The notes beneath the pieces are model-generated. The model did no database searches and had not been told where the DNA came from. It saw only the letters and a list, made by a program, of their open reading frames with translations. Both the position numbers and the translations under genes were made by a program. Positions 1 to 64,000 of a stretch of 64,000 bases of DNA are shown here, piece by piece. Position 1 is the first letter of the stretch, and each line of letters opens with the position of its first letter. Source of the DNA: Podarcis cretensis (Eukaryota); the NCBI GenBank assembly GCA_951804945.1, contig OX638149.1, positions 59,272,001 through 59,336,000 on the forward strand, given 5' to 3'.

Positions 1-212
1 TGCTTGGGCAAGGAATAAAAAGCAACCTAGTAGCCTTAAATAAAAGCCGAGAAAGGAAGTTTAACAATATACAGATCAAAAATAAAATTCATGAACAACT
101 TTCAACAAATGTCTACAACAGTTAAACACATGGGAACTGAAACAGCTGAAAGTCTGCAACTCCTAAGAACCTCTCTACAGATTCAATCAGAGATTCACCA
201 CTTGAATATTAC

Positions 213-276
213 CTCGAGGGGCTCCCCGAGGACCACTTTGTCCAGAGCCACGCTTGAAATTCTGTTGATATCCATC
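213..276 (-). CDS. CAPRIN1: CAPRIN1 exon 18
   Basis: ttctag|DGYQQNFKRGSGQSGPRGAPR|gtaata; 64 nt. Confidence 0.96.
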
Positions 277-367
277 CTAGAAAAAAAGATGACCAAAGAG
301 AAGTGCAACAAGTTTCATTAAAATGGTTTTAAAAGTTTGTCATTTCAGTATTTTATTTCAGGATATA

Positions 368-730
368 CTGTATTTTTCACTCTGTAAGACGCACCCACCA
401 TAAGACGCACCTAGTTTTAGAGGAGAACAGGAAAGAAAATATTCTCTCCCTCTCTGCGCAGCGCCCCTTCAGAGAAGTGGCAGGAGAAACAGAGCCCCTT
501 CCATTTCTCCTCCCGCTTCGCTGAAGGGGCATTGCGCAGAGAGGGAAAGCTGCACAGCACCTCTCCAGTGAAGTGAAGCCAGGAGAGCAAGAGGGATCGG
601 TGCGCACTGATCCGTCTTGCTCTCCTGACTTCAGTGAAAGCTGCGCAGCCTGCATTCACTCCATAAGATGAACACACGTTTCCCCTTACTTTTTAGGAGG
701 GGAGTGTGTCTTATAGAGTGAAGAATACGG
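368..730. mobile_element. Non-autonomous Tc1/mariner (Tc2-like) DNA transposon
   Basis: TIRs ctgtatttttcactctgtaagacgcac ... gtgtgtcttatagagtgaagaatacgg; TA flanks. Confidence 0.8.
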
Positions 731-2022
731 TAATTTTTGGAAATCCCTGTCCAGGATGCAAATGGGCATATGTGCTATTTCAGTCACACCCTTAAAAGCC
801 ATTTCAGAAGATTGGGGGACAAGGGGATGCAGCTAAAGAGAAAGCCATTAGCACCCTTCCTTTCTTGTGCACACATAGAAATGCTTTCTGTTCACACATG
901 GGGCAGATGGAATTCTGGCCCCAGGGAATCAAAACCCAGAAAATGACAAGCTGGAATTTGAACACAATATTGCAATGTCCCTAAGAACAGAATTCTAGTC
1001 AATCTAGAACAAGAGACTTGCAATGTTGCTCAGGAGGGGTAGCAGGGGGAGAAGACAAGAATTTGGAGTGGTGAAAGAATCCCTTTTTTTCCTCAACTTC
1101 CACCCATCCCCTGGTGATCCTATGTCATTCCATATAGCACTAGGCAGCTGCCCACCCCAAGCCACAGTATTTTATAACTATTATTTGAGGCAGGAGAAGA
1201 GAAGCACAGCCATCTTTTTTCATTTCCTTCCTCCTGAGAAAGCCACCACTTCGCTTAGGGAGAAGAGTTGGGCTTTTTAACTGCACAGCACTCATTCCCT
1301 CCCAACTTGAACCCTCTGCAGCTCCAGGGCACTTACTATATGCTGCCAGGGGCTTGAGGAGTCCAACTTCCTATCTTTGTCTGCCCTCTCCCTCCCTTCA
1401 AATGACACACTTTCTGCGTCTCAACTCAACCAGAGGTATAACTGGTAAGATTCTCAAAGGCTGCTGGACCTCTGGTTTTTTAGGCAACAGATGGGAACCT
1501 TTGGCCCTCCGGATGCTGCTGAACTACAACTTCCATCAACCTCAGCAAACATGGCCATTGGCTAGGCATGATGAGAATTGTAATCCAAAAACATTTAGAA
1601 GACCAAAGCTCCCCCACATCTGCTCTAGACCCTCCTCTCTCTTGGCCATTAGCAGTTCAAGTTCACAGATTGCTGTCAGATATTTTGGGGTGGCTCAAGT
1701 TAACAAACTGCCTTATATTTGGCAGTATAATTCTATACTTCTACATACTAGAGTTATGTAGAAACTTCTCCCTTATTCTTTGGTGAGTTCATTTTGCTTC
1801 TCAGGAGCAAACTTTGCAGACTAGGAGGCAGAAAGTATATAGGCAGTGGCCTATTTGTACCCAATGAGAAAACTGTTAACCAAGAATTTCTAAAAGTAGA
1901 TTTTATCTTTAGGTTAAAAATCAATCCAAATATTAATTTCTTATGCAATGAAACTTATTAAAATATGCATTTTCTCAAGCATTATAAACTAAGGAACTCC
2001 TTCCACTGTCCCATCAACTTAC

Positions 2023-2123
2023 CCGCTGGTAGGTGGAATAGTCGCGAGGAGCACTGAATTGTGCCTGTGTGTAACCACTATTTGGAGTGTTGGAAAATGA
2101 AGGGCGGTAGCCATCATAACCTC
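2023..2123 (-). CDS. CAPRIN1: CAPRIN1 exon 17
   Basis: ttttag|GGYDGYRPSFSNTPNSGYTQAQFSAPRDYSTYQR|gtaagt; 101 nt. Confidence 0.96.
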
Positions 2124-2979
2124 CTAAAAATCAGAGGGGAAAACTAATTGAAAAGTATTGCATACCTTATAAAGGATATATGTATATATTCAGAATAAAA
2201 AAAATATTCAATTTAAGGAAAAAATGTTCTGTATTAAAGAAAGCTATCCAAAGGTCATCTAAGAGATTGAGAGAGAAAACACACCGGAAGGAAAAATTTC
2301 AAGCTGGTAAGCTTTCAGTATAGACATTGTAGTTGTAGTCCAATATCATCTTGGGACCCAAGGTTAAAAAGCACAGTGACAGGCTTTTACAATGTAATAA
2401 TGTGCAGCAGAAAAATACAGTATGCATCACACCTAACCCTTCCTGATACAAAGTAAGTGGATACACATTTAAACTGCACCTGGGCTCCTGGGCACTATTC
2501 ATTGTCTTCAGTTTTGTTCAAGACTTCACATTGTGTGTAATATATATTTAGCAATGTCATTATTTAAAGTGATTTAATAAATGCAGGCACCAAAATAAAG
2601 AATCCCACCAAATGCCATAGTCTGAATAAATGAAAGACTTGCTTTTGTAAGCCAAGGAAGTAACAAGCCCTGAAAAAGATGCAGCCATTTAGCAGGTTAC
2701 AAAAATGGAAAGTCAGTTTCATACTACATCATGTTATGTTTCCAGTCAAACAACTCCATTGTTAGTTCATACTCATAGCTTGCTGTCATGTAATTTTTAC
2801 TTAGTCCCATATGCACTAATATTATAGCAGAGCAAAAGCAGCAGCAAGCTGACCACTCTGTAGTATATTAAATTAAAAAAAAAAAATCAAAGCATGCCAC
2901 TACAATGCTTAAGCTTCTGGACAGTTTGCATTTCTGGAAAACATTCAGAATTAGTCTCAAAAGGTTTTTAAGTTTTTAC

Positions 2980-3174
2980 CTCTAAACCCATTGGCTGGTC
3001 CCCTGTATCCATTCATTAAGCCTCGAGTGCCGCGTGATCCACCACGAGACACTCCTCGGCTGTTATAATAAGGCTGACTGTTACGTGGGAACCCAGTATT
3101 CTGTTGTGGAGGCTGCTGGTGGTTACCTGCCACTTGATGGGACTGGTCCGGGGAACCATGGTAGGTGCCAACCA
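2980..3174 (-). CDS. CAPRIN1: CAPRIN1 exon 16 (RGG region)
   Basis: ttttag|VVGTYHGSPDQSHQV...YYNSRGVSRGGSRGTRGLMNGYRGPANGFR|gtaaaa; 195 nt. Confidence 0.97.
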
Positions 3175-3668
3175 CTAAAATGAAGAGAGAGAGAGAAGAA
3201 AGAAGTGCAAAAAGCTTGAATTTACTTATAATTCCAGTTTCCTAAAGACTCAAATAATATCAAGCTAACTCACCAATGAACTTTGCTTAAGAGCCACCAA
3301 GTACGACAGTAAATGTTTACCTACCTAAAGAAAGATTGTTTGCAGAATTAAATTGAACATTGCAGTCTAAATACCCTGATCATTGAGAATGCTCTCTGGA
3401 TGTCCTTTGGCATAACCACACAGATTTAATTTGATAGTGCTTAACATTTGGGAGGTGAATTTTTATTTCATGTAGTGCATAAATGTACCAAACTGCACTT
3501 TTCTCCTAAGTCCCTACAAATACTATAAAACTTCCTTCCACCTCACCATACATGCTTGAAATGCTACTTCAACAGCATCAATCAAGATATGCTTTGTTTG
3601 GTCTACATTATCTTGAAAACTTATCTTTTCAGAATGAAGCATTTAAGTTCTATCTTTCACAAGTTTAC

Positions 3669-3822
3669 CTGTCTGAAGCTGCTGTTCTTGCTGAAGTTCC
3701 GATTGCTCTACTTGGTGAGGCTGATTGGAGAAAGGCTGGCTGTAACTGGTCTGGTACTGATTTTGTTGCTTTAAAGTTTCTGGCTCATTGACAGGAGGAA
3801 CAGGTGCATTCATGTTAAATAC
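3669..3822 (-). CDS. CAPRIN1: CAPRIN1 exon 15
   Basis: atatag|VFNMNAPVPPVNEPETLKQQNQYQTSYSQPFSNQPHQVEQSELQQEQQLQT|gtaaac; 154 nt. Confidence 0.96.
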
Positions 3823-4026
3823 CTATATGAGAAGTAAATGAGAACCAAAGAGATTCAATATTCTGAATAAATTGATAAATTACCACATACACTTTGCAAC
3901 TTTTAGAAAGTTAAATGTCTTGGAAACTATTACTACTGTCCACGGTACAATTAACCATTATGTAATCAAGATGCTGACTTCCAAATGTTTTGTAGTCTAT
4001 AATAAATATGATTGTTTAATACTTAC

Positions 4027-4176
4027 TGTCTGCATGGACTGGAATGGAGCTGCATTAACATTTATTCCGCTGCTATGCAAAGGTTTGCTAGAGGCAGCCT
4101 GAAATACCTGAGGCTGGGATGCAGCTGGAAGAGGCGATGATGTTGGTGTCTGATCTGCACTTAAGGTTATTGAAGC
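4027..4176 (-). CDS. CAPRIN1: CAPRIN1 exon 14
   Basis: tggcag|ASITLSADQTPTSSPLPAASQPQVFQAASSKPLHSSGINVNAAPFQSMQT|gtaagt; 150 nt. Confidence 0.96.
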
Positions 4177-4436
4177 CTGCCAAATAAATTTCAATCTGAT
4201 GTTAGCAAGCCATGAATCAACTTCGTGTGATATCATATTATAAAAGCATAGGTAACTGATGGCCAAGCGTTCCCAAGACAAGGATAAGCTAAGATCCCTA
4301 CTTATCTAACACTTATTATCATGCTCTATGGTCTTTGAGATATGGACCTAAGTATTGTCCCTCTGCACTATACCCATATACAGTTACACTGAATCAGTAA
4401 TGTCCCTCCTCCCCTTGCCAAGCAAAATGAACTTGC

Positions 4437-4547
4437 CTGAATCTGGTCAATTGATTCTTTCTGAGGCCGTTGTTCTGTTGAATGAGAAGGCTGATACATG
4501 GGCTGGGATGCTGTATATCCCTCACTTGTGGAAGAAACCAAGGGGAC
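4437..4547 (-). CDS. CAPRIN1: CAPRIN1 exon 13 (GC donor)
   Basis: tgacag|VPLVSSTSEGYTASQPMYQPSHSTEQRPQKESIDQIQ|GCaagt; 111 nt. Confidence 0.94.
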
Positions 4548-5248
4548 CTGTCAAAGTTTTAAAATTAAGCAGATACTCCTGCCAGGGCCTCTGGGTAAAT
4601 TTCTTGCTATTAATCTCATATGGTTTTACTGACATCTGCACTAACAACATTCTTTTGCTCAGTTTGGCAATTACCTTTAGATTACCTTTAGTATTCATTT
4701 CTCCCAGTAAACAATTACAAGTTTTGCCAAAAGTTTTATTTTGCAAGTTTCCATCACAGCCAGATGAAAAAAAAAACATTTTGCTAAAATTTTGCCACAT
4801 TTTAGTATCTGCAGAACTGCATGCAAACATAGATGTTCATGCTCCTGAGTGCAGGCTAATACTAATTTCAAAATACTTGGGCCTCGGATAAGGACTTTCA
4901 CATGATGAGGGCAGGAATAGGCCTCAGACTTTCCTGACAACACACAAATTAAAAGCTTGTTATGAGCTAGGTGAACTGAGCTTACAATACACACATTAAT
5001 CATCAGATACAGATGTTTCTTTCAATTCCTTGTGGATTGGGAAGAAAACACTGATAGGCAAAACGTTCACATGGGGACTCCTGAGGACAAATCCCAGGCC
5101 CAAACATGTAATAACAGGAATCTGTCTTACAGAGCACCAAAAGACTGATGTGCCTCTGGCTTGTCTATGCCGACTGGCAGCAGCTCTCCAGGGTTTATGG
5201 GGAACAGAGAGGAAATTCAGCCAATAGTTGTCCAGGTACAGTTCTTAC

Positions 5249-5310
5249 CTGTGTGGCTTCAGGTTGGACAGGAACCTGGGTGGACTGCGCAAGCCTCGAT
5301 TCAGTATGAA
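5249..5310 (-). CDS. CAPRIN1: CAPRIN1 exon 12
   Basis: ttccag|VHTESRLAQSTQVPVQPEATQ|gtaaga; 62 nt. Confidence 0.95.
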
Positions 5311-5643
5311 CTGGAAATACAGTAATATTACCCATAATAAAATAGTGTGTGTATGAGATGTTATCTGAACTACTGTCTGTTTAATATAAGCTTATACATT
5401 TCTGCTGTAGAATACTGCATTGAAATTAAACATTAGTTTTCCACATAAAACCTAATAGCTGCAAGCACAGCCTCAGATTGTATCCGATTTTTTATTAATC
5501 AACTACTTGCTCTTTGTTCAGTATTTACAAGCCTGCCATCAAACAGACTTCACCAGAATATAAAAATTAGTTCACATCCTACTAGCCTCACTTGAAAACC
5601 TAGAAGATGACAAATGTTTCTACCAATCAACTCCCTTGACAAT

Positions 5644-5702
5644 AATGCACATTTCTAGATTTAGATTTCTGAATGCACATTTCTAGATTTAGATTTCTGA
5701 AT
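5644..5702. repeat. Tandem duplication of a 28-bp unit
   Basis: aatgcacatttctagatttagatttctg occurs twice in tandem. Confidence 0.85.
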
Positions 5703-5773
5703 TTTTAGTAACTTAGTACTTCCAACTATACCAAAATCTTACTCCAACTAGATATTAATTTGATTTTACCAAC

Positions 5774-5882
5774 CTGGAGGGCAAACCATCTGGGGTATAT
5801 CCAAGTTTTGTGCTGCATTCATAGGCTGAGCTGAAACAATAGCAGGGTCGAGGGCCTGATTCTCAAATTCCAACATGGAGTC
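5774..5882 (-). CDS. CAPRIN1: CAPRIN1 exon 11
   Basis: atctag|DSMLEFENQALDPAIVSAQPMNAAQNLDIPQMVCPP|gttggt; 109 nt. Confidence 0.95.
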
Positions 5883-5942
5883 CTAGATAATTAAGACAAG
5901 ATTCAAGCAAGCTACACAAGAAACAAGATCCCTTCAAAAGTA

Positions 5943-6308
5943 CCATATATACTCGAGTATAAGCCAATGTTTTCAGCACATTTTTTATGCTGAAAAAGCC
6001 CACCTTGGCTTATACTTGAGTGAGGTGGGTGGCGGCGGTGGCAGAGGGACGAGCAACCCGAAAGGAGCCCTTTCTCGCCGCTGGTCCCGCCACCTCTAAC
6101 AAGGGGGCAGGCACAGGAGCCGCGGTTGGGAGAGGTGCTGCGCTGTGCCTTTCGGGCTGCTTGTTCTTCCTCCGCCGCTGCCGCCACCACCAGGTTTGTG
6201 GTGTGGTGAACCGGCTTATACTCAAGTCAATAAGTTTTCCCAGTTTTTTGTGCTAAAATTAGGTGCCTCAGCTTATATTTGGGTCGGCTTATACTCGAGT
6301 ATATACGG
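5943..6308. mobile_element. Non-autonomous Tc1/mariner (Tc2-like) DNA transposon
   Basis: TIRs cc(a/g)tatatactcgagtataagcc ... ggcttatactcgagtatatacgg; TA TSD; GC-rich core. Confidence 0.85.
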
Positions 6309-6443
6309 TAACCAGCAAGCCAGCCAGGGCTGACTTCTCTGAATTAAATGAATGCAAGTGAAATGTGCCCAATTTCAACTGGACTGTAATTCCCGAGAAT
6401 CCCTTTTGACCAAATCCAACTATGAATAAGGAAAACAACATAC

Positions 6444-6599
6444 CTGCATGAAGTTGTAGGGGCCTTGCATTTGTGCCATAAGGTCCTGTACTCGTTGTCT
6501 CCTAACAAGAGGATCTGCTTGAGCCACAGCAGTAAGCATATGGGCATCTGGAACTGGAGGAGATGTAGCCTGTGGCTGTTGCTGGAGCGAATTTACCAC
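6444..6599 (-). CDS. CAPRIN1: CAPRIN1 exon 10 (start of the G3BP-binding segment)
   Basis: atgtag|VVNSLQQQPQATSPPVPDAHMLTAVAQADPLVRRQRVQDLMAQMQGPYNFMQ|gtatgt; 156 nt. Confidence 0.96.
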
Positions 6600-9079
6600 C
6601 TACATCAGAAATGGCCAACACTGAGAGTCAGTCTGTCAGTTTCAGCTACTGGCCCACTATTATTATCACAACCGCTAAACTGGATGTGCAAAATATGATA
6701 TGTAAAAGAATGCATTTCCTGCAAAGGAAAGCATTCTCTTTTAAAAATGAGTATCATAACTTAGTATCGCTGCTTGTTCAGCTTCACTAAAGATAGAGAA
6801 GTGAAAGTTGGCTGTAGTGAAAGTCGAGGGCACTAACACCTGACAATCCACCACTGAAACCCCTTTATTGTCAGCATCTATTTTGCTCACATGCTTTTGA
6901 TGTTGATTGGTAATATAATGAATAATGTTAATTTTAATCCAGACTGACAAATAATCTAATGGGTTCTGCTTGTGTTCAAGAATCTTTATCAAACATTCCC
7001 ACTCATCAGTTATTCTGCAGGAATATGAGGAAAACTGGCTCTGATGTTGTGCAAAGTATATAAATGCAGTTCTTTCCTCTGCAAGAATATATGTTGCAAG
7101 ATCAAAGCAAAAAGGAAAATGTATCAACAAAGTTAATTTGTGTTCCTTGAAAATATGTAAAATGTGTCCATGCGTTTTGCAACTGCGTGCATGCATGCTG
7201 CTTTTAGAATGCAATTGCATTTTGACATTTGAGGCTTTGAATAGCTGTAAGGCAAGGTTTGAAGTTCAGTTGTGCATTGAATTATTTCCATTCTTCAAGA
7301 GAGATTTCAAAGTTCTTTTTGCCTTTTGCAGACTTAGGAAATATTGGACTGGAGATACTTTATTTTAAGGAACTTTATACTACAAATGCCTGTAGAGAAA
7401 ATGGAAGGTGAAACTTGAGCAGTGTTACTAATAAAGTTGTTTCCACAGGAAACAGGTATTCGTGTGTATAAGTTGCTCAAAGTATATCTACAATTATCCC
7501 TATAGCATCTAAAGCAGTGATAGGGAATTTCTGATTCTCCAGATGTTGTCCCAGCAAACCCAGCCAGCATCGCCCACAGTCTGGGACAATGGAAGGCATA
7601 GTCCAGCAACAGCTGGAGAGCCAAAGGACATTCAACCCTGCTCTGATTAAACACTTGTGGTGCCACAAATTAGAGGCATTAAGGCAAGCAATGCAGTTTT
7701 AAATAGTCAAGGAATCATCAGCATTATCCAATACCTTCAAATTTTATAAGATTGAACTCCAAAATAGAGTGGACTTCAAAACCTGGTTATCCCAGAACCA
7801 ACATTTAAAGTCACATCATGGCTCAAAATGCACTGGTAATACTGCTGTAGTAATGTAACTTGTACATATATTTCATTGCACTTTTTATTCTATTTAAATT
7901 TAGCTCTTTTTTGTCTACTAATGCAGACATTTGGGGCTAGGTTTCCTGCCAAAAGGTTTTCTTCTAGTGCTAGAAAGTTCTGAGTGTTTCACTGAGCAGG
8001 CAGAATCCATATGTGAGACTGTAGAGACCATGAAGAATTAAAATAGCTTTAATATTCTTATTATCCAGAATTTCAAGTGTAACATTTTAATCTCAGGAAC
8101 AGGAGAAACCCACACACCCACACACACACACAGTTACAATCTTAGGTAACAATTCTTCTTTTTTAAAAAACTATTTCATTTGATAACCATCAACATTTAT
8201 CACAGATAGCCTTGCAACTACAAATGTTAAATGCTTGTGGCTTTTAATGATATATTGAAATTCCACATAAAATGCTGCATCCCGGCTTTAAGGTAGATGA
8301 ACAAAATGTTACAAAGTCTACTTCAGATAGTCAACTGACAGATGCACCATCTCTTCAAAGGCTGAAGACAACTGTGGACAAAGCTGTAAAAATTACAATT
8401 AGTTTATATTCTAGAGTTAGAGTGAACCAATGTTTTATAGAGTTCTACCATTCTGAAAACATCTGTTCTCCCTAATGGATGGGTTCATTCCAATTTGTTA
8501 ATGGAAACTATCTTAGGACAGACAGCATGCTGTAATTAGTCTTCCAATACCAGCTATACAAAGACTCCTGGAATATCAATATAAATCTCAATTACACTAT
8601 TTTACATATGGGAAGGTTTAGTGACTGTAGGAGGAAATTATAAAGCAGCACTAGAGCGTTTAATAACAGATATAGGCTTGGATCCCCTTCCTGCTCACTT
8701 CAACCCCCTGCTCAATCTAAAAAACTACTTCTAAGTCTCAGATTCTACAGAAGAATGTCAGAAGTAGTACTGAGAGCTACAGAGGAAGTGGGATACTGGC
8801 AGAAATAAGAGGATGGAACTTGTATAAACACCTTTGTATCTGAGCCATTTTCTTCTAACTTGTCAGTCTACTTTTAGTTGTGTACTAGCTTATGAAATGT
8901 GATTTAGTTTACATACTGAATTTTCGAAATGAACTGTGGGCAATAGCTAGCACTGACAAGGGGACTACCAGCTCAATCATGCTAAAAGACCACAATTCTC
9001 TTTAGATTTACAGCTGCATTCAAGCTACGAGGGAATGAAAACAGATTGTAATGTTACCTAAACATTCAGAACACCTTAC

Positions 9080-9166
9080 CTCAACAGTTTCAACTGTCCA
9101 CTCATCTACCTGTTCCTTCTCACTACTGCTGAACTGAGTCTCTGCCATGAACTGTCTGTTTACATA
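9080..9166 (-). CDS. CAPRIN1: CAPRIN1 exon 9
   Basis: ttttag|YVNRQFMAETQFSSSEKEQVDEWTVETVE|gtaagg; 87 nt. Confidence 0.96.
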
Positions 9167-9250
9167 CTAAAATAAAAGTGAGAGAGTACAACAGTAAGAC
9201 AGTAGCATTCATTTTTAAAAGGTGCCTACAATCTTTCCACTGTTTAGTAC

Positions 9251-9303
9251 CTCTGTTGATTCAACTTCACTGGGTTCAGTGTATTCTTCCGTTGGTTCTG
9301 GCT
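9251..9303 (-). CDS. CAPRIN1: CAPRIN1 exon 8
   Basis: tcttag|EPEPTEEYTEPSEVESTE|gtacta; 53 nt. Confidence 0.95.
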
Positions 9304-9429
9304 CTAAGAGGAAAATACATGATTTTAGGTAATGCTATACTGAAACATAATACATAACTTTTAGTTTACCGTTACCTTACAATTTTAATTTACTATTAAC
9401 AATTTTAGTAGAGATACATTCATACAAGA

Positions 9430-9909
9430 AACCACTTTTTGCAGTGTTCTGAGCTTATATTTGGTGCCTTTGTTTGCTATTTATTTTGGGGTTTTTTATT
9501 TTGAAGCTTTTTCAGTTAATTTGTTTTTGTGACTGTGTGGATCCCAGTTCAGAAATTGATTGATTGATTGATTGATTGTGTGACTGCAGAAATGAATAAA
9601 AGCCCCCCATCCAAACAATGACTATCATCAGTGCAGGTAAGAAAAAAAAATAATTTTTATTTTTATCATCTACAATACTGTTTTATTTATTTTATAGTAC
9701 AGTATGTTGTTTATTGCTTTCATTTGATGGATTGATGGTCTCGTAAGATAGTAAAATTCATGTTAAATTGCTGTTTTAGGGGTTGTTTTTGAAAGTCTGG
9801 AACGGATTAATCAGTTTTGCAATACTTGCTATAGGAAAGCACGCCTTGGTTCTGGAACTCTTTGGTTATGGAACAGACTTCCGGATGTTTGAGAACCAAG
9901 GTACCACTG
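9430..9909. mobile_element. Truncated Tigger/pogo-like DNA element
   Basis: Right end gagaaccaaggtaccactg|ta matches the CAGTGGTACCT TIR family seen at 18.6-19.3 kb; left boundary approximate. Confidence 0.6.
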
Positions 9910-10271
9910 TAGTTAAATTTTAAGTACTTTTAATTTTAAGAATTTAGTATGCATACAAGACAAAGGTTGGTCATAATAAGCACCCTGTAAAGGAAACATA
10001 CCCACACTACAAACTTTATCTGGTTTAGAGAACTACAGGTTGTTTGGGGAAAGCCACAGAAAGTTATTTTAAATCAGTTTAAGTTTGTAGGATAGATATA
10101 ACCAGTTACACAAGATTCTAGTTTTGTTTTCTATGGTCGGCTCCAATAAAACAGTAAAGGTTTCAGTAAGCCTATAAATCTACTGAAGTTGCAATTCTAT
10201 GCACATTAACTTGGAAATAAAACACATTAACAAGCCTAGGATTAGGCTCCAAATATATATTTTTTAGTTAC

Positions 10272-10406
10272 CAGTTTCTGCAACAGCATCTTCAACTGTA
10301 GGTGCAGACACCGTCTCCTCTTCTTCACATAATCCATTCTGCTGGTTGTGAGTGTCAAAGTAACTTGTTTGAAGAATACGTTCAATAACTTCTCTTAGGG
10401 CTTTAT
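10272..10406 (-). CDS. CAPRIN1: CAPRIN1 exon 7
   Basis: taacag|YKALREVIERILQTSYFDTHNQQNGLCEEEETVSAPTVEDAVAET|gtaact; 135 nt. Confidence 0.96.
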
Positions 10407-13178
10407 CTGTTATAAAAACACAGATATTTTAAAAACTGTTTCACCCACTAAATACCTGAGCATTTTAATTTTATCAAATTATTTTATTATTATAACACTA
10501 AGAAAGGGCATTGCAGATCTTGCACTACCTACAGCAAAATGATCTATTTTGCAAATTTCTGCATTGTTTATTTTTAAATAAGTACTTAAGATGAAAGTCA
10601 TTGTATGTAAATCCAAATTCTTCAAGAATAAATTTGTGTATCAATGGATGATGCACACACAATTCAACAAATTAGAATTTTGGCTCTTCAGTGTTTCTGG
10701 AAGTTAAAAACTATCCAAAGCCGACATGCAGGAATAAGAACTCCTGACTTGTTAACTTTCACTAACATGAGAATGGAAGAAAGGCACATGATAGAATAAA
10801 AACGAGAATTACTTGTCTAAAGGTAATATCCAATGTTAATCTTACCCACTGAAATCAATGGCTCCGAGTAACGTAAGTACATTGCTTTCAATGGGTCTAC
10901 TCAAAGTATGACTTGGTCAGGTATTATCCTAAGTGGCCATGCCACATATTAAAATGAGCAAGGACAAAAATAAATCATCTGAAGAGAGAAAAGGAAACAG
11001 AACCTCTACAGAAGAATGAGACCATTTTTCTGTGGTGTTAAATGGTGCAATTTGTCTGTCACTGAAGCCACAGGTGTATGAAGTATAAGAAAAAAACTGA
11101 TAGGCCAAGCTCAAGCTTAAATAGAGGAACTGAGTAGTCAGGACTAAACTAAGGTCTCAAGTAGATAGAGGATCCCAGTAAATGTCTGTAATGAACAACA
11201 TTTTGAGAAGGGTGTGAACTTGTAGCACCATGCAAGACAACAGGTACTGATAGGTATTTGTATACTATTTTGACAGATAAAGCAAAACAGGATCAGCAGA
11301 GAAGAAACAGCATTTTTTGCAAAGAAAGGATATGGACAATGGACATAAACCTATAGGAACCTCTCAATAGAAAGTACTTTGATATGAAGTGATCACAAAT
11401 TCTAAGGTATACACTTTACTGATGATCCTCTGAGTGAAGAGGAACACAGCAAACCTGCTCAAATATGTGGGAGGTAACTATTCGGTCTTGGTCAATCAGA
11501 CCAACATGAAGTACGGACAGTCATCTCCACTGAAATGCTACCTTGATGCTCGCTAAAGGCAAATTCAAAGCTCTGGGTGAAGTGACGAGATGTTGACACT
11601 TGAAAAGGACAAGAAGTATATGCCTAGCATTGATATAATCTTGAGTATGCTTTTGCAGGTGGGATAGGAAGGCACAGGGGCAAAAAATTATCAGTTGCAT
11701 CTGAACAATCTTGACAATTCTGCCAAAAAATGCCATGGCATAGTAAGCAGTCTAGGGATCGAACAATCCCCTAGATATGATAGGCACCTATTGTGCATTT
11801 CCAAGGAACAGAAAAAGCTGTTGAGTTCATATTTCTAAGTTCCAGCCTTCCCCAAGGATTCAGTAGAAACATGTATGAGTGATGCATCCCTGCAAAACTC
11901 TTAAGACATCTTATAAATAAAATGTAGACAGAGACAGCAATGCAGAAGTGTTTAGAAAGTTGTGTTCAAACCAACAACTGTTCACTTAATACCAAGTTGA
12001 ATTTTCCCAGTTAAAGTGGCAGACAGAAGGTTTAAGACACAAAAAGAAATACATTGTGACACAAAGCACTTCCCCCCACTGAGACAACAAAAGGAGAGAG
12101 CTCCTTCAATGACAGGAAGCCATAGCATTCAGGAGAGCGGTTTCCATACACGGAGACAGTACCTCCAAATAACACTAAGTAGTAGTGTTCAGCAACCAGA
12201 TGTACTGTGTATTTATGTCCTGTCTGAGAGCTATGCAGATCACTCATGAGACCTAGCATAGCAAAATTAGCAGGTCATCCTATAGGTGGCTTAATCTAAA
12301 CACACACATCCTGGACTCAATTTTATATATGCACTGCAAATTAATATTATGGGAGATAAACTATGATCTCAACCACTAAACCAGTAACTGAAACATGAAA
12401 ACTATTTAAACCTAGATTATTAAAATGACAAACAGTTTCAACACACAAGTTGTACCCTTTAAACAAAAATAGCTTAGATAAACTTTTAATGATAAAATTC
12501 CTCAGCAAATATGACTAAATATAGTGATTTAAATACACTACTCTTGATTTGGTTCTTGATTACATACTTCCAAATATATCTTCTACCATAGCTTCTTTCA
12601 GCCACTGTAACAGTTAATTATTTTTGAAATAATGTTCTCCACTCCTTTAACAATTTTTCAGAAGGCTCTGGATTTATATAATATACCAACTATGACTGTA
12701 TACAGCAATCCCATACCTTTTATGTATGACCACATTGCACTTAGGCATCTGTATGCTGTACATGGGAGATTCCATCAAACCATCTGAATCTAGTTTCTTT
12801 TAGTGTATTTGCTGCAAAATTTTGCTCCAGCTATCAGTTACTACTTGATAGGCCTGTGAAATTATCTGTTTTACTACGTCAAATGAAACTTTGAAAGGCT
12901 TTTTTGCTAACCCAATTTCTGGAAAGCAAGTGTTGCTAAGCAGTCACAAAATACTGATGAACAAACGGAAACCAGCAATGGTTTTCATTAAGTGCTGAGT
13001 AAGGTTACATGATAATAGAATACAATCTGCTGTAAATTAGCATATTGTCAGCTATTCAGCTACTATATAACCACTGACACTGGAAATAGCATGTAACAGA
13101 ATCATTGTGAATACTCTAAAAGCTTGGTATTTGAAGTGCTACTTTAGATCTAATGTTAAGAAAGATAAACATACTTAC

Positions 13179-13261
13179 AAGTTGTTCCACATACAGGCTT
13201 TTCCTTCCCTTCCAGTAAGTCCCACAGATGAATCGATGCCTGTTCATACTGTTCACTCAAC
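13179..13261 (-). CDS. CAPRIN1: CAPRIN1 exon 6
   Basis: ttgaag|LSEQYEQASIHLWDLLEGKEKPVCGTT|gtaagt; 83 nt. Confidence 0.96.
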
Positions 13262-13375
13262 CTTCAACAAAAATATTAATGGAAGCATAAGATACCTCAA
13301 ACCACCTATGTTGCAAAGGAGATTAATTGGATTGTTTCATTAACCATATCAGAATCATTCTGGCAATCACAATAC

Positions 13376-13614
13376 CTCACATTCATGTCCCGTTCAGGTT
13401 CAACTAGCTTGTAAAATTCATCTAGTGTTGACAGTTCCGTCTCTGTTAATACCGGCACTCCATTTGTTCCTTGCTTTAGGTCATTTCGCACTTCATCGTC
13501 ACCCAATTTGTCCAAAATAAACTGCAATTCAAGTACTGTTTTTAAACGTTTTTGCTCAGCTTCTTCTCTCATTAGTTGTTCCCGTCGAGCTGTCTTCTTT
13601 ATTGTTTTTTGAAT
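13376..13614 (-). CDS. CAPRIN1: CAPRIN1 exon 5
   Basis: tactag|IQKTIKKTARREQLMREEAEQKRLKTVLELQFILDKLGDDEVR...FYKLVEPERDMNVR|gtattg; 239 nt. Confidence 0.97.
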
Positions 13615-14688
13615 CTAGTAATAAAGTACACTAGGGTTAACAATTAACTGTGACTGGTTTAAACTGTTGCCCTCTCTTCACTTATGAATGAACAAAAAGT
13701 AAAATATTCCCAGTTTTATCAGCATTTCAAATATTCTCAATGTTTCCCAGAAAGCTTTATGGAATGTGGACAAACAGGTATGCCAGCTGTCTTTCTCTAC
13801 TTCCATTCTTCCCAGTCCATTGCTGAAGTCCTCCACTCCCCATCATCTGTGGTTTACCACCTTTCTAGAACTGCATCTCTGCCTCACATACTGCATTGCA
13901 GCATCATGCACTATCATCTAAAATAAGACTGAAGCATAATGGAACCAGACTGCTGGAACTTATCAAAAACGTCTAAAGAGATTCTAGAAAACCTGTTTTA
14001 ATATCTGCATAATGTATGTGAAGACTACATAGGATCACAGACATTTTTAATCTTTCAACGTTTGCGATCTCAACAATAGAAGAAAAATCAACTTTTGACT
14101 CATGTTGTCCTCTATTCCTTCTTTTCAGCAGAGCTATGCCAATTTAAAACAACAACAACAACACAGGATTAAAGGAAAGGATTTATCATGATTTAAAAGT
14201 GGGAGTGCTTCTTTATTAGACTTATTTTGTACTCCTTCAAATGTAAGAAAAATCAGCCCAACACTGCTACTACATACATGAAAGATGGGGGGGGGGATTT
14301 TTATCCACATCAACCATATTTTAGGAACGTCATTCACAGGTACCACATTCATTTTGACCAACAGCACAATCCTAACTAACCATGCCTACTCAGAAGTCCT
14401 ACTGAAATCAATAGGCCTACTCCCAAGTAAGTGGAATCAGGAGTGCAGTCTAAAACGTTAAACATGAACAGAGAAAAAAAATCTCCCTGCCCAGTTCACA
14501 AATCACGGTCAAACCATGGCTTGGGAACATGGTGAGTGCTCATTTTATTTCACCTTGCTAAAATGATTCCCTTTTCCACTTCCTGATTCACAGTAGTCAG
14601 TTTGCCATGACACATAAAGCAGTTTGTTGCCTCTATGCAGCCTGTGCCCTAAGTGTCGTCTGAACTGAACCATCAACTTTTTACTTAC

Positions 14689-14775
14689 ATCCTGGCTCAG
14701 GGCCATGAAACTCCTCTGCAGTTCCTTAGCAAATTCCAGGTTATTACTGACTTCTTGGTGCTTGGACACAGCATC
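14689..14775 (-). CDS. CAPRIN1: CAPRIN1 exon 4
   Basis: ccccag|DAVSKHQEVSNNLEFAKELQRSFMALSQD|gtaagt; 87 nt. Confidence 0.97.
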
Positions 14776-15138
14776 CTGGGGGAAGGAGGAAAATTCATGT
14801 TGCCTCTTTTGAAGTTTGAAAACTTGGAAGACTTTCCCAACTTTAATCCTCAAAAAAGAAATCTACTGTACGCTAGTCTTTACTTTAGTGTATAGAGTTT
14901 CCTCCTAGTCATTTGCATAGAATAGTTCCATATTTTCCCTAATGGCAGAGTGTGTATAGATATGGTTACAATGCACCTCCGCCGAATATAATAGAATATA
15001 ATAATATAAAGTACTGTTATTAAGGTCTCTCATTATCCATGATAATGCAACAATTAGAAAAGAATTAAAGAACAAGGGCTAATAAAAGAAGCCAATCTCT
15101 TATGAAAAATCTTTCAATATGTCAGTCAAAACATTTAC

Positions 15139-15201
15139 CAACTGGTCTTGGTTAAGGCGTTCTCCTTTGTTCATTCGATCCTGATAATCATCAAGTTTGC
15201 C
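15139..15201 (-). CDS. CAPRIN1: CAPRIN1 exon 3
   Basis: ttacag|GKLDDYQDRMNKGERLNQDQL|gtaaat; 63 nt. Confidence 0.97.
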
Positions 15202-15991
15202 CTGTAAAGAAAGAAAAAAGTTTCACAATATATATACCTCAAACAAATTTAAATGGAACTGACTGTTATATACTTTATAGAACACAGAAGTCCAGTTTTC
15301 CATGTTCCATTGTTTAACAGGAGAAATCAAGTGAAATTATTCACAGAGAAAATATCACAAGAGTTTTCTGAGATTAAGTATTTATTTATGAACCACTAGA
15401 ATACATCTGGTAAACAAACAGTACTAGGATGACATTTGTATTATTTCTTAAAATATAATATGCATTTTCCCAATTTAAAAAGAAAAACAGCTATACTGTA
15501 ACTTTAAAGGGAGTAGACATGTACCGTAAGATCAAAGTTTAAATGTTTATCTGACCATGCAACATTGTATCGAACTGCTGAAACAAATGAGTTATTTATT
15601 AGCTGCTTTTCAGGGCCAGGATGTTATAAAGAAACATACAAAGAAAAGAAAGGCAACATAACAGGCAGTGTGAAGCACCAATAGATACATACTGAATTAA
15701 GCACCAAAGTTCTCTTATAGAAACGCAACAGAAAAGGATATGGTGCTATTCCAACATTAGTCCCATTAAAATCAATGGTGCTACTTAAGTAGCACTTAGT
15801 ATGACTTAGCTGGATATTACCCTTAAGTTTTGAAGGAGTTACCGAATGCCAGAAATTAAAGAGAGAAACAAATATTAACTGGAAGAAAATTCCACAACTG
15901 TGGGGCCACTACCAAGAATGCTCTGTATCATGTGTTCGCCACCCTAGCAGGATACTCAAAAGCTGATAAAATTATTGAAGTTATATAATTC

Positions 15992-16085
15992 AGGCTGCAA
16001 TCCTACACAAACTTACCCAGGAGTAAGCCCCATTCCATTCAATGGTGTTAGCTTCTGGGTAGCCATGTGTAGGCTTGAGCTTACA
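15992..16085. repeat. Old short quasi-palindromic interspersed repeat (related copies ~14365-14450, ~60790-60872)
   Basis: Recurring ctgcaatcct...agtaagccccatt..tcaatgg...taggctt/ctgcagc motif. Confidence 0.5.
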
Positions 16086-16494
16086 GGCTTTATAGAATAG
16101 TTTAAGGAACACATTACATTTGTTTGTTTTAACTTGTTCCACAACTTTTTGAGGGTTTTTCTTCCGCTTTCCATTTTTAGCAATTCTTTGCAATACCCAA
16201 CTTGTCATACGCAAAGTAGACGCATTGAAATAAAGGTTACTAAAGTTGCTTACGTCCACAGATTTCAACGCGTCTTTGTCTGATATCACCCATCCTTCCC
16301 CACACAAACACACAGATTCCATATGCAACATTCACAACACAGAGAACCTCAAGCATTGTACCTGCCCAGGGGATTATTATCACACAAAGCAGTTTTATGT
16401 AGGCTCCTTATAGGACCAGTTATATTAAAATTAATCATTTTGCTTTGAGTAAGAAATATTGTCATCTAGTTCTTTTCTTTAGGGTAGTATACTT

Positions 16495-17060
16495 TAGAAT
16501 CATGAGTTGCAGGAAGTATCAAAGGTCATCCTGTCCAACCCTGACAAAGCAAAAATCCATTACCTTAACATTCCTGATAGGCAGCTAGCCAGCCTCTGCT
16601 TTTATCTTAAAGGAGAGTCCATCACCTCCTGAGACTATAGTAATGTAAAATGTTCTTTCTATCATTTAGTCATATTTTATTTCTAATTTGATTCTAGTGG
16701 TATAGGTTCTACTTCCTTGGAGTGACAGAGAAACAAATCTGCTGCATCCTTTATGTGAATGTCCTTCAAATACTTGATTTTTGTATCACCTCTTAAACAG
16801 TCACTTGTTCACCCAATTTCTTCAACCATTCCTTCTATGACTTGGTGTCCAAACCCCTCAACTTATTTATCCCCCTTCTCTGGACATATTCCAGTTTGTC
16901 AATATCCTTCTTAAACTGCACTGCCCAATAACAGACTTAGTATTCCAGATGAGATCTGATAAAGGCAAAATAGGGATACCACCACTTTTCATGATCTGGA
17001 CATTGTAAAATTGTTTTAGCCTTTCAAACAGCAGTTTTGTGCTGGTGACTCATTTTTAGC
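16495..17060 (-). mobile_element. CR1 LINE 3' fragment (degraded)
   Basis: CR1-type tail (tagaatcat..gagttg..aaggtcatc..gtccaacc) followed by degenerate RT C-terminal sequence. Confidence 0.6.
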
Positions 17061-17503
17061 TAGATCCTAATCCTAATCTACATACCTTCATGGTGCTTGC
17101 CAGATGTTGAATTGTCCAACACCAATCATCTCTGACCACAGGACATGCTGATGGAAACTAGAGTCCCAACAACACTTGGGGGCATTACATTGGCTATCCA
17201 TAGAATCTTTTTATACATACTATTGCTCAACTAGGTTCTACCTACCAAAATACATGAATTTTTTCACTGTTGCCAAGGGTCAGCTCTAGAGTAGCTCTTC
17301 TTTTTGCCTGTTCTTCCATCTTCTGGAAGATCAAGTTGTCAACCAAGTTTCATTCTTTTAATAATCTGCCAGTTAATATTTATCCTCATTCCAAAACATT
17401 TTCAACTATTAACCTCCTTTCTTGAAATATCCAAATGGGCCTTACTAGTCCTGAATGACTCCTTCCAGTTTTGGTAAAACGATGCTGTATCCTTTCACTA
17501 ATG

Positions 17504-17627
17504 TAGGTTTGCCTATTCCAAAAAGTGAAAATCCAGACAGATTTATTTTTAGTGCTGAGCTTTTTTTAGTTTTGCCCGAAGTTGTGGCTGCAGTATTTCA
17601 GATGTGTCCGGACATTTGGCAACCCTA
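17504..17627. mobile_element. hAT-type MITE
   Basis: TIR tagg(g/t)ttgcc ... ggcaacccta flanked by duplicated actaatg. Confidence 0.7.
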
Positions 17628-18624
17628 ACTAATGAGAAGCCTCTTCCACTCATAGATCCCAGTCTTCAGATTCAGGAGAATAGCACTTTGTTAGAAAAGT
17701 AACTCAAAATCCAGAGGAATGAATCTGTTTGTGCAGACTTTTGTATAATAATTTGCAAAAGCTCATTCTCAGTATCTTTATGGTCTGCTGGTTTACACAC
17801 AACTATCTGTGTGTCCTTATTCACTGCTTCTTGTGCCATATGCCAACTGTGATACATTGTGGCACTGAACTGTACTTCTACCTCTTGCATAGGAACTCAC
17901 AAAACACTGAATTTCCCTCTTATTAATGGACTTCCTCTCTACATTGCTGCAAATTATTGTAGTTAAAAACAGTGTATCAGGCAATAAATTTCAACTGTCC
18001 ATGGGAACTAATCAGCAAGATTAGCAATTCAAATAATCTAAAAATGAGCGTTCCATGTGCCTTCATTTCAGTGCTTTTTGTAGACTAATTGTTCTCAAGA
18101 TGCCAGGTCTAGCCTTTCTGCAATCCAGGAGAAGTGAACATGTAATAAATTTTGGACTTCTGCTTTCTGAACAACAGCTATCTCTCCTCTACCCCACCCC
18201 CACCATGCTACAAGGCAAATCTATTTGGAAACAGAAGAAAGTTTCAAAGGCAATCTGGCACAGAGGGCCTGTCCTTTAAAGAAAAATGCTTAACTTTCAC
18301 TAGGCGTGCTAAAATAGCTCTTGGTATCCGAGCTGAAAATGTCTCAATAACCATAGTATACAAACCTGTTGTTTATGAAGACACTCCTGGTTTGTACTAT
18401 TAACTGTACTCAGTGCTCATTCACACCTAGACTGTGATTAAAGCCAGGATGAATTTGTAGGTGGGTAGGTAGGTACAGAGCAGCTAGACTATTTTGCCTC
18501 ACCACATGTGTAATACAGCAAATGCAGTATTTGCAGAAGAGACTGGAGAAAGCATGCAGCAAGATCCCCTAATCATGGTTGTAAAATAAACATTTTACAT
18601 CTGTATGAGGCCAATAACCTAGTA

Positions 18625-18856
18625 CAGTGGTACCTCAGGTTACAGACGATTCAGGTTACAGATGCTTCAGGTTACAGACTCCGCTAACCCAGAAATAGTA
18701 TCTTGGGTTAAGAACTTTGCTTCAGGATGAGAACAGAAATCATGTGGCGGCGGCGCAAGGCCCCATTACCTAAAGTTGTACCTCAGGTTAAAAACCAGTT
18801 TCAGGTTAAGAATGGACCTCCAGAACGAATTAAGTTCTTAACCCGAGGTACTGCTG
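18625..18856. mobile_element. Tigger/pogo-like MITE, family A
   Basis: TIR cagtggtacctc ... gaggtactgctg; TA flanks; reverse-oriented sibling at 44093-44334. Confidence 0.85.
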
Positions 18857-18858
18857 TA

Positions 18859-19098
18859 CAGTGGAACCTTGGTTCTCGAACGGCTTAATTGACTAACAAA
18901 TTGACTTCCGAAAGGCAAAAACCCGGCAGTAAGTGTTCTGGTTTTTGAACGTTTTTCGGAAGCCGAATGTCCAATATGGCTGCCAGCTATTGTTTCCAGG
19001 GCGCCTGCCCCAATTGGAAGCTGTGCCTTGGTTTTTGAACGTTTCTGGAGTCAAATGGATTTACGAAGTGGATTAAGTTCGAAACCAAGGTTCCACTG
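18859..19098. mobile_element. Tigger/pogo-like MITE, family B
   Basis: TIR cagtggaaccttggtt ... aaccaaggttccactg; TA flanks. Confidence 0.85.
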
Positions 19099-19108
19099 TA
19101 ATGTAGTA

Positions 19109-19348
19109 CAGTGGTACCTTGGTATACAAACTTAACCCATTCTGGAAGTCCGTTCTTAAACCAAAGCATTCTTAAACCATGGCGTGCTTTCCCATAGCAG
19201 CGGGGGACTCAATTTACAAATGGAACACACTCAACATGTTCTGCTTTCCAGGCAAAGTTCACAAACCAAAACACCTACTTCCGGGTTTGCAGTGTTCTTA
19301 ATCCAAGTTGTTCATAAACCAAGCTGTTCTTAAACCAAGGTACCCCTG
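19109..19348. mobile_element. Tigger/pogo-like MITE, family C
   Basis: TIR cagtggtaccttggt ... accaaggtacccctg; TA flanks. Confidence 0.85.
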
Positions 19349-19779
19349 TAGTATTATTTAACTCTCCTACTACGTGTCCTATGAGTACACCTAGCCGCTC
19401 CACTTTTAGAATAATTTTAGGAACAAACACCCATACAAATAAAATGATGAAGAATCTACAGAGTCTCCCCCTCCTGCTGCGACCAGCTCCCCTTCCCCAT
19501 GTCTCCTAGAACTTGCAGAGAAATGAAACTGGAAGAGCAGAGGGTGGTTGTGCACAGACGCAGCCTGATACTTCATGGGAAAGACCCTGGAGAGGAGGCA
19601 TCTTAGTAGACACTAGGAAAGTAGCGGCCTTTAATCCTCGCAACTACTTCATCAGGGCAAGACCTCCTAGAAAGAGTTGCTGAGACCACTAGGCCTGAGC
19701 TGTGATTTGTTTTCTTGAATAAATATTTAACTGCACTGGCCTCAGGTGATTTATCATTTGTGTTGCTGACTCTAGCCTT

Positions 19780-20690
19780 GACAGCTGATTACACCCAATT
19801 CTCTCTTTTCCATTTGATTCCAGTGTTTAATGTCTGTAACAGGTGGATTAGGATCAACAAATTGAACCTTAATCCAAACAAGACAGAGGTGCTTCTGTTC
19901 AATAGATAAACCAATCTATGATAGGAATTCATCCTATTTGCATGGGGTTGCATTCCCATTGAAGTTTCAGGTATCTAGTCTATGGTACTTCTTGATCCAG
20001 CTTGCTGAGATGTCAGGTGTTGGCAGGCGTGCCTTAACCATCCTAGCTGGGGTGCCCATTCCTAGAGGTGTCCAATGACACACACCTTAAATTATATCCA
20101 GATTTACTACTGCAATGCACTCTACATAGGCATGCTTCTGAAAAGTGTCCAGCAGCCTCAGTTGGTACAGCCTGCAGCAGCCAGATTTTTAAGCACAGCT
20201 GGTTCATCCCACAGCTGGGATCATCTTGCTAAAATAGCTACACTGGCTTCCAAGTTATTTCTAGGCACAATTTGAAGTGCTGGTCATAACCTTTGCAGTC
20301 CTAAACAACTTAGAACAAGGATGTTTGGTGGATAGCCTGTCCTTGTCCCCCATTGTTCAGATCTTCTAGAGAGGCTTCATTGAATCACACCAGTTTCCAA
20401 GCTGTAGAAATGAGAAAGGGCATTCTGTTGCACCTGAAGTGTGTCATTCTCTCCCTTCAAAAGCACTCCCTTATCCCAGGCTTTGGCTTGTCTTAGGCTC
20501 TTGCTACTGTGTCTACTGTTAATATTTTATCTGCTCTTTTCTTATAGCTGCTATAGTCTATTAATCCCAGTTGCTTGTATTTTTGCTAGTGCATTACTAT
20601 TGTCTTTATTTTTGTATTTATTATTACCACCGTTAGTATAATTCATAGAAAGATGGGGGTAAAAATATTCATTATAAATGCACAATATAA
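19780..20690 (+). mobile_element. L2/CR1-clade LINE 3' fragment
   Basis: Degenerate ORF2 motifs KLNLNPNKTEVL, YCNALY.G, QLVQ.AAAR; boundaries approximate. Confidence 0.7.
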
Positions 20691-21406
20691 AGCTTGAAAA
20701 TGTTGCCTTTATATAACTGTTTACTACTCTCAAACCTCTCAACCAAAGAGTTCAACTGGAATCAAAGCTAAGTCAACAAAGTAACTATCAAGGAGCAATT
20801 TTATATACAGAATAAAGCAAGAATAAGAATATTAGTTTTAGGCACCAAATTAATTGGACATCTGATGAGTGTTATCCAGGCATAAAGATGGATACGAACA
20901 GAAGCTTGCAAGATATACTCAATTATACTCTATTTTCAATTTTATGCTACCATCTAGTCACCAAATAGACAAGAGAGTTAAACAACCACTACAATTTAAC
21001 TTTTATATTTTTCACTGAGCCACAGATTTTTTTAAAAAAAATGAAAAGCTATCTGGCACAACAATCTCCTTAAGAGTGAATACAATGTTCCAATAGGAAA
21101 CAGCTTGCCTACATTTTTCACAGTGCAGTTTAACTTTGTGTGAAATAGTTCTCCAATACATCCTTAGCTAGCATTAACATTGAAAAGAAGATATTTTCAC
21201 TTTCTATTCCAAATAAAGCCTTCTACTTCCTTCACATTAACTTTTACACCTTTAACAAATACTATCTTTTCACTTGACCCGATGCAATAAAAGACACCGA
21301 AAACTGCTGTGCTTACTTCTAAGCTCTATTAGCATGAATGCAACCTATTTAAATGAAAAGGAAATTATCAATTTTAACATAGAAATTTAAAATAGAAAAA
21401 AAAAAA

Positions 21407-21654
21407 TAGTCATACCTCGGGTTAAATGTGCTTCAGGTTGAGCGCTTTCGGGTTGCGCTCTGCAGCAACCCGGAAGTAATGGAACATGTTACTTCTGGGT
21501 TTCACCGTTCGCACATATGCAAACGGTCAAAATGACGTTGCGCGCATGTGCGGAAGGGCAAATCGTGACCCGCGCACAAACGCAGTTGCAGGTTGCATTC
21601 TGGATGCGAACGGGACTCCGGAACGGATCCCGTTTGTATCCAGAGGTACTACTG
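21407..21654. mobile_element. Tigger/pogo-like MITE (related to 51969-52230)
   Basis: Ends agtcatacctcgggtt ... gaggtactactg|ta; CpG-rich core shared with the 52-kb copy. Confidence 0.75.
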
Positions 21655-23049
21655 TATTTGCAACCTGCAAAGTATTTATTATCTGAATCAATAATTGTGG
21701 ATCATATTTGATTACACAGCAGATAAAAAGGTAATCCCTCCTACTTGATATTTGGAGCCAGATTTAGCAACAATTTAAAATCGGTACATCTATGACAACC
21801 ATGTTAGAAAATGGCAGAGCATTTTCCCAGTTTAAGGGGATGGGGAGCATTACATACACAGCAGCAAGATTGTGTGTACAAATGCAGTGTGTGGCTCCCC
21901 TCTCTGCCTAGTTGCAGGACCCATGGTGCAGAAATCCTGCTACTTGGTAAGGAAGGATTTTATTCAGTTCCCACACCTATCCTTCCTTAACGTCAGGTAA
22001 CTTATGAAATTTTAAACTATAAAAAGGGTTGTGTGTAGCCCTAGCTGATCCCCACATGTATTAAATTGAGGTGCTATTTATAGCTAATGCTAGAGTATAT
22101 ACTGTATCATTTTTTTTACATAATGGACACTATCCATGGAGCTAGCACACAGGTGTTGGTGACAGTGCTGGCACATGAGACGTATTCCATGCGTTCCTTG
22201 GAGGCAAGCTTCCATGTGCTTTCCTTCCACTATCTATTGGGAGGTTAGACTGGAGAAGCTGCTCAAAGGAAGCTGACAAAATATGTATAGGGCAGTCACA
22301 GGATGAGCCACCAGACTAGGTACTGTACTCATAGAGGTTAATTATAAACACAAAAATTAAGCTATTTATCTTTAAAGACTTAAATAAAAGTATAATTATC
22401 TATAATTTGTACCAGAATTTTCATCCGCAGTTGTGTTCTGTCAAGTTCTACCTGCGCTAGAGAAATGGGGCAGGTAGTCAAAGCTGGTAAAACACACCCC
22501 TAGCCACCAAGGCTACATATGTCTCCAGTGACAAAGCTGGGGTATACAACCCCATCCAAAACAGGCAATTGGCCAGTTTCTTGGACATGGGATCCACTCA
22601 TCCAGAGTCTTGCCAGGATATAAGCTCAGCTTAATTTCCCTCATACATCTCTGTGGGTTTTTTTTTAAAAAAAATTATTTAACTATTTATAATCTGCACT
22701 TTCATAAAGTATATCAAGTACTGCATTCAGGCACTGGTGCAAAGCCTCCAGCTTCAGATAAATGGAGCTGAGTGTCATCAGTATACTGATAACATCTTGC
22801 CACAAAACTCCAAATGACCACTCCCAACAGTTCTAGAGATATTAAATAGCACAGAGGTTAAAAATACAGCCCTGCAGCACCCCACAGTGCAAGTGCCAGA
22901 GCAGAAAAGCACTCTCCCATGCTCATTCTGGAGGTTATCAAAAGCTGCACAGATCAAGAAACAGGAGTACAGCTGCACTCCGCTTGTCCCATTGTTGATA
23001 AAAGTCATCCATAAGGGGGTCTGAGGCTGACTTGGTGTTATGGCCAGGC

Positions 23050-24640
23050 CTAAAGTCAGATTGAAATGGGTGTAGATCAAGGGTTCCCAAGCATCATACA
23101 GGTGGTTTGGAGTGTCTGTAATAAAATTTAAGAATCACAAAACATCTAGCACAGCTCATCACAATTGCTACACCAGGCATAAAATTAAGTGATCAGTCAA
23201 GAACATCAGCAATTTTCAAATGGTTCATGGGGGAAGATTGGGAGCCACTGGCCTAAATAATCTGTGGCATCTAAGAATGTCTTCAAGTTTCCCCACTAGG
23301 ACTCTCTCCACCAACTTTCTAGAAAAGAGGTATTTACAACTAGCTGGTAGTTATTCCAAACCAAAAGGTCCAGGGCTAATTTCCTTGAGAGTGGTCATCC
23401 CACCACACGTTTCGAATCAGCAGGAACCACACTCTGACACAGAGAAGCATTAACAAATCCTGAACACAATCAGTAAAACTCTGTTAGATTTAGGAACAGG
23501 GATCAAGTGGGCACATAGTTGTGAACATAGTTGAGAGTATAGGTGCAAGCACTTTGCCCTTATGTGGCTGCATAAACTAAAACCAATTCCACGAAAATCA
23601 CAGACTCTGGCATTGGCTACTTTGACTACAAGCGAAACAAAAGCAGTGTCAAGGTCACTCTGAAGTAAACGAACTTTATCCTCAAAGTGTGCAGCAAGTT
23701 GCTCACAGCAGCTCCCTGAATGCTCCAGAGGTTCTTCCCCCACAGTGGGAGTCAGCAACCTTTGGACGATCTGAAATAGCACTGCCAAACAGCTACTAGA
23801 TGTAATGCAAGCTGCGAAATATGCATTCTTTGCCACCTGTGCTGCCACATGGTAGTCACAATTATGTTCACTAACCACTGTTGGTGGGCTTCAAACTATG
23901 TCCTGTACCATCTGGCCTTTAGTCTTTTGTCCAGCTCATTTCATTGCCTGTAGCTCTCCAGAATACCAAGGAGCCAGTTGGGCTCTGCAACACCAGAAAG
24001 GATGCTTAGGACCAATCGTATCAACCAAACAGCCATATTATTTCAACATCTATAGAAAAGACCAGAAATTTGACAGGCTCAGCAGATTTCTCTACTAGAA
24101 AGCCCCCAATGTTTTCAGGAACCCAGGAGGTTTCATCAGTCTCCAAGGGTGGCCATTCAAACAGGCCCACCATCTTTGCCAGGGAGAATAGCCACCATTT
24201 TGCCAAAGTTTACCTGAGAGTTATCTGTCCATGGCCAGGGAGTGCATTTCAGTCTATCACTCAAGGTAAAAACTGCATCAAGCATGTGGGTAAAAACTGC
24301 ATCAAGCATGTGCCCGGGGTGTTGAACTGATGACATCTAAGACACCTCCATGGTTGTCATAGAAGCCATGAAGTCCCAAGCTGGCCCTCTAGCAACAGCT
24401 ATGTGGGTACTGATGCTAGAGAACATCTTTGTCAGGGAAGCAACTGGCCAGCAGGGAGGTCAATATACCAGCAGCATCACCATTCTGTCGGTCCGGTACA
24501 ACACCAGGTGCAAACCTTCTAAGCACACCCAAATGTCAAGAGGTTTTCTGGTAAAGGAGATTATACTTATGTGGATAATGGAAGCACCCACTCCCCTCAG
24601 TCTGCCCTAGTGCTGTAACAAATACCCAACCTTCCATAAT
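23050..24640 (-). mobile_element. L2-clade LINE ORF2 fragment (endonuclease/linker region)
   Basis: Degenerate peptides LVLYR(T/P) and AKNAYFAACITSS..LFQIVQRLL in the minus-strand ORFs; many stops. Confidence 0.6.
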
Positions 24641-24929
24641 ACATACCAGGTCAGTCCTCTCACCACAATCCAATTGTGAATGGTTCACATAAATTTGGGC
24701 CACATATTAAAAGCTAGGGACCAATAATAAATGAATCCTACACAGTCAGTTGTTCCTCTCTCTGTTCCCAGTTCTGGGAAATGCACCATACCCAACCTCT
24801 CATCTTGAGTTACGGTCACAGGTTTGTTTCTCCTACAATGCCTATCCCTAACTGAAGTACACTGGATGAGAGGGCTGCAGTCCCAAAATATTTGGAAGGC
24901 ACCAGGTTGTAGTAAGCGGTCTTAGGCCA

Positions 24930-25420
24930 TCTAATCTATACTTCTCTCCAACATGTGTCATTTAAGGATGTTCCTTGATGACTATTTGTCACTGGAAGCC
25001 TAAATGGCTTCTATGGCCAGGAAGACCTTTTTCCAGTTACAGCTGGGTCACCAGTTACAGCCTTCCCTAGACCAGAATAGCTTGGCCACAGTTTTGCAGT
25101 TCTAGTAACTTTCCAGACCCTGAAGATGGTTTGGAAACTGAAGCTGGTACAGAACGCTACTTCTAGAGTGCCAGCTTGAATTTTGATGTAGCGTCACATA
25201 CTATCTTGCAGAATCTGCACTGGCAGCCTTTATGCCACTAGGCCTCATTTAAGATGCCGCCGCTGACGTATAAAGCACAGAGCTACTTGGGACCTGCCTG
25301 GCCTTGAGTTCAGCAGAGGATTGCTTGTTCTCACCCAACTTCCAGCAAGTATTCACACTGTTGTTCAGGTATGAAAGAAAAGGCTTTTGTGATAGCTGAG
25401 TCACAGTCAAGGAAGTCTCT
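24930..25420 (+). mobile_element. L2-clade LINE 3' fragment
   Basis: KLKLVQNATSR and (NL)HWQP motifs resemble LQLVQNAAAR / LHWLP. Confidence 0.55.
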
Positions 25421-27872
25421 TGTCCTAGTGGCATGAACACCTACACTTTTATTGAGCTTTCCCCGCTATCACATCAATACATCTTTATTTTCCCAGTCCT
25501 GTGTTGGATCTGTTTAAGTCTTCTTATCCACAAGTCTTTATATTTTAATTGTTGCCTGAATCAGTGCATTTCTATAATGTCTTGAGTTTTTAGGACATTT
25601 TGTTTGTGTTTACAAATTCTGTTTTTAACTGCTTGTGTTGTTTATACTGTGCTGGCAATTTTGGTACTGGACATTCAATACCATTTTGTGGTCTTTTTCA
25701 GTGAAAAATGGAACATAAAAACCAAAATAAATGTGGAGCTTCCTAAAAGTCAATACAGAAAGGTTCCTAAGCCTGAAATATGATGCTTATACATGGGGTT
25801 CTGAAATATTTTCATTTGAAAGATTTGCACATCAAAGTTTGATTCTGGGTTCAATATATATACTATTTAACCCAATGGTGCACTCCCATGCACCTTTTCT
25901 TGGAAGTAAACTCTGCTAAATTCAGTAATTACTCCCAAGTAAATGAAGTCAAACAGGTTTAAAATTACGTGAGCCCTACCAGATAAGGCCAAAGACCTAT
26001 CTAGGCAGCATTTTGGTTTTCACATGAACACAGCAGTCCTCTCTTGTTGCCTCCTGCCTACTGCTCCTCTGGTCATTGAAACAGTATGCCACCACCATGA
26101 CCAGCAACCATGATTCTGCTCCTCTTTTAAAGCTAAACTGGTAGCTATCACTACATCTTGTGTGGTAGCAAATTCCATACTCTGTGCTGAACCCTTTAAA
26201 ATTCACCTCCATTTGATTACCCCAAGTTCTAACACTAAGAAAACGAGACATTTCCTGTCTGCTTTCTCCATGCCATGGATAATTCTATTCATCGATAATG
26301 TCCCTTTCTACTTGTTTTTTTCTAAACTCCCCCCCCCCATCGTCAATGAATAAATCTTAACCTTCCTCACAAGGGAATTCCTACAGCCCATTGATAATTT
26401 TGGTCTCCTTTAAACACTTGGTCTTTCAATGCCAGCTGGTCATTACAAGAACTCTTAAGAATTTGGTTTTCTTTCTTCCTCCTCCCCCTCAATCTCTTTT
26501 GTGTGATGTTTCATATCATACACCTAGGGACATTTGGAAGCAACCCTGGAAGGCGCCTTTTTCCCGTTTTTTTACTAAAGAGCTGGATAAACATTCTTTA
26601 AATTAATTAATTAAGATTAACCAAATTGACGTGATACAAAGAGCTTGGTGTCTTTAAGACTCCTGTGCAGCCAGTGGAACTTTATCACATCACCCCCATC
26701 ACAAGTATAATAATTTAGCTTTTCAAACTCATTGGTGCTTTAGAAGTGGCATGCCATTTAAGTTCCACTGAACATGCAGATGAACTGGAATGATTCTCTG
26801 GACTGTAGTGCCAGTATTTTTATAAACCCATACAATGTATCAGTTTTGTGGAAAGAAGAGACTAACTTTTCACTAGAATGGGTTACTCCAGCAGCATAGT
26901 CTCAGCTTCCAATCATGTATTCCCCCAAAAGCTCAATTCTAAAGTGCAGCTTGATCAAATGCATGCTGACACTTGAGAGGAAGTCTCACTGTGCCCCAGG
27001 TGTACAAAGGCAATTCTGACAAAGAGTATAGGGCAACTTAGGTGGCTATAATTTAAAAATGCTGCCCACGAGGCTGATTTCCCTTCCTGGCCTAGACTTT
27101 GCGACAGACATCCTTCCCAACAAAGCAGCCTGAGCTCTCGTCACCCAGGGCCGGAGCCGCAGCCAGCCCGCCTGAGGCGTTTCATACACGCCGGAGCCCT
27201 TTAACGTCGCCGTTAACCAGGGCGCACCCATCTTCAACGGGGCAGCGAGGGCATGTTTTCATCTGGCGTCTACGACTCGGCTATGGAAATAGTAACTAAA
27301 ATGGGAGGGCACGGGGGGGGGGAGAGAGGTGGGGTGTTGCGCGCACACAGAGAGCGGAGGCTGCGCGTCTCTGGCAGGAAGGAAGCTTGCCGGGCCTTTG
27401 TGCAGCACCCGCCGTCGCTCACACAATGAGCCTCCCTCTCTGGGAAGAACCGCTGCCTCTCGCCGCCGCCATGTTGGGTCCTGGCCGGCTCCATGTGCAC
27501 CGGGGGGGGGGGAGAAAGAGAGGCGGGAAGAGTAGAGAGGAGAAAGAGGGTCGCTCGTAGTTCGGCCGCCACCGAGCCTTCAAAGCCTCACTTCGGGCGG
27601 GAAGCGAGGAGAGGGCGGGGGGCGGATTGGAAAGGCAGCTAAGCCCCCGGGCTCCAACGGCCCCCAAATGCGTCCCGTTCGCGGCGGAAAAAAAGAACAA
27701 AGGGAGAAGGCCGCACCGCCTCCCCTCGGCCGCGGAAACAAAAGGCGGGGCAGGCCGGCATGGAAGGCACGGCGATATGCGACTACGCCTCCCGCCCGGC
27801 CCCACAAGATAAGATAGCCGCATTGGGGGGGGGAGAAGAGATTGAGGGGAAGAGGGGTTTGCGCCTCCGCAC

Positions 27873-28118
27873 CTTTTTCTTCTCCAGGTTGCGCAACTTC
27901 TTGTCGATGACGCCCAGAATCTGCTTCATGGCCTCGGTCTGCACCGAACTCGTGCTGCCGCCCGGAACCGACGCCGACGCCGCTTGGGATGGAGCCGCCC
28001 CAGCAGCTACCGTTGCCGCGGCTGCCGTTGCCGGAGGCGCCGCCGACGCCGCCTCGTTCCCGGTTTTGCCGCCGCTGCTGCCGCTGCTCGCCATCGCGCT
28101 GCTGGTGGCCGAGGGCAT
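27873..28118 (-). CDS. CAPRIN1: CAPRIN1 exon 2 (first coding exon, 82 aa)
   Basis: ATG at 28118; MPSATSSAMASS...VQTEAMKQILGVIDKKLRNLEKKK; donor aag|gtgcgg. Confidence 0.97.
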
Positions 28119-28818
28119 CGCTTAACTGAGGAGAGAAGAGCGCGGCGTTACGGGCTTCGAAGGGGAAGGAGGGAGGGGGAGAGAGAGAGCGCGAGAGTCA
28201 GCCCTTGAAGGGAAGCGGGCGAACGGACGGGCCGCCGGAGGGGACACGGCGCGCCAGGGGAGGGGGAGAAAGGAAACGCCTCCTGCCAGGAATCCTTTTA
28301 TTCTGTTTTTTTTAATTATCTCCCCACCCCCTTTTCTCGAACGCGCGACTCAGACCGCACCTGTCGGCGCGCGCCCAGCGATTCTAAGGCAACCTGACTT
28401 GTAAGGTCCGTCAGCGGAAGGGAGGGGGAAAAAAAGAAAGGCAGCCCTTCGCGCGGGCGCGTGCTCGGCACCGCCCACGTGACCGGCGGCCTGCCCGCAT
28501 CGCCGTTCCCTCATCCTCCCGCCCAACAGTCCTCTCTCCTCTCTCTCAAGCCTTTCTCCGACAGCGCCCGCCCCCCCCCCCACACGCACTCCCATCGGCC
28601 CGTCCGTCCCTCCTTTCACTCCTCGCTCCCGCTTCCTCACCGTGTGTGCTTGGTGCGCGCGCACGTGTGTCAGAGAGAATGGAAATGAGTATCCCTAGGG
28701 CGCGCGGGAGGGCAAGAAGGGGACGGCCCAATGTGTGTGCGCGCGCGCGAGGAGGGGGAGGGGGACGGCCGCCTCTGCCCACTCCAGCCCCGTCACTTTC
28801 ACCGCTCCTCCTTGTTAC

Positions 28819-28925
28819 CTCTGCGCCGAGATACGGAGGGGAAAGAGAAAGAGGAGGGAGGGAAGGCCAAGAGCGCACGCGCACGCGAGGGGCGGGGCAG
28901 AGCAAAAAAGGAGGGGGCGAGCGAC
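28819..28925 (-). other. CAPRIN1: Candidate non-coding exon 1 of CAPRIN1
   Basis: Pyrimidine-rich minus-strand stretch ending in the good donor cagag|gtaaca (GT at 28817-28818). Alternative donors at ~28360 and ~28640. 5' end not definable from sequence. Confidence 0.45.
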
Positions 28926-31899
28926 CCGGCTGAGGGAGGGAGCGGGGTCCTCATCCGTTAGGGCTGCCCCCGCAGAGCGCCTGATCGGCAAGCGGCTAAA
29001 GCAGCTCACGCCTGTCTCCCGAGTGTGCCTTCGCGAGAGCCTGAATATTATGACGCCGGTCTTTCAGGCGCAAGGCCACCTAAGCGGAGGAGCACAATGG
29101 TGAGGCGGGGTGAGACGCCTGCCATCGCCTTGAAAGACCGCGGGGCGGAGTTCCCGGCCGGGCTAGGCGGTGAATCTGCTCTCTTTTTTTTGGCGTGGTA
29201 CGTCCGAGCCCTTAGATGGTGGGGAGGCGGGCCTCTCTGAAAGCGCTGCATTCCCACGTGAAAGGGAATCTCCAGGTTTAGACACGCGTCATTAAAAACC
29301 AATAAGATGCTGGTTTCTGTCACTGGCTGGGCAGCAGCTGCTCGCCAGGTATTTACTTGGCGACTGTTTTGCAAGGTTTTTTGTGGGTTGCTTACTGGAA
29401 AGCGAAGGCGGTTGTTTGTGTTGGCACTTGGAAAATATTTAGTATTAACCTAAGTCTCCGTGGTCCTCTGGGCAAAAGTGTGGCACCCATTTCGAAACAG
29501 TGATTAAGTGTACTGGAAGATCTCTAGCGGTTTTGAATTTTCAACATAGGTACGGTCATGGTAACTGGACTTAAATTTATGTATCCTGGGTAAGTGGCTG
29601 CCTTAGTAAAACCCTTATATCTAGGGTGGTTGTTGGGCTTTTTTCAAAACATTGCCCTCTGGACTTTGGAGAAGGGATGGTTAACGTATTAATAAAACCA
29701 GCATGATTTACAGTCGGTGTGGTGGCAGATGCTACTTCTGTAGGCGGAGGTGCCTAATCAAGGTTTCAAATTCTGAATATTTGGGAACTTGCTTTTGGTA
29801 AATGATTAAATAAATCATATCACAGGAAAATTAAAGTGATAGTGGATAATTATTTGTTTTACAAAAGGCTTTATAGAAGTATTCTTTTTGGCAACTAGGT
29901 GTTGCAACTTTTTGTTGCAACTAGATGTAGTCACCAAATCCATAGAGGAGGGCCCAAAATTTTCCCCCAGTAAGTTGTGTTCAGGGCCAGTCGTATGAAT
30001 AAAAATATGCCTTCTAGGCAGGAAAATGACCAGGATTTTTAAGTCGTGCAGTGAAGGAACTGAGCTGTAGAAACACCCATACTGTGATGACACACCCTGC
30101 TATTCAGGTTACAACCTGCACATACACAGGCAAACACAATAGCTGTGTTTCCCTAGAGTTGCTTTGACATCCCATGATCTTAAATAATAAGTCCATTGAG
30201 AAAGCAAGAAATAGGTTTGATACACCAGGTCAGGAGAGCTCTGACTAAATATCTGCCACCATTGGGCCAGCCACAAAATATATTCCACCTCTCGAACTTA
30301 AAACTGTAGCAACACCCATTTGAGAGAACTTGCTGGTTCTTTATCCACATCTGGGCACCATCATTCCAAACATCGTGAATGCAAGTCTGCAAACGTACAG
30401 GTTGTTTTGTTCTTCTACTTTTTAATTGTAAAATTACATAGAGATCTTTTCTGCAGTTGTGAAGCGGTTCTACAGTGAGGTTCCAAGAGCCATGGCAAGT
30501 ATAGAGGCAAGGGAAGAAGAGAGTTGAAACTCTTAGAAAGCAGCTGTTTGCAATGAAGCAACGCTTTAAAGATTTTGTGAGACAACTCAAATAAAAAAAA
30601 AAATGCAGGGTGCAGTAGACTGCCTCCCTCACAATCAAAGTTATTTCTAACAATTGCAGTAGATGGGCTTTTATATGTGTGTTCAAGCAATGTGTGCTTA
30701 CTATGCAAATTCTAAACTAACAAGACTCTTGGAACAAGCTGCTCCTCCAGTTACATTCGGAGGTACATAGTTGAAACCAGACATCCTCAGCATGTGCCCT
30801 TCTCAAATACCATATATTTAAATTAAAAGTATTTAATGTGTGTGTGGATAGAGCTTTGAGGGCATTAGAATTAGGTAAGATTCGTAAAATCTTGTCAGCC
30901 TTTAGGAGTCAAGAAATATTTCCACATTTTCCCATTATGAGGCAAGCAAACAGTTTCTCCAGATTTCACTTGGATCGTATACATTTGATTATGATTTTTT
31001 TAAAAAGCAGAAATGTATATTAAACCCCCAGTCATAGATTTATTAGCCATGACTGCATGGAAAGCATCACATTTGAAAGCATGTTTCACAGAGCATTGGG
31101 CCAGGGGGGCTATTGCCCTGGATGCACATTTTTGAGGGGGCACAATCAGGTGCCCCCATGACAGGCACAGAGCCCTAGCAGCTGAGGCGTGTCTAGTGAG
31201 CAGGTGGATGGAGGCAGCAGTCGAGGAGCCTGTTGGAGGCAGACTCCATCCAAGCTCTGCATGGGCTCTGCATGCAGCCCCCTGGTGCACCCCCAAAAAA
31301 CTGCCCATTCCATCAGAGGGGTGCAACATTTTCCCCGCCCCAGGTGTCAGCAACCAGTACTATGCCACTGCATTGGGCTGAATACAGTGCTCAGAAATCT
31401 CATTGGGGATGCTCCTGTAGGCGGCATGCACAGGAGCGTAAGTCAGGTGGCCTGACCCTTTTCACTGTAACACCTGTAGCTGCTTATTCCTTAGTGTGTT
31501 GTGTTAAACCAGTGCTTAGGCCAGAAATAGCGCTAGAGCGTCCTAAAGAGTACAGTTTCCCAGATACTGGTGATTTGGGATGCCTCAAAGTTTATGATGA
31601 GGTGCAGAGGTTTATAAGCCTTAAATGCCTATAGCAGAACAATTCTAACCTTGGCTGGAGTCAATGAAGCAGTGGATCCTTCATCACATTTGAAATATTA
31701 GGAGCTTGAGTGGGGATGAGGTTTATTTTCTCTTTTTTGGTATACCAGGTCTAGGCTGGTCTAGCTGCTGTAGCAGAATCCCCACAAAACCAGTAGTGCT
31801 TTACACTTGTGGAAAAGCAGCACCATTCTAGCCACCTGCCATCAACTGTACCCGGTGCTCAAAAGAATTAGGAAGTAAGGCTTGAAGAAGCTTATAGTT

Positions 31900-32420
31900 G
31901 GCCCTTTTAGGCAGAATAGCTATGTTAAAAAGGTAAACCTTCCACAAAGTGTTATGTGTGGTAGCTATATCACCGTCAATATCTGTCCACTTATGGAAGA
32001 ACAGTTCAGAGATAAATTGGCCAATGTCCAAGTCAACTGCCTTACTGTTCATCAAATCAGTTATTTTCTTTCCGATGGGATTTTAAGGAGTAAGCTTTGA
32101 GGCCTTGATTTGGGGTGTGGCAGATGAGTTTGGTTTAAACAGACGATACAACTGGAGAAATGGCTAGTTTTTGGGCACTTTGGGGGAGGAGATTGTACCA
32201 AGTTAATGGAATAGCATCTGGAAGGTGAAGCTGCTTATATCTGTTTCTGCATACACGAGACAAGATAAATTAAAAACATTATACACCAGTGAGGTTGTAC
32301 CCGGCATGCCTGTCAATGTCTCCTGGCTGTTGGAGGACTTGTGGTCAATGGGGAGTGCCACAAATAGTGAGATTTTGGATGAGGTACTCAAGGAAATACG
32401 GTAAATGTAACTTGGGAAAC
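31900..32420 (+). mobile_element. L1/Tx1-like ORF2 C-terminal fragment (degraded)
   Basis: CWRTCGQ..WECHK..RFW resembles the CCHC knuckle at the end of L1 ORF2. Confidence 0.45.
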
Positions 32421-33245
32421 AGTTCTTAAAACACCAAAATTAATGCTGCTTCAACTGTCTGAGTTGCATGGGGAAACATAGTACTGTATTTTAGGACTTA
32501 AGTAAATATGTTAGCTGCTGCCAGGCTTGTGATAACATGGTTGTGGAAGAGCAATAGGACTCTATAGATCTCTGGTACAATAAACTTTGCAAAATGCCAT
32601 TGCAGAGGAATTTAGGGATCAAATCTGCACCATCAACAAACAATCAAAACAGGCCCTTTTTTGGGGTGGGGACAGAATGGAGTAGTTTTGTTTTTCATAA
32701 AGACTTGACAGTACAAGGACACCACCAGCCCAGTTAGCAACAATTTAGAAAGACTATTAATTATACAAGTGTCTTTGAAATTATAATTAGTTAATGTTCA
32801 TGATGCTTTAAGTCCCTCAGTTTGATGAATGTGGTTACAGTGATTGTCTTCTATTTTACAGCCATAGTGACAGAGAATAATATGTTAGTTCATGCCATTG
32901 TAGCATTGGGCCTTTTCTCTGATCCAGAGTTTTATTTGTTTATTGTTGTTTCTGTTTCATACATGCAAATAACTGTAGCTCTCAAAAAATACATTAAATA
33001 AATGAAACATGACTTGGGACTGCATTCTTACTCAAGCTGTTCATGTAGCTGTTCAAGATCTGGCCACTTCAAAAAAATGAAATGAAAACTAGGAACCAAC
33101 TTCAGCCTTATATAGTATCCGACCGTGAGATTAAGCTTTCTAGTTCCTTGATTACTGTGCCATGTGTGCCTCTATATCTTTCTCAATGGATTGCCTTTGA
33201 ATATTTTATTGCTCTTGCTTGCTGGTGCATTAATGTTTTAACATA

Positions 33246-33612
33246 GGTAAAAGGTAATGGTACCCCTGCCTGTACGGGCCAGTCTTGACCGACTCTAGGG
33301 TTGTGCGCTCATCTCACTCTAGAGGCCGGGAGCCAGCGCTGTCCGCAGACACTTCCGGGTCACGTGGCCAGTGTGACGAAGCTGCTCTGGCGAACCGGCA
33401 CCAGAGCAGCACACGGAAACGCCGTTTACCTTCCCGCTATAAAGCGGTACCTATTTATCTACTTGCACTTAAGGGTGCTTTCGAACTGCTAGGTGGGCAG
33501 GAGCTGGGACCGAATGACGGGAGCTCACCCCACCGCGGGGATTCAAACCGGCGACCATGCGATCGGCAAGTCCTAGGTGCTGAGGTTTTACCCACAGCAC
33601 CACCCGCGTCCC
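33246..33612 (-). mobile_element. Full-length Sauria SINE (Squam1/POM type)
   Basis: 5' gggacgcgggtggtgctgtgggtaaaacc head, ACCTTT-type tail, perfect 16-bp TSD ttaatgttttaacata (33230-33245, 33613-33628). Confidence 0.92.
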
Positions 33613-34654
33613 TTAATGTTTTAACATACAAGACCTAATTATAATTCTTGTTTATTTACAAAACTGTCAAGCTTTTAATCATCAGAGGATGAAACTTGAA
33701 TGTAATTTTATTATGAAAACTTAGTTAAGGTGGTATTTTGGACACTAAGAATTTGCTGTTGTTCTCAGGAACACACCTTTCCAGACCATTCTATTATTGT
33801 TGTTTTGTTCCAGCAGAAATTGCACTTTTAATTATTCCAAACAATTTTTTTTATTCCAACCATTTAATTATTCACATTTCGGATGGCCAAACATTACAAA
33901 TTATCTTAACAAGGAAGGGTTTTTTTCGTTGTTTTTTTTAGTTTTAAAATGCTTTATTTAAACGTTTTGTTGCCACATTTCTTGAAAGAAAAGGCAAGCT
34001 ACTTACTGCAAAAACTTAATATTACAAGGGTTTGCCCTGGATGCCAGTTCTTGGGTCCATTTTTACACATGTAATCTACACCGAAGTGTTGTGATAATGG
34101 TGTATTTGAGGTGCAAGCAATTCATACCTTTGACAGTGATTGCGTCAAGTGGGAAAGAAACCTGTGATGAATGAGAAGACATGTAGTTGGCACACTTGCC
34201 CTCACCTTCCTTGCAGTATCAGCTTAAAATGCCCCCAACTTTCCCATTGTAACAAAATAATTAATGTTGACATGTGTAAATCCTTGTGCACTCAGATGAG
34301 AACATAACACATTGAAGTCTAGGTCTTGTGCCTTTGTTTATACTGACCTGCTTATCTTAGACCCGCTTACGCATTTACAATTGTCAACCTCACATAGCCT
34401 CTTCCACGTGACAAAGTTTCATCAGAAACAGAAAAATTAACCACTTCCACGAAATTAGGTGTAACCATATAGTAAAGTTGAAACAGGTACATCAGATAAA
34501 ATGGCCCAGTTAAAATGTGATAATCTTGAGTGCACACATTTTCACAGAAATAAAGGAATATTACATCTTTGTGAATACTTTTCTGAACGACAGCATGATG
34601 ATGTCCAGTGTAACCCAGCATAGCACAAAATCATGGCAAGTGGAACCTCAGTGT

Positions 34655-34855
34655 TCCTTCTGGTGTTGCATAATGTGGTTAGAGGAGAGGCCTTACTCAA
34701 ACATGCACTGGGTGACCCTTGGCTAATCACTGGCTCCTAGCTTAATCCACTTTACAGGGTTGTTGTGAAGATAAATATAAAGGAAAGGGGAGAGAATCAT
34801 GTATGCCACTTTGAGCTTGCTGGACAAAAGGTGAGATAGAAATGTAAAAAATTAG
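34655..34855 (+). mobile_element. Old Squam3/MIR-like tRNA-derived SINE
   Basis: Core ctgggtgacccttggctaatcac...cactttacagggttgttgtgaagataaa shared with the 56.7 and 61.5 kb copies. Confidence 0.6.
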
Positions 34856-36439
34856 AAATCTATTCCCCTGGAGCTGTTAAAGGTCCCTTTTTACATGAAA
34901 ATGTAGCCCAGACTTGACTCAATAAGGGAGTAAATTTTATGCCATGTACTCAATAAATGTACAGCAACGTGGAAGTTGAGTGCTGGTTTCGTTACCAAGT
35001 TTTTTATTTGAATATTTGTGTGACAAGGCATCAACTTGGCAACTGTTTACAGAATGCTACTGTACCAAATACCGTAGGTTTCTCATTCCATCTTTTGGAC
35101 TACCTTGGGACTGATGTATGTGAATTAAAAAGCCTTCCTACCGTCAATAGCTCTAGAAAGATTTCCATTCTTTTCTATTTCTAAAGGCAGGCCAGCTGTG
35201 TGGGAGAGAATTTTAGAAGTCAGCCACTGAAGCACATGAATAAATTTAATAATTTAGCACATTGCTATGAAATGGCAGCTAGGAATGTCCTAACGTTCAC
35301 ACATGCACAGTGATGATAGGAAGGAAAAAGACTATAATCCACCAGACTCAGTAGCTAGTCAGTTATTTCATACCTTTTCCATGCACACCAACTGGCTGCT
35401 GAGCTTATAAATTATTACATTTTATAAATGAGAATTTTGCTGCAAAGTTTCAAAATACGAACATGATGCTTTATGTCTTTTGTAAGTCTATATTGTGTCA
35501 TGAAAACAACTTTGAATTTCTCTTCCCAGAGTATGAATAAGTGTAACCACAGTATAAAGCTCTGGTTCCCATTGAAGCCAGGGATTCTTAGCATTTATAA
35601 TTTGTTCTATGGCTGCATTAACCACATGCCGGGCCGAGTCTAAACACAGAAGAAGTCTAGTCTTTGCAAAAGTGGAGGCAATTCACAAAGACTTCAGAGA
35701 GCAATAAAACAACACAAGAGTTTGTAGCTTTTAAACTGTTAATTGTTTTATTTAATGGTTTAAAAAGATTTGTAGAATGAAGAAATGCTCTCACAGTCAA
35801 ACTCAAGAGATGTGCCAGCTATTAATCATCCCTAAAACAATAAGGGCATTTGTTATTACTGTCTACTGCCTGTTCTCAGCTTTAATCTGTCTTTTGAGTT
35901 TGACGCTGCCAGATTTCCAGAAGTGGGTCACCCAGTTCTCTCTGGACCCTGTTTTTCTGCTGAGCAGTTAAAATTAGCATTTTCTATTATGCTGCTGGAG
36001 ATTTTGGAAAGATATTGAGAGTGAACCTAGTCACATTTTCCTGAACTCCCCCCACCCCACCCCAATTTCTGGTAATGAAAAAAAAATCCACTTCATAGAT
36101 AGGGATAAGAAAAACCTCGTGTACTCAAAGAAATGCCTTGTATGACCAGTAGGGATATAGGAGAAATACAATTCAAATTGCATTTAAAGGTGAACCTACT
36201 TAATTTGCCATTTCCAAACAATACAAGTAATGAAACACAGCGTAGCCCATAAACCAGATGGATATATAGTTTGATCACTCAGCAGCTCACCCCATCTCAT
36301 TCTTGATATAGTTCTGTGCTCAGCTGACATTTACAGCTTTTGTAAGTAGCACTACAGTAGTTTTGGGGGATGCACATGACATCACATTTGGCCAAAGAGT
36401 GAAACTCTGAAGTCTGTCTTAGCAGCACCAAAATCTGAC

Positions 36440-39006
36440 AGTTCTGCAGCAAGTGAAATTGACAAGCACAACATGGTGGAAACCAAAGGCAGGAAAACCA
36501 TCAAAAACTCCTCCAGAACTATGTTGCTGACCTGGTAGCAGATATCAAACAATTGTATCTAGATCTTACAAAGGATTGTCAGAATGCCCTTAAACCTCTT
36601 GAATTTTCCTTTAAAGATCTTCCAGCAGAAGTAGCTGACATTTCCAAAATGGCGGATGAAGCCTTGGAATTTGACTTCCATCCCCAAAACCCACATGCAG
36701 ACAGGTTAGCTGAACAAATCAGCAGGTTTGGCTGGAAGATTAACAGGAACGCAGTCACAGACAGGATCACAGCCTTAAGAGGGGTCCTGCGCAACATTGC
36801 AACCCCTCCCTTCACTTCCTATCTCTTCCTGCACTTTAAAATGTGTGGCACATCCTTTGTGGAGCCCGTGCTGTTGGTCTGGAATAAGATGGACTCATAA
36901 GCTAGCTCCTCAGTGACTATCCTAACTTTAGGCATCCTGGCAAGTATAAGCGATTAGTGGATCGTGGACAAAAGGGACGACTTATGATGGAGGATTTCTC
37001 TGATTAGGAGCAAGCCCATTTCACCTTTAAAACTGTGGCAGCTCCTTTATGGGACAAGGGTTAATTGGGTTCCAATATTTCAAATAACTTTTTGTGCACA
37101 GTCAGTTTATAGATCTGAGCAGCTGCCACACCCATTAACTGTTTACAAAAAAATCCAAAACTCTGCAAACTGGGCTCTAAGGGGCAGAAGGGTTTTATCT
37201 ATCTTTTACAAACTCTTACTAGATCTTAAATGTGGAGCAGGGTGCTCCACACACAAATCTTGGGGAAAAGACCTCAGCACTTTATTCAGTGATGCTGATT
37301 GGGATCATCCATGGTGCAGCTCTCGCCTTAAAGCAACATCAGCTCTTACATGGGAGGGTGTGTCGAAACTGATTTATTGTTGGCACTTAACCACAGTCAG
37401 GCTCAGCTATTTCCCTCGTTCACTTTCACCAAAATGCTGGTGAGTTGTGAAATTCGTGGGTCATATTTGCACCTGCAGTGAGAGTGTGAAAAGGTGAGGG
37501 GCTTCTGGCTTAACCTGCCCAATCACATAAAAAAGTTTATCAACCAAACAAATGTCCCCAAATAGACTTTAGCTCTCCTTTCCATCTTCCTTAAAAAGTG
37601 GTACAACAGACTTGGCAACTAGCAGGAACAGAGAAAGGCATGGTGTAGTAAAGTTAGTCTTATTTAGAAAATTATTCTTTGGTCAAGTAAGAGGAGTGAA
37701 GCCTTGTGGGAGTTTCATCAGCCACAAGGACCCTGGGAAAGAAGTTGTGTATCTTTAAACTCTAGACTAGATGGCTCCTTAGCTGAAAGCTTTATTGGAA
37801 CCAAGGAAGCCTTGATTTAATGAAAAGATCTAACACCTGAGTTTGAGGGTGTAAACATCCCCCCCTCAGTGATGCTATCTGTCCTTGAATTGCTTGGGGA
37901 TGTGTCTCTGGCTAATTTCCACGGAAGGGAGAAACCCCTTTGATTTAAAGTTTGGATTTCAAATTGGCCCAGCTGTCAAGAAGTAAATTGATTGACCAGC
38001 AAGCCGGTCATTGGTGTATTCAAAAATAATTTGAGTCTTATGATTGGCTTGAAAGTTACGATGCCAAGTGCGAACTGTGAATAAAAGATCAGGGAATTGT
38101 CTTGATCTTTGCTCTTTGCTTTCGGTCTATGCCATCGCTCTGCAATTCGCAAAGATGCCCGGCTCTATTGTTCCATCCTAATAGCCGTCGTTTCGTCCTT
38201 TGAAATGGAGATCTTAAAAAGCCTTCAACTTGCAGAGTCCTAAAGATTTCAGCTATCCTATTGTGTGTTAGAGCTTGTGAGTATGTATAGCTAGTTATAC
38301 TATGTACCTTTGTTATTTTCTTATCTGTAACGTTCAAAAGAGTGCCTGCTACTCTAGCATGTTTTTATGTTATTTTTAAAATAAACCTTTTAAGAATGAA
38401 ACTGTTTTAGTTTGTGTGCCTTTCCGGAGGGAATAGCTAAGTCCTAGCCTTACGCTTGGTTACACTCTACCGTAGAACTTCTGCCTGCAAGTCTGTGGAT
38501 GCAGCTTGCGGAACAGGGGGACAGCCAGGTTAAACGGGTCACAGCCTTCTCCCTGGGTTGTGATTCTGGGTCCCCTGGACAAGAGGGAGTGGTGGCAGCC
38601 CTACCGGGTCGTGTTTGTTCTGTTTTGGAAAAAGTAATTAGCCCGCCAACCTTGCCCTGGGCGTCCTAGTCTGGCCGGAGAGCAGAGACAGGAGACGGGA
38701 GGGGCAAGCGGTTGGGGGTGAACATTACTACACATGGGGTTAAGGAATCAAAACTGATAAATCTATAACAGTCTGATATCATTTTTTGTTAATAACGATA
38801 AACCAACTGAAAGGGTACAGCACCAAGCCTTTCTCTCATTTTGATCTGACATCTGGCCTACATCTCATTTCTCTAGTAACCCAACTGTTATAGGAGTGAC
38901 ATAAAACCTTGCCTCCACCCCCCCCACCCTTATTGTAAAGGATGACACCATTGTTATACGCTGATTGCTCCATTTATTGATAATGATATTTTTTTAAAAA
39001 TAAAAA
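36440..39006 (+). mobile_element. Degraded, internally deleted L1/Tx1 LINE interrupted by a solo LTR
   Basis: ORF1-like helical remnant at ~36480-36800. ORF2 terminal knuckle KLIYCWHLTTVRL...SPKCW*GC...GSYLHLQ*ECEKVRGFW at ~37365-37508. Continues after the LTR to an A-rich end at ~39000. Confidence 0.65.
37644..38732 (+). mobile_element. Solo LTR (Ty3/Gypsy-like, 1,089 bp)
   Basis: Inverted termini tgtagtaa ... ttactaca, exact 5-bp TSD catgg (37639-37643, 38733-38737), internal aataaa. Confidence 0.9.
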
Positions 39007-39039
39007 TGCTAGAACACAGCTATACTTCAAAATTGACAC

Positions 39040-39359
39040 CTCTCTAAGCTTCACAACCCAATTCTGCGACCAAACATTTACAAAGATGTATATATTAGAG
39101 GGAAATGTGCCTAATAATATTGGTGAAAATAACATACCAAAATGCGTTATATTAGGGGAAATTGCTTGCAAAAATGTGTACATTAGTCAAAGTTGCATGG
39201 TGAAATGTGTTTATTAGAATTTCACACTAAAATGCAAATCACATTTTAGGAGTATTTTTTTAAAAAAGCACGAATTGATGCAGAATGTGGAGAACTGAAT
39301 TTACGATTGGAAAAATGAGAATCTGACCAAACGAGAATTGACAGATCTGTCCATCTCTA
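39040..39359. mobile_element. Partial hAT-like non-autonomous element
   Basis: AT-rich internal repeats ending in a TAG(A/G)GATGG-type TIR (…ctgtccatctcta). Confidence 0.5.
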
Positions 39360-39638
39360 ATGGCCAGTAACGGTAACAAGTATAATTCTAAACCTAGACA
39401 TCATTAGTTGGCACAAGTAAACGGTTCTTACATTGCACTATATGTTACTGCTTTTGTTCTTAAACCATGCACATTCACACACAGCCTGTACTTCTTACGG
39501 TAACTAAGCTCTGTTTAGCTGCCCTTGTAGTAAATAAATTGAAGGAATTAAAAAGTAATTTCACCCCAAAGCAATCAACTCAATTGCTTGTATCCGGTTT
39601 AATTTAAATAGGAAGAAACAGACAATATATTCTGCCAT

Positions 39639-39657
39639 CTGCCACTAGAGGGTGAGA
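39639..39657 (+). promoter_or_regulatory. CTCF motif
   Basis: CTGCCACTAGAGGGTGAGA versus consensus CCASYAGRKGGCR (one core mismatch). Confidence 0.55.
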
Positions 39658-41004
39658 GCTCTGTGAGGAAAATAATTGAACATTATAACTAACCTATTCA
39701 AAGGCTAATGAATTTTCATTTCAAGAGAAATATTGGCCCATGACCTTGAGAACTGTTAAAGACAGTTGCTGGCAGCTAAGCTTCAGAATATTTAGTAGCA
39801 ATATAGTGTACTTTTCATCGGTTTGCAAGCTGACTTTTAGTTTTCGTTATTTTAGTATGAATGATAGGTAGAGCCAGACAAATTTTCCTCTTCCTAGCTA
39901 CATACAAGATGACTTGAAAGCCTTTTGCTCTCAAGTGTTTGCTTGACATTCATAATGTTTGCTTGGAATCAATAATTTCATTATCTTGTGTCTAGTTCCA
40001 AAGTTCAGTAAAGAATATTTGGAAGTCATTGACATAATTTTATACTAAGTTTCCGGTTCTTGTATCCTGGACAATTTGACTTCAGTTATATTCGGAGATT
40101 GAAAATACGCTGCACATGTAATATGTGGCTTTTCTTTAATCTCTTAGAAACATTGAAACGGGAACTCCAGCTAATGAATGGTTCGTGGGACTCCTTAGGG
40201 ACTCTTCTATCTTGTGTAAAATTCCACAAGTGTTTAGGCTACTGTGTGGAAGTGATCAATGAGCATTTAAAGCCAAGATGAGGGGACTTCAGTCTTACAT
40301 GATCTGCTTTGAAAGCACTCCAGCCATGATCCTCTGATGCATTTTTAAATTCTCAGCCTACTCAGGTTTTCCTTAGCCAGTTAAGGGATAACCACTGTGT
40401 GCTAATACATCCTGATTAAGTACTCTTTGCTTAACAATGAAATATCTTGCTAGATCTGATCAAGATCCATCTCATCCAGCATAGGAAGCTGCCTTATACT
40501 GAGGCTTCAATACCAGTATTATCCACTCTGGCTGGTAGCAGTGCTGCAGGTGTTCAGACAGAGCCTACGTGGGGATGACAATGAGAGTATCTAGAACCGC
40601 CTACTTGCCACTCATCTGTCCTACCAATGAGCTACTGTTCTTCCCCAAGGCATACTTTGCAGGAATCCTAGCAACGAGCAGGTGCTAAATGGTCCATGGC
40701 TGCTGGGTTTAAAGTGTCATATCCTTATGTCCTAACTGCACTTAGCACAGTGTATTTGTCATTTAATTCAATAATTTTCAATGACGGTCTTGTTGAAAAT
40801 AGCCCTTGATTGCAGATAGTGTCCCTCATTATTTAACTCAAGGCCTAAGTAAATGTAAACAACTTGTTTTGTGCCACCATATTGTCTTTCCTCTTTGAAA
40901 TGCTATAATCAGCTTAGTGAAAGCAGCTGGTAGTACTGTGCCTCATTAATGAAATGAGCAGGGAGCTCATTTATTCTCCAGCTAAATCCATTTTTTTTTT
41001 CTAG

Positions 41005-41023
41005 TGGCCTCCAGGTGGCACCA
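41005..41023 (+). promoter_or_regulatory. CTCF motif
   Basis: TGGCCTCCAGGTGGCACCA, close match to the TGGCCACCAGGGGGCGCTA consensus. Confidence 0.7.
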
Positions 41024-42068
41024 GTGCTCAAATGATAAAATCAGGCGTTGACCTTCAGAAAACATGGCATCTTTGTTTTGAGGTTCTCTGTGTCGCAATT
41101 GGATGTGGCTTGCGACCAAGCAACAACTTTCACACAAATGAAACTTTGGCCAGATCACGGGAGGCGGCTCCTCCTCACATCTGGCTCATAGATCAGCTTG
41201 TTTCTAAAAATACATTGTGCGCTCAGTTTGATGTCCTGGGAGTGCGGTAACTCTGCAGCGTGGCGCTTTGAACATTTGCCTTATTAAGTGTTGCATCCAA
41301 TTGGTGTTCTGCTGCTCTTTGATACATCTGAACCTTCCGATGTGTTAAGTCTAAGGCCATTCCCTCTACACATCCCCCTCCCCCAATTAGATTTGCAGGG
41401 AGCTATTTCAGTCAGTTTGAACTTCCGGAGTACAGTGTACAAGGCTAAATTCAAGGTTCTAAAATGCACAAAGAAGTCACCTTGAGTCCCCTTTTCAAAA
41501 GGTCATGTAAATTAGTCTCTGTTTTTGATTCTGTCCCTCTGCAGATGGTTCAAATCTGCAGATAGTCAAGTGCTTCGTATCCAAGTCATTTGAAATCACA
41601 ATGCAGTGGTTTTTAGAATGCTTGGACCATCTTAATGCCTTGATTTTGTTGCATGTGGCAGCTTTTCTGGAAAAATAATTGTTTTTGTGTTGACCCTTGG
41701 AAACCAGTGTGGGCCTAAATGGGTAGAACCCTCTTCTGGAGAACCTTTAGAACTGAACAATGCTCCTGCAGAACCACCTTCCAGAGCCATCCATCTAAAT
41801 ATGAGTGGAACCGCCACAATGATGTGCCTCCAATACCCAATTCAGAGTTGCCCTACAAGAATACCCTGGTCAAAGGTATCAAAAGTTGCTGAGATTAAGG
41901 CCTGAATACTGATTGAAATGGTTTAAAAAAATGGATAACTGCCAAGCCACATACATTTTTTCCCCTTGTCATAGTACAGCCTGCATATGTCTGTTTTGCT
42001 GAAATACTTTCTTACATCTCACCACACAAGTAGAGGTTAGGGTAGTAGAGCTCAACATCAAATGTGTC

Positions 42069-42217
42069 CAGTGCTTTTTTTATATAAGAAAAAGTGTTTA
42101 GGGGTTCTCTCATTTTCCTACTCATGTTGAAATACTGCCCCTCAATGAGGCCAAACTTAGATTCACAAAATGTTTAGGGGTAGGCATACCCCTGCGTCCC
42201 CCCAGAAAAAAGCACTG
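42069..42217. mobile_element. hAT MITE
   Basis: TIR cagtgctttttt ... aaaaaagcactg; exact 8-bp TSD aatgtgtc. Confidence 0.88.
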
Positions 42218-42235
42218 AATGTGTCTATAGAATTA

Positions 42236-42630
42236 GGTCCCGTCTACACTATACATTTAAAACAGTATCACACCACTTTAAATGATAATGGCTACACTTC
42301 TCTAAGTGGTTAAACAATCAGTCCCTCTCCCCTGGGAACTCTGGGAACTGTATGTTTGTGGGAGAAGTAGGGATCTTCTAACAGCAGGCATAGGCAAACT
42401 TGGCCCTCCAGATGTTTTTGGGACTACAACTCCCATCATCCCTAGCTAACAGGACCAGTGGTCAGGGATGATGGGAGTTGTAGTCCCAAAACATCTGGAG
42501 GGCCGAGTTTGCCTGTGCCTGCCTAACAGCTCTCAGCAGCCTTAACTAACTACAATCCCCATACTTCTTTGAGGGAAGTCATGAGTGAAATGGTATAATA
42601 CCACTTTAAATGTAGAGTACAGGTGGGGTT
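42236..42630. mobile_element. Palindromic non-autonomous DNA element hosting a nested MITE
   Basis: Ends gtctacactatacatttaaa...accacttt and its degenerate reverse complement at ~42590-42630. Confidence 0.55.
42385..42521. mobile_element. Near-perfect palindromic hAT MITE
   Basis: caggcataggcaaact...agtttgcctgtgcctg; TSD tctaacag/cctaacag. Confidence 0.88.
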
Positions 42631-43282
42631 TTAGTTTGTCCAGCTTCTGTTTTGTCGCTGCAAGGGGAGAAAGTGTCCTCTTCTTTGTTCAGAACAACAA
42701 CATGATAACTGCTTTTTTGGATCCCACTTCAGTTGGTATTGTTGTAGAAAGTCCTCTTTTCATGGTAAGTGTTTGTGTGTTGAGAGTGATAATGACAGGA
42801 GGGTTGGGAGAAATGCCACTCCCAGTCTGACCACAAAGTCTTTTCCTTTCCTTCGCTGTTTTCTTATCCTCACTGCTGGGGTGGCAGGATGTATGGGAGG
42901 AGGGATAGCTGTTGTCTCATTATCATGGTGCTGCAGATAATAAACATGCTGACACCATGTGGATGCCTTTCACAAAAGCTGTCCTTCAGTCAGTTAGCAA
43001 TTCCTGTGCCATGTGCATGATTGTAAGCAGGATTGTGCTTGTCTTCTTTCTACACATGTGGGACTGAATGTGAGACGGCACAGAAACGAATATGGAATTC
43101 GTAGAATCTCATCTGTTTTATTTAATCAATTTGTTTAATCAACACAGATGAGGGAGATCGTTTTGAAATTGTGCATTTGGTGTTTGCAAATACTGTACTG
43201 CTAAAGTATTTGGAGATGTCTCCTTGTGTGTCCTACATGGCCATCTCTTCCCATGCCAAACCACCTGAAAAGTTCATGCTTT

Positions 43283-43440
43283 CATAGAATTATAGAATTG
43301 TAGAGTTGGAAGGGACCCTGAGGGTCATCTAGTCCAACCCCTGCAATGCAGGAATCTTGCCCACAGCCATCTCTGAGTGGGCTTGAACCACTGACCTTCT
43401 GGTTAAGAGCCAAACACACTGACCCACTGTGCCACCTGAG
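43283..43440 (-). mobile_element. tRNA-head / CR1-tail SINE
   Basis: Minus strand: A-box/B-box-like head (ggtggcacagtgg...ggttcaagcc), then the CR1 3' end with (attctat)n tail. Confidence 0.65.
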
Positions 43441-43453
43441 AGTTTTTCCAGAG

Positions 43454-43775
43454 CAGGGGTAGGCAACCAAAGCCCGTGGGCCGGATGCAGCCCAATCGCC
43501 TTCTCATTCTGGCCCATGGACAGTCCAGGAATCAGCGTGTTTTTACATGAGTAGAATGTGTCCTTTTATTTAAAACGCATCTCTGGATTATTTGTGGGGC
43601 CTGCCTGGTCTTTTTACATGAGTAGTATGTGTGCCTTTATTTAAAATGCATCTCTGGGTTATTTGTGGGGCATAGGGATTCGTTCATTTCCCCCTCCCCC
43701 AAATAGAGTTTGGCCCACCACATGGTCTGAGGGATGGTGGACCGGTCCACAGCTGAAAAAGGTTGCTAACCTCTG
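43454..43775. mobile_element. hAT (Charlie-like) MITE with internal ~70-bp tandem duplication
   Basis: TIR caggggtaggcaacc ... ggttgctaacctctg; exact 8-bp TSD ttccagag. Confidence 0.88.
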
Positions 43776-44092
43776 TTCCAGAGGATGTGGGATTTAAGAC
43801 ATGCAAAAAAGCTGGAACCCAGCTGTTTTCATTTCAAAGACATGAAGTTAAAGTCATGCACAGATCAAAAGGAAAAAAATATTATGTATGGCGAGATCAA
43901 CCTCTTCATCCATCACTGATCTTTAGTGTCATCCATTGCATTTATTTGTTGCAGGGGAAATCAACCTGGTACCCTTCTGATCTTGAACTCCAATCCCCAT
44001 CAAGTCCAGCAACATCTATAGGTCACCCAGTTGTTCATTCCTGGTTTATTGTATTTATATTTCAGCTTTCTCTCACTGAGTCCAAGGCAGTA

Positions 44093-44334
44093 CAGTGGTA
44101 CGTCGGATTAAGAACTTAATTCGTTCCAGAGGTCCATTCTTTACCTGAAACTGTTCTTAAACTGAGGTACCACTTTAGCTAATGGGGCCTCCTGCTGCTG
44201 CCACGCCGCTGCCGCATGATTTCTGTTCTCATCCTGAAGCAAAGTTCTTAACCTGAGGTACTATTTCTGGGTTAGCGGAGTCTGTAACCTGAAGCATCTG
44301 TAACCTGAAGTGTCTGTAACCCGAGGTACCACAG
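44093..44334. mobile_element. Tigger/pogo-like MITE, family A (reverse copy of 18625-18856)
   Basis: TIRs with TA flanks; sequence is the reverse-complement sibling of 18625-18856. Confidence 0.85.
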
Positions 44335-44538
44335 TATGTCCTGGGTTCCCATGAAGTTTTCCATCCAGGCACACTAAGCAGGCTTGAACTGCCTTAGAGA
44401 GAGATTTTCAGTGTTAAGCCAATAATAGACTTCTAATGGCTAATTTTGAAGGCTATATAACGTGCACCTTTTTCCCTTTGAAATAAATTAAATAAATAAA
44501 TAAATGCCCAGTAGCACCTTAGAGACCAACTAAGTTTG

Positions 44539-44582
44539 TTCTGGGTATAAGCTTTCGTGTACATGCACACTTCTTCAGATAC
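44539..44582 (-). ncRNA. Second minimal hammerhead core (5'-truncated stem I)
   Basis: Minus strand gtat CUGAAGA a gtgtg-catg-tacac GAAA gc UU atac; stem I only ~4 bp. Confidence 0.55.
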
Positions 44583-44606
44583 AGTGTGCATGCACACTTC
44601 TTCAGA

Positions 44607-44657
44607 TTCTTTGGTATCTGAAGAAGTGTGCATGCACACGAAAGCTTATACCCAGAA
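44607..44657 (+). ncRNA. Minimal type I hammerhead ribozyme
   Basis: ttct-tt-ggtat CUGAAGA a gtgtg-catg-cacac GAAA gc UU atacc-c-agaa. Conserved core, stem I and stem II pairing, palindromic AGCU minimal stem III, predicted cleavage after 44647. Confidence 0.75.
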
Positions 44658-47246
44658 CAAACTTAGTTGGTCTCTAAGGTGCTACTGGACAATTTTTTAA
44701 TTTTTTAATTTATTTTGACTGCGTCAGACCAACACAGCTACCCACCGGAATCTATTTCCCTTTGGAAATACTTGGCCCTCCTAAAACAGTGGATTGGCAT
44801 TTCTTCTCTAAAGGCAAAAATCAGATCCCTGCAAGTGATAAATTGCCTATAGCTTATAACAAGCCACAAAGCCTATGAAACAATTTTGGAGAGCCAAACT
44901 TTAGACTTGACTATAAGAGCACTCATCTGCCCCCTGGCATGTTCAAATTGTTAGGGTGTGAAACCTAAGACACTGGCAAGTTAGCAATGTCATGTGACTT
45001 TAAGTAGTCAAGCTCGTTAAGTTGTTAAGTTGCTCAGTATATAAAGAGTGTTTGTTTTCTCTGCCTGTGGGGGGCGTGAAGCAAAAATGTCTGAAAGCTC
45101 CGGAGGTGTTTCTGTTATCTTTCTGCAATAAACCTGTCTTTGGAAAGACAGGCTTCCCTGTGTCGTTATTTCTTTGCTGCTGAGACTCTGAAGCTTGTAC
45201 TGCAACAAGAATCTCTGCACTGGACTTAATCAATGCTCTGCAAAGAGAACTGTTGCTGGTTGCGCAGCGGAAGTGTTTACTGGACCAGTACACAGACTCT
45301 CTTACAAATTACTCCACTGTGTGCAGTTTTCCCTTTCCTCTCTTTGATAGGAAAATGCGGCATGCAATAGAATGGGGGTGGGGAGCGAGCTTTAGTAGTG
45401 ATTTCGGTGACATGTAGATTGGCAAGTATTTCTGATTTCCAATTTTTTCAACAATCAACAACAAAAAGAAAGACATGCACACCCTTAATTCAGGCTGCCA
45501 AAATGCAGAAAGATTGAGTTAACAATGAAAGGACTGTAAGCTCACTTACGGACTCATTGTTAAAACCATGTTTATGGAAGACAATCTTACTTGGCTACGA
45601 GTGATCACCAAAGAAGAAGAAGCTCAGTCCAGTTCTGGTATGGAAAAGAAATTCCCAGACTTAAAATGTGCTCAGGGGCACCTTGTTCTTCAATTCTAAC
45701 CACATACCTTTTGCACCTGGCTCTGCTTGGTAGATCTTGGCTTTCTAGCTTAAAATAAACTACACTCCCATCCTTGCATGCCAGCTCTCATAGGAATGTT
45801 AAAGTCCCTGTAAGTTGACACATATGTATTAGTAGCACTGGAAACATGAAGGACATTCTGTTATATGTATCATATTCCTCTTTCTTGTTCTCTTCTGGGG
45901 AAAAAAAATTCTAAAGGAACTTCTTGACAACATTTCATTCCTGAATGGTAGTGATAAAACCATTCATTTGATACCTGGGAGAGATTTAACTCATTTAACT
46001 CACAAGGTTGCTGTGTGTGCCCTTGCAACCCAAAGGTTTAGGTGTAAATTTATGCTGCACAATACATTGCATTGTGCAGGGAGTCATTTATAATAAATTG
46101 CAATACTGTCCCTTTCGCAGGACATATAAGCTGTATATAAAATGGTGTTTGTTTCCCATGTTTGTGACGACCAATGGTGTTTAATAAAACTTGACATTTC
46201 TCTTATAGAACAGAATGAAAAGCCCCAAAAAGGCCTGAAATGTGGCCCTTATGTTGCTGGTCCTCTAGGCTCCTGCCATGATGGCTTTTATTAGCTCTGT
46301 TTTCTAATAGCATCCATAATAAATTAGCAAAATTGCGACACCAAATATAACCATAAAGCAGCCACCAGTAATCCGTATATGAATCTAAAGACTGCACTAG
46401 TGCAGCGTTTCTCAAAATCTTTGAATGCAGCCCTCCTTCTGAAATTACGCTACCTTTTGTGACAGCCACATGTACCCATGCAAAAATAGCAGTTTGTTCC
46501 ACAGAGGCATGTGTGTGAAGATTCTCATACACAGTTGAATGCAGCCTCCTGATGTTTGTGTGATGATTTGTGAACTGCAGTAGTAAAATGAGGAAACTTG
46601 TAAAATGGGACATATGATTCCCCTATCCTAAACCAAACATTGATTTTAAAAAAATAGAATAAGCATCCTCCTTCCAAAATCAGATTTTGATGATGGGCCA
46701 GGAGGGATAAAGTCATCCATATAAATACAGTGTGAATCAGTGATTGTCCTCTTAAGTTTTGGCTGTGGAGGGAAGAGGGCAGAGTGAGGAAAGTTCTTGG
46801 AGTGAAGCGCAAAGAGAAAGTGATACCTTGATCAAGAACCCCATATAACTTATGGAGGCAGTACTGTACTGTGGATTCCATACACCCACAAACTGACTGA
46901 AAAAGAATGGTGCTAGAGACAGCTCAGCATATCAAGATCAGCAATGGTGAGGAAGAGGCCTATAGCTTGGGAAGCTTCATCTGACTATAGTATAAGGGTA
47001 GGCAATATGGTGCCCTTTGGCTATTGGACTACAACATCTGTCAGCCCCAGCCAACATGGCCCATTGTTAGGGATGATGAGAATTGGTGTCCAGCAACATC
47101 GGGAGGGAGCCATGTTGACTGTCCCTGCTCTGGTGAGTGACCCAGATGGAGGCACATATATGAGAAGCTCCGGCTAGCTTCAGGGTTAAAAAGCAAATCC
47201 AAAGAGGGGATTAATACACTCATTTATCTAATGAAGGATTGGGCAG

Positions 47247-47958
47247 ATGTCATTCAAGCTAAGCGAGGTAGGGTTAAAGAAATCCAATAAAGTAGTGGAA
47301 AGTTTCGAAAAACATTTCATTGTGAGGAGCAATGCGATTGATGGACGGGCACAATTTAATACTCGTATGAAAAAGGAAAATGAACCTATGGATGATTTTA
47401 TTACCTCTCTATATTCCCTAGCTGAGCGTTGTGAATGTGATATCCTCCTCTGTGAGATGATCAGAGACATAATTGTTGTGGATGTCAAAAAACTCAAAGT
47501 GTCAAAAAAACTACAATTGGATGAGAGACTTACCCTGGAAAAAGCGTTCATCACTGTGAAGTAGCATGAGAGAGTGTAAAGAGGCCACCATTAGGCCTTC
47601 ATAAAAGGAGCAGCATTCCCCACCCCCACCCTCACACTGACAGTATTCATACTCTGAAGTGAAAGTCACAGCTACAGGGACAGTCCACCACACAAAACTC
47701 ACAAAACAGGGAGGAAAAATGTCGGTGGCAGGATTCTGCCTAGCAAAGGATTCTGTTTGCTACTATTGCAAGAAAAAGGAACATTTTGTTAAAGTATGCT
47801 TTGCTGAAGTAGCACTGGGACAAGTCACTACTAATCCAGCTGGCTTTCTGGGATCCTTGGCAGGCAATCAAACAGTAAATATGAGAATGTGGTTGGCAGA
47901 AATCGAGATGGATGGGTACCAAGTAGAATTCAAGCTTGACTCTGGGTGTCACAACTAA
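47247..47958 (+). mobile_element. Ty3/Gypsy (Mag-clade-like) gag-protease remnant
   Basis: Gag FEKHF...RAQFNTR...E.MDDFITSLYSLAERC...EMIRDIIVV...LQLDERLTLEKA. Zinc knuckle CLAKDSVCYYCKKKEHFVKVC. Aspartic protease motif VEFKLDSG. Stops and frameshifts present. Confidence 0.85.
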
Positions 47959-48029
47959 CCTACTAGTGGTATTTAGACTACATTCAAAACACCAGGAGAA
48001 CAGTGGGCAGCAGTGGGCAGCTTCACAGT

Positions 48030-48083
48030 AATCATAGAATCATAGAGTTGGAAGAGACCACAAGGGCCATCGAGTCCAACCCC
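48030..48083 (-). mobile_element. CR1 3'-end fragment
   Basis: (catagaat)n tail followed by gagttggaagagaccacaagggccatcgagtccaacccc. Confidence 0.7.
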
Positions 48084-49060
48084 AAATGCAATGACAAAGA
48101 AGAAATCAGGAAAGTGATTTATGTAGTGAAGCAAATAGAAAGCCCTTGTTAGGATGCAGAATGGTATGTGTCCAGCATTTGCCAACAGGAATACCAATAT
48201 TGACTACCTCAGAAGGTGGCCTTTCTGTTGTGTTTTAATAGCATACAGAACTATGATAGAAAGAGGCTACAGATTCGCCAGATTCTTCCTGCAGCTCTTC
48301 ATTCAGACTTCCCCTTCATTGTCTCATAATGTCCTCTGGACCAGGCTTAATTGTAATCTCTTTGCTGCTAAAGTCTTTATTCACTTCTGAAGCAGGAAGT
48401 TCTGGAAGAAAACATCATCATTATTTTTAATTAAATTGCTGGATATTGCAACACAGGCATTCAGCTTTGCCCTAATTGACTCCTCTTGGCCACTGTATCA
48501 TCTCCTGAAATATATCACTAGATAAAGTTTTCATACAGTCTATGCAAATGATAATGATCTTATAACATGGAGTTTGTGGTGATACACAACTATGGTTTGG
48601 GGAAATGTTCAGGTTTTCAAACCATAGTCTGTGATCAGACAGCAAACAAGAATCAGAAACACGTACAAATTTTGGTTTCTGCTAGCTGTAGCTTGGCATG
48701 ATGTCTGAATTGCACCCCAGAAACAGGAACAGTTCAGTACCATTAGTTTATATGTTGGGAAGCTCAAAGCAAGGTTTGGCATGATGTCTGAACCAAGTCA
48801 GTAACCATATTCACTATCATGTACAAATTGCTTGGAGATTTTTGAGTTTTAACTGCTTTTAAATAAATTAAATAGCATGATAATTGTAAGAGGTGACACT
48901 CTCCTTTACGCTCAATTGCTCTTCTAATGTCAACAGTATTCAAATCCAAAGTGGGCCAAGGGAAATCACAACTGTTCATCTGTCTCACTAAATGCTGGTT
49001 TTCATCATGAAGTCTGCCTCAGGTGAACAAATCATCATATAAATGTGTCACTCCCTCATA

Positions 49061-49132
49061 ATTTGGCCCTAATCATGATTTTACATTATAATGTGCTAAT
49101 ATTATAGTGTAAAATCATGATTAGGGCCAAAT
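49061..49132. repeat. 72-bp inverted repeat / hairpin
   Basis: 32-bp arms with 1 mismatch, 8-nt loop gtgctaat. Confidence 0.9.
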
Positions 49133-51094
49133 AAGACTACTACTTTTCATGTTCCGAAAATGCTTTTCCAGTGCATTTTCATATGCTGGAAAAGTCTTGA
49201 AAGATTTCAACCTGCGTCCAAAGCCTCACTTACCACATCCTGACTTCGATATTTCAGGGATACAGTGAAGTGAGATATATAAATGTTCACGAGACCCTTT
49301 GGGGACCAGGATTGCTTGGAAAGTGGACACACACACACACACACACACACACAACTGTGGCTATGTGCATATGATACACTTAAAAAGGACATGCTGTTTT
49401 AAGAATCCTGGGAAGTATAGTTTATTAAGGGTGTTGGGAGTTGCAGCTCTGTGAGTGGTAAATTACAGTTCCCAGGATTTGCATGGGGGGCGGGGTTACT
49501 TTAACTGTATGGTGTCTGCACAGCCACAGTTTCAATTCCCAAAATCACACACAAAACAAGTGTACTTCATTTATCATTTATATCAATCAAAAATAATCAA
49601 AGCTGTTCTGTTAACCTCAACACATAAAAAATGGCTGTATGAGCGGTTTCTTACTTCAGATCTGATCATCTGCTAGACATTATGAAGTAGGTGAGTCAAG
49701 GTTCAGAGAGGCCTCCCTAAGGGTCGTACTTGCCAAGATGACCCAGGCACCTTTCAGGTCAGCCTGGGAGCATCACCAAAACCACTGGGCTTGCCTTCAA
49801 GAATCCTAAGGCTATTGGAATGGATGTAAAAGCAGATCCCTTGGTATTTTTACCCTAGTGTTATTTATCGAACATTCATTGTGGTTTGTTTGTGGGGATT
49901 GGCATTGCATCAAGCAAGTGTTCTCCTACTCTAGAGAACGAGAGTGTTCTTTCAGTGCATTTTCCTGTCACTTTCCGTATTGTGAGGAGTCCGTTTTTTT
50001 GGAGGAAACAGGTTTAGGGCACAAATTGTGTAACTTGAACTTGCTGGTACATGGATCCCACCTGAAAATAATGACAGTCCAGAACTGCCCCATGACACAC
50101 GAGGCACCATCTTGGAAAGAAGGAGCGACTGCTGATTATGAGCTGGGGGGAGGAAAGAGCAAAGAAAATGTAGGAGAAGCTCGAAGGCAGCCCCTGTTTT
50201 TGTTCACTTTGCTGAAATTTCCTTCTATTGCATTAAAGAAGAACAAACAGTTCATTTGTTTCAGAGGTGCTGCACATCTGTTTCTGTGTCTAATCACTGT
50301 TAATTATAAAGGACCATGTCTCAGTAATATTCCCGGTCCCAGAGCTATGGCGTGCTTGTTGCTTCGCCTACAGTGTTTATTGCCAGCTTTTGGCACAGCC
50401 TCATTTCATTATCAAACACAAAAAGGTAGAGCTTTTACTGGATCCTTGGCATGCACTACAAACTATCCAAACTTAATACTAAAGCGGTGACTAATCAGGG
50501 AATTCCCGCGAGGAAGCTCTGTAATAACTCTTGCAAGGGTAACAAGGACAATTTCCATAGCCACAATGTTTTAAGCCAAACAAAATCCAAGCAGCTCTTA
50601 TTTTTCCCCTTGCATGACCACACACACACGGTAAGCAATGTCCTTCTAAAACAGAACGGCTGTAGGATTAGCGTGCAAAGTTTGCATTGCTTTATCATAG
50701 TGGGGCTAATAGCAAAATTCTATTAATTGCCGGACAGTGTTTTGTTTGGCAAATCCAGGAAGCAGTTTACATGGCTACGCAGTGCTCTGGTTCACAGTGC
50801 TTCTAAAATAGTATTATTGTAAGGGACTAATACTGATTAGGGACAGTTCCCCGGAGGAAGGAGGGCCTTTTGATGATTGAGTCATTTCCTTTCTCTGTTC
50901 TGCTTCAACGATACAGTTCTTCTCTCACCCCAGATACACACCCCTTCTGTCCAGAGAGTCCTCCAGCAGAGTGCTCAGAACTTCATGCCTTGGCCTTACG
51001 TAAAGATGCTTGTGTTCATGGCTCCTGGAGCAAGCAATGAAGCAAATATCAGATGACATACACCCACAAGACCACGTATTCACCTCCCACACAA

Positions 51095-51357
51095 TGCTGC
51101 GAGTTTCTATGTTAAGTTGCGGGCGAACATAGCAGACGACACAGCGATTCTTCAAACAGCTCTTCTTTATTCAGATGTCAGAACAGAACTGAGCTGAGGG
51201 GCTCAGTCAGCCTGCTTATATAGAGCTCCAGAACAATGTAACTGTTGCCATTTTCTAAAACTATCCAATCACTGAACGTCACTTTTCGATCCTTCATTTG
51301 CATAACTATCTACAGTATCCCCCTGCTGGCCCAGGGTGAGAACTCCAGTACATAACA
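51095..51357 (-). mobile_element. Short solo-LTR-like element
   Basis: tg...aca termini, minus-strand AATAAA (tttatt ~51167) and TATATA, octamer atttgcat; no clear TSD. Confidence 0.55.
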
Positions 51358-51968
51358 TTCTATATCCTTGCTTTCATTTGATGGTTGTTTCCCAGTGTCC
51401 AGGGAAGACTGGTCCATTAGGTCAAATGGGATACCAACCTCGATCAGCCCTTAGCCAGCCCCCATCTGCCTGCCTTCTTACTTACTTAGAACCAGACCGA
51501 GGATATAGCAGTGGCTGTCAGCTTCCTCCTCCTTAGTCTTCCCATTGTAGGGAAGAGGAAGGGGACAAAACTAGAATTAGTTGACTCCAACTGTTATTGG
51601 CCTCCCTGCTTTCTGCCCTACCAGTCCCAGTGGGCATAAGCCACAGCCACCAACATCCTTCATATTAAAATATACTGGGTTTTTTTGTTGATTATGTACA
51701 TTGATATCCTTGTCAAAGAGTGGATTATAAATATTTAAATAAATATTAAATTTATTCATTTTAAAAGCTACCATAAGCCCCCAAAACACAAGAGCAGTTC
51801 CGCTTTCAAAGACTCACAAAACTGATTATTCTAGAGCTCAGCAGTGCCAATTTGATCTGATGGTGTTACTGTATTGGGGGAACAAACAGTTGGTTTGTTG
51901 AAATTCATCAGAATGCTGGAAATAAGTTTCACCTCTTTTGTATCCCAGTTTCTGCTTTTAACAGTCTA

Positions 51969-52230
51969 CAGTGGACGCTCGAGTTGCGAATGTGATCTGT
52001 GCGGGATGCACGTTCACAACCCACAGTGTTCGCAACCCGCAGCGGTGCGTCTGCGCACGCGCGGGTTGAGATTTGGCGCTTCTGCGCATGCGTAAAGTGC
52101 GATTTAGCACTTCTGTGCATGTGCAACCGCTAAGACCTGGAAGTAACATGTTCTGGTACTTCCGGGTTTTGACAATCCATAACCCCAAAAAAAAGGCAAC
52201 CTGAAGCATCTGTAACCCGAGGTATGACTG
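51969..52230. mobile_element. Tigger/pogo-like MITE
   Basis: ta|cagtggacgctcg ... cgaggtatgactg|ta. Confidence 0.75.
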
Positions 52231-52289
52231 TACTGTGCTTTCCATTTTGACAGGTCCGCTCCACTTCTGTGTGGAGAGGCTTTGTGGGC

Positions 52290-52661
52290 AGACCGTGTGA
52301 TCTCTCACTCTCAGCGAGGGCTGAGCTATGCCCCTGTGTCATTTGGGAGTCCCCGGCCGCGTCACAGCCCGGCCAGCCAATCCTGTCGGACCGGGGCATG
52401 TGGCTTCAGCTATTTGAACCCTGGGGGAGCTTGAGTCGATTTGCATTGGCGGGGCTCCCCCTATTGGTGGTTGACCCTTCCTGGACTCCCTGCACGGCGG
52501 GCAGGAGTCAGATATAGTTGGTTCAGTCCAATGCGTAAGCCAATACCGCTCACATTCTGTAACCAATAAAGTTGTGGTCTAAATTTTGCCCATTAACCTA
52601 ATATAATGTGTCAATGTGTCTTTTTCAACATAGGGGGAAGCCTCGGGGTCTTGACACGCAA
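52290..52661 (+). mobile_element. Terminal-repeat fragment, possibly of a DIRS/Ngaro tyrosine-recombinase retroelement
   Basis: GC-rich promoter-like segment (ccaatc, tatttgaa) then caataaagttgtgg; lacks TG..CA termini and TSD; family call from recall only. Confidence 0.4.
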
Positions 52662-55241
52662 ATGATATGTTACAGATGATATATTACATTGCCACATTAC
52701 AGAAGTTATATAATCTGTACGCACCATGTCTAGGAATGTAAGATTTGAAGAGACAAACTGCAGAAGGCCACTACCCTGCTAGACATTAGAAAGGGGGTTG
52801 GACTAGATGACCCTCATGGTACCAACTCTACATTTCTATGATTCTATTATTCTAAATCCAAATGAAGCAAATTAATCTATCCACACATGGCATCTTAAAT
52901 TCAGCAAGGCCATTGCCTTCCCGCTTAATGTGATTCAAGCCATATTTACATGTTGCTGTAGACACCAGAGAGGGGGTGGGGTGACTTCACTCAATGCACA
53001 TTATCTGTTTTGTTTCCCCACACCTGCAACTCCCCAACTCCTGTTCATGAAGCTGTTATCTGTGCATGTGCAATTGCTATCTGAATTGTACATACCTTAG
53101 CTTAACTGGAAAGTGAATGTGACTTCTATTGTCATCAGATGGAAGCTGGCTTGAGGGAAGACTCATCAAACAGCAGCATTTTTTCAAGAAACTACAGGAT
53201 GGATATTAGCCGCACATTGTGGCTAATGTTGTGTGCACATCACTTCAGACATCAGCAGTGGAAGCACACTGGAGCCAGAGTAAATGGTAATGTGTATACA
53301 GCCTTAGACTCCTGATGCAGTTTTCTTTCTCCCCCTCCAAAGCCACCCAAAAAGGATGTTTGAGGGAATCATAACACAGATAAACCAGTAAAACGAGAAC
53401 ATTTTATCACCCATTCTTATCCTGTACCCATATGCACATTACAGCAATAATAATCAGTCATTTCATAATGAAATGTTTTTAAAAATGAGGGTATACCACA
53501 CAGGGCTTTTTTTCAGCAGGAAAGAGAGAGTAAGGGAGATGTTTATGGTGAGTTCTGGCACCCCTTTTTCTAGAGAAGTAGCACTGATTCCACAATTGTG
53601 GAATGTGGGTTTCAGGCTAAGAGACAGGGCTCCATCCCTTGTGGAACCATGCAGGCTCTAAAGACCTCTTGACTGTGGTCCTCAGCAGCTAATCTGGTGG
53701 TGAGCATGGTCAAAGTAGGTGCCCTCCTCCTCTTAAACTGGCCCCCACAGACACAAAGGCCCTCCATTATTGAATTTATAACCAGGAAGAGGGTGCATCA
53801 TCATCAGGACAATCCCCACTTTAGCAATGGGCCTACTTTAAAAAGAAATTTGCCCCTGCCACCAAAACTCATGAGGTATGGGGACGGCAGAAAAATTGGC
53901 TTGGGGGAATTGAACCAGGACCCCAAATGGAGGGCTAGCTGTCCCTGCTTTACAATAAACGCCATGCAAAGCACATGTTAATTGTCATATGCCAATCCTA
54001 AAGCACATACACCCTTGGAAGCCAATTGTGGCTCCCCAATGTGCATACCTGCTGCAGAAGAGATGCCAGTTTGCTTTACAGGAGCCAAGTGAAACTTGCA
54101 GGAAATCACAGCAATCTCCTCCTGCAACAACCTTTGCAGAAGGGCTTATTTTATCAAGATGCTGCAGATCTTATGCCCATTATCCACTGCTTTGTGGGTT
54201 TGTCACACATTTTCTAAATGGGCAATTTTGAAATGACATTTAAGGCCAGCAAGGGAAGGCTATCCCGTCTAAGCTAAGCTAAGCCTAGACATTTTAAAGT
54301 GCTTTCCCTCTGGAGGTGCAGTAATTGCTTTACGATTAGACAGGAAGCTGTATCAGCATTATTGCTCTAAAGGAGCCAGTGTTATCAAAAGACAACACTT
54401 CGGGGCCTGTCCTCACAGGAAGGGCATCGTGAGTAATCAACAGTGCTTTAAGCCAACTGGCTGCAAGACCCTTTGTACGGCTGGCAGAGTGTTTAGTGGA
54501 AAACATCTGACTGCCATTATTTTGTAAAATGCCCGGAGAATATAAATTTAATAAATAATGCCACTACCATGGATGTAAAAATGTGGGTTTTGTTCTTTAA
54601 CTCAAATCATATGCACATAATAATTTGTACCCAAACGCAGGTACATTCGCTTCTGCCTCTTAGTCAAGGCTTCTTCCCACCCCTCATGCTAAAATATATT
54701 ACTATTTTTCTGAATATAAGAATTCACAAAGCAACTGAAAAGGAGGTAATTGCACAGAGATATTTAATAGCTGCTTGCTTATAAAAGGCAATAAATCCTG
54801 AGCAGGTGTAAAAGAATAACAGATCTGGTTCTAATCAGGATATGATAACACCTTGCTTCAGATTATCTGTCTCAGCAGCTTCAAACAGAAAGATACATCA
54901 TATACAACAGAGCTCTGTGGAATTTATCATTAACTTCCGAGACCCTCCAGAAAGGAGTGGACCTAGTTCTCAGCTGCTAAACAGAACACGGTAACCAACC
55001 ATGTTAAAAGCTGCTGGAAGGTCCAGTGGGATCAACCAGCTAGTTGTTAGCACATACACAATATGTTGAAGTCAATCATGGTGTTACAAATGCAGTCTGT
55101 ATGTAAGCGGAGAATGTGACAAATGGAACGGGGAGGTTGGAGTGATTGGATCTGTAGTAAAGTCACCAGGATATTTTTAAAACACAAAAGGGCATTCTCC
55201 TGCCTGCCTAATAAAAGTGAGACATACGATATTTCAGTGGA

Positions 55242-55276
<35 letters not shown>
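55242..55276. repeat. (ATT)n microsatellite
   Basis: About 11 units visible. Confidence 0.95.
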
Positions 55277-56725
55277 GTCCTATGGGTAGGCTAATTTAGT
55301 TTGGCAAGCTGACACTGTGAGAAGGATTACAGCAGGCCCCATTTGTAACAAGGTATTACCTAAACAATTGTACATACCTGTTTGGAATAAATCCTTTCCC
55401 AAAGCACAGGTCCTTAACTATTGGAGGAGGGAGCAGTGGCTTCAGTGCCTGAACTCTTTTCTGAGTTGTAGATCTGAAAATAAATGTGCTCTTTGTGAAT
55501 CATTCTGGAGGTTGGCAAAATAAGGTAAATGCGAAATAATCCTCAAAGAAATACTGGAAAACCGAAATCAGTTCATTTCTCATGAAAGCAGTTTGATGCC
55601 ACATTTAGACTAAAAATAATCAAAGCTATTAAACACTCACCCCCTTATTTCCAAATAAGAGATTGCTTTTCAGCCCCAAACCATTTTTGCTTTCATTATG
55701 ACAGCAAAGGCACCTGAAGGTAACTGACACTGAGGATTGAAAATGGTGTCTAAACGTTTTTCACACGGGACTATTCCACAGTACTGAAATGTACTGAACT
55801 TGTTTCTTTTATCAGCATTTGTTGCTTAGATTATTGTTGTTATATTAGAGTAACCAGAAGTAATCTACGTACCTTCTCAAATGTGATAACAAAATATTAA
55901 AGATTGTGTTTTCTTCTATCAATCTGTAGCAATGTACCTAACAGAGTGGTAGCACAGAATACTAATTAGGTATTTGATAAACACTATAATTAGCATATCA
56001 TATAATGATAGTATGAGGTCATGGGGTTTTTGATATGGAAAATTCCTAATGAATAGCAGGAATTCACAAGTTGGAGCAAGAATATTTACAGCGATAGTAT
56101 CTTTTGGCTTTTGTAAGTTTGATATCAGAATGTACCTTTCCCAAGACAGCACAAGGGACAACCTTCTGAAAATCCCTTTTCTTGGGAAAGGACCTTATGA
56201 AAGACATTGCAAAACCACTAGTTCCCCCACTTTGGTTTTTCTAACTTTTCCTCTAAGAGCTCCCAGGCAAGCAACAAGTCAAAACTAACAAACAACCACC
56301 TGGTGTTTTTGTGTTGATCAAACTTTCCTGGGGCTCCCCCTCCCATGCCAGTTTGAAAGCAAAATATGCAACACAGTCAAACAAATATATTAAACTCAGA
56401 TTAAGTCAACAAGGCAAAGTATTTCTAAAAAGAAGAGCACACACTCAGCCACTTTTAGCCATACACCTGCAGACTGTGCACAGAGATTGGGGGTGTAGTT
56501 AGCTGTGGGGAATATTGTGTTACATTCTCCTGATTATAATGCTGGTGCTTTTGTTCTGTTTTCTAACATGCCTTTTGCACTGCAGTACCTGCTGCTAGGG
56601 GTGGCCTATCCCATTTCACCACCTGAGGTGAAACAGGAAGTTGCTGCCTCTTCCCTCCCACCAAATCTGGTGTCCTGCTGCCCCCACATCTCCTCACTTG
56701 CACCAAATCCCATTTGTATGAAGTA

Positions 56726-56976
56726 AGAGCCAGTGTGGTGTAGTGGTTAAGAGCGGTAGGCTCGTAATCTGGGGAACCGGGTTCGGGTCTCCGCTCCTCC
56801 ACATGCAGCTGCTGGGTGACCTTGGGCCAGTCACACTTCTCTGAAGTCTCTCAGCCCCACTCACCTCACAGAGTGTTTGTTGTGGGGAAGGAAGGGAAAG
56901 GAGAATGTTAGCCGCTTTGAGACTCCTTAAAGGGAGTGAAAGGCGGGATATCAAATCCAAACTCTTCTTCTTCTTC
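56726..56976 (+). mobile_element. Young Squam3-type tRNA-derived SINE
   Basis: A-box tggtgtagtgg, B-box ggttcgggtc, conserved core, (ctt)n tail. Confidence 0.85.
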
Positions 56977-57434
56977 CAAATGTCTGTTTACTCTCATCCA
57001 TTTGACTGCAGTTGTCTGAAGCTGCAGTTCCTTGACTAGTTGAATCGTCATCTCCACACACTACCTTCAAGACAAACATTGTTCTTTCTACCCTTTTACC
57101 CTCATGATGACTATCCTGTGAGGTAGTTAGGTTGAAAGACAGTGTCTGGCCCAGTGTCACTCAATGAGCTCCATGACTGAATGGGGAGGCAAGCTAGCCT
57201 CCTTAAGGGTTCCCATGGAGTAGAATCTAGTGAGGAAAAAAAAGTTGCCCCATATACTAATGGTGAAATGATTCTCAAAGAGGGAGGTATTAGGCTTGGA
57301 AGGAATCCCAAAGTTTCAAAAATATTCAGGGCAGGATACCTAATGGGGAAATGCTGCAAACAGCTTAATAAAGACAGAGCGGGCTCAGTGGGCATAGAAT
57401 CCTGACTGACTTGGGAGGGGTTGCAGGAACAGGA

Positions 57435-57436
<2 letters not shown>

Positions 57437-57475
<39 letters not shown>
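57437..57475. repeat. (GT)n microsatellite
   Basis: About 19 units visible. Confidence 0.95.
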
Positions 57476-57476
<1 letters not shown>

Positions 57477-58095
57477 TGGAATGGAAGAAAGGATGTCTGG
57501 TTGGCCAGAACACTGAATAGCAGCATTCCATGCTGCATTGTTTTGTTGCAGGTCTCACTTGTAATGATTTCCTAATATAACTTTCTTTGAGCATCAATAC
57601 AACAAAATAAATATGCACACAAAACTCCTAAACCAATTCAGTTAGTGCATTTGCTTATGCTCCTACACATTCTGTAGATGATACCACAGGCTTTTCTTAA
57701 TAGGAAGGGCTATAAAGGCTTCCTGTTCCAGCAAGGACTTTGCCTAGCTCTCATTCATGGTGTGTTTAGTTTCCTGGCTCTGACCCCGACTTGACTCTTG
57801 GCTTACAGCTTCTGGCTCCCACTTGGTGACTGCCTGCAGTTCAGCTCTGATACTTCCAGACAGCAATTAAAGACAGTAGCTTTCTTTGGAGACAAGATTT
57901 GACAACCTTATTAACCACAATGCACTGGGGCCCCAGAACACTGTTAGAGCTGGACTGGGACCTCCACAGTACTAAAGAGGGCACAGTGCTCTGGTGACGT
58001 CTGAGAACCTGTTTACACACCTACGTTCACAACTCAAAAACAGCATCAAGTGACAACCTGTGTGAAAGAGCCATCACTGCTCAGACACCATAGAT

Positions 58096-58231
58096 CAGTG
58101 TTTCCCAACCTTGGGTCGCCAGCTGTTTTTGGACTACAACTCCCATCTTCCCTAGCTAGCAACACCAGTGGTCAGGAATGATGGGAATTGTAGTCCTCAA
58201 ACAGCTGGAGACCCAAGGTTGGGAAACACTG
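58096..58231. mobile_element. Palindromic hAT MITE
   Basis: cagtgtttcccaaccttggg ... cccaaggttgggaaacactg; exact 8-bp TSD ccatagat. Confidence 0.9.
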
Positions 58232-61200
58232 CCATAGATAATGGCCTCAAACACAAGTGGTGGGCCTGAACTAAGAAGAGTTTCCTGAGCTCAAATGTAA
58301 CAGAGAACTCTGGTTAGTTTAAAAATGGAAGCATGTGTTTCTGGTGACCATATTAGAGGAAGAGAGGAGGCTGCAAACTTGAGGCTTGTGCAAATTCATT
58401 CACATAATGCTAAACCATAATTTAGTGCTATGTCTGGACCAGCCCAGAGCTTCCTAAGAGAGATGCTACTGTGATGGTGTCCACTGAATTCTTCACTGGG
58501 ATTTTTATGTAACACTTTTTGTTTCCTAAATTAGTGTCTCCTCAACGACAGTTGTGAGAAAAAAGCTGAACATCTGGACTAGGTCCAAATAATGAGTCTG
58601 AGGCTATCTCCATGGCTTTTCCTTAACTCACACAAGTGTCTGTGCTGCAGTGCACGGACTGTGGAAGGACCATGTGGACAGCGTCTGTCTCTTGAAAGAA
58701 CCCTTGTGTGCTTCTACCCTGAAATCTCCTGATGTACCAAATTTCAGGGCCAGTTTCCGCATGCATGAACTTCACTTAATCTATCATCACTCGATTACTC
58801 AGCTCCTGGGCCTGCTGCTTGAAATGGTGCCACCAAAAGATAATCGTCAGTTCAACATAACACAGCAGAATGTACTGAAAGAATTGGCTGGTTCCCACCA
58901 TGTATGTATTTTTGTGCTCGCATTTCACAGAATTGGGCCCTTTAACAGCTGGCCGAACTTTGTTATGATGAATACTCCGAGCTCTAATTGTTTGGTGAAA
59001 AATATTGCTCAGTGGCTATATAAACAATTTTAATTGGCTCAGGAGCCCCAAAATGTGCTTTTTTTGTTTGGCTGCCAAGCTGGCTTTCTCGCCTGCTAAT
59101 TATGCTGAGCTCTAGCTTTTAGCAAAAACAGGAAATAAAGCATCCATTACTCAAATGACAACTTCTCACCCAGCCTGCATTTCAACATCCATTGTGTAAT
59201 TTCCTACTCCTGAGCCCAGTTAAGAGCTAAACACATTTTAAAAACAAGTCGCCCCTTTTTGCAAGGGCCAGTGCTACAGTTTATGCTACCCATTAGTAGA
59301 CTGCAGTGCTTGCAATTCTAGAAGCACTCAAAAGAGGTTAGCCGCACACCCAGCATGCATCCGTGTGAGAGAAGTCATTATCTCCCAGCTCCTGCTGCCT
59401 ACCTATTTTCAATAAATAAGCCCACCACAGGACTTGTATCAGCCTTCAGGCAAGACAACAGGTAAAACTTCCCTGTGGGATTGCTAGTCATTGTCTTTCA
59501 GGGATAACCTCTTTCTCTGCCGCTCAACAAAGGGTCATTGTCGAGCGTCAGCTGCCCTCAATACACTCTCCCACCCCACCCCCAATAGATTCAGTAGATT
59601 TGCTCAGCTTTATCTAGCAGCAAAGAAATAGATTATTGACTGTTTTACACAGATATAATTGGACAATTGTTCTCGTGGGAAGTCTCTGCTTTTGAAGTGA
59701 GAACTTGGAGACCAAGAAGGAAGGAAGCTGTGACCTCTCTGAGGCGGAGAGGAGCTTGGGGACTTCACACAGAAAGACTTCGCCTTTCCCTGGCATAGTA
59801 ATGGTAGTTTGCTAGAAAGAGAAAAAAAGAAGTTCGGATAAGCCATTCCCTGGACGTGCGCTGGCACAGACATCTGCATTATTGAAACCTATGTGCAGGT
59901 GCAGACATAGACATCCAGAGAGCAGGACCAAAAGTTCTGCCTGCTCCATTCCCTGGTAAACATGCCGGGCCCCCCTTCATGGCTCAAACCATGTTCCCAT
60001 TTTCAAACACTGACAGCTGGCTTGGTGGAGTTCCATAGTCAATTATTTTACCACTTTGCAGACAAAACAGATACTGTAATCAGTTTGCTAAGTAGATACA
60101 CAGTTCTCCCTTTTGCTTTCACTTTTGTGGACAAGGCGGCAGTGTGAAGGCAAAATCTTGAGAAGCCCCATGCAGTCTCTGTTCCTCTTTCCTCTGTGCA
60201 CATTCACACAGAACAGCAGTCCCTACTCTGTACTGTAGGCTTTGTGCTTGCAGCATAGCTGTCTGCCTCTTGAGCCTCATTGCGCACACACCCAAAAAAC
60301 CAAATGTGTCTACAAGGGATATCATACTATAGGGATTTGTGGGAGTATCCCACAAAGGATAAGACGCGTTTGGGACACTCTTCGCTTGATTGTGTGTGGG
60401 GAAAGCCTTTTATCAAGGCGGAGTCCGTTCATGTTCTGTCCATGAAGATTTGGATAAGCTGTGCTCTGAGGGAAAGAGATAGTTCCAGCTTCTGATTCAG
60501 TGTGGCTGATGAGCTGAGCAAAAGCCTTATACATCCTTTTCCCATAGCCTTTTATTTTTAAACACAGCAATTTATGCTCCTTCGCCATTTTTAGTTACAA
60601 TTTCATAATGGGGTGAGAATATTCCTTCAGAAGAAAAAGCATATGCTATCCAACAGAAGAAAACACAGAAAGCACAAAGAATAATGTAATTGTTCAGATT
60701 CAGAAAGAAGTAATAAAATTCATTTTAAAAAAAATCTGTGTTCAGTTTTTTCTCAACATACATTAGCAAAGAGAACTACAACCATCTCATATACGCCTGC
60801 TTTGTAGTAAGTCCCATTGATATCAATGGTGGTGGTGTTATTTCCAGGTAAGTATGTCTAGGACTGCAGCCTACAGTATATCACAGAGTGAACGTTCTTG
60901 GTCAGGTCTCCCCTCTAACCAATGTGAAGTCCTTAGAATTTCCTGGAAGGTGACCAAGAACAGAACAACACCTTACATATGTGCACAGCAAACATATGCA
61001 AAATAGCAACCATGTCCCTGTTTTCCCCCTCCATGGATCTGGGAAGAGTAAACACTTAAGTTTTATTCTATCTCCTTTCCCTGCCGTAACACTCTAAGCC
61101 AGCCTGACCTTTCCCCACAGTTTATTCTTGGGCTATTCCAATGGATTATGTGCAACCATCTTCAGAATTGCCTCCCTCTTTTTGTATGGCAGTGGTAACA

Positions 61201-61468
61201 ATGGTAGGCTACAAGCCAAGTCTGGCTAATTGTTTATTGCTGCCTGGCCTACTGACCAGGAGCCTCTCATGGAATCCTGCTACGTAACCTAGCAACATAG
61301 CTAAAACCCTTGAGTATATTTTTATGCTGCTTTTACTGCTGTTTTTATTTCTGTGTTGTTGTGTATCATTTTTCAACACTGTTGTCGGCTACCCTGAAAA
61401 CACAATGTGCTTGAAGGCTGATCAGAGAAAGGGGATAACTTGAGGAGCCACCTATAAAGATGGACCTA

Positions 61469-61694
61469 GGAGCCATTGTGGTGTAGTGGTTAGAGTGTTG
61501 GATTAAGACATGGGAGACCAGGCTTCCAACCCCCATGCAACCATGAAGCTCACTAGGTGGCATTGGGCCTGGCACTGTCTCTTAGCTTAACCCACTTCAC
61601 AGGGTTGTTCTGAGGACAAAATGGAGATAGAGAGAAGCACGTATGTACACCTTGAGCTCCTTGGGAAATAAATGTAATCAATAAATAAAAATAA
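61469..61694 (+). mobile_element. Older Squam3-like SINE
   Basis: tggtgtagtggttagag head, cacagggttgtt core, A-rich tail. Confidence 0.7.
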
Positions 61695-62864
61695 GACAGA
61701 AGATAGCTGTTTGGGCACTTTTCTGGGAAAAGACTTGGCCTACCACATCAGCTAGATACTTAACACATAGCTTTTGGCCAAATAAACTTACTGACCCCTA
61801 TAAATTCTTGGAGTGGTTACTGATTTCTCATTTCCTCTCATTCTTAATATGCTACATTGCCTCATCTTGACTCATTGTCCTGCCTGGACTGGTATGCACA
61901 GTACTCTTGCAGTTCCCTACTACCTTATATATTCTGCCTCTATATATGTAAGTTTCTTGGACCAAAGCCATTCTGTACCTGTCTACTTAAGAATTATGCT
62001 TCACTGAATTCAATGGAAATTAATCCCACATGATTAGAATTGCAGGCAAAATTATCCTGGGTTGTTTCCTTATACTGAGATGCTCTTAGATAGGAATGAC
62101 AAAGAGTAAAACACTATTTGAACATTACCTTAAAGGCACCTATTCAAGACAGTTAAATGGTGAGCAGATGCAAAGCACATATTTACAAGATTTTTCTCTA
62201 TAAGATGAATGCTGAAATTCTCTTTTGGCACCTCTCATATGCCAAAACTTTGCAATAATAACTATTGGTGAAATGACACTTATAATGATGTTAATGTACT
62301 CATAATATAACTGTGGAGACAAACACAAAAACACAGAAGAAATGACCAGTTACACAGGATTCAGAGAAAGCACTCTCTGTCTTTTTCAGGGCATATCTAC
62401 ACTGCAAACATATTGGTTTCAGAGCCATTGTTTCTCCCAAAAAAACATGGGATATAGCTGTTTGGTGGGGCCAACCAAAATTCTCTAGCAAGATTTTCTT
62501 GCTATGTTCACCAAAACAAAGCCAATGATGAGTACAGGCTACGCATTAGGGCAAATAAAGGTGCCCTTTGAATTGTCCATAAAAGCACTGGATTCATAGG
62601 TTTCCATTGGCAATTTGCTCAGCTTATTGATTCTCTGCTGTTTAAATTAAAGTTTGATGTCCCGGAACAGGTTATTTGGCACAAAGCACTAATAGGATGC
62701 AAAAGCACATATGTTGCCACAATGGAAACATTAACCTGCACACAGAGCAACAAACTGCATTGCTAAATGAGCTGCATATGCAGTTTAAACCTCCAAATAT
62801 TTTTAGAAATTTGCTGCAGGATGTGATGATGATCAACAACACAGATGACTTCAAAAGGGGGTTA

Positions 62865-63950
62865 TATTTATTTTTTAGGTTTCCTGCCCGGCCTTCATGA
62901 CAGGGTCCCAGGGCAGATTACAACAACAGAGCGCAATTATTAAATAAAAAGATAAAACCATTGCAATTATGAAAACAAATAAAAACTTCCCGAATGGAAC
63001 AGAAGAGGACACATTCAGGAAAAGAGGTGGGTCTCCCAAAACAATATACCCCAACCGTCAAAGGGAAGGGCCAAGAGCAGAGTCCTCAGTGTTTTGTGAA
63101 AGCTGTACAGCAAAGATGGCAGAAGCACTGCTGTGGGTTCAACAGAGTTCCACAGAGAAAAAAACCCCTCCAGGCTGCCTTTCCTCACACTTCTGAGGAT
63201 GTCAGAACTACCAAGAGAGGCCCCTCTGCAGATCTCAACACCTAAGACGGCCAATAGAGATGGAGCACAGCCTTCTAGATATTATTGGCCTAAGATATTA
63301 TTGGCCTAAGTTGTTCAAGATTTTAAACAGGGAAGTTACTGAGCACCTGGAATCGGGCCTGGAAATGAACTGCCAACCAGTGCAGCTGTTTTAAAACAGG
63401 GTGTATTTGAGTTAACCCAGTCAGTAATTTGGCCATTGCATTTTTGATCTGTTGAGGTTTCTAAATTGTCTCCAGACTGGAGGTCACCAGACCATAGAGT
63501 ACATTGGCCATGTTATCTCTGTCAAAGGGGAAGCACAACTGGCAAACCATAGCTGGAAATAAGCACTCCTAGCCATTCAAAGAATATACAGTTATCAATG
63601 GCTGCTGGGCATAATAGTGTCATAATCTGGCAGTCATCAGGACCACAGTGGCACTTACTGAGGAGCTGGGCCAGGTTCCTGGCTCTGACCTTGATGCTCG
63701 AGATCAGGGTCCACAGAACATGAGCTTGGCAGGCAGGAGCCCATAGAAGTGAATCCTGCAGTGTTTTCTCCAAGGTCTAAGGAACCAAGTGCGTCCCCTG
63801 CAACTGTCCTAGGAAAACCAGGACATCCCTTTTCTTTTTGTGCTAGAGCATGGTGGCCAGTTTGGACATGATGATCTCGGGCTACAATCTCACCCCAGAA
63901 AAGTGCTTTTTGAAGGACCATGATCTCATGTGAGAGCAGAGCCCCCCCCC
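62865..63950 (-). mobile_element. L2-clade LINE 3' portion
   Basis: Minus-strand degenerate TP..KQLHW-like motif at ~63375-63405 and AT-rich tail at ~62865; boundaries approximate. Confidence 0.55.
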
Positions 63951-64000
63951 CAAGTGTTTATTTCGGGGCCACAATCTCCCACATGTCACATGACTCGCCT

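Follow-up and report, generated by a model that had tools for sequence, protein, structure and literature searches.

The window analysed here is a stretch of 64,000 nucleotides from Podarcis cretensis (contig OX638149.1, positions 59,272,001 to 59,336,000, forward strand). It contains a CAPRIN1-like gene at 2960-28118 on the minus strand, for which Pfam Caprin-1 domains were found in 3 of the 108 scanned frames. The likely start codon of this gene is at 28118, and a GC-rich promoter region lies at approximately 26-30 kb. From 28 to 64 kb, none of the scanned frames reached a Pfam cut-off; the scan covered 108 of the 159 frames of at least 75 aa and would miss short exons. Several short repeats are also present. 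A high-depth repeat of ~245 nt occurs at 44091-44336 and 18623-18859 in copies that are 87% identical, with terminal inverted repeats and flanking TA, and we take it to be a Tc1/mariner-type MITE. Related palindromic repeats of ~140 nt at 42384-42522 and 58096-58231, which are without a hammerhead by descriptor, likely form a MITE family; palindromes of 60-106 nt at 444-549, 574-633, and 49061-49132 are unrelated to the insertion described below. A tRNA-like match at 43369-43441 on the minus strand (44.2 bits, imperfect acceptor stem) is likely the head of a tRNA-derived SINE.

A non-coding insertion of 274 nt occupies 44481-44754, upstream of the CAPRIN1-like gene at 16.4 kb from its start codon. 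It is bounded by exact target-site duplications of 10 bp, for which the chance probability is ~5e-4, and the target site is pyrimidine-rich and not markedly AT-rich. The parts of the insertion, including arms that resemble the pseudo-LTR (pLTR) of Penelope-like retroelements (PLEs), are as follows.

44471..44480, no strand: left target-site duplication, 10 bp, identical to 44755-44764
44481..44582, minus strand: inverted, tail-less pLTR-like arm, mirroring 44614-44715 with 6 mismatches in 102 nt
44545..44582, minus strand: complete minimal type I hammerhead motif, stem I of 4 bp, predicted cut after 44549
44584..44607, minus strand: second inverted piece, core and stem II without GAAA, exact antisense of 44616-44639
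44607..44613, plus strand: junction piece lengthening stem I of the plus motif, probably not family sequence, judged from translated copies
44613..44652, plus strand: complete minimal type I hammerhead motif, predicted cut after 44647 (U17), fitting the consensus of PMC4209133
44614..44715, plus strand: sense pLTR-like arm of a high-copy repeat, from arm comparison and read depth
44716..44754, plus strand: one-sided tail, 39 nt, 67% A+C, absent from the left side
44755..44764, no strand: right target-site duplication, 10 bp, with contigs of X5 and X10 running across the junction

The initial annotation had described arms of 75 bp with 1 mismatch; this holds for the inner 75 nt (44508-44582), where a single mismatch is found, and not for the full arms of 102 nt. 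The hairpin predicted from the arms contains perfect runs of 53 and 21 bp. The third partial core that had been noticed in the spacer was confirmed as the piece at 44584-44607, which stops at the border of the 14-nt palindrome formed by stem II and its loop, and the 39-nt tail on the right had been overlooked. Collectively, structural features by which endonuclease-positive PLE insertions are recognised were found: a short duplication, a head-to-head inverted and 5′-truncated pLTR, a palindromic junction, a tail of 30-40 bp at one end, and membership of a dispersed high-copy repeat.

The two complete hammerhead motifs are arranged head to head on opposite strands, and the third is truncated. 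In the plus motif, the core CUGAAGA (44618-24) is followed by an unpaired A at 44625, stem II of 5 bp (44626-30/44635-39), GAAA at 44640-43, the palindromic AGCU at 44643-46, the triplet CUU, and stem I of 5 bp (44613-17/44648-52). The minus motif has its core at 44578-44572, and a change at 44561 gives one G.U pair in its stem II. Both strands show the marks of the minimal type I hammerhead of PLEs, namely a CUGANGA core, an unpaired base, a G-C pair closing stem II, GAAA, palindromic 15.2/16.2, an NUH triplet, and a helix I of 4-5 bp (5 bp in plus, 4 bp in minus). The complete plus-strand hammerhead and the second intact core on the minus strand, both reported from the letters of the sequence, were located in all their parts. 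A scan of both strands of the 64 kb with a descriptor returned exactly these 2 motifs; 30 Markov-shuffled windows yielded 0 strict and 3 loose hits in total. A search with hammerhead models, as the initial annotation had proposed, was productive in its descriptor half and not in its Rfam half: no hammerhead family was present among the Rfam matches at gathering score (1 hit) or at E<=10 (0 of 36), and all 36 of the latter lie below their own gathering scores. A microRNA precursor was considered and rejected, the Rfam miRNA matches being sub-threshold and of a generic hairpin type. U17 was likewise rejected as a disabling change, as it is found in 24 of the 56 published motifs in Fig. S3 of PMC4209133; GUC is reported to be the best triplet (PMC2238771).

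Four of the 24 sequencing runs listed (X1, X5, and X10 DNA-like; X23 RNA) were aligned to 43700-45500. The summed depth over 44615-44675 was 3.6e6 in X1, 1.2e6 in X5, and 3.6e6 in X10, and the unique-flank bins showed depths of 71-165 in X1 and of tens to a few hundred across the DNA runs; summed depth is not a copy number, and it is the contrast with the flanks that marks a very abundant repeat. The majority allele at 44647 is C, with 56%, 77%, and 61% of the depth in X1, X5, and X10, respectively, and 562 of 650 reads in X23, and that at 44653 is A, with 52%, 65%, and 58% of the depth and 582 of 639 RNA reads. Both arms of the window copy carry the minority alleles T44647 and C44653, as would be expected if a single template had been copied in a single event or if the arms had been homogenised afterwards. 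The clustering of joints at 44612-44617 was not counted as a truncation hot spot because alignments to the window must end there.

Further copies were recognised through proteins. A protein search with the sense arm's 30-residue frame as query gave 4 singleton matches (P0002-P0005), which we read as spurious ORFs across other copies of the repeat. P0002 opens with SFRVHAHFFRY, just as the translated left arm of the window does, and contains the sense arm further on; judged from these letters, it is a translated second head-to-head copy with a different centre, and the centres vary among P0002-P0005. At the site of SLVSEEV in the window and in P0003, P0002 has FSVSEEV, and here the antisense and sense parts of P0002 match each other. 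From this agreement we infer a family stem I of 4 bp, with 44607-44613 as an added stretch of junction sequence that is similar, but not identical, to the reverse complement of the strand downstream. The extension of stem I by ttct/agaa, which had been reported as part of the ribozyme, is present but likely made by the junction rather than a family feature. Peptides of the form 'MHTKA..KLSWSLRCYW' in public protein collections are likely annotation noise. None of the 4 protein matches contains a reverse-transcriptase or GIY-YIG domain, and there is no such ORF at the locus; four pattern scans, two of metagenome, one of viral, and one of prokaryote genome collections, gave 0 loci each, and no full-length element was retrieved from them.

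The right junction of the insertion is spanned by contigs from X5 (44681-44949) and X10 (44717-44949). In the left flank, contigs and window disagree at 13 of 377 positions for X5, 12 of 398 for X10, and 0 of 347 for X1. Since the right junction exists in both X5 and X10, the insertion likely predates the splits from these organisms, whose flanks are ~3% different, and a pre-split age agrees with the single mismatch seen in the inner 75 nt (P 0.27-0.34). The insertion had been called young on the strength of its similar arms; this can be kept in a relative sense only, its right junction being common to two other organisms. Next to it, at 44949-45306, lies an element of ~358 nt with a TG start, a CA end, and TATA-like and AATAAA motifs, which is repeated in X1, X5, and X10 and which resembles a solo LTR. 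At this site, the element is likely absent in X5 and X10, whose contigs join 44949 to 45323, and for this reason is likely younger than the PLE stub.

Folding predictions, whose energies leave aside tertiary contacts and proteins, place the 274-nt RNA in a single hairpin of -155.8 kcal/mol (z -24). When isolated, and with stems I and II enforced, the hammerhead fold has a predicted probability of 0.83 for the plus motif and 0.29 for the minus motif; with the spacer included, these fall to 1e-18 and 4e-10, respectively. The predicted probability is at most 4e-15 in 11 of 11 longer read-through contexts, partial transcripts included, and the predicted cost of the hammerhead fold is 20-46 kcal/mol in every read-through context. 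Whichever strand is transcribed, the polymerase reaches the antisense of the core, stem II, GAAAGCUU, and stem I before it reaches the motif. The read-through hammerhead is disfavoured because each motif's antisense is made first, and with this order on both strands the predictions give no second state. Only transcripts that begin within the spacer would free a motif, the plus motif having a predicted probability of 0.57 for a start at 44608, and a partner would still be needed. The two complete motifs, being on opposite strands, cannot form a dimer within one transcript, and for two isolated plus motifs a duplex of the stem II palindrome (-41.8 kcal/mol) is predicted to be preferred to a double hammerhead (-19.1 kcal/mol).

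The insertion is very probably a dead-on-arrival stub of a Penelope-like retroelement, with a mirror arm of likely fold-back origin and with hammerheads that are predicted to be locked in a long hairpin in read-through RNA. The earlier assignment to PLEs and its description of the ribozyme are supported, in that the duplication, inverted 5′-truncated arm, palindromic junction, tail, and minimal hammerhead match the published signature; every structural feature agrees with PLE insertions as they are described in the published reports. We infer that the insertion arose by synthesis, stalling, and fold-back. A PLE reverse transcriptase/endonuclease supplied from another locus would have nicked the target, and copying would have started from the tail of the element RNA and halted just beyond the hammerhead. 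A template switch by the new strand, or its folding back on the self-complementary stems, may then have given both the partial copy of 24 nt and the mirror arm of 102 nt from a single template, and repair would have created the target-site duplication. The hammerheads are likely inherited cargo of the terminal repeat of the element and inert here.

A more specific version of this mechanism, in which the hammerhead stems themselves determine the points of stalling and fold-back during PLE copying, is suggested by the partial copy, which ends at the stem II palindrome, and by both arms, which end at stem I; we consider it doubtful. If it were true, many insertions of a very abundant family would be born with antisense that disables their ribozymes, read-through would become long double-stranded RNA, the genome would gain many self-silencing hairpins, and the spectrum of breakpoints would be a direct readout of the PLE insertion mechanism.

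An improbable addition to the fold-back stub, compatible with it in origin and differing by the function that it adds, is that the locus is transcribed in some tissue and that its hairpin is processed into small RNAs or edited, helping to silence the family. The perfect runs in the predicted hairpin would suit such a role, and in transgenic Drosophila, rearranged copies of Penelope have siRNAs mapping to their inverted regions (PMC3681739). Transcription across the site, on which the initial annotation made any in vivo relevance depend, is weakly contradicted by the RNA run: depth was 0 in 11 of 11 unique-flank bins of X23, a single long-RNA run of which ~12% was read, from another organism possibly lacking the insertion, and with a filter that can remove reads. 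The hammerhead bin of the same run reached a depth of ~650; 87 of the 9193 reads aligned from this run are at least 99% alike, and 84% continue into other sequence. As reads cover this bin, are blank on the unique flanks, and mostly run into other sequence, the family is transcribed from other loci. The distance of the site from the CAPRIN1-like start codon and the lack of a coding match on that side in the Pfam scan also speak against a small-RNA role.

It is very improbable that the whole 274-nt palindrome is a mobile non-autonomous unit, retrozyme-like or MITE-like. The high depth of the repeat, the inverted junctions near the hammerhead in other contigs, and the derivation of non-LTR retrozymes from pLTRs (bioRxiv 2026.07.22.740005) would suit a mobile palindrome. 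However, the centre bin 44554-44614 lies ~36-fold under the sense-arm bin in the depth of X1 (partly owing to reads that fit both arms), the centres differ across P0002-P0005, head-to-tail units are absent, and the tail is one-sided. An assembly or sequencing artefact as the source of the mirror arm is extremely unlikely. Among the contigs listed, the left junction and the inverted arm are unbridged (44477-44510 being skipped as repeat), which would agree with an artefact, but the exact duplication on both sides, the 6 mismatches between the arms, the one-sided tail, and the three-piece centre all argue against it, and such layouts are typical of PLEs (PMC8557442, PMC3846280).

The proposal of the initial annotation that the site could act as a bidirectional switch, useful to the host, between self-cleavage and double-stranded or small RNA is the least credible of all: the complete cores in both motifs, the freed plus motif of a transcript starting at 44608, and the occurrence of U17 among published motifs are outweighed by the vanishing hammerhead probability in read-through with antisense made first, by the stem II duplex predicted for isolated plus pairs, by published monomers that are inactive and dimers that are weak (PMC4209133), by Xenopus dimers of which 1 of 9 cleaved (bioRxiv 2026.07.22.740005), and by read ends without a pile-up in X23, a library type that would hardly show one. 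Were the host to use such a ribozyme switch, this would be truly interesting, but the evidence speaks against it.

The fold-back PLE stub can be compared with several known systems. PLE insertions are described as 5′-truncated, often with an adjacent inverted copy and with a tail of 30-40 bp at one end (PMC8557442), and rotifer PLE copies show inverted pLTRs, duplications of 8-10 bp, a 31-bp tail, and head-to-head palindromic junctions that were read as self-priming (PMC3846280). The window shares with such endonuclease-positive PLE units the head-to-head inverted pLTR, the palindromic junction, a duplication of 8-10 bp, and the 30-40-bp tail at one end; it differs in that it has no ORF and that ~140 nt of the terminal repeat are left. 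Minimal hammerheads are standard in pLTRs and occur in turtle and snakes (PMC4209133). Like those of metazoan PLEs in that source, the hammerheads here have CUGANGA, an unpaired base before stem II, G10.1-C11.1, GAAA, palindromic 15.2/16.2, and a helix I of 4-5 bp, U17 being common, and the plus motif shares the CUGAAGAA and GAAA-GCUU segments with the turtle row of Fig. S3. Pairs of minimal hammerheads on opposite strands, 100-700 bp apart, were already reported in 2014 (Cervera and De la Pena, PMC4209133). In contrast to those pairs, the cores here are 39 nt apart, and, unlike the published motifs, stem II and its loop form a perfect 14-nt palindrome and a third partial copy is present. The four window motifs are printed in no paper of the literature searched, which shows only that the letters of this family are not printed there, and no cleavage data for the family were found in that literature.

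The Poseidon element PAc of Anolis carolinensis (PMC11167929) also carries a hammerhead in its pLTR with a tail shortly downstream. Its reverse transcription starts 111-118 nt into the ORF, the cut site is at 26 nt, and its tail falls between two reverse-transcription start sites; in the window, the arm and the tail end 68 and 107 nt past the predicted cut, respectively. PAc is autonomous and tandem with an ORF running from stem II, whereas the matching frame here stops after 22 codons, and the target reported for the anole PLE is markedly AT-rich, whereas that of the window is pyrimidine-rich. The anole hammerhead cleaves only with its protein; insertion in vitro proceeds without this cleavage, and the same report saw no read ends at the cut site. 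The insertion also resembles the non-LTR retrozymes (bioRxiv 10.64898/2026.07.22.740005) in being short, non-coding, pLTR-related, and intergenic with a type I hammerhead. However, retrozymes are head-to-tail, with the motif in consecutive units of the same strand, and the window holds a single head-to-head insertion with one complete motif per strand and no head-to-tail units; membership of the non-LTR retrozymes was rejected on these grounds.

The architecture is already known and has been in print since 2013-2014, and the window provides one more copy. As it stands, another pLTR stub of a very abundant repeat carries little weight. Its value lies in showing PLE insertion chemistry in compact form, with three pieces, clear breaks at the stems of the hammerhead, and alleles that both arms carry. 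A survey of junctions of this kind could put to the test the way in which PLEs build their inverted ends, a matter that the PLE papers leave unresolved.
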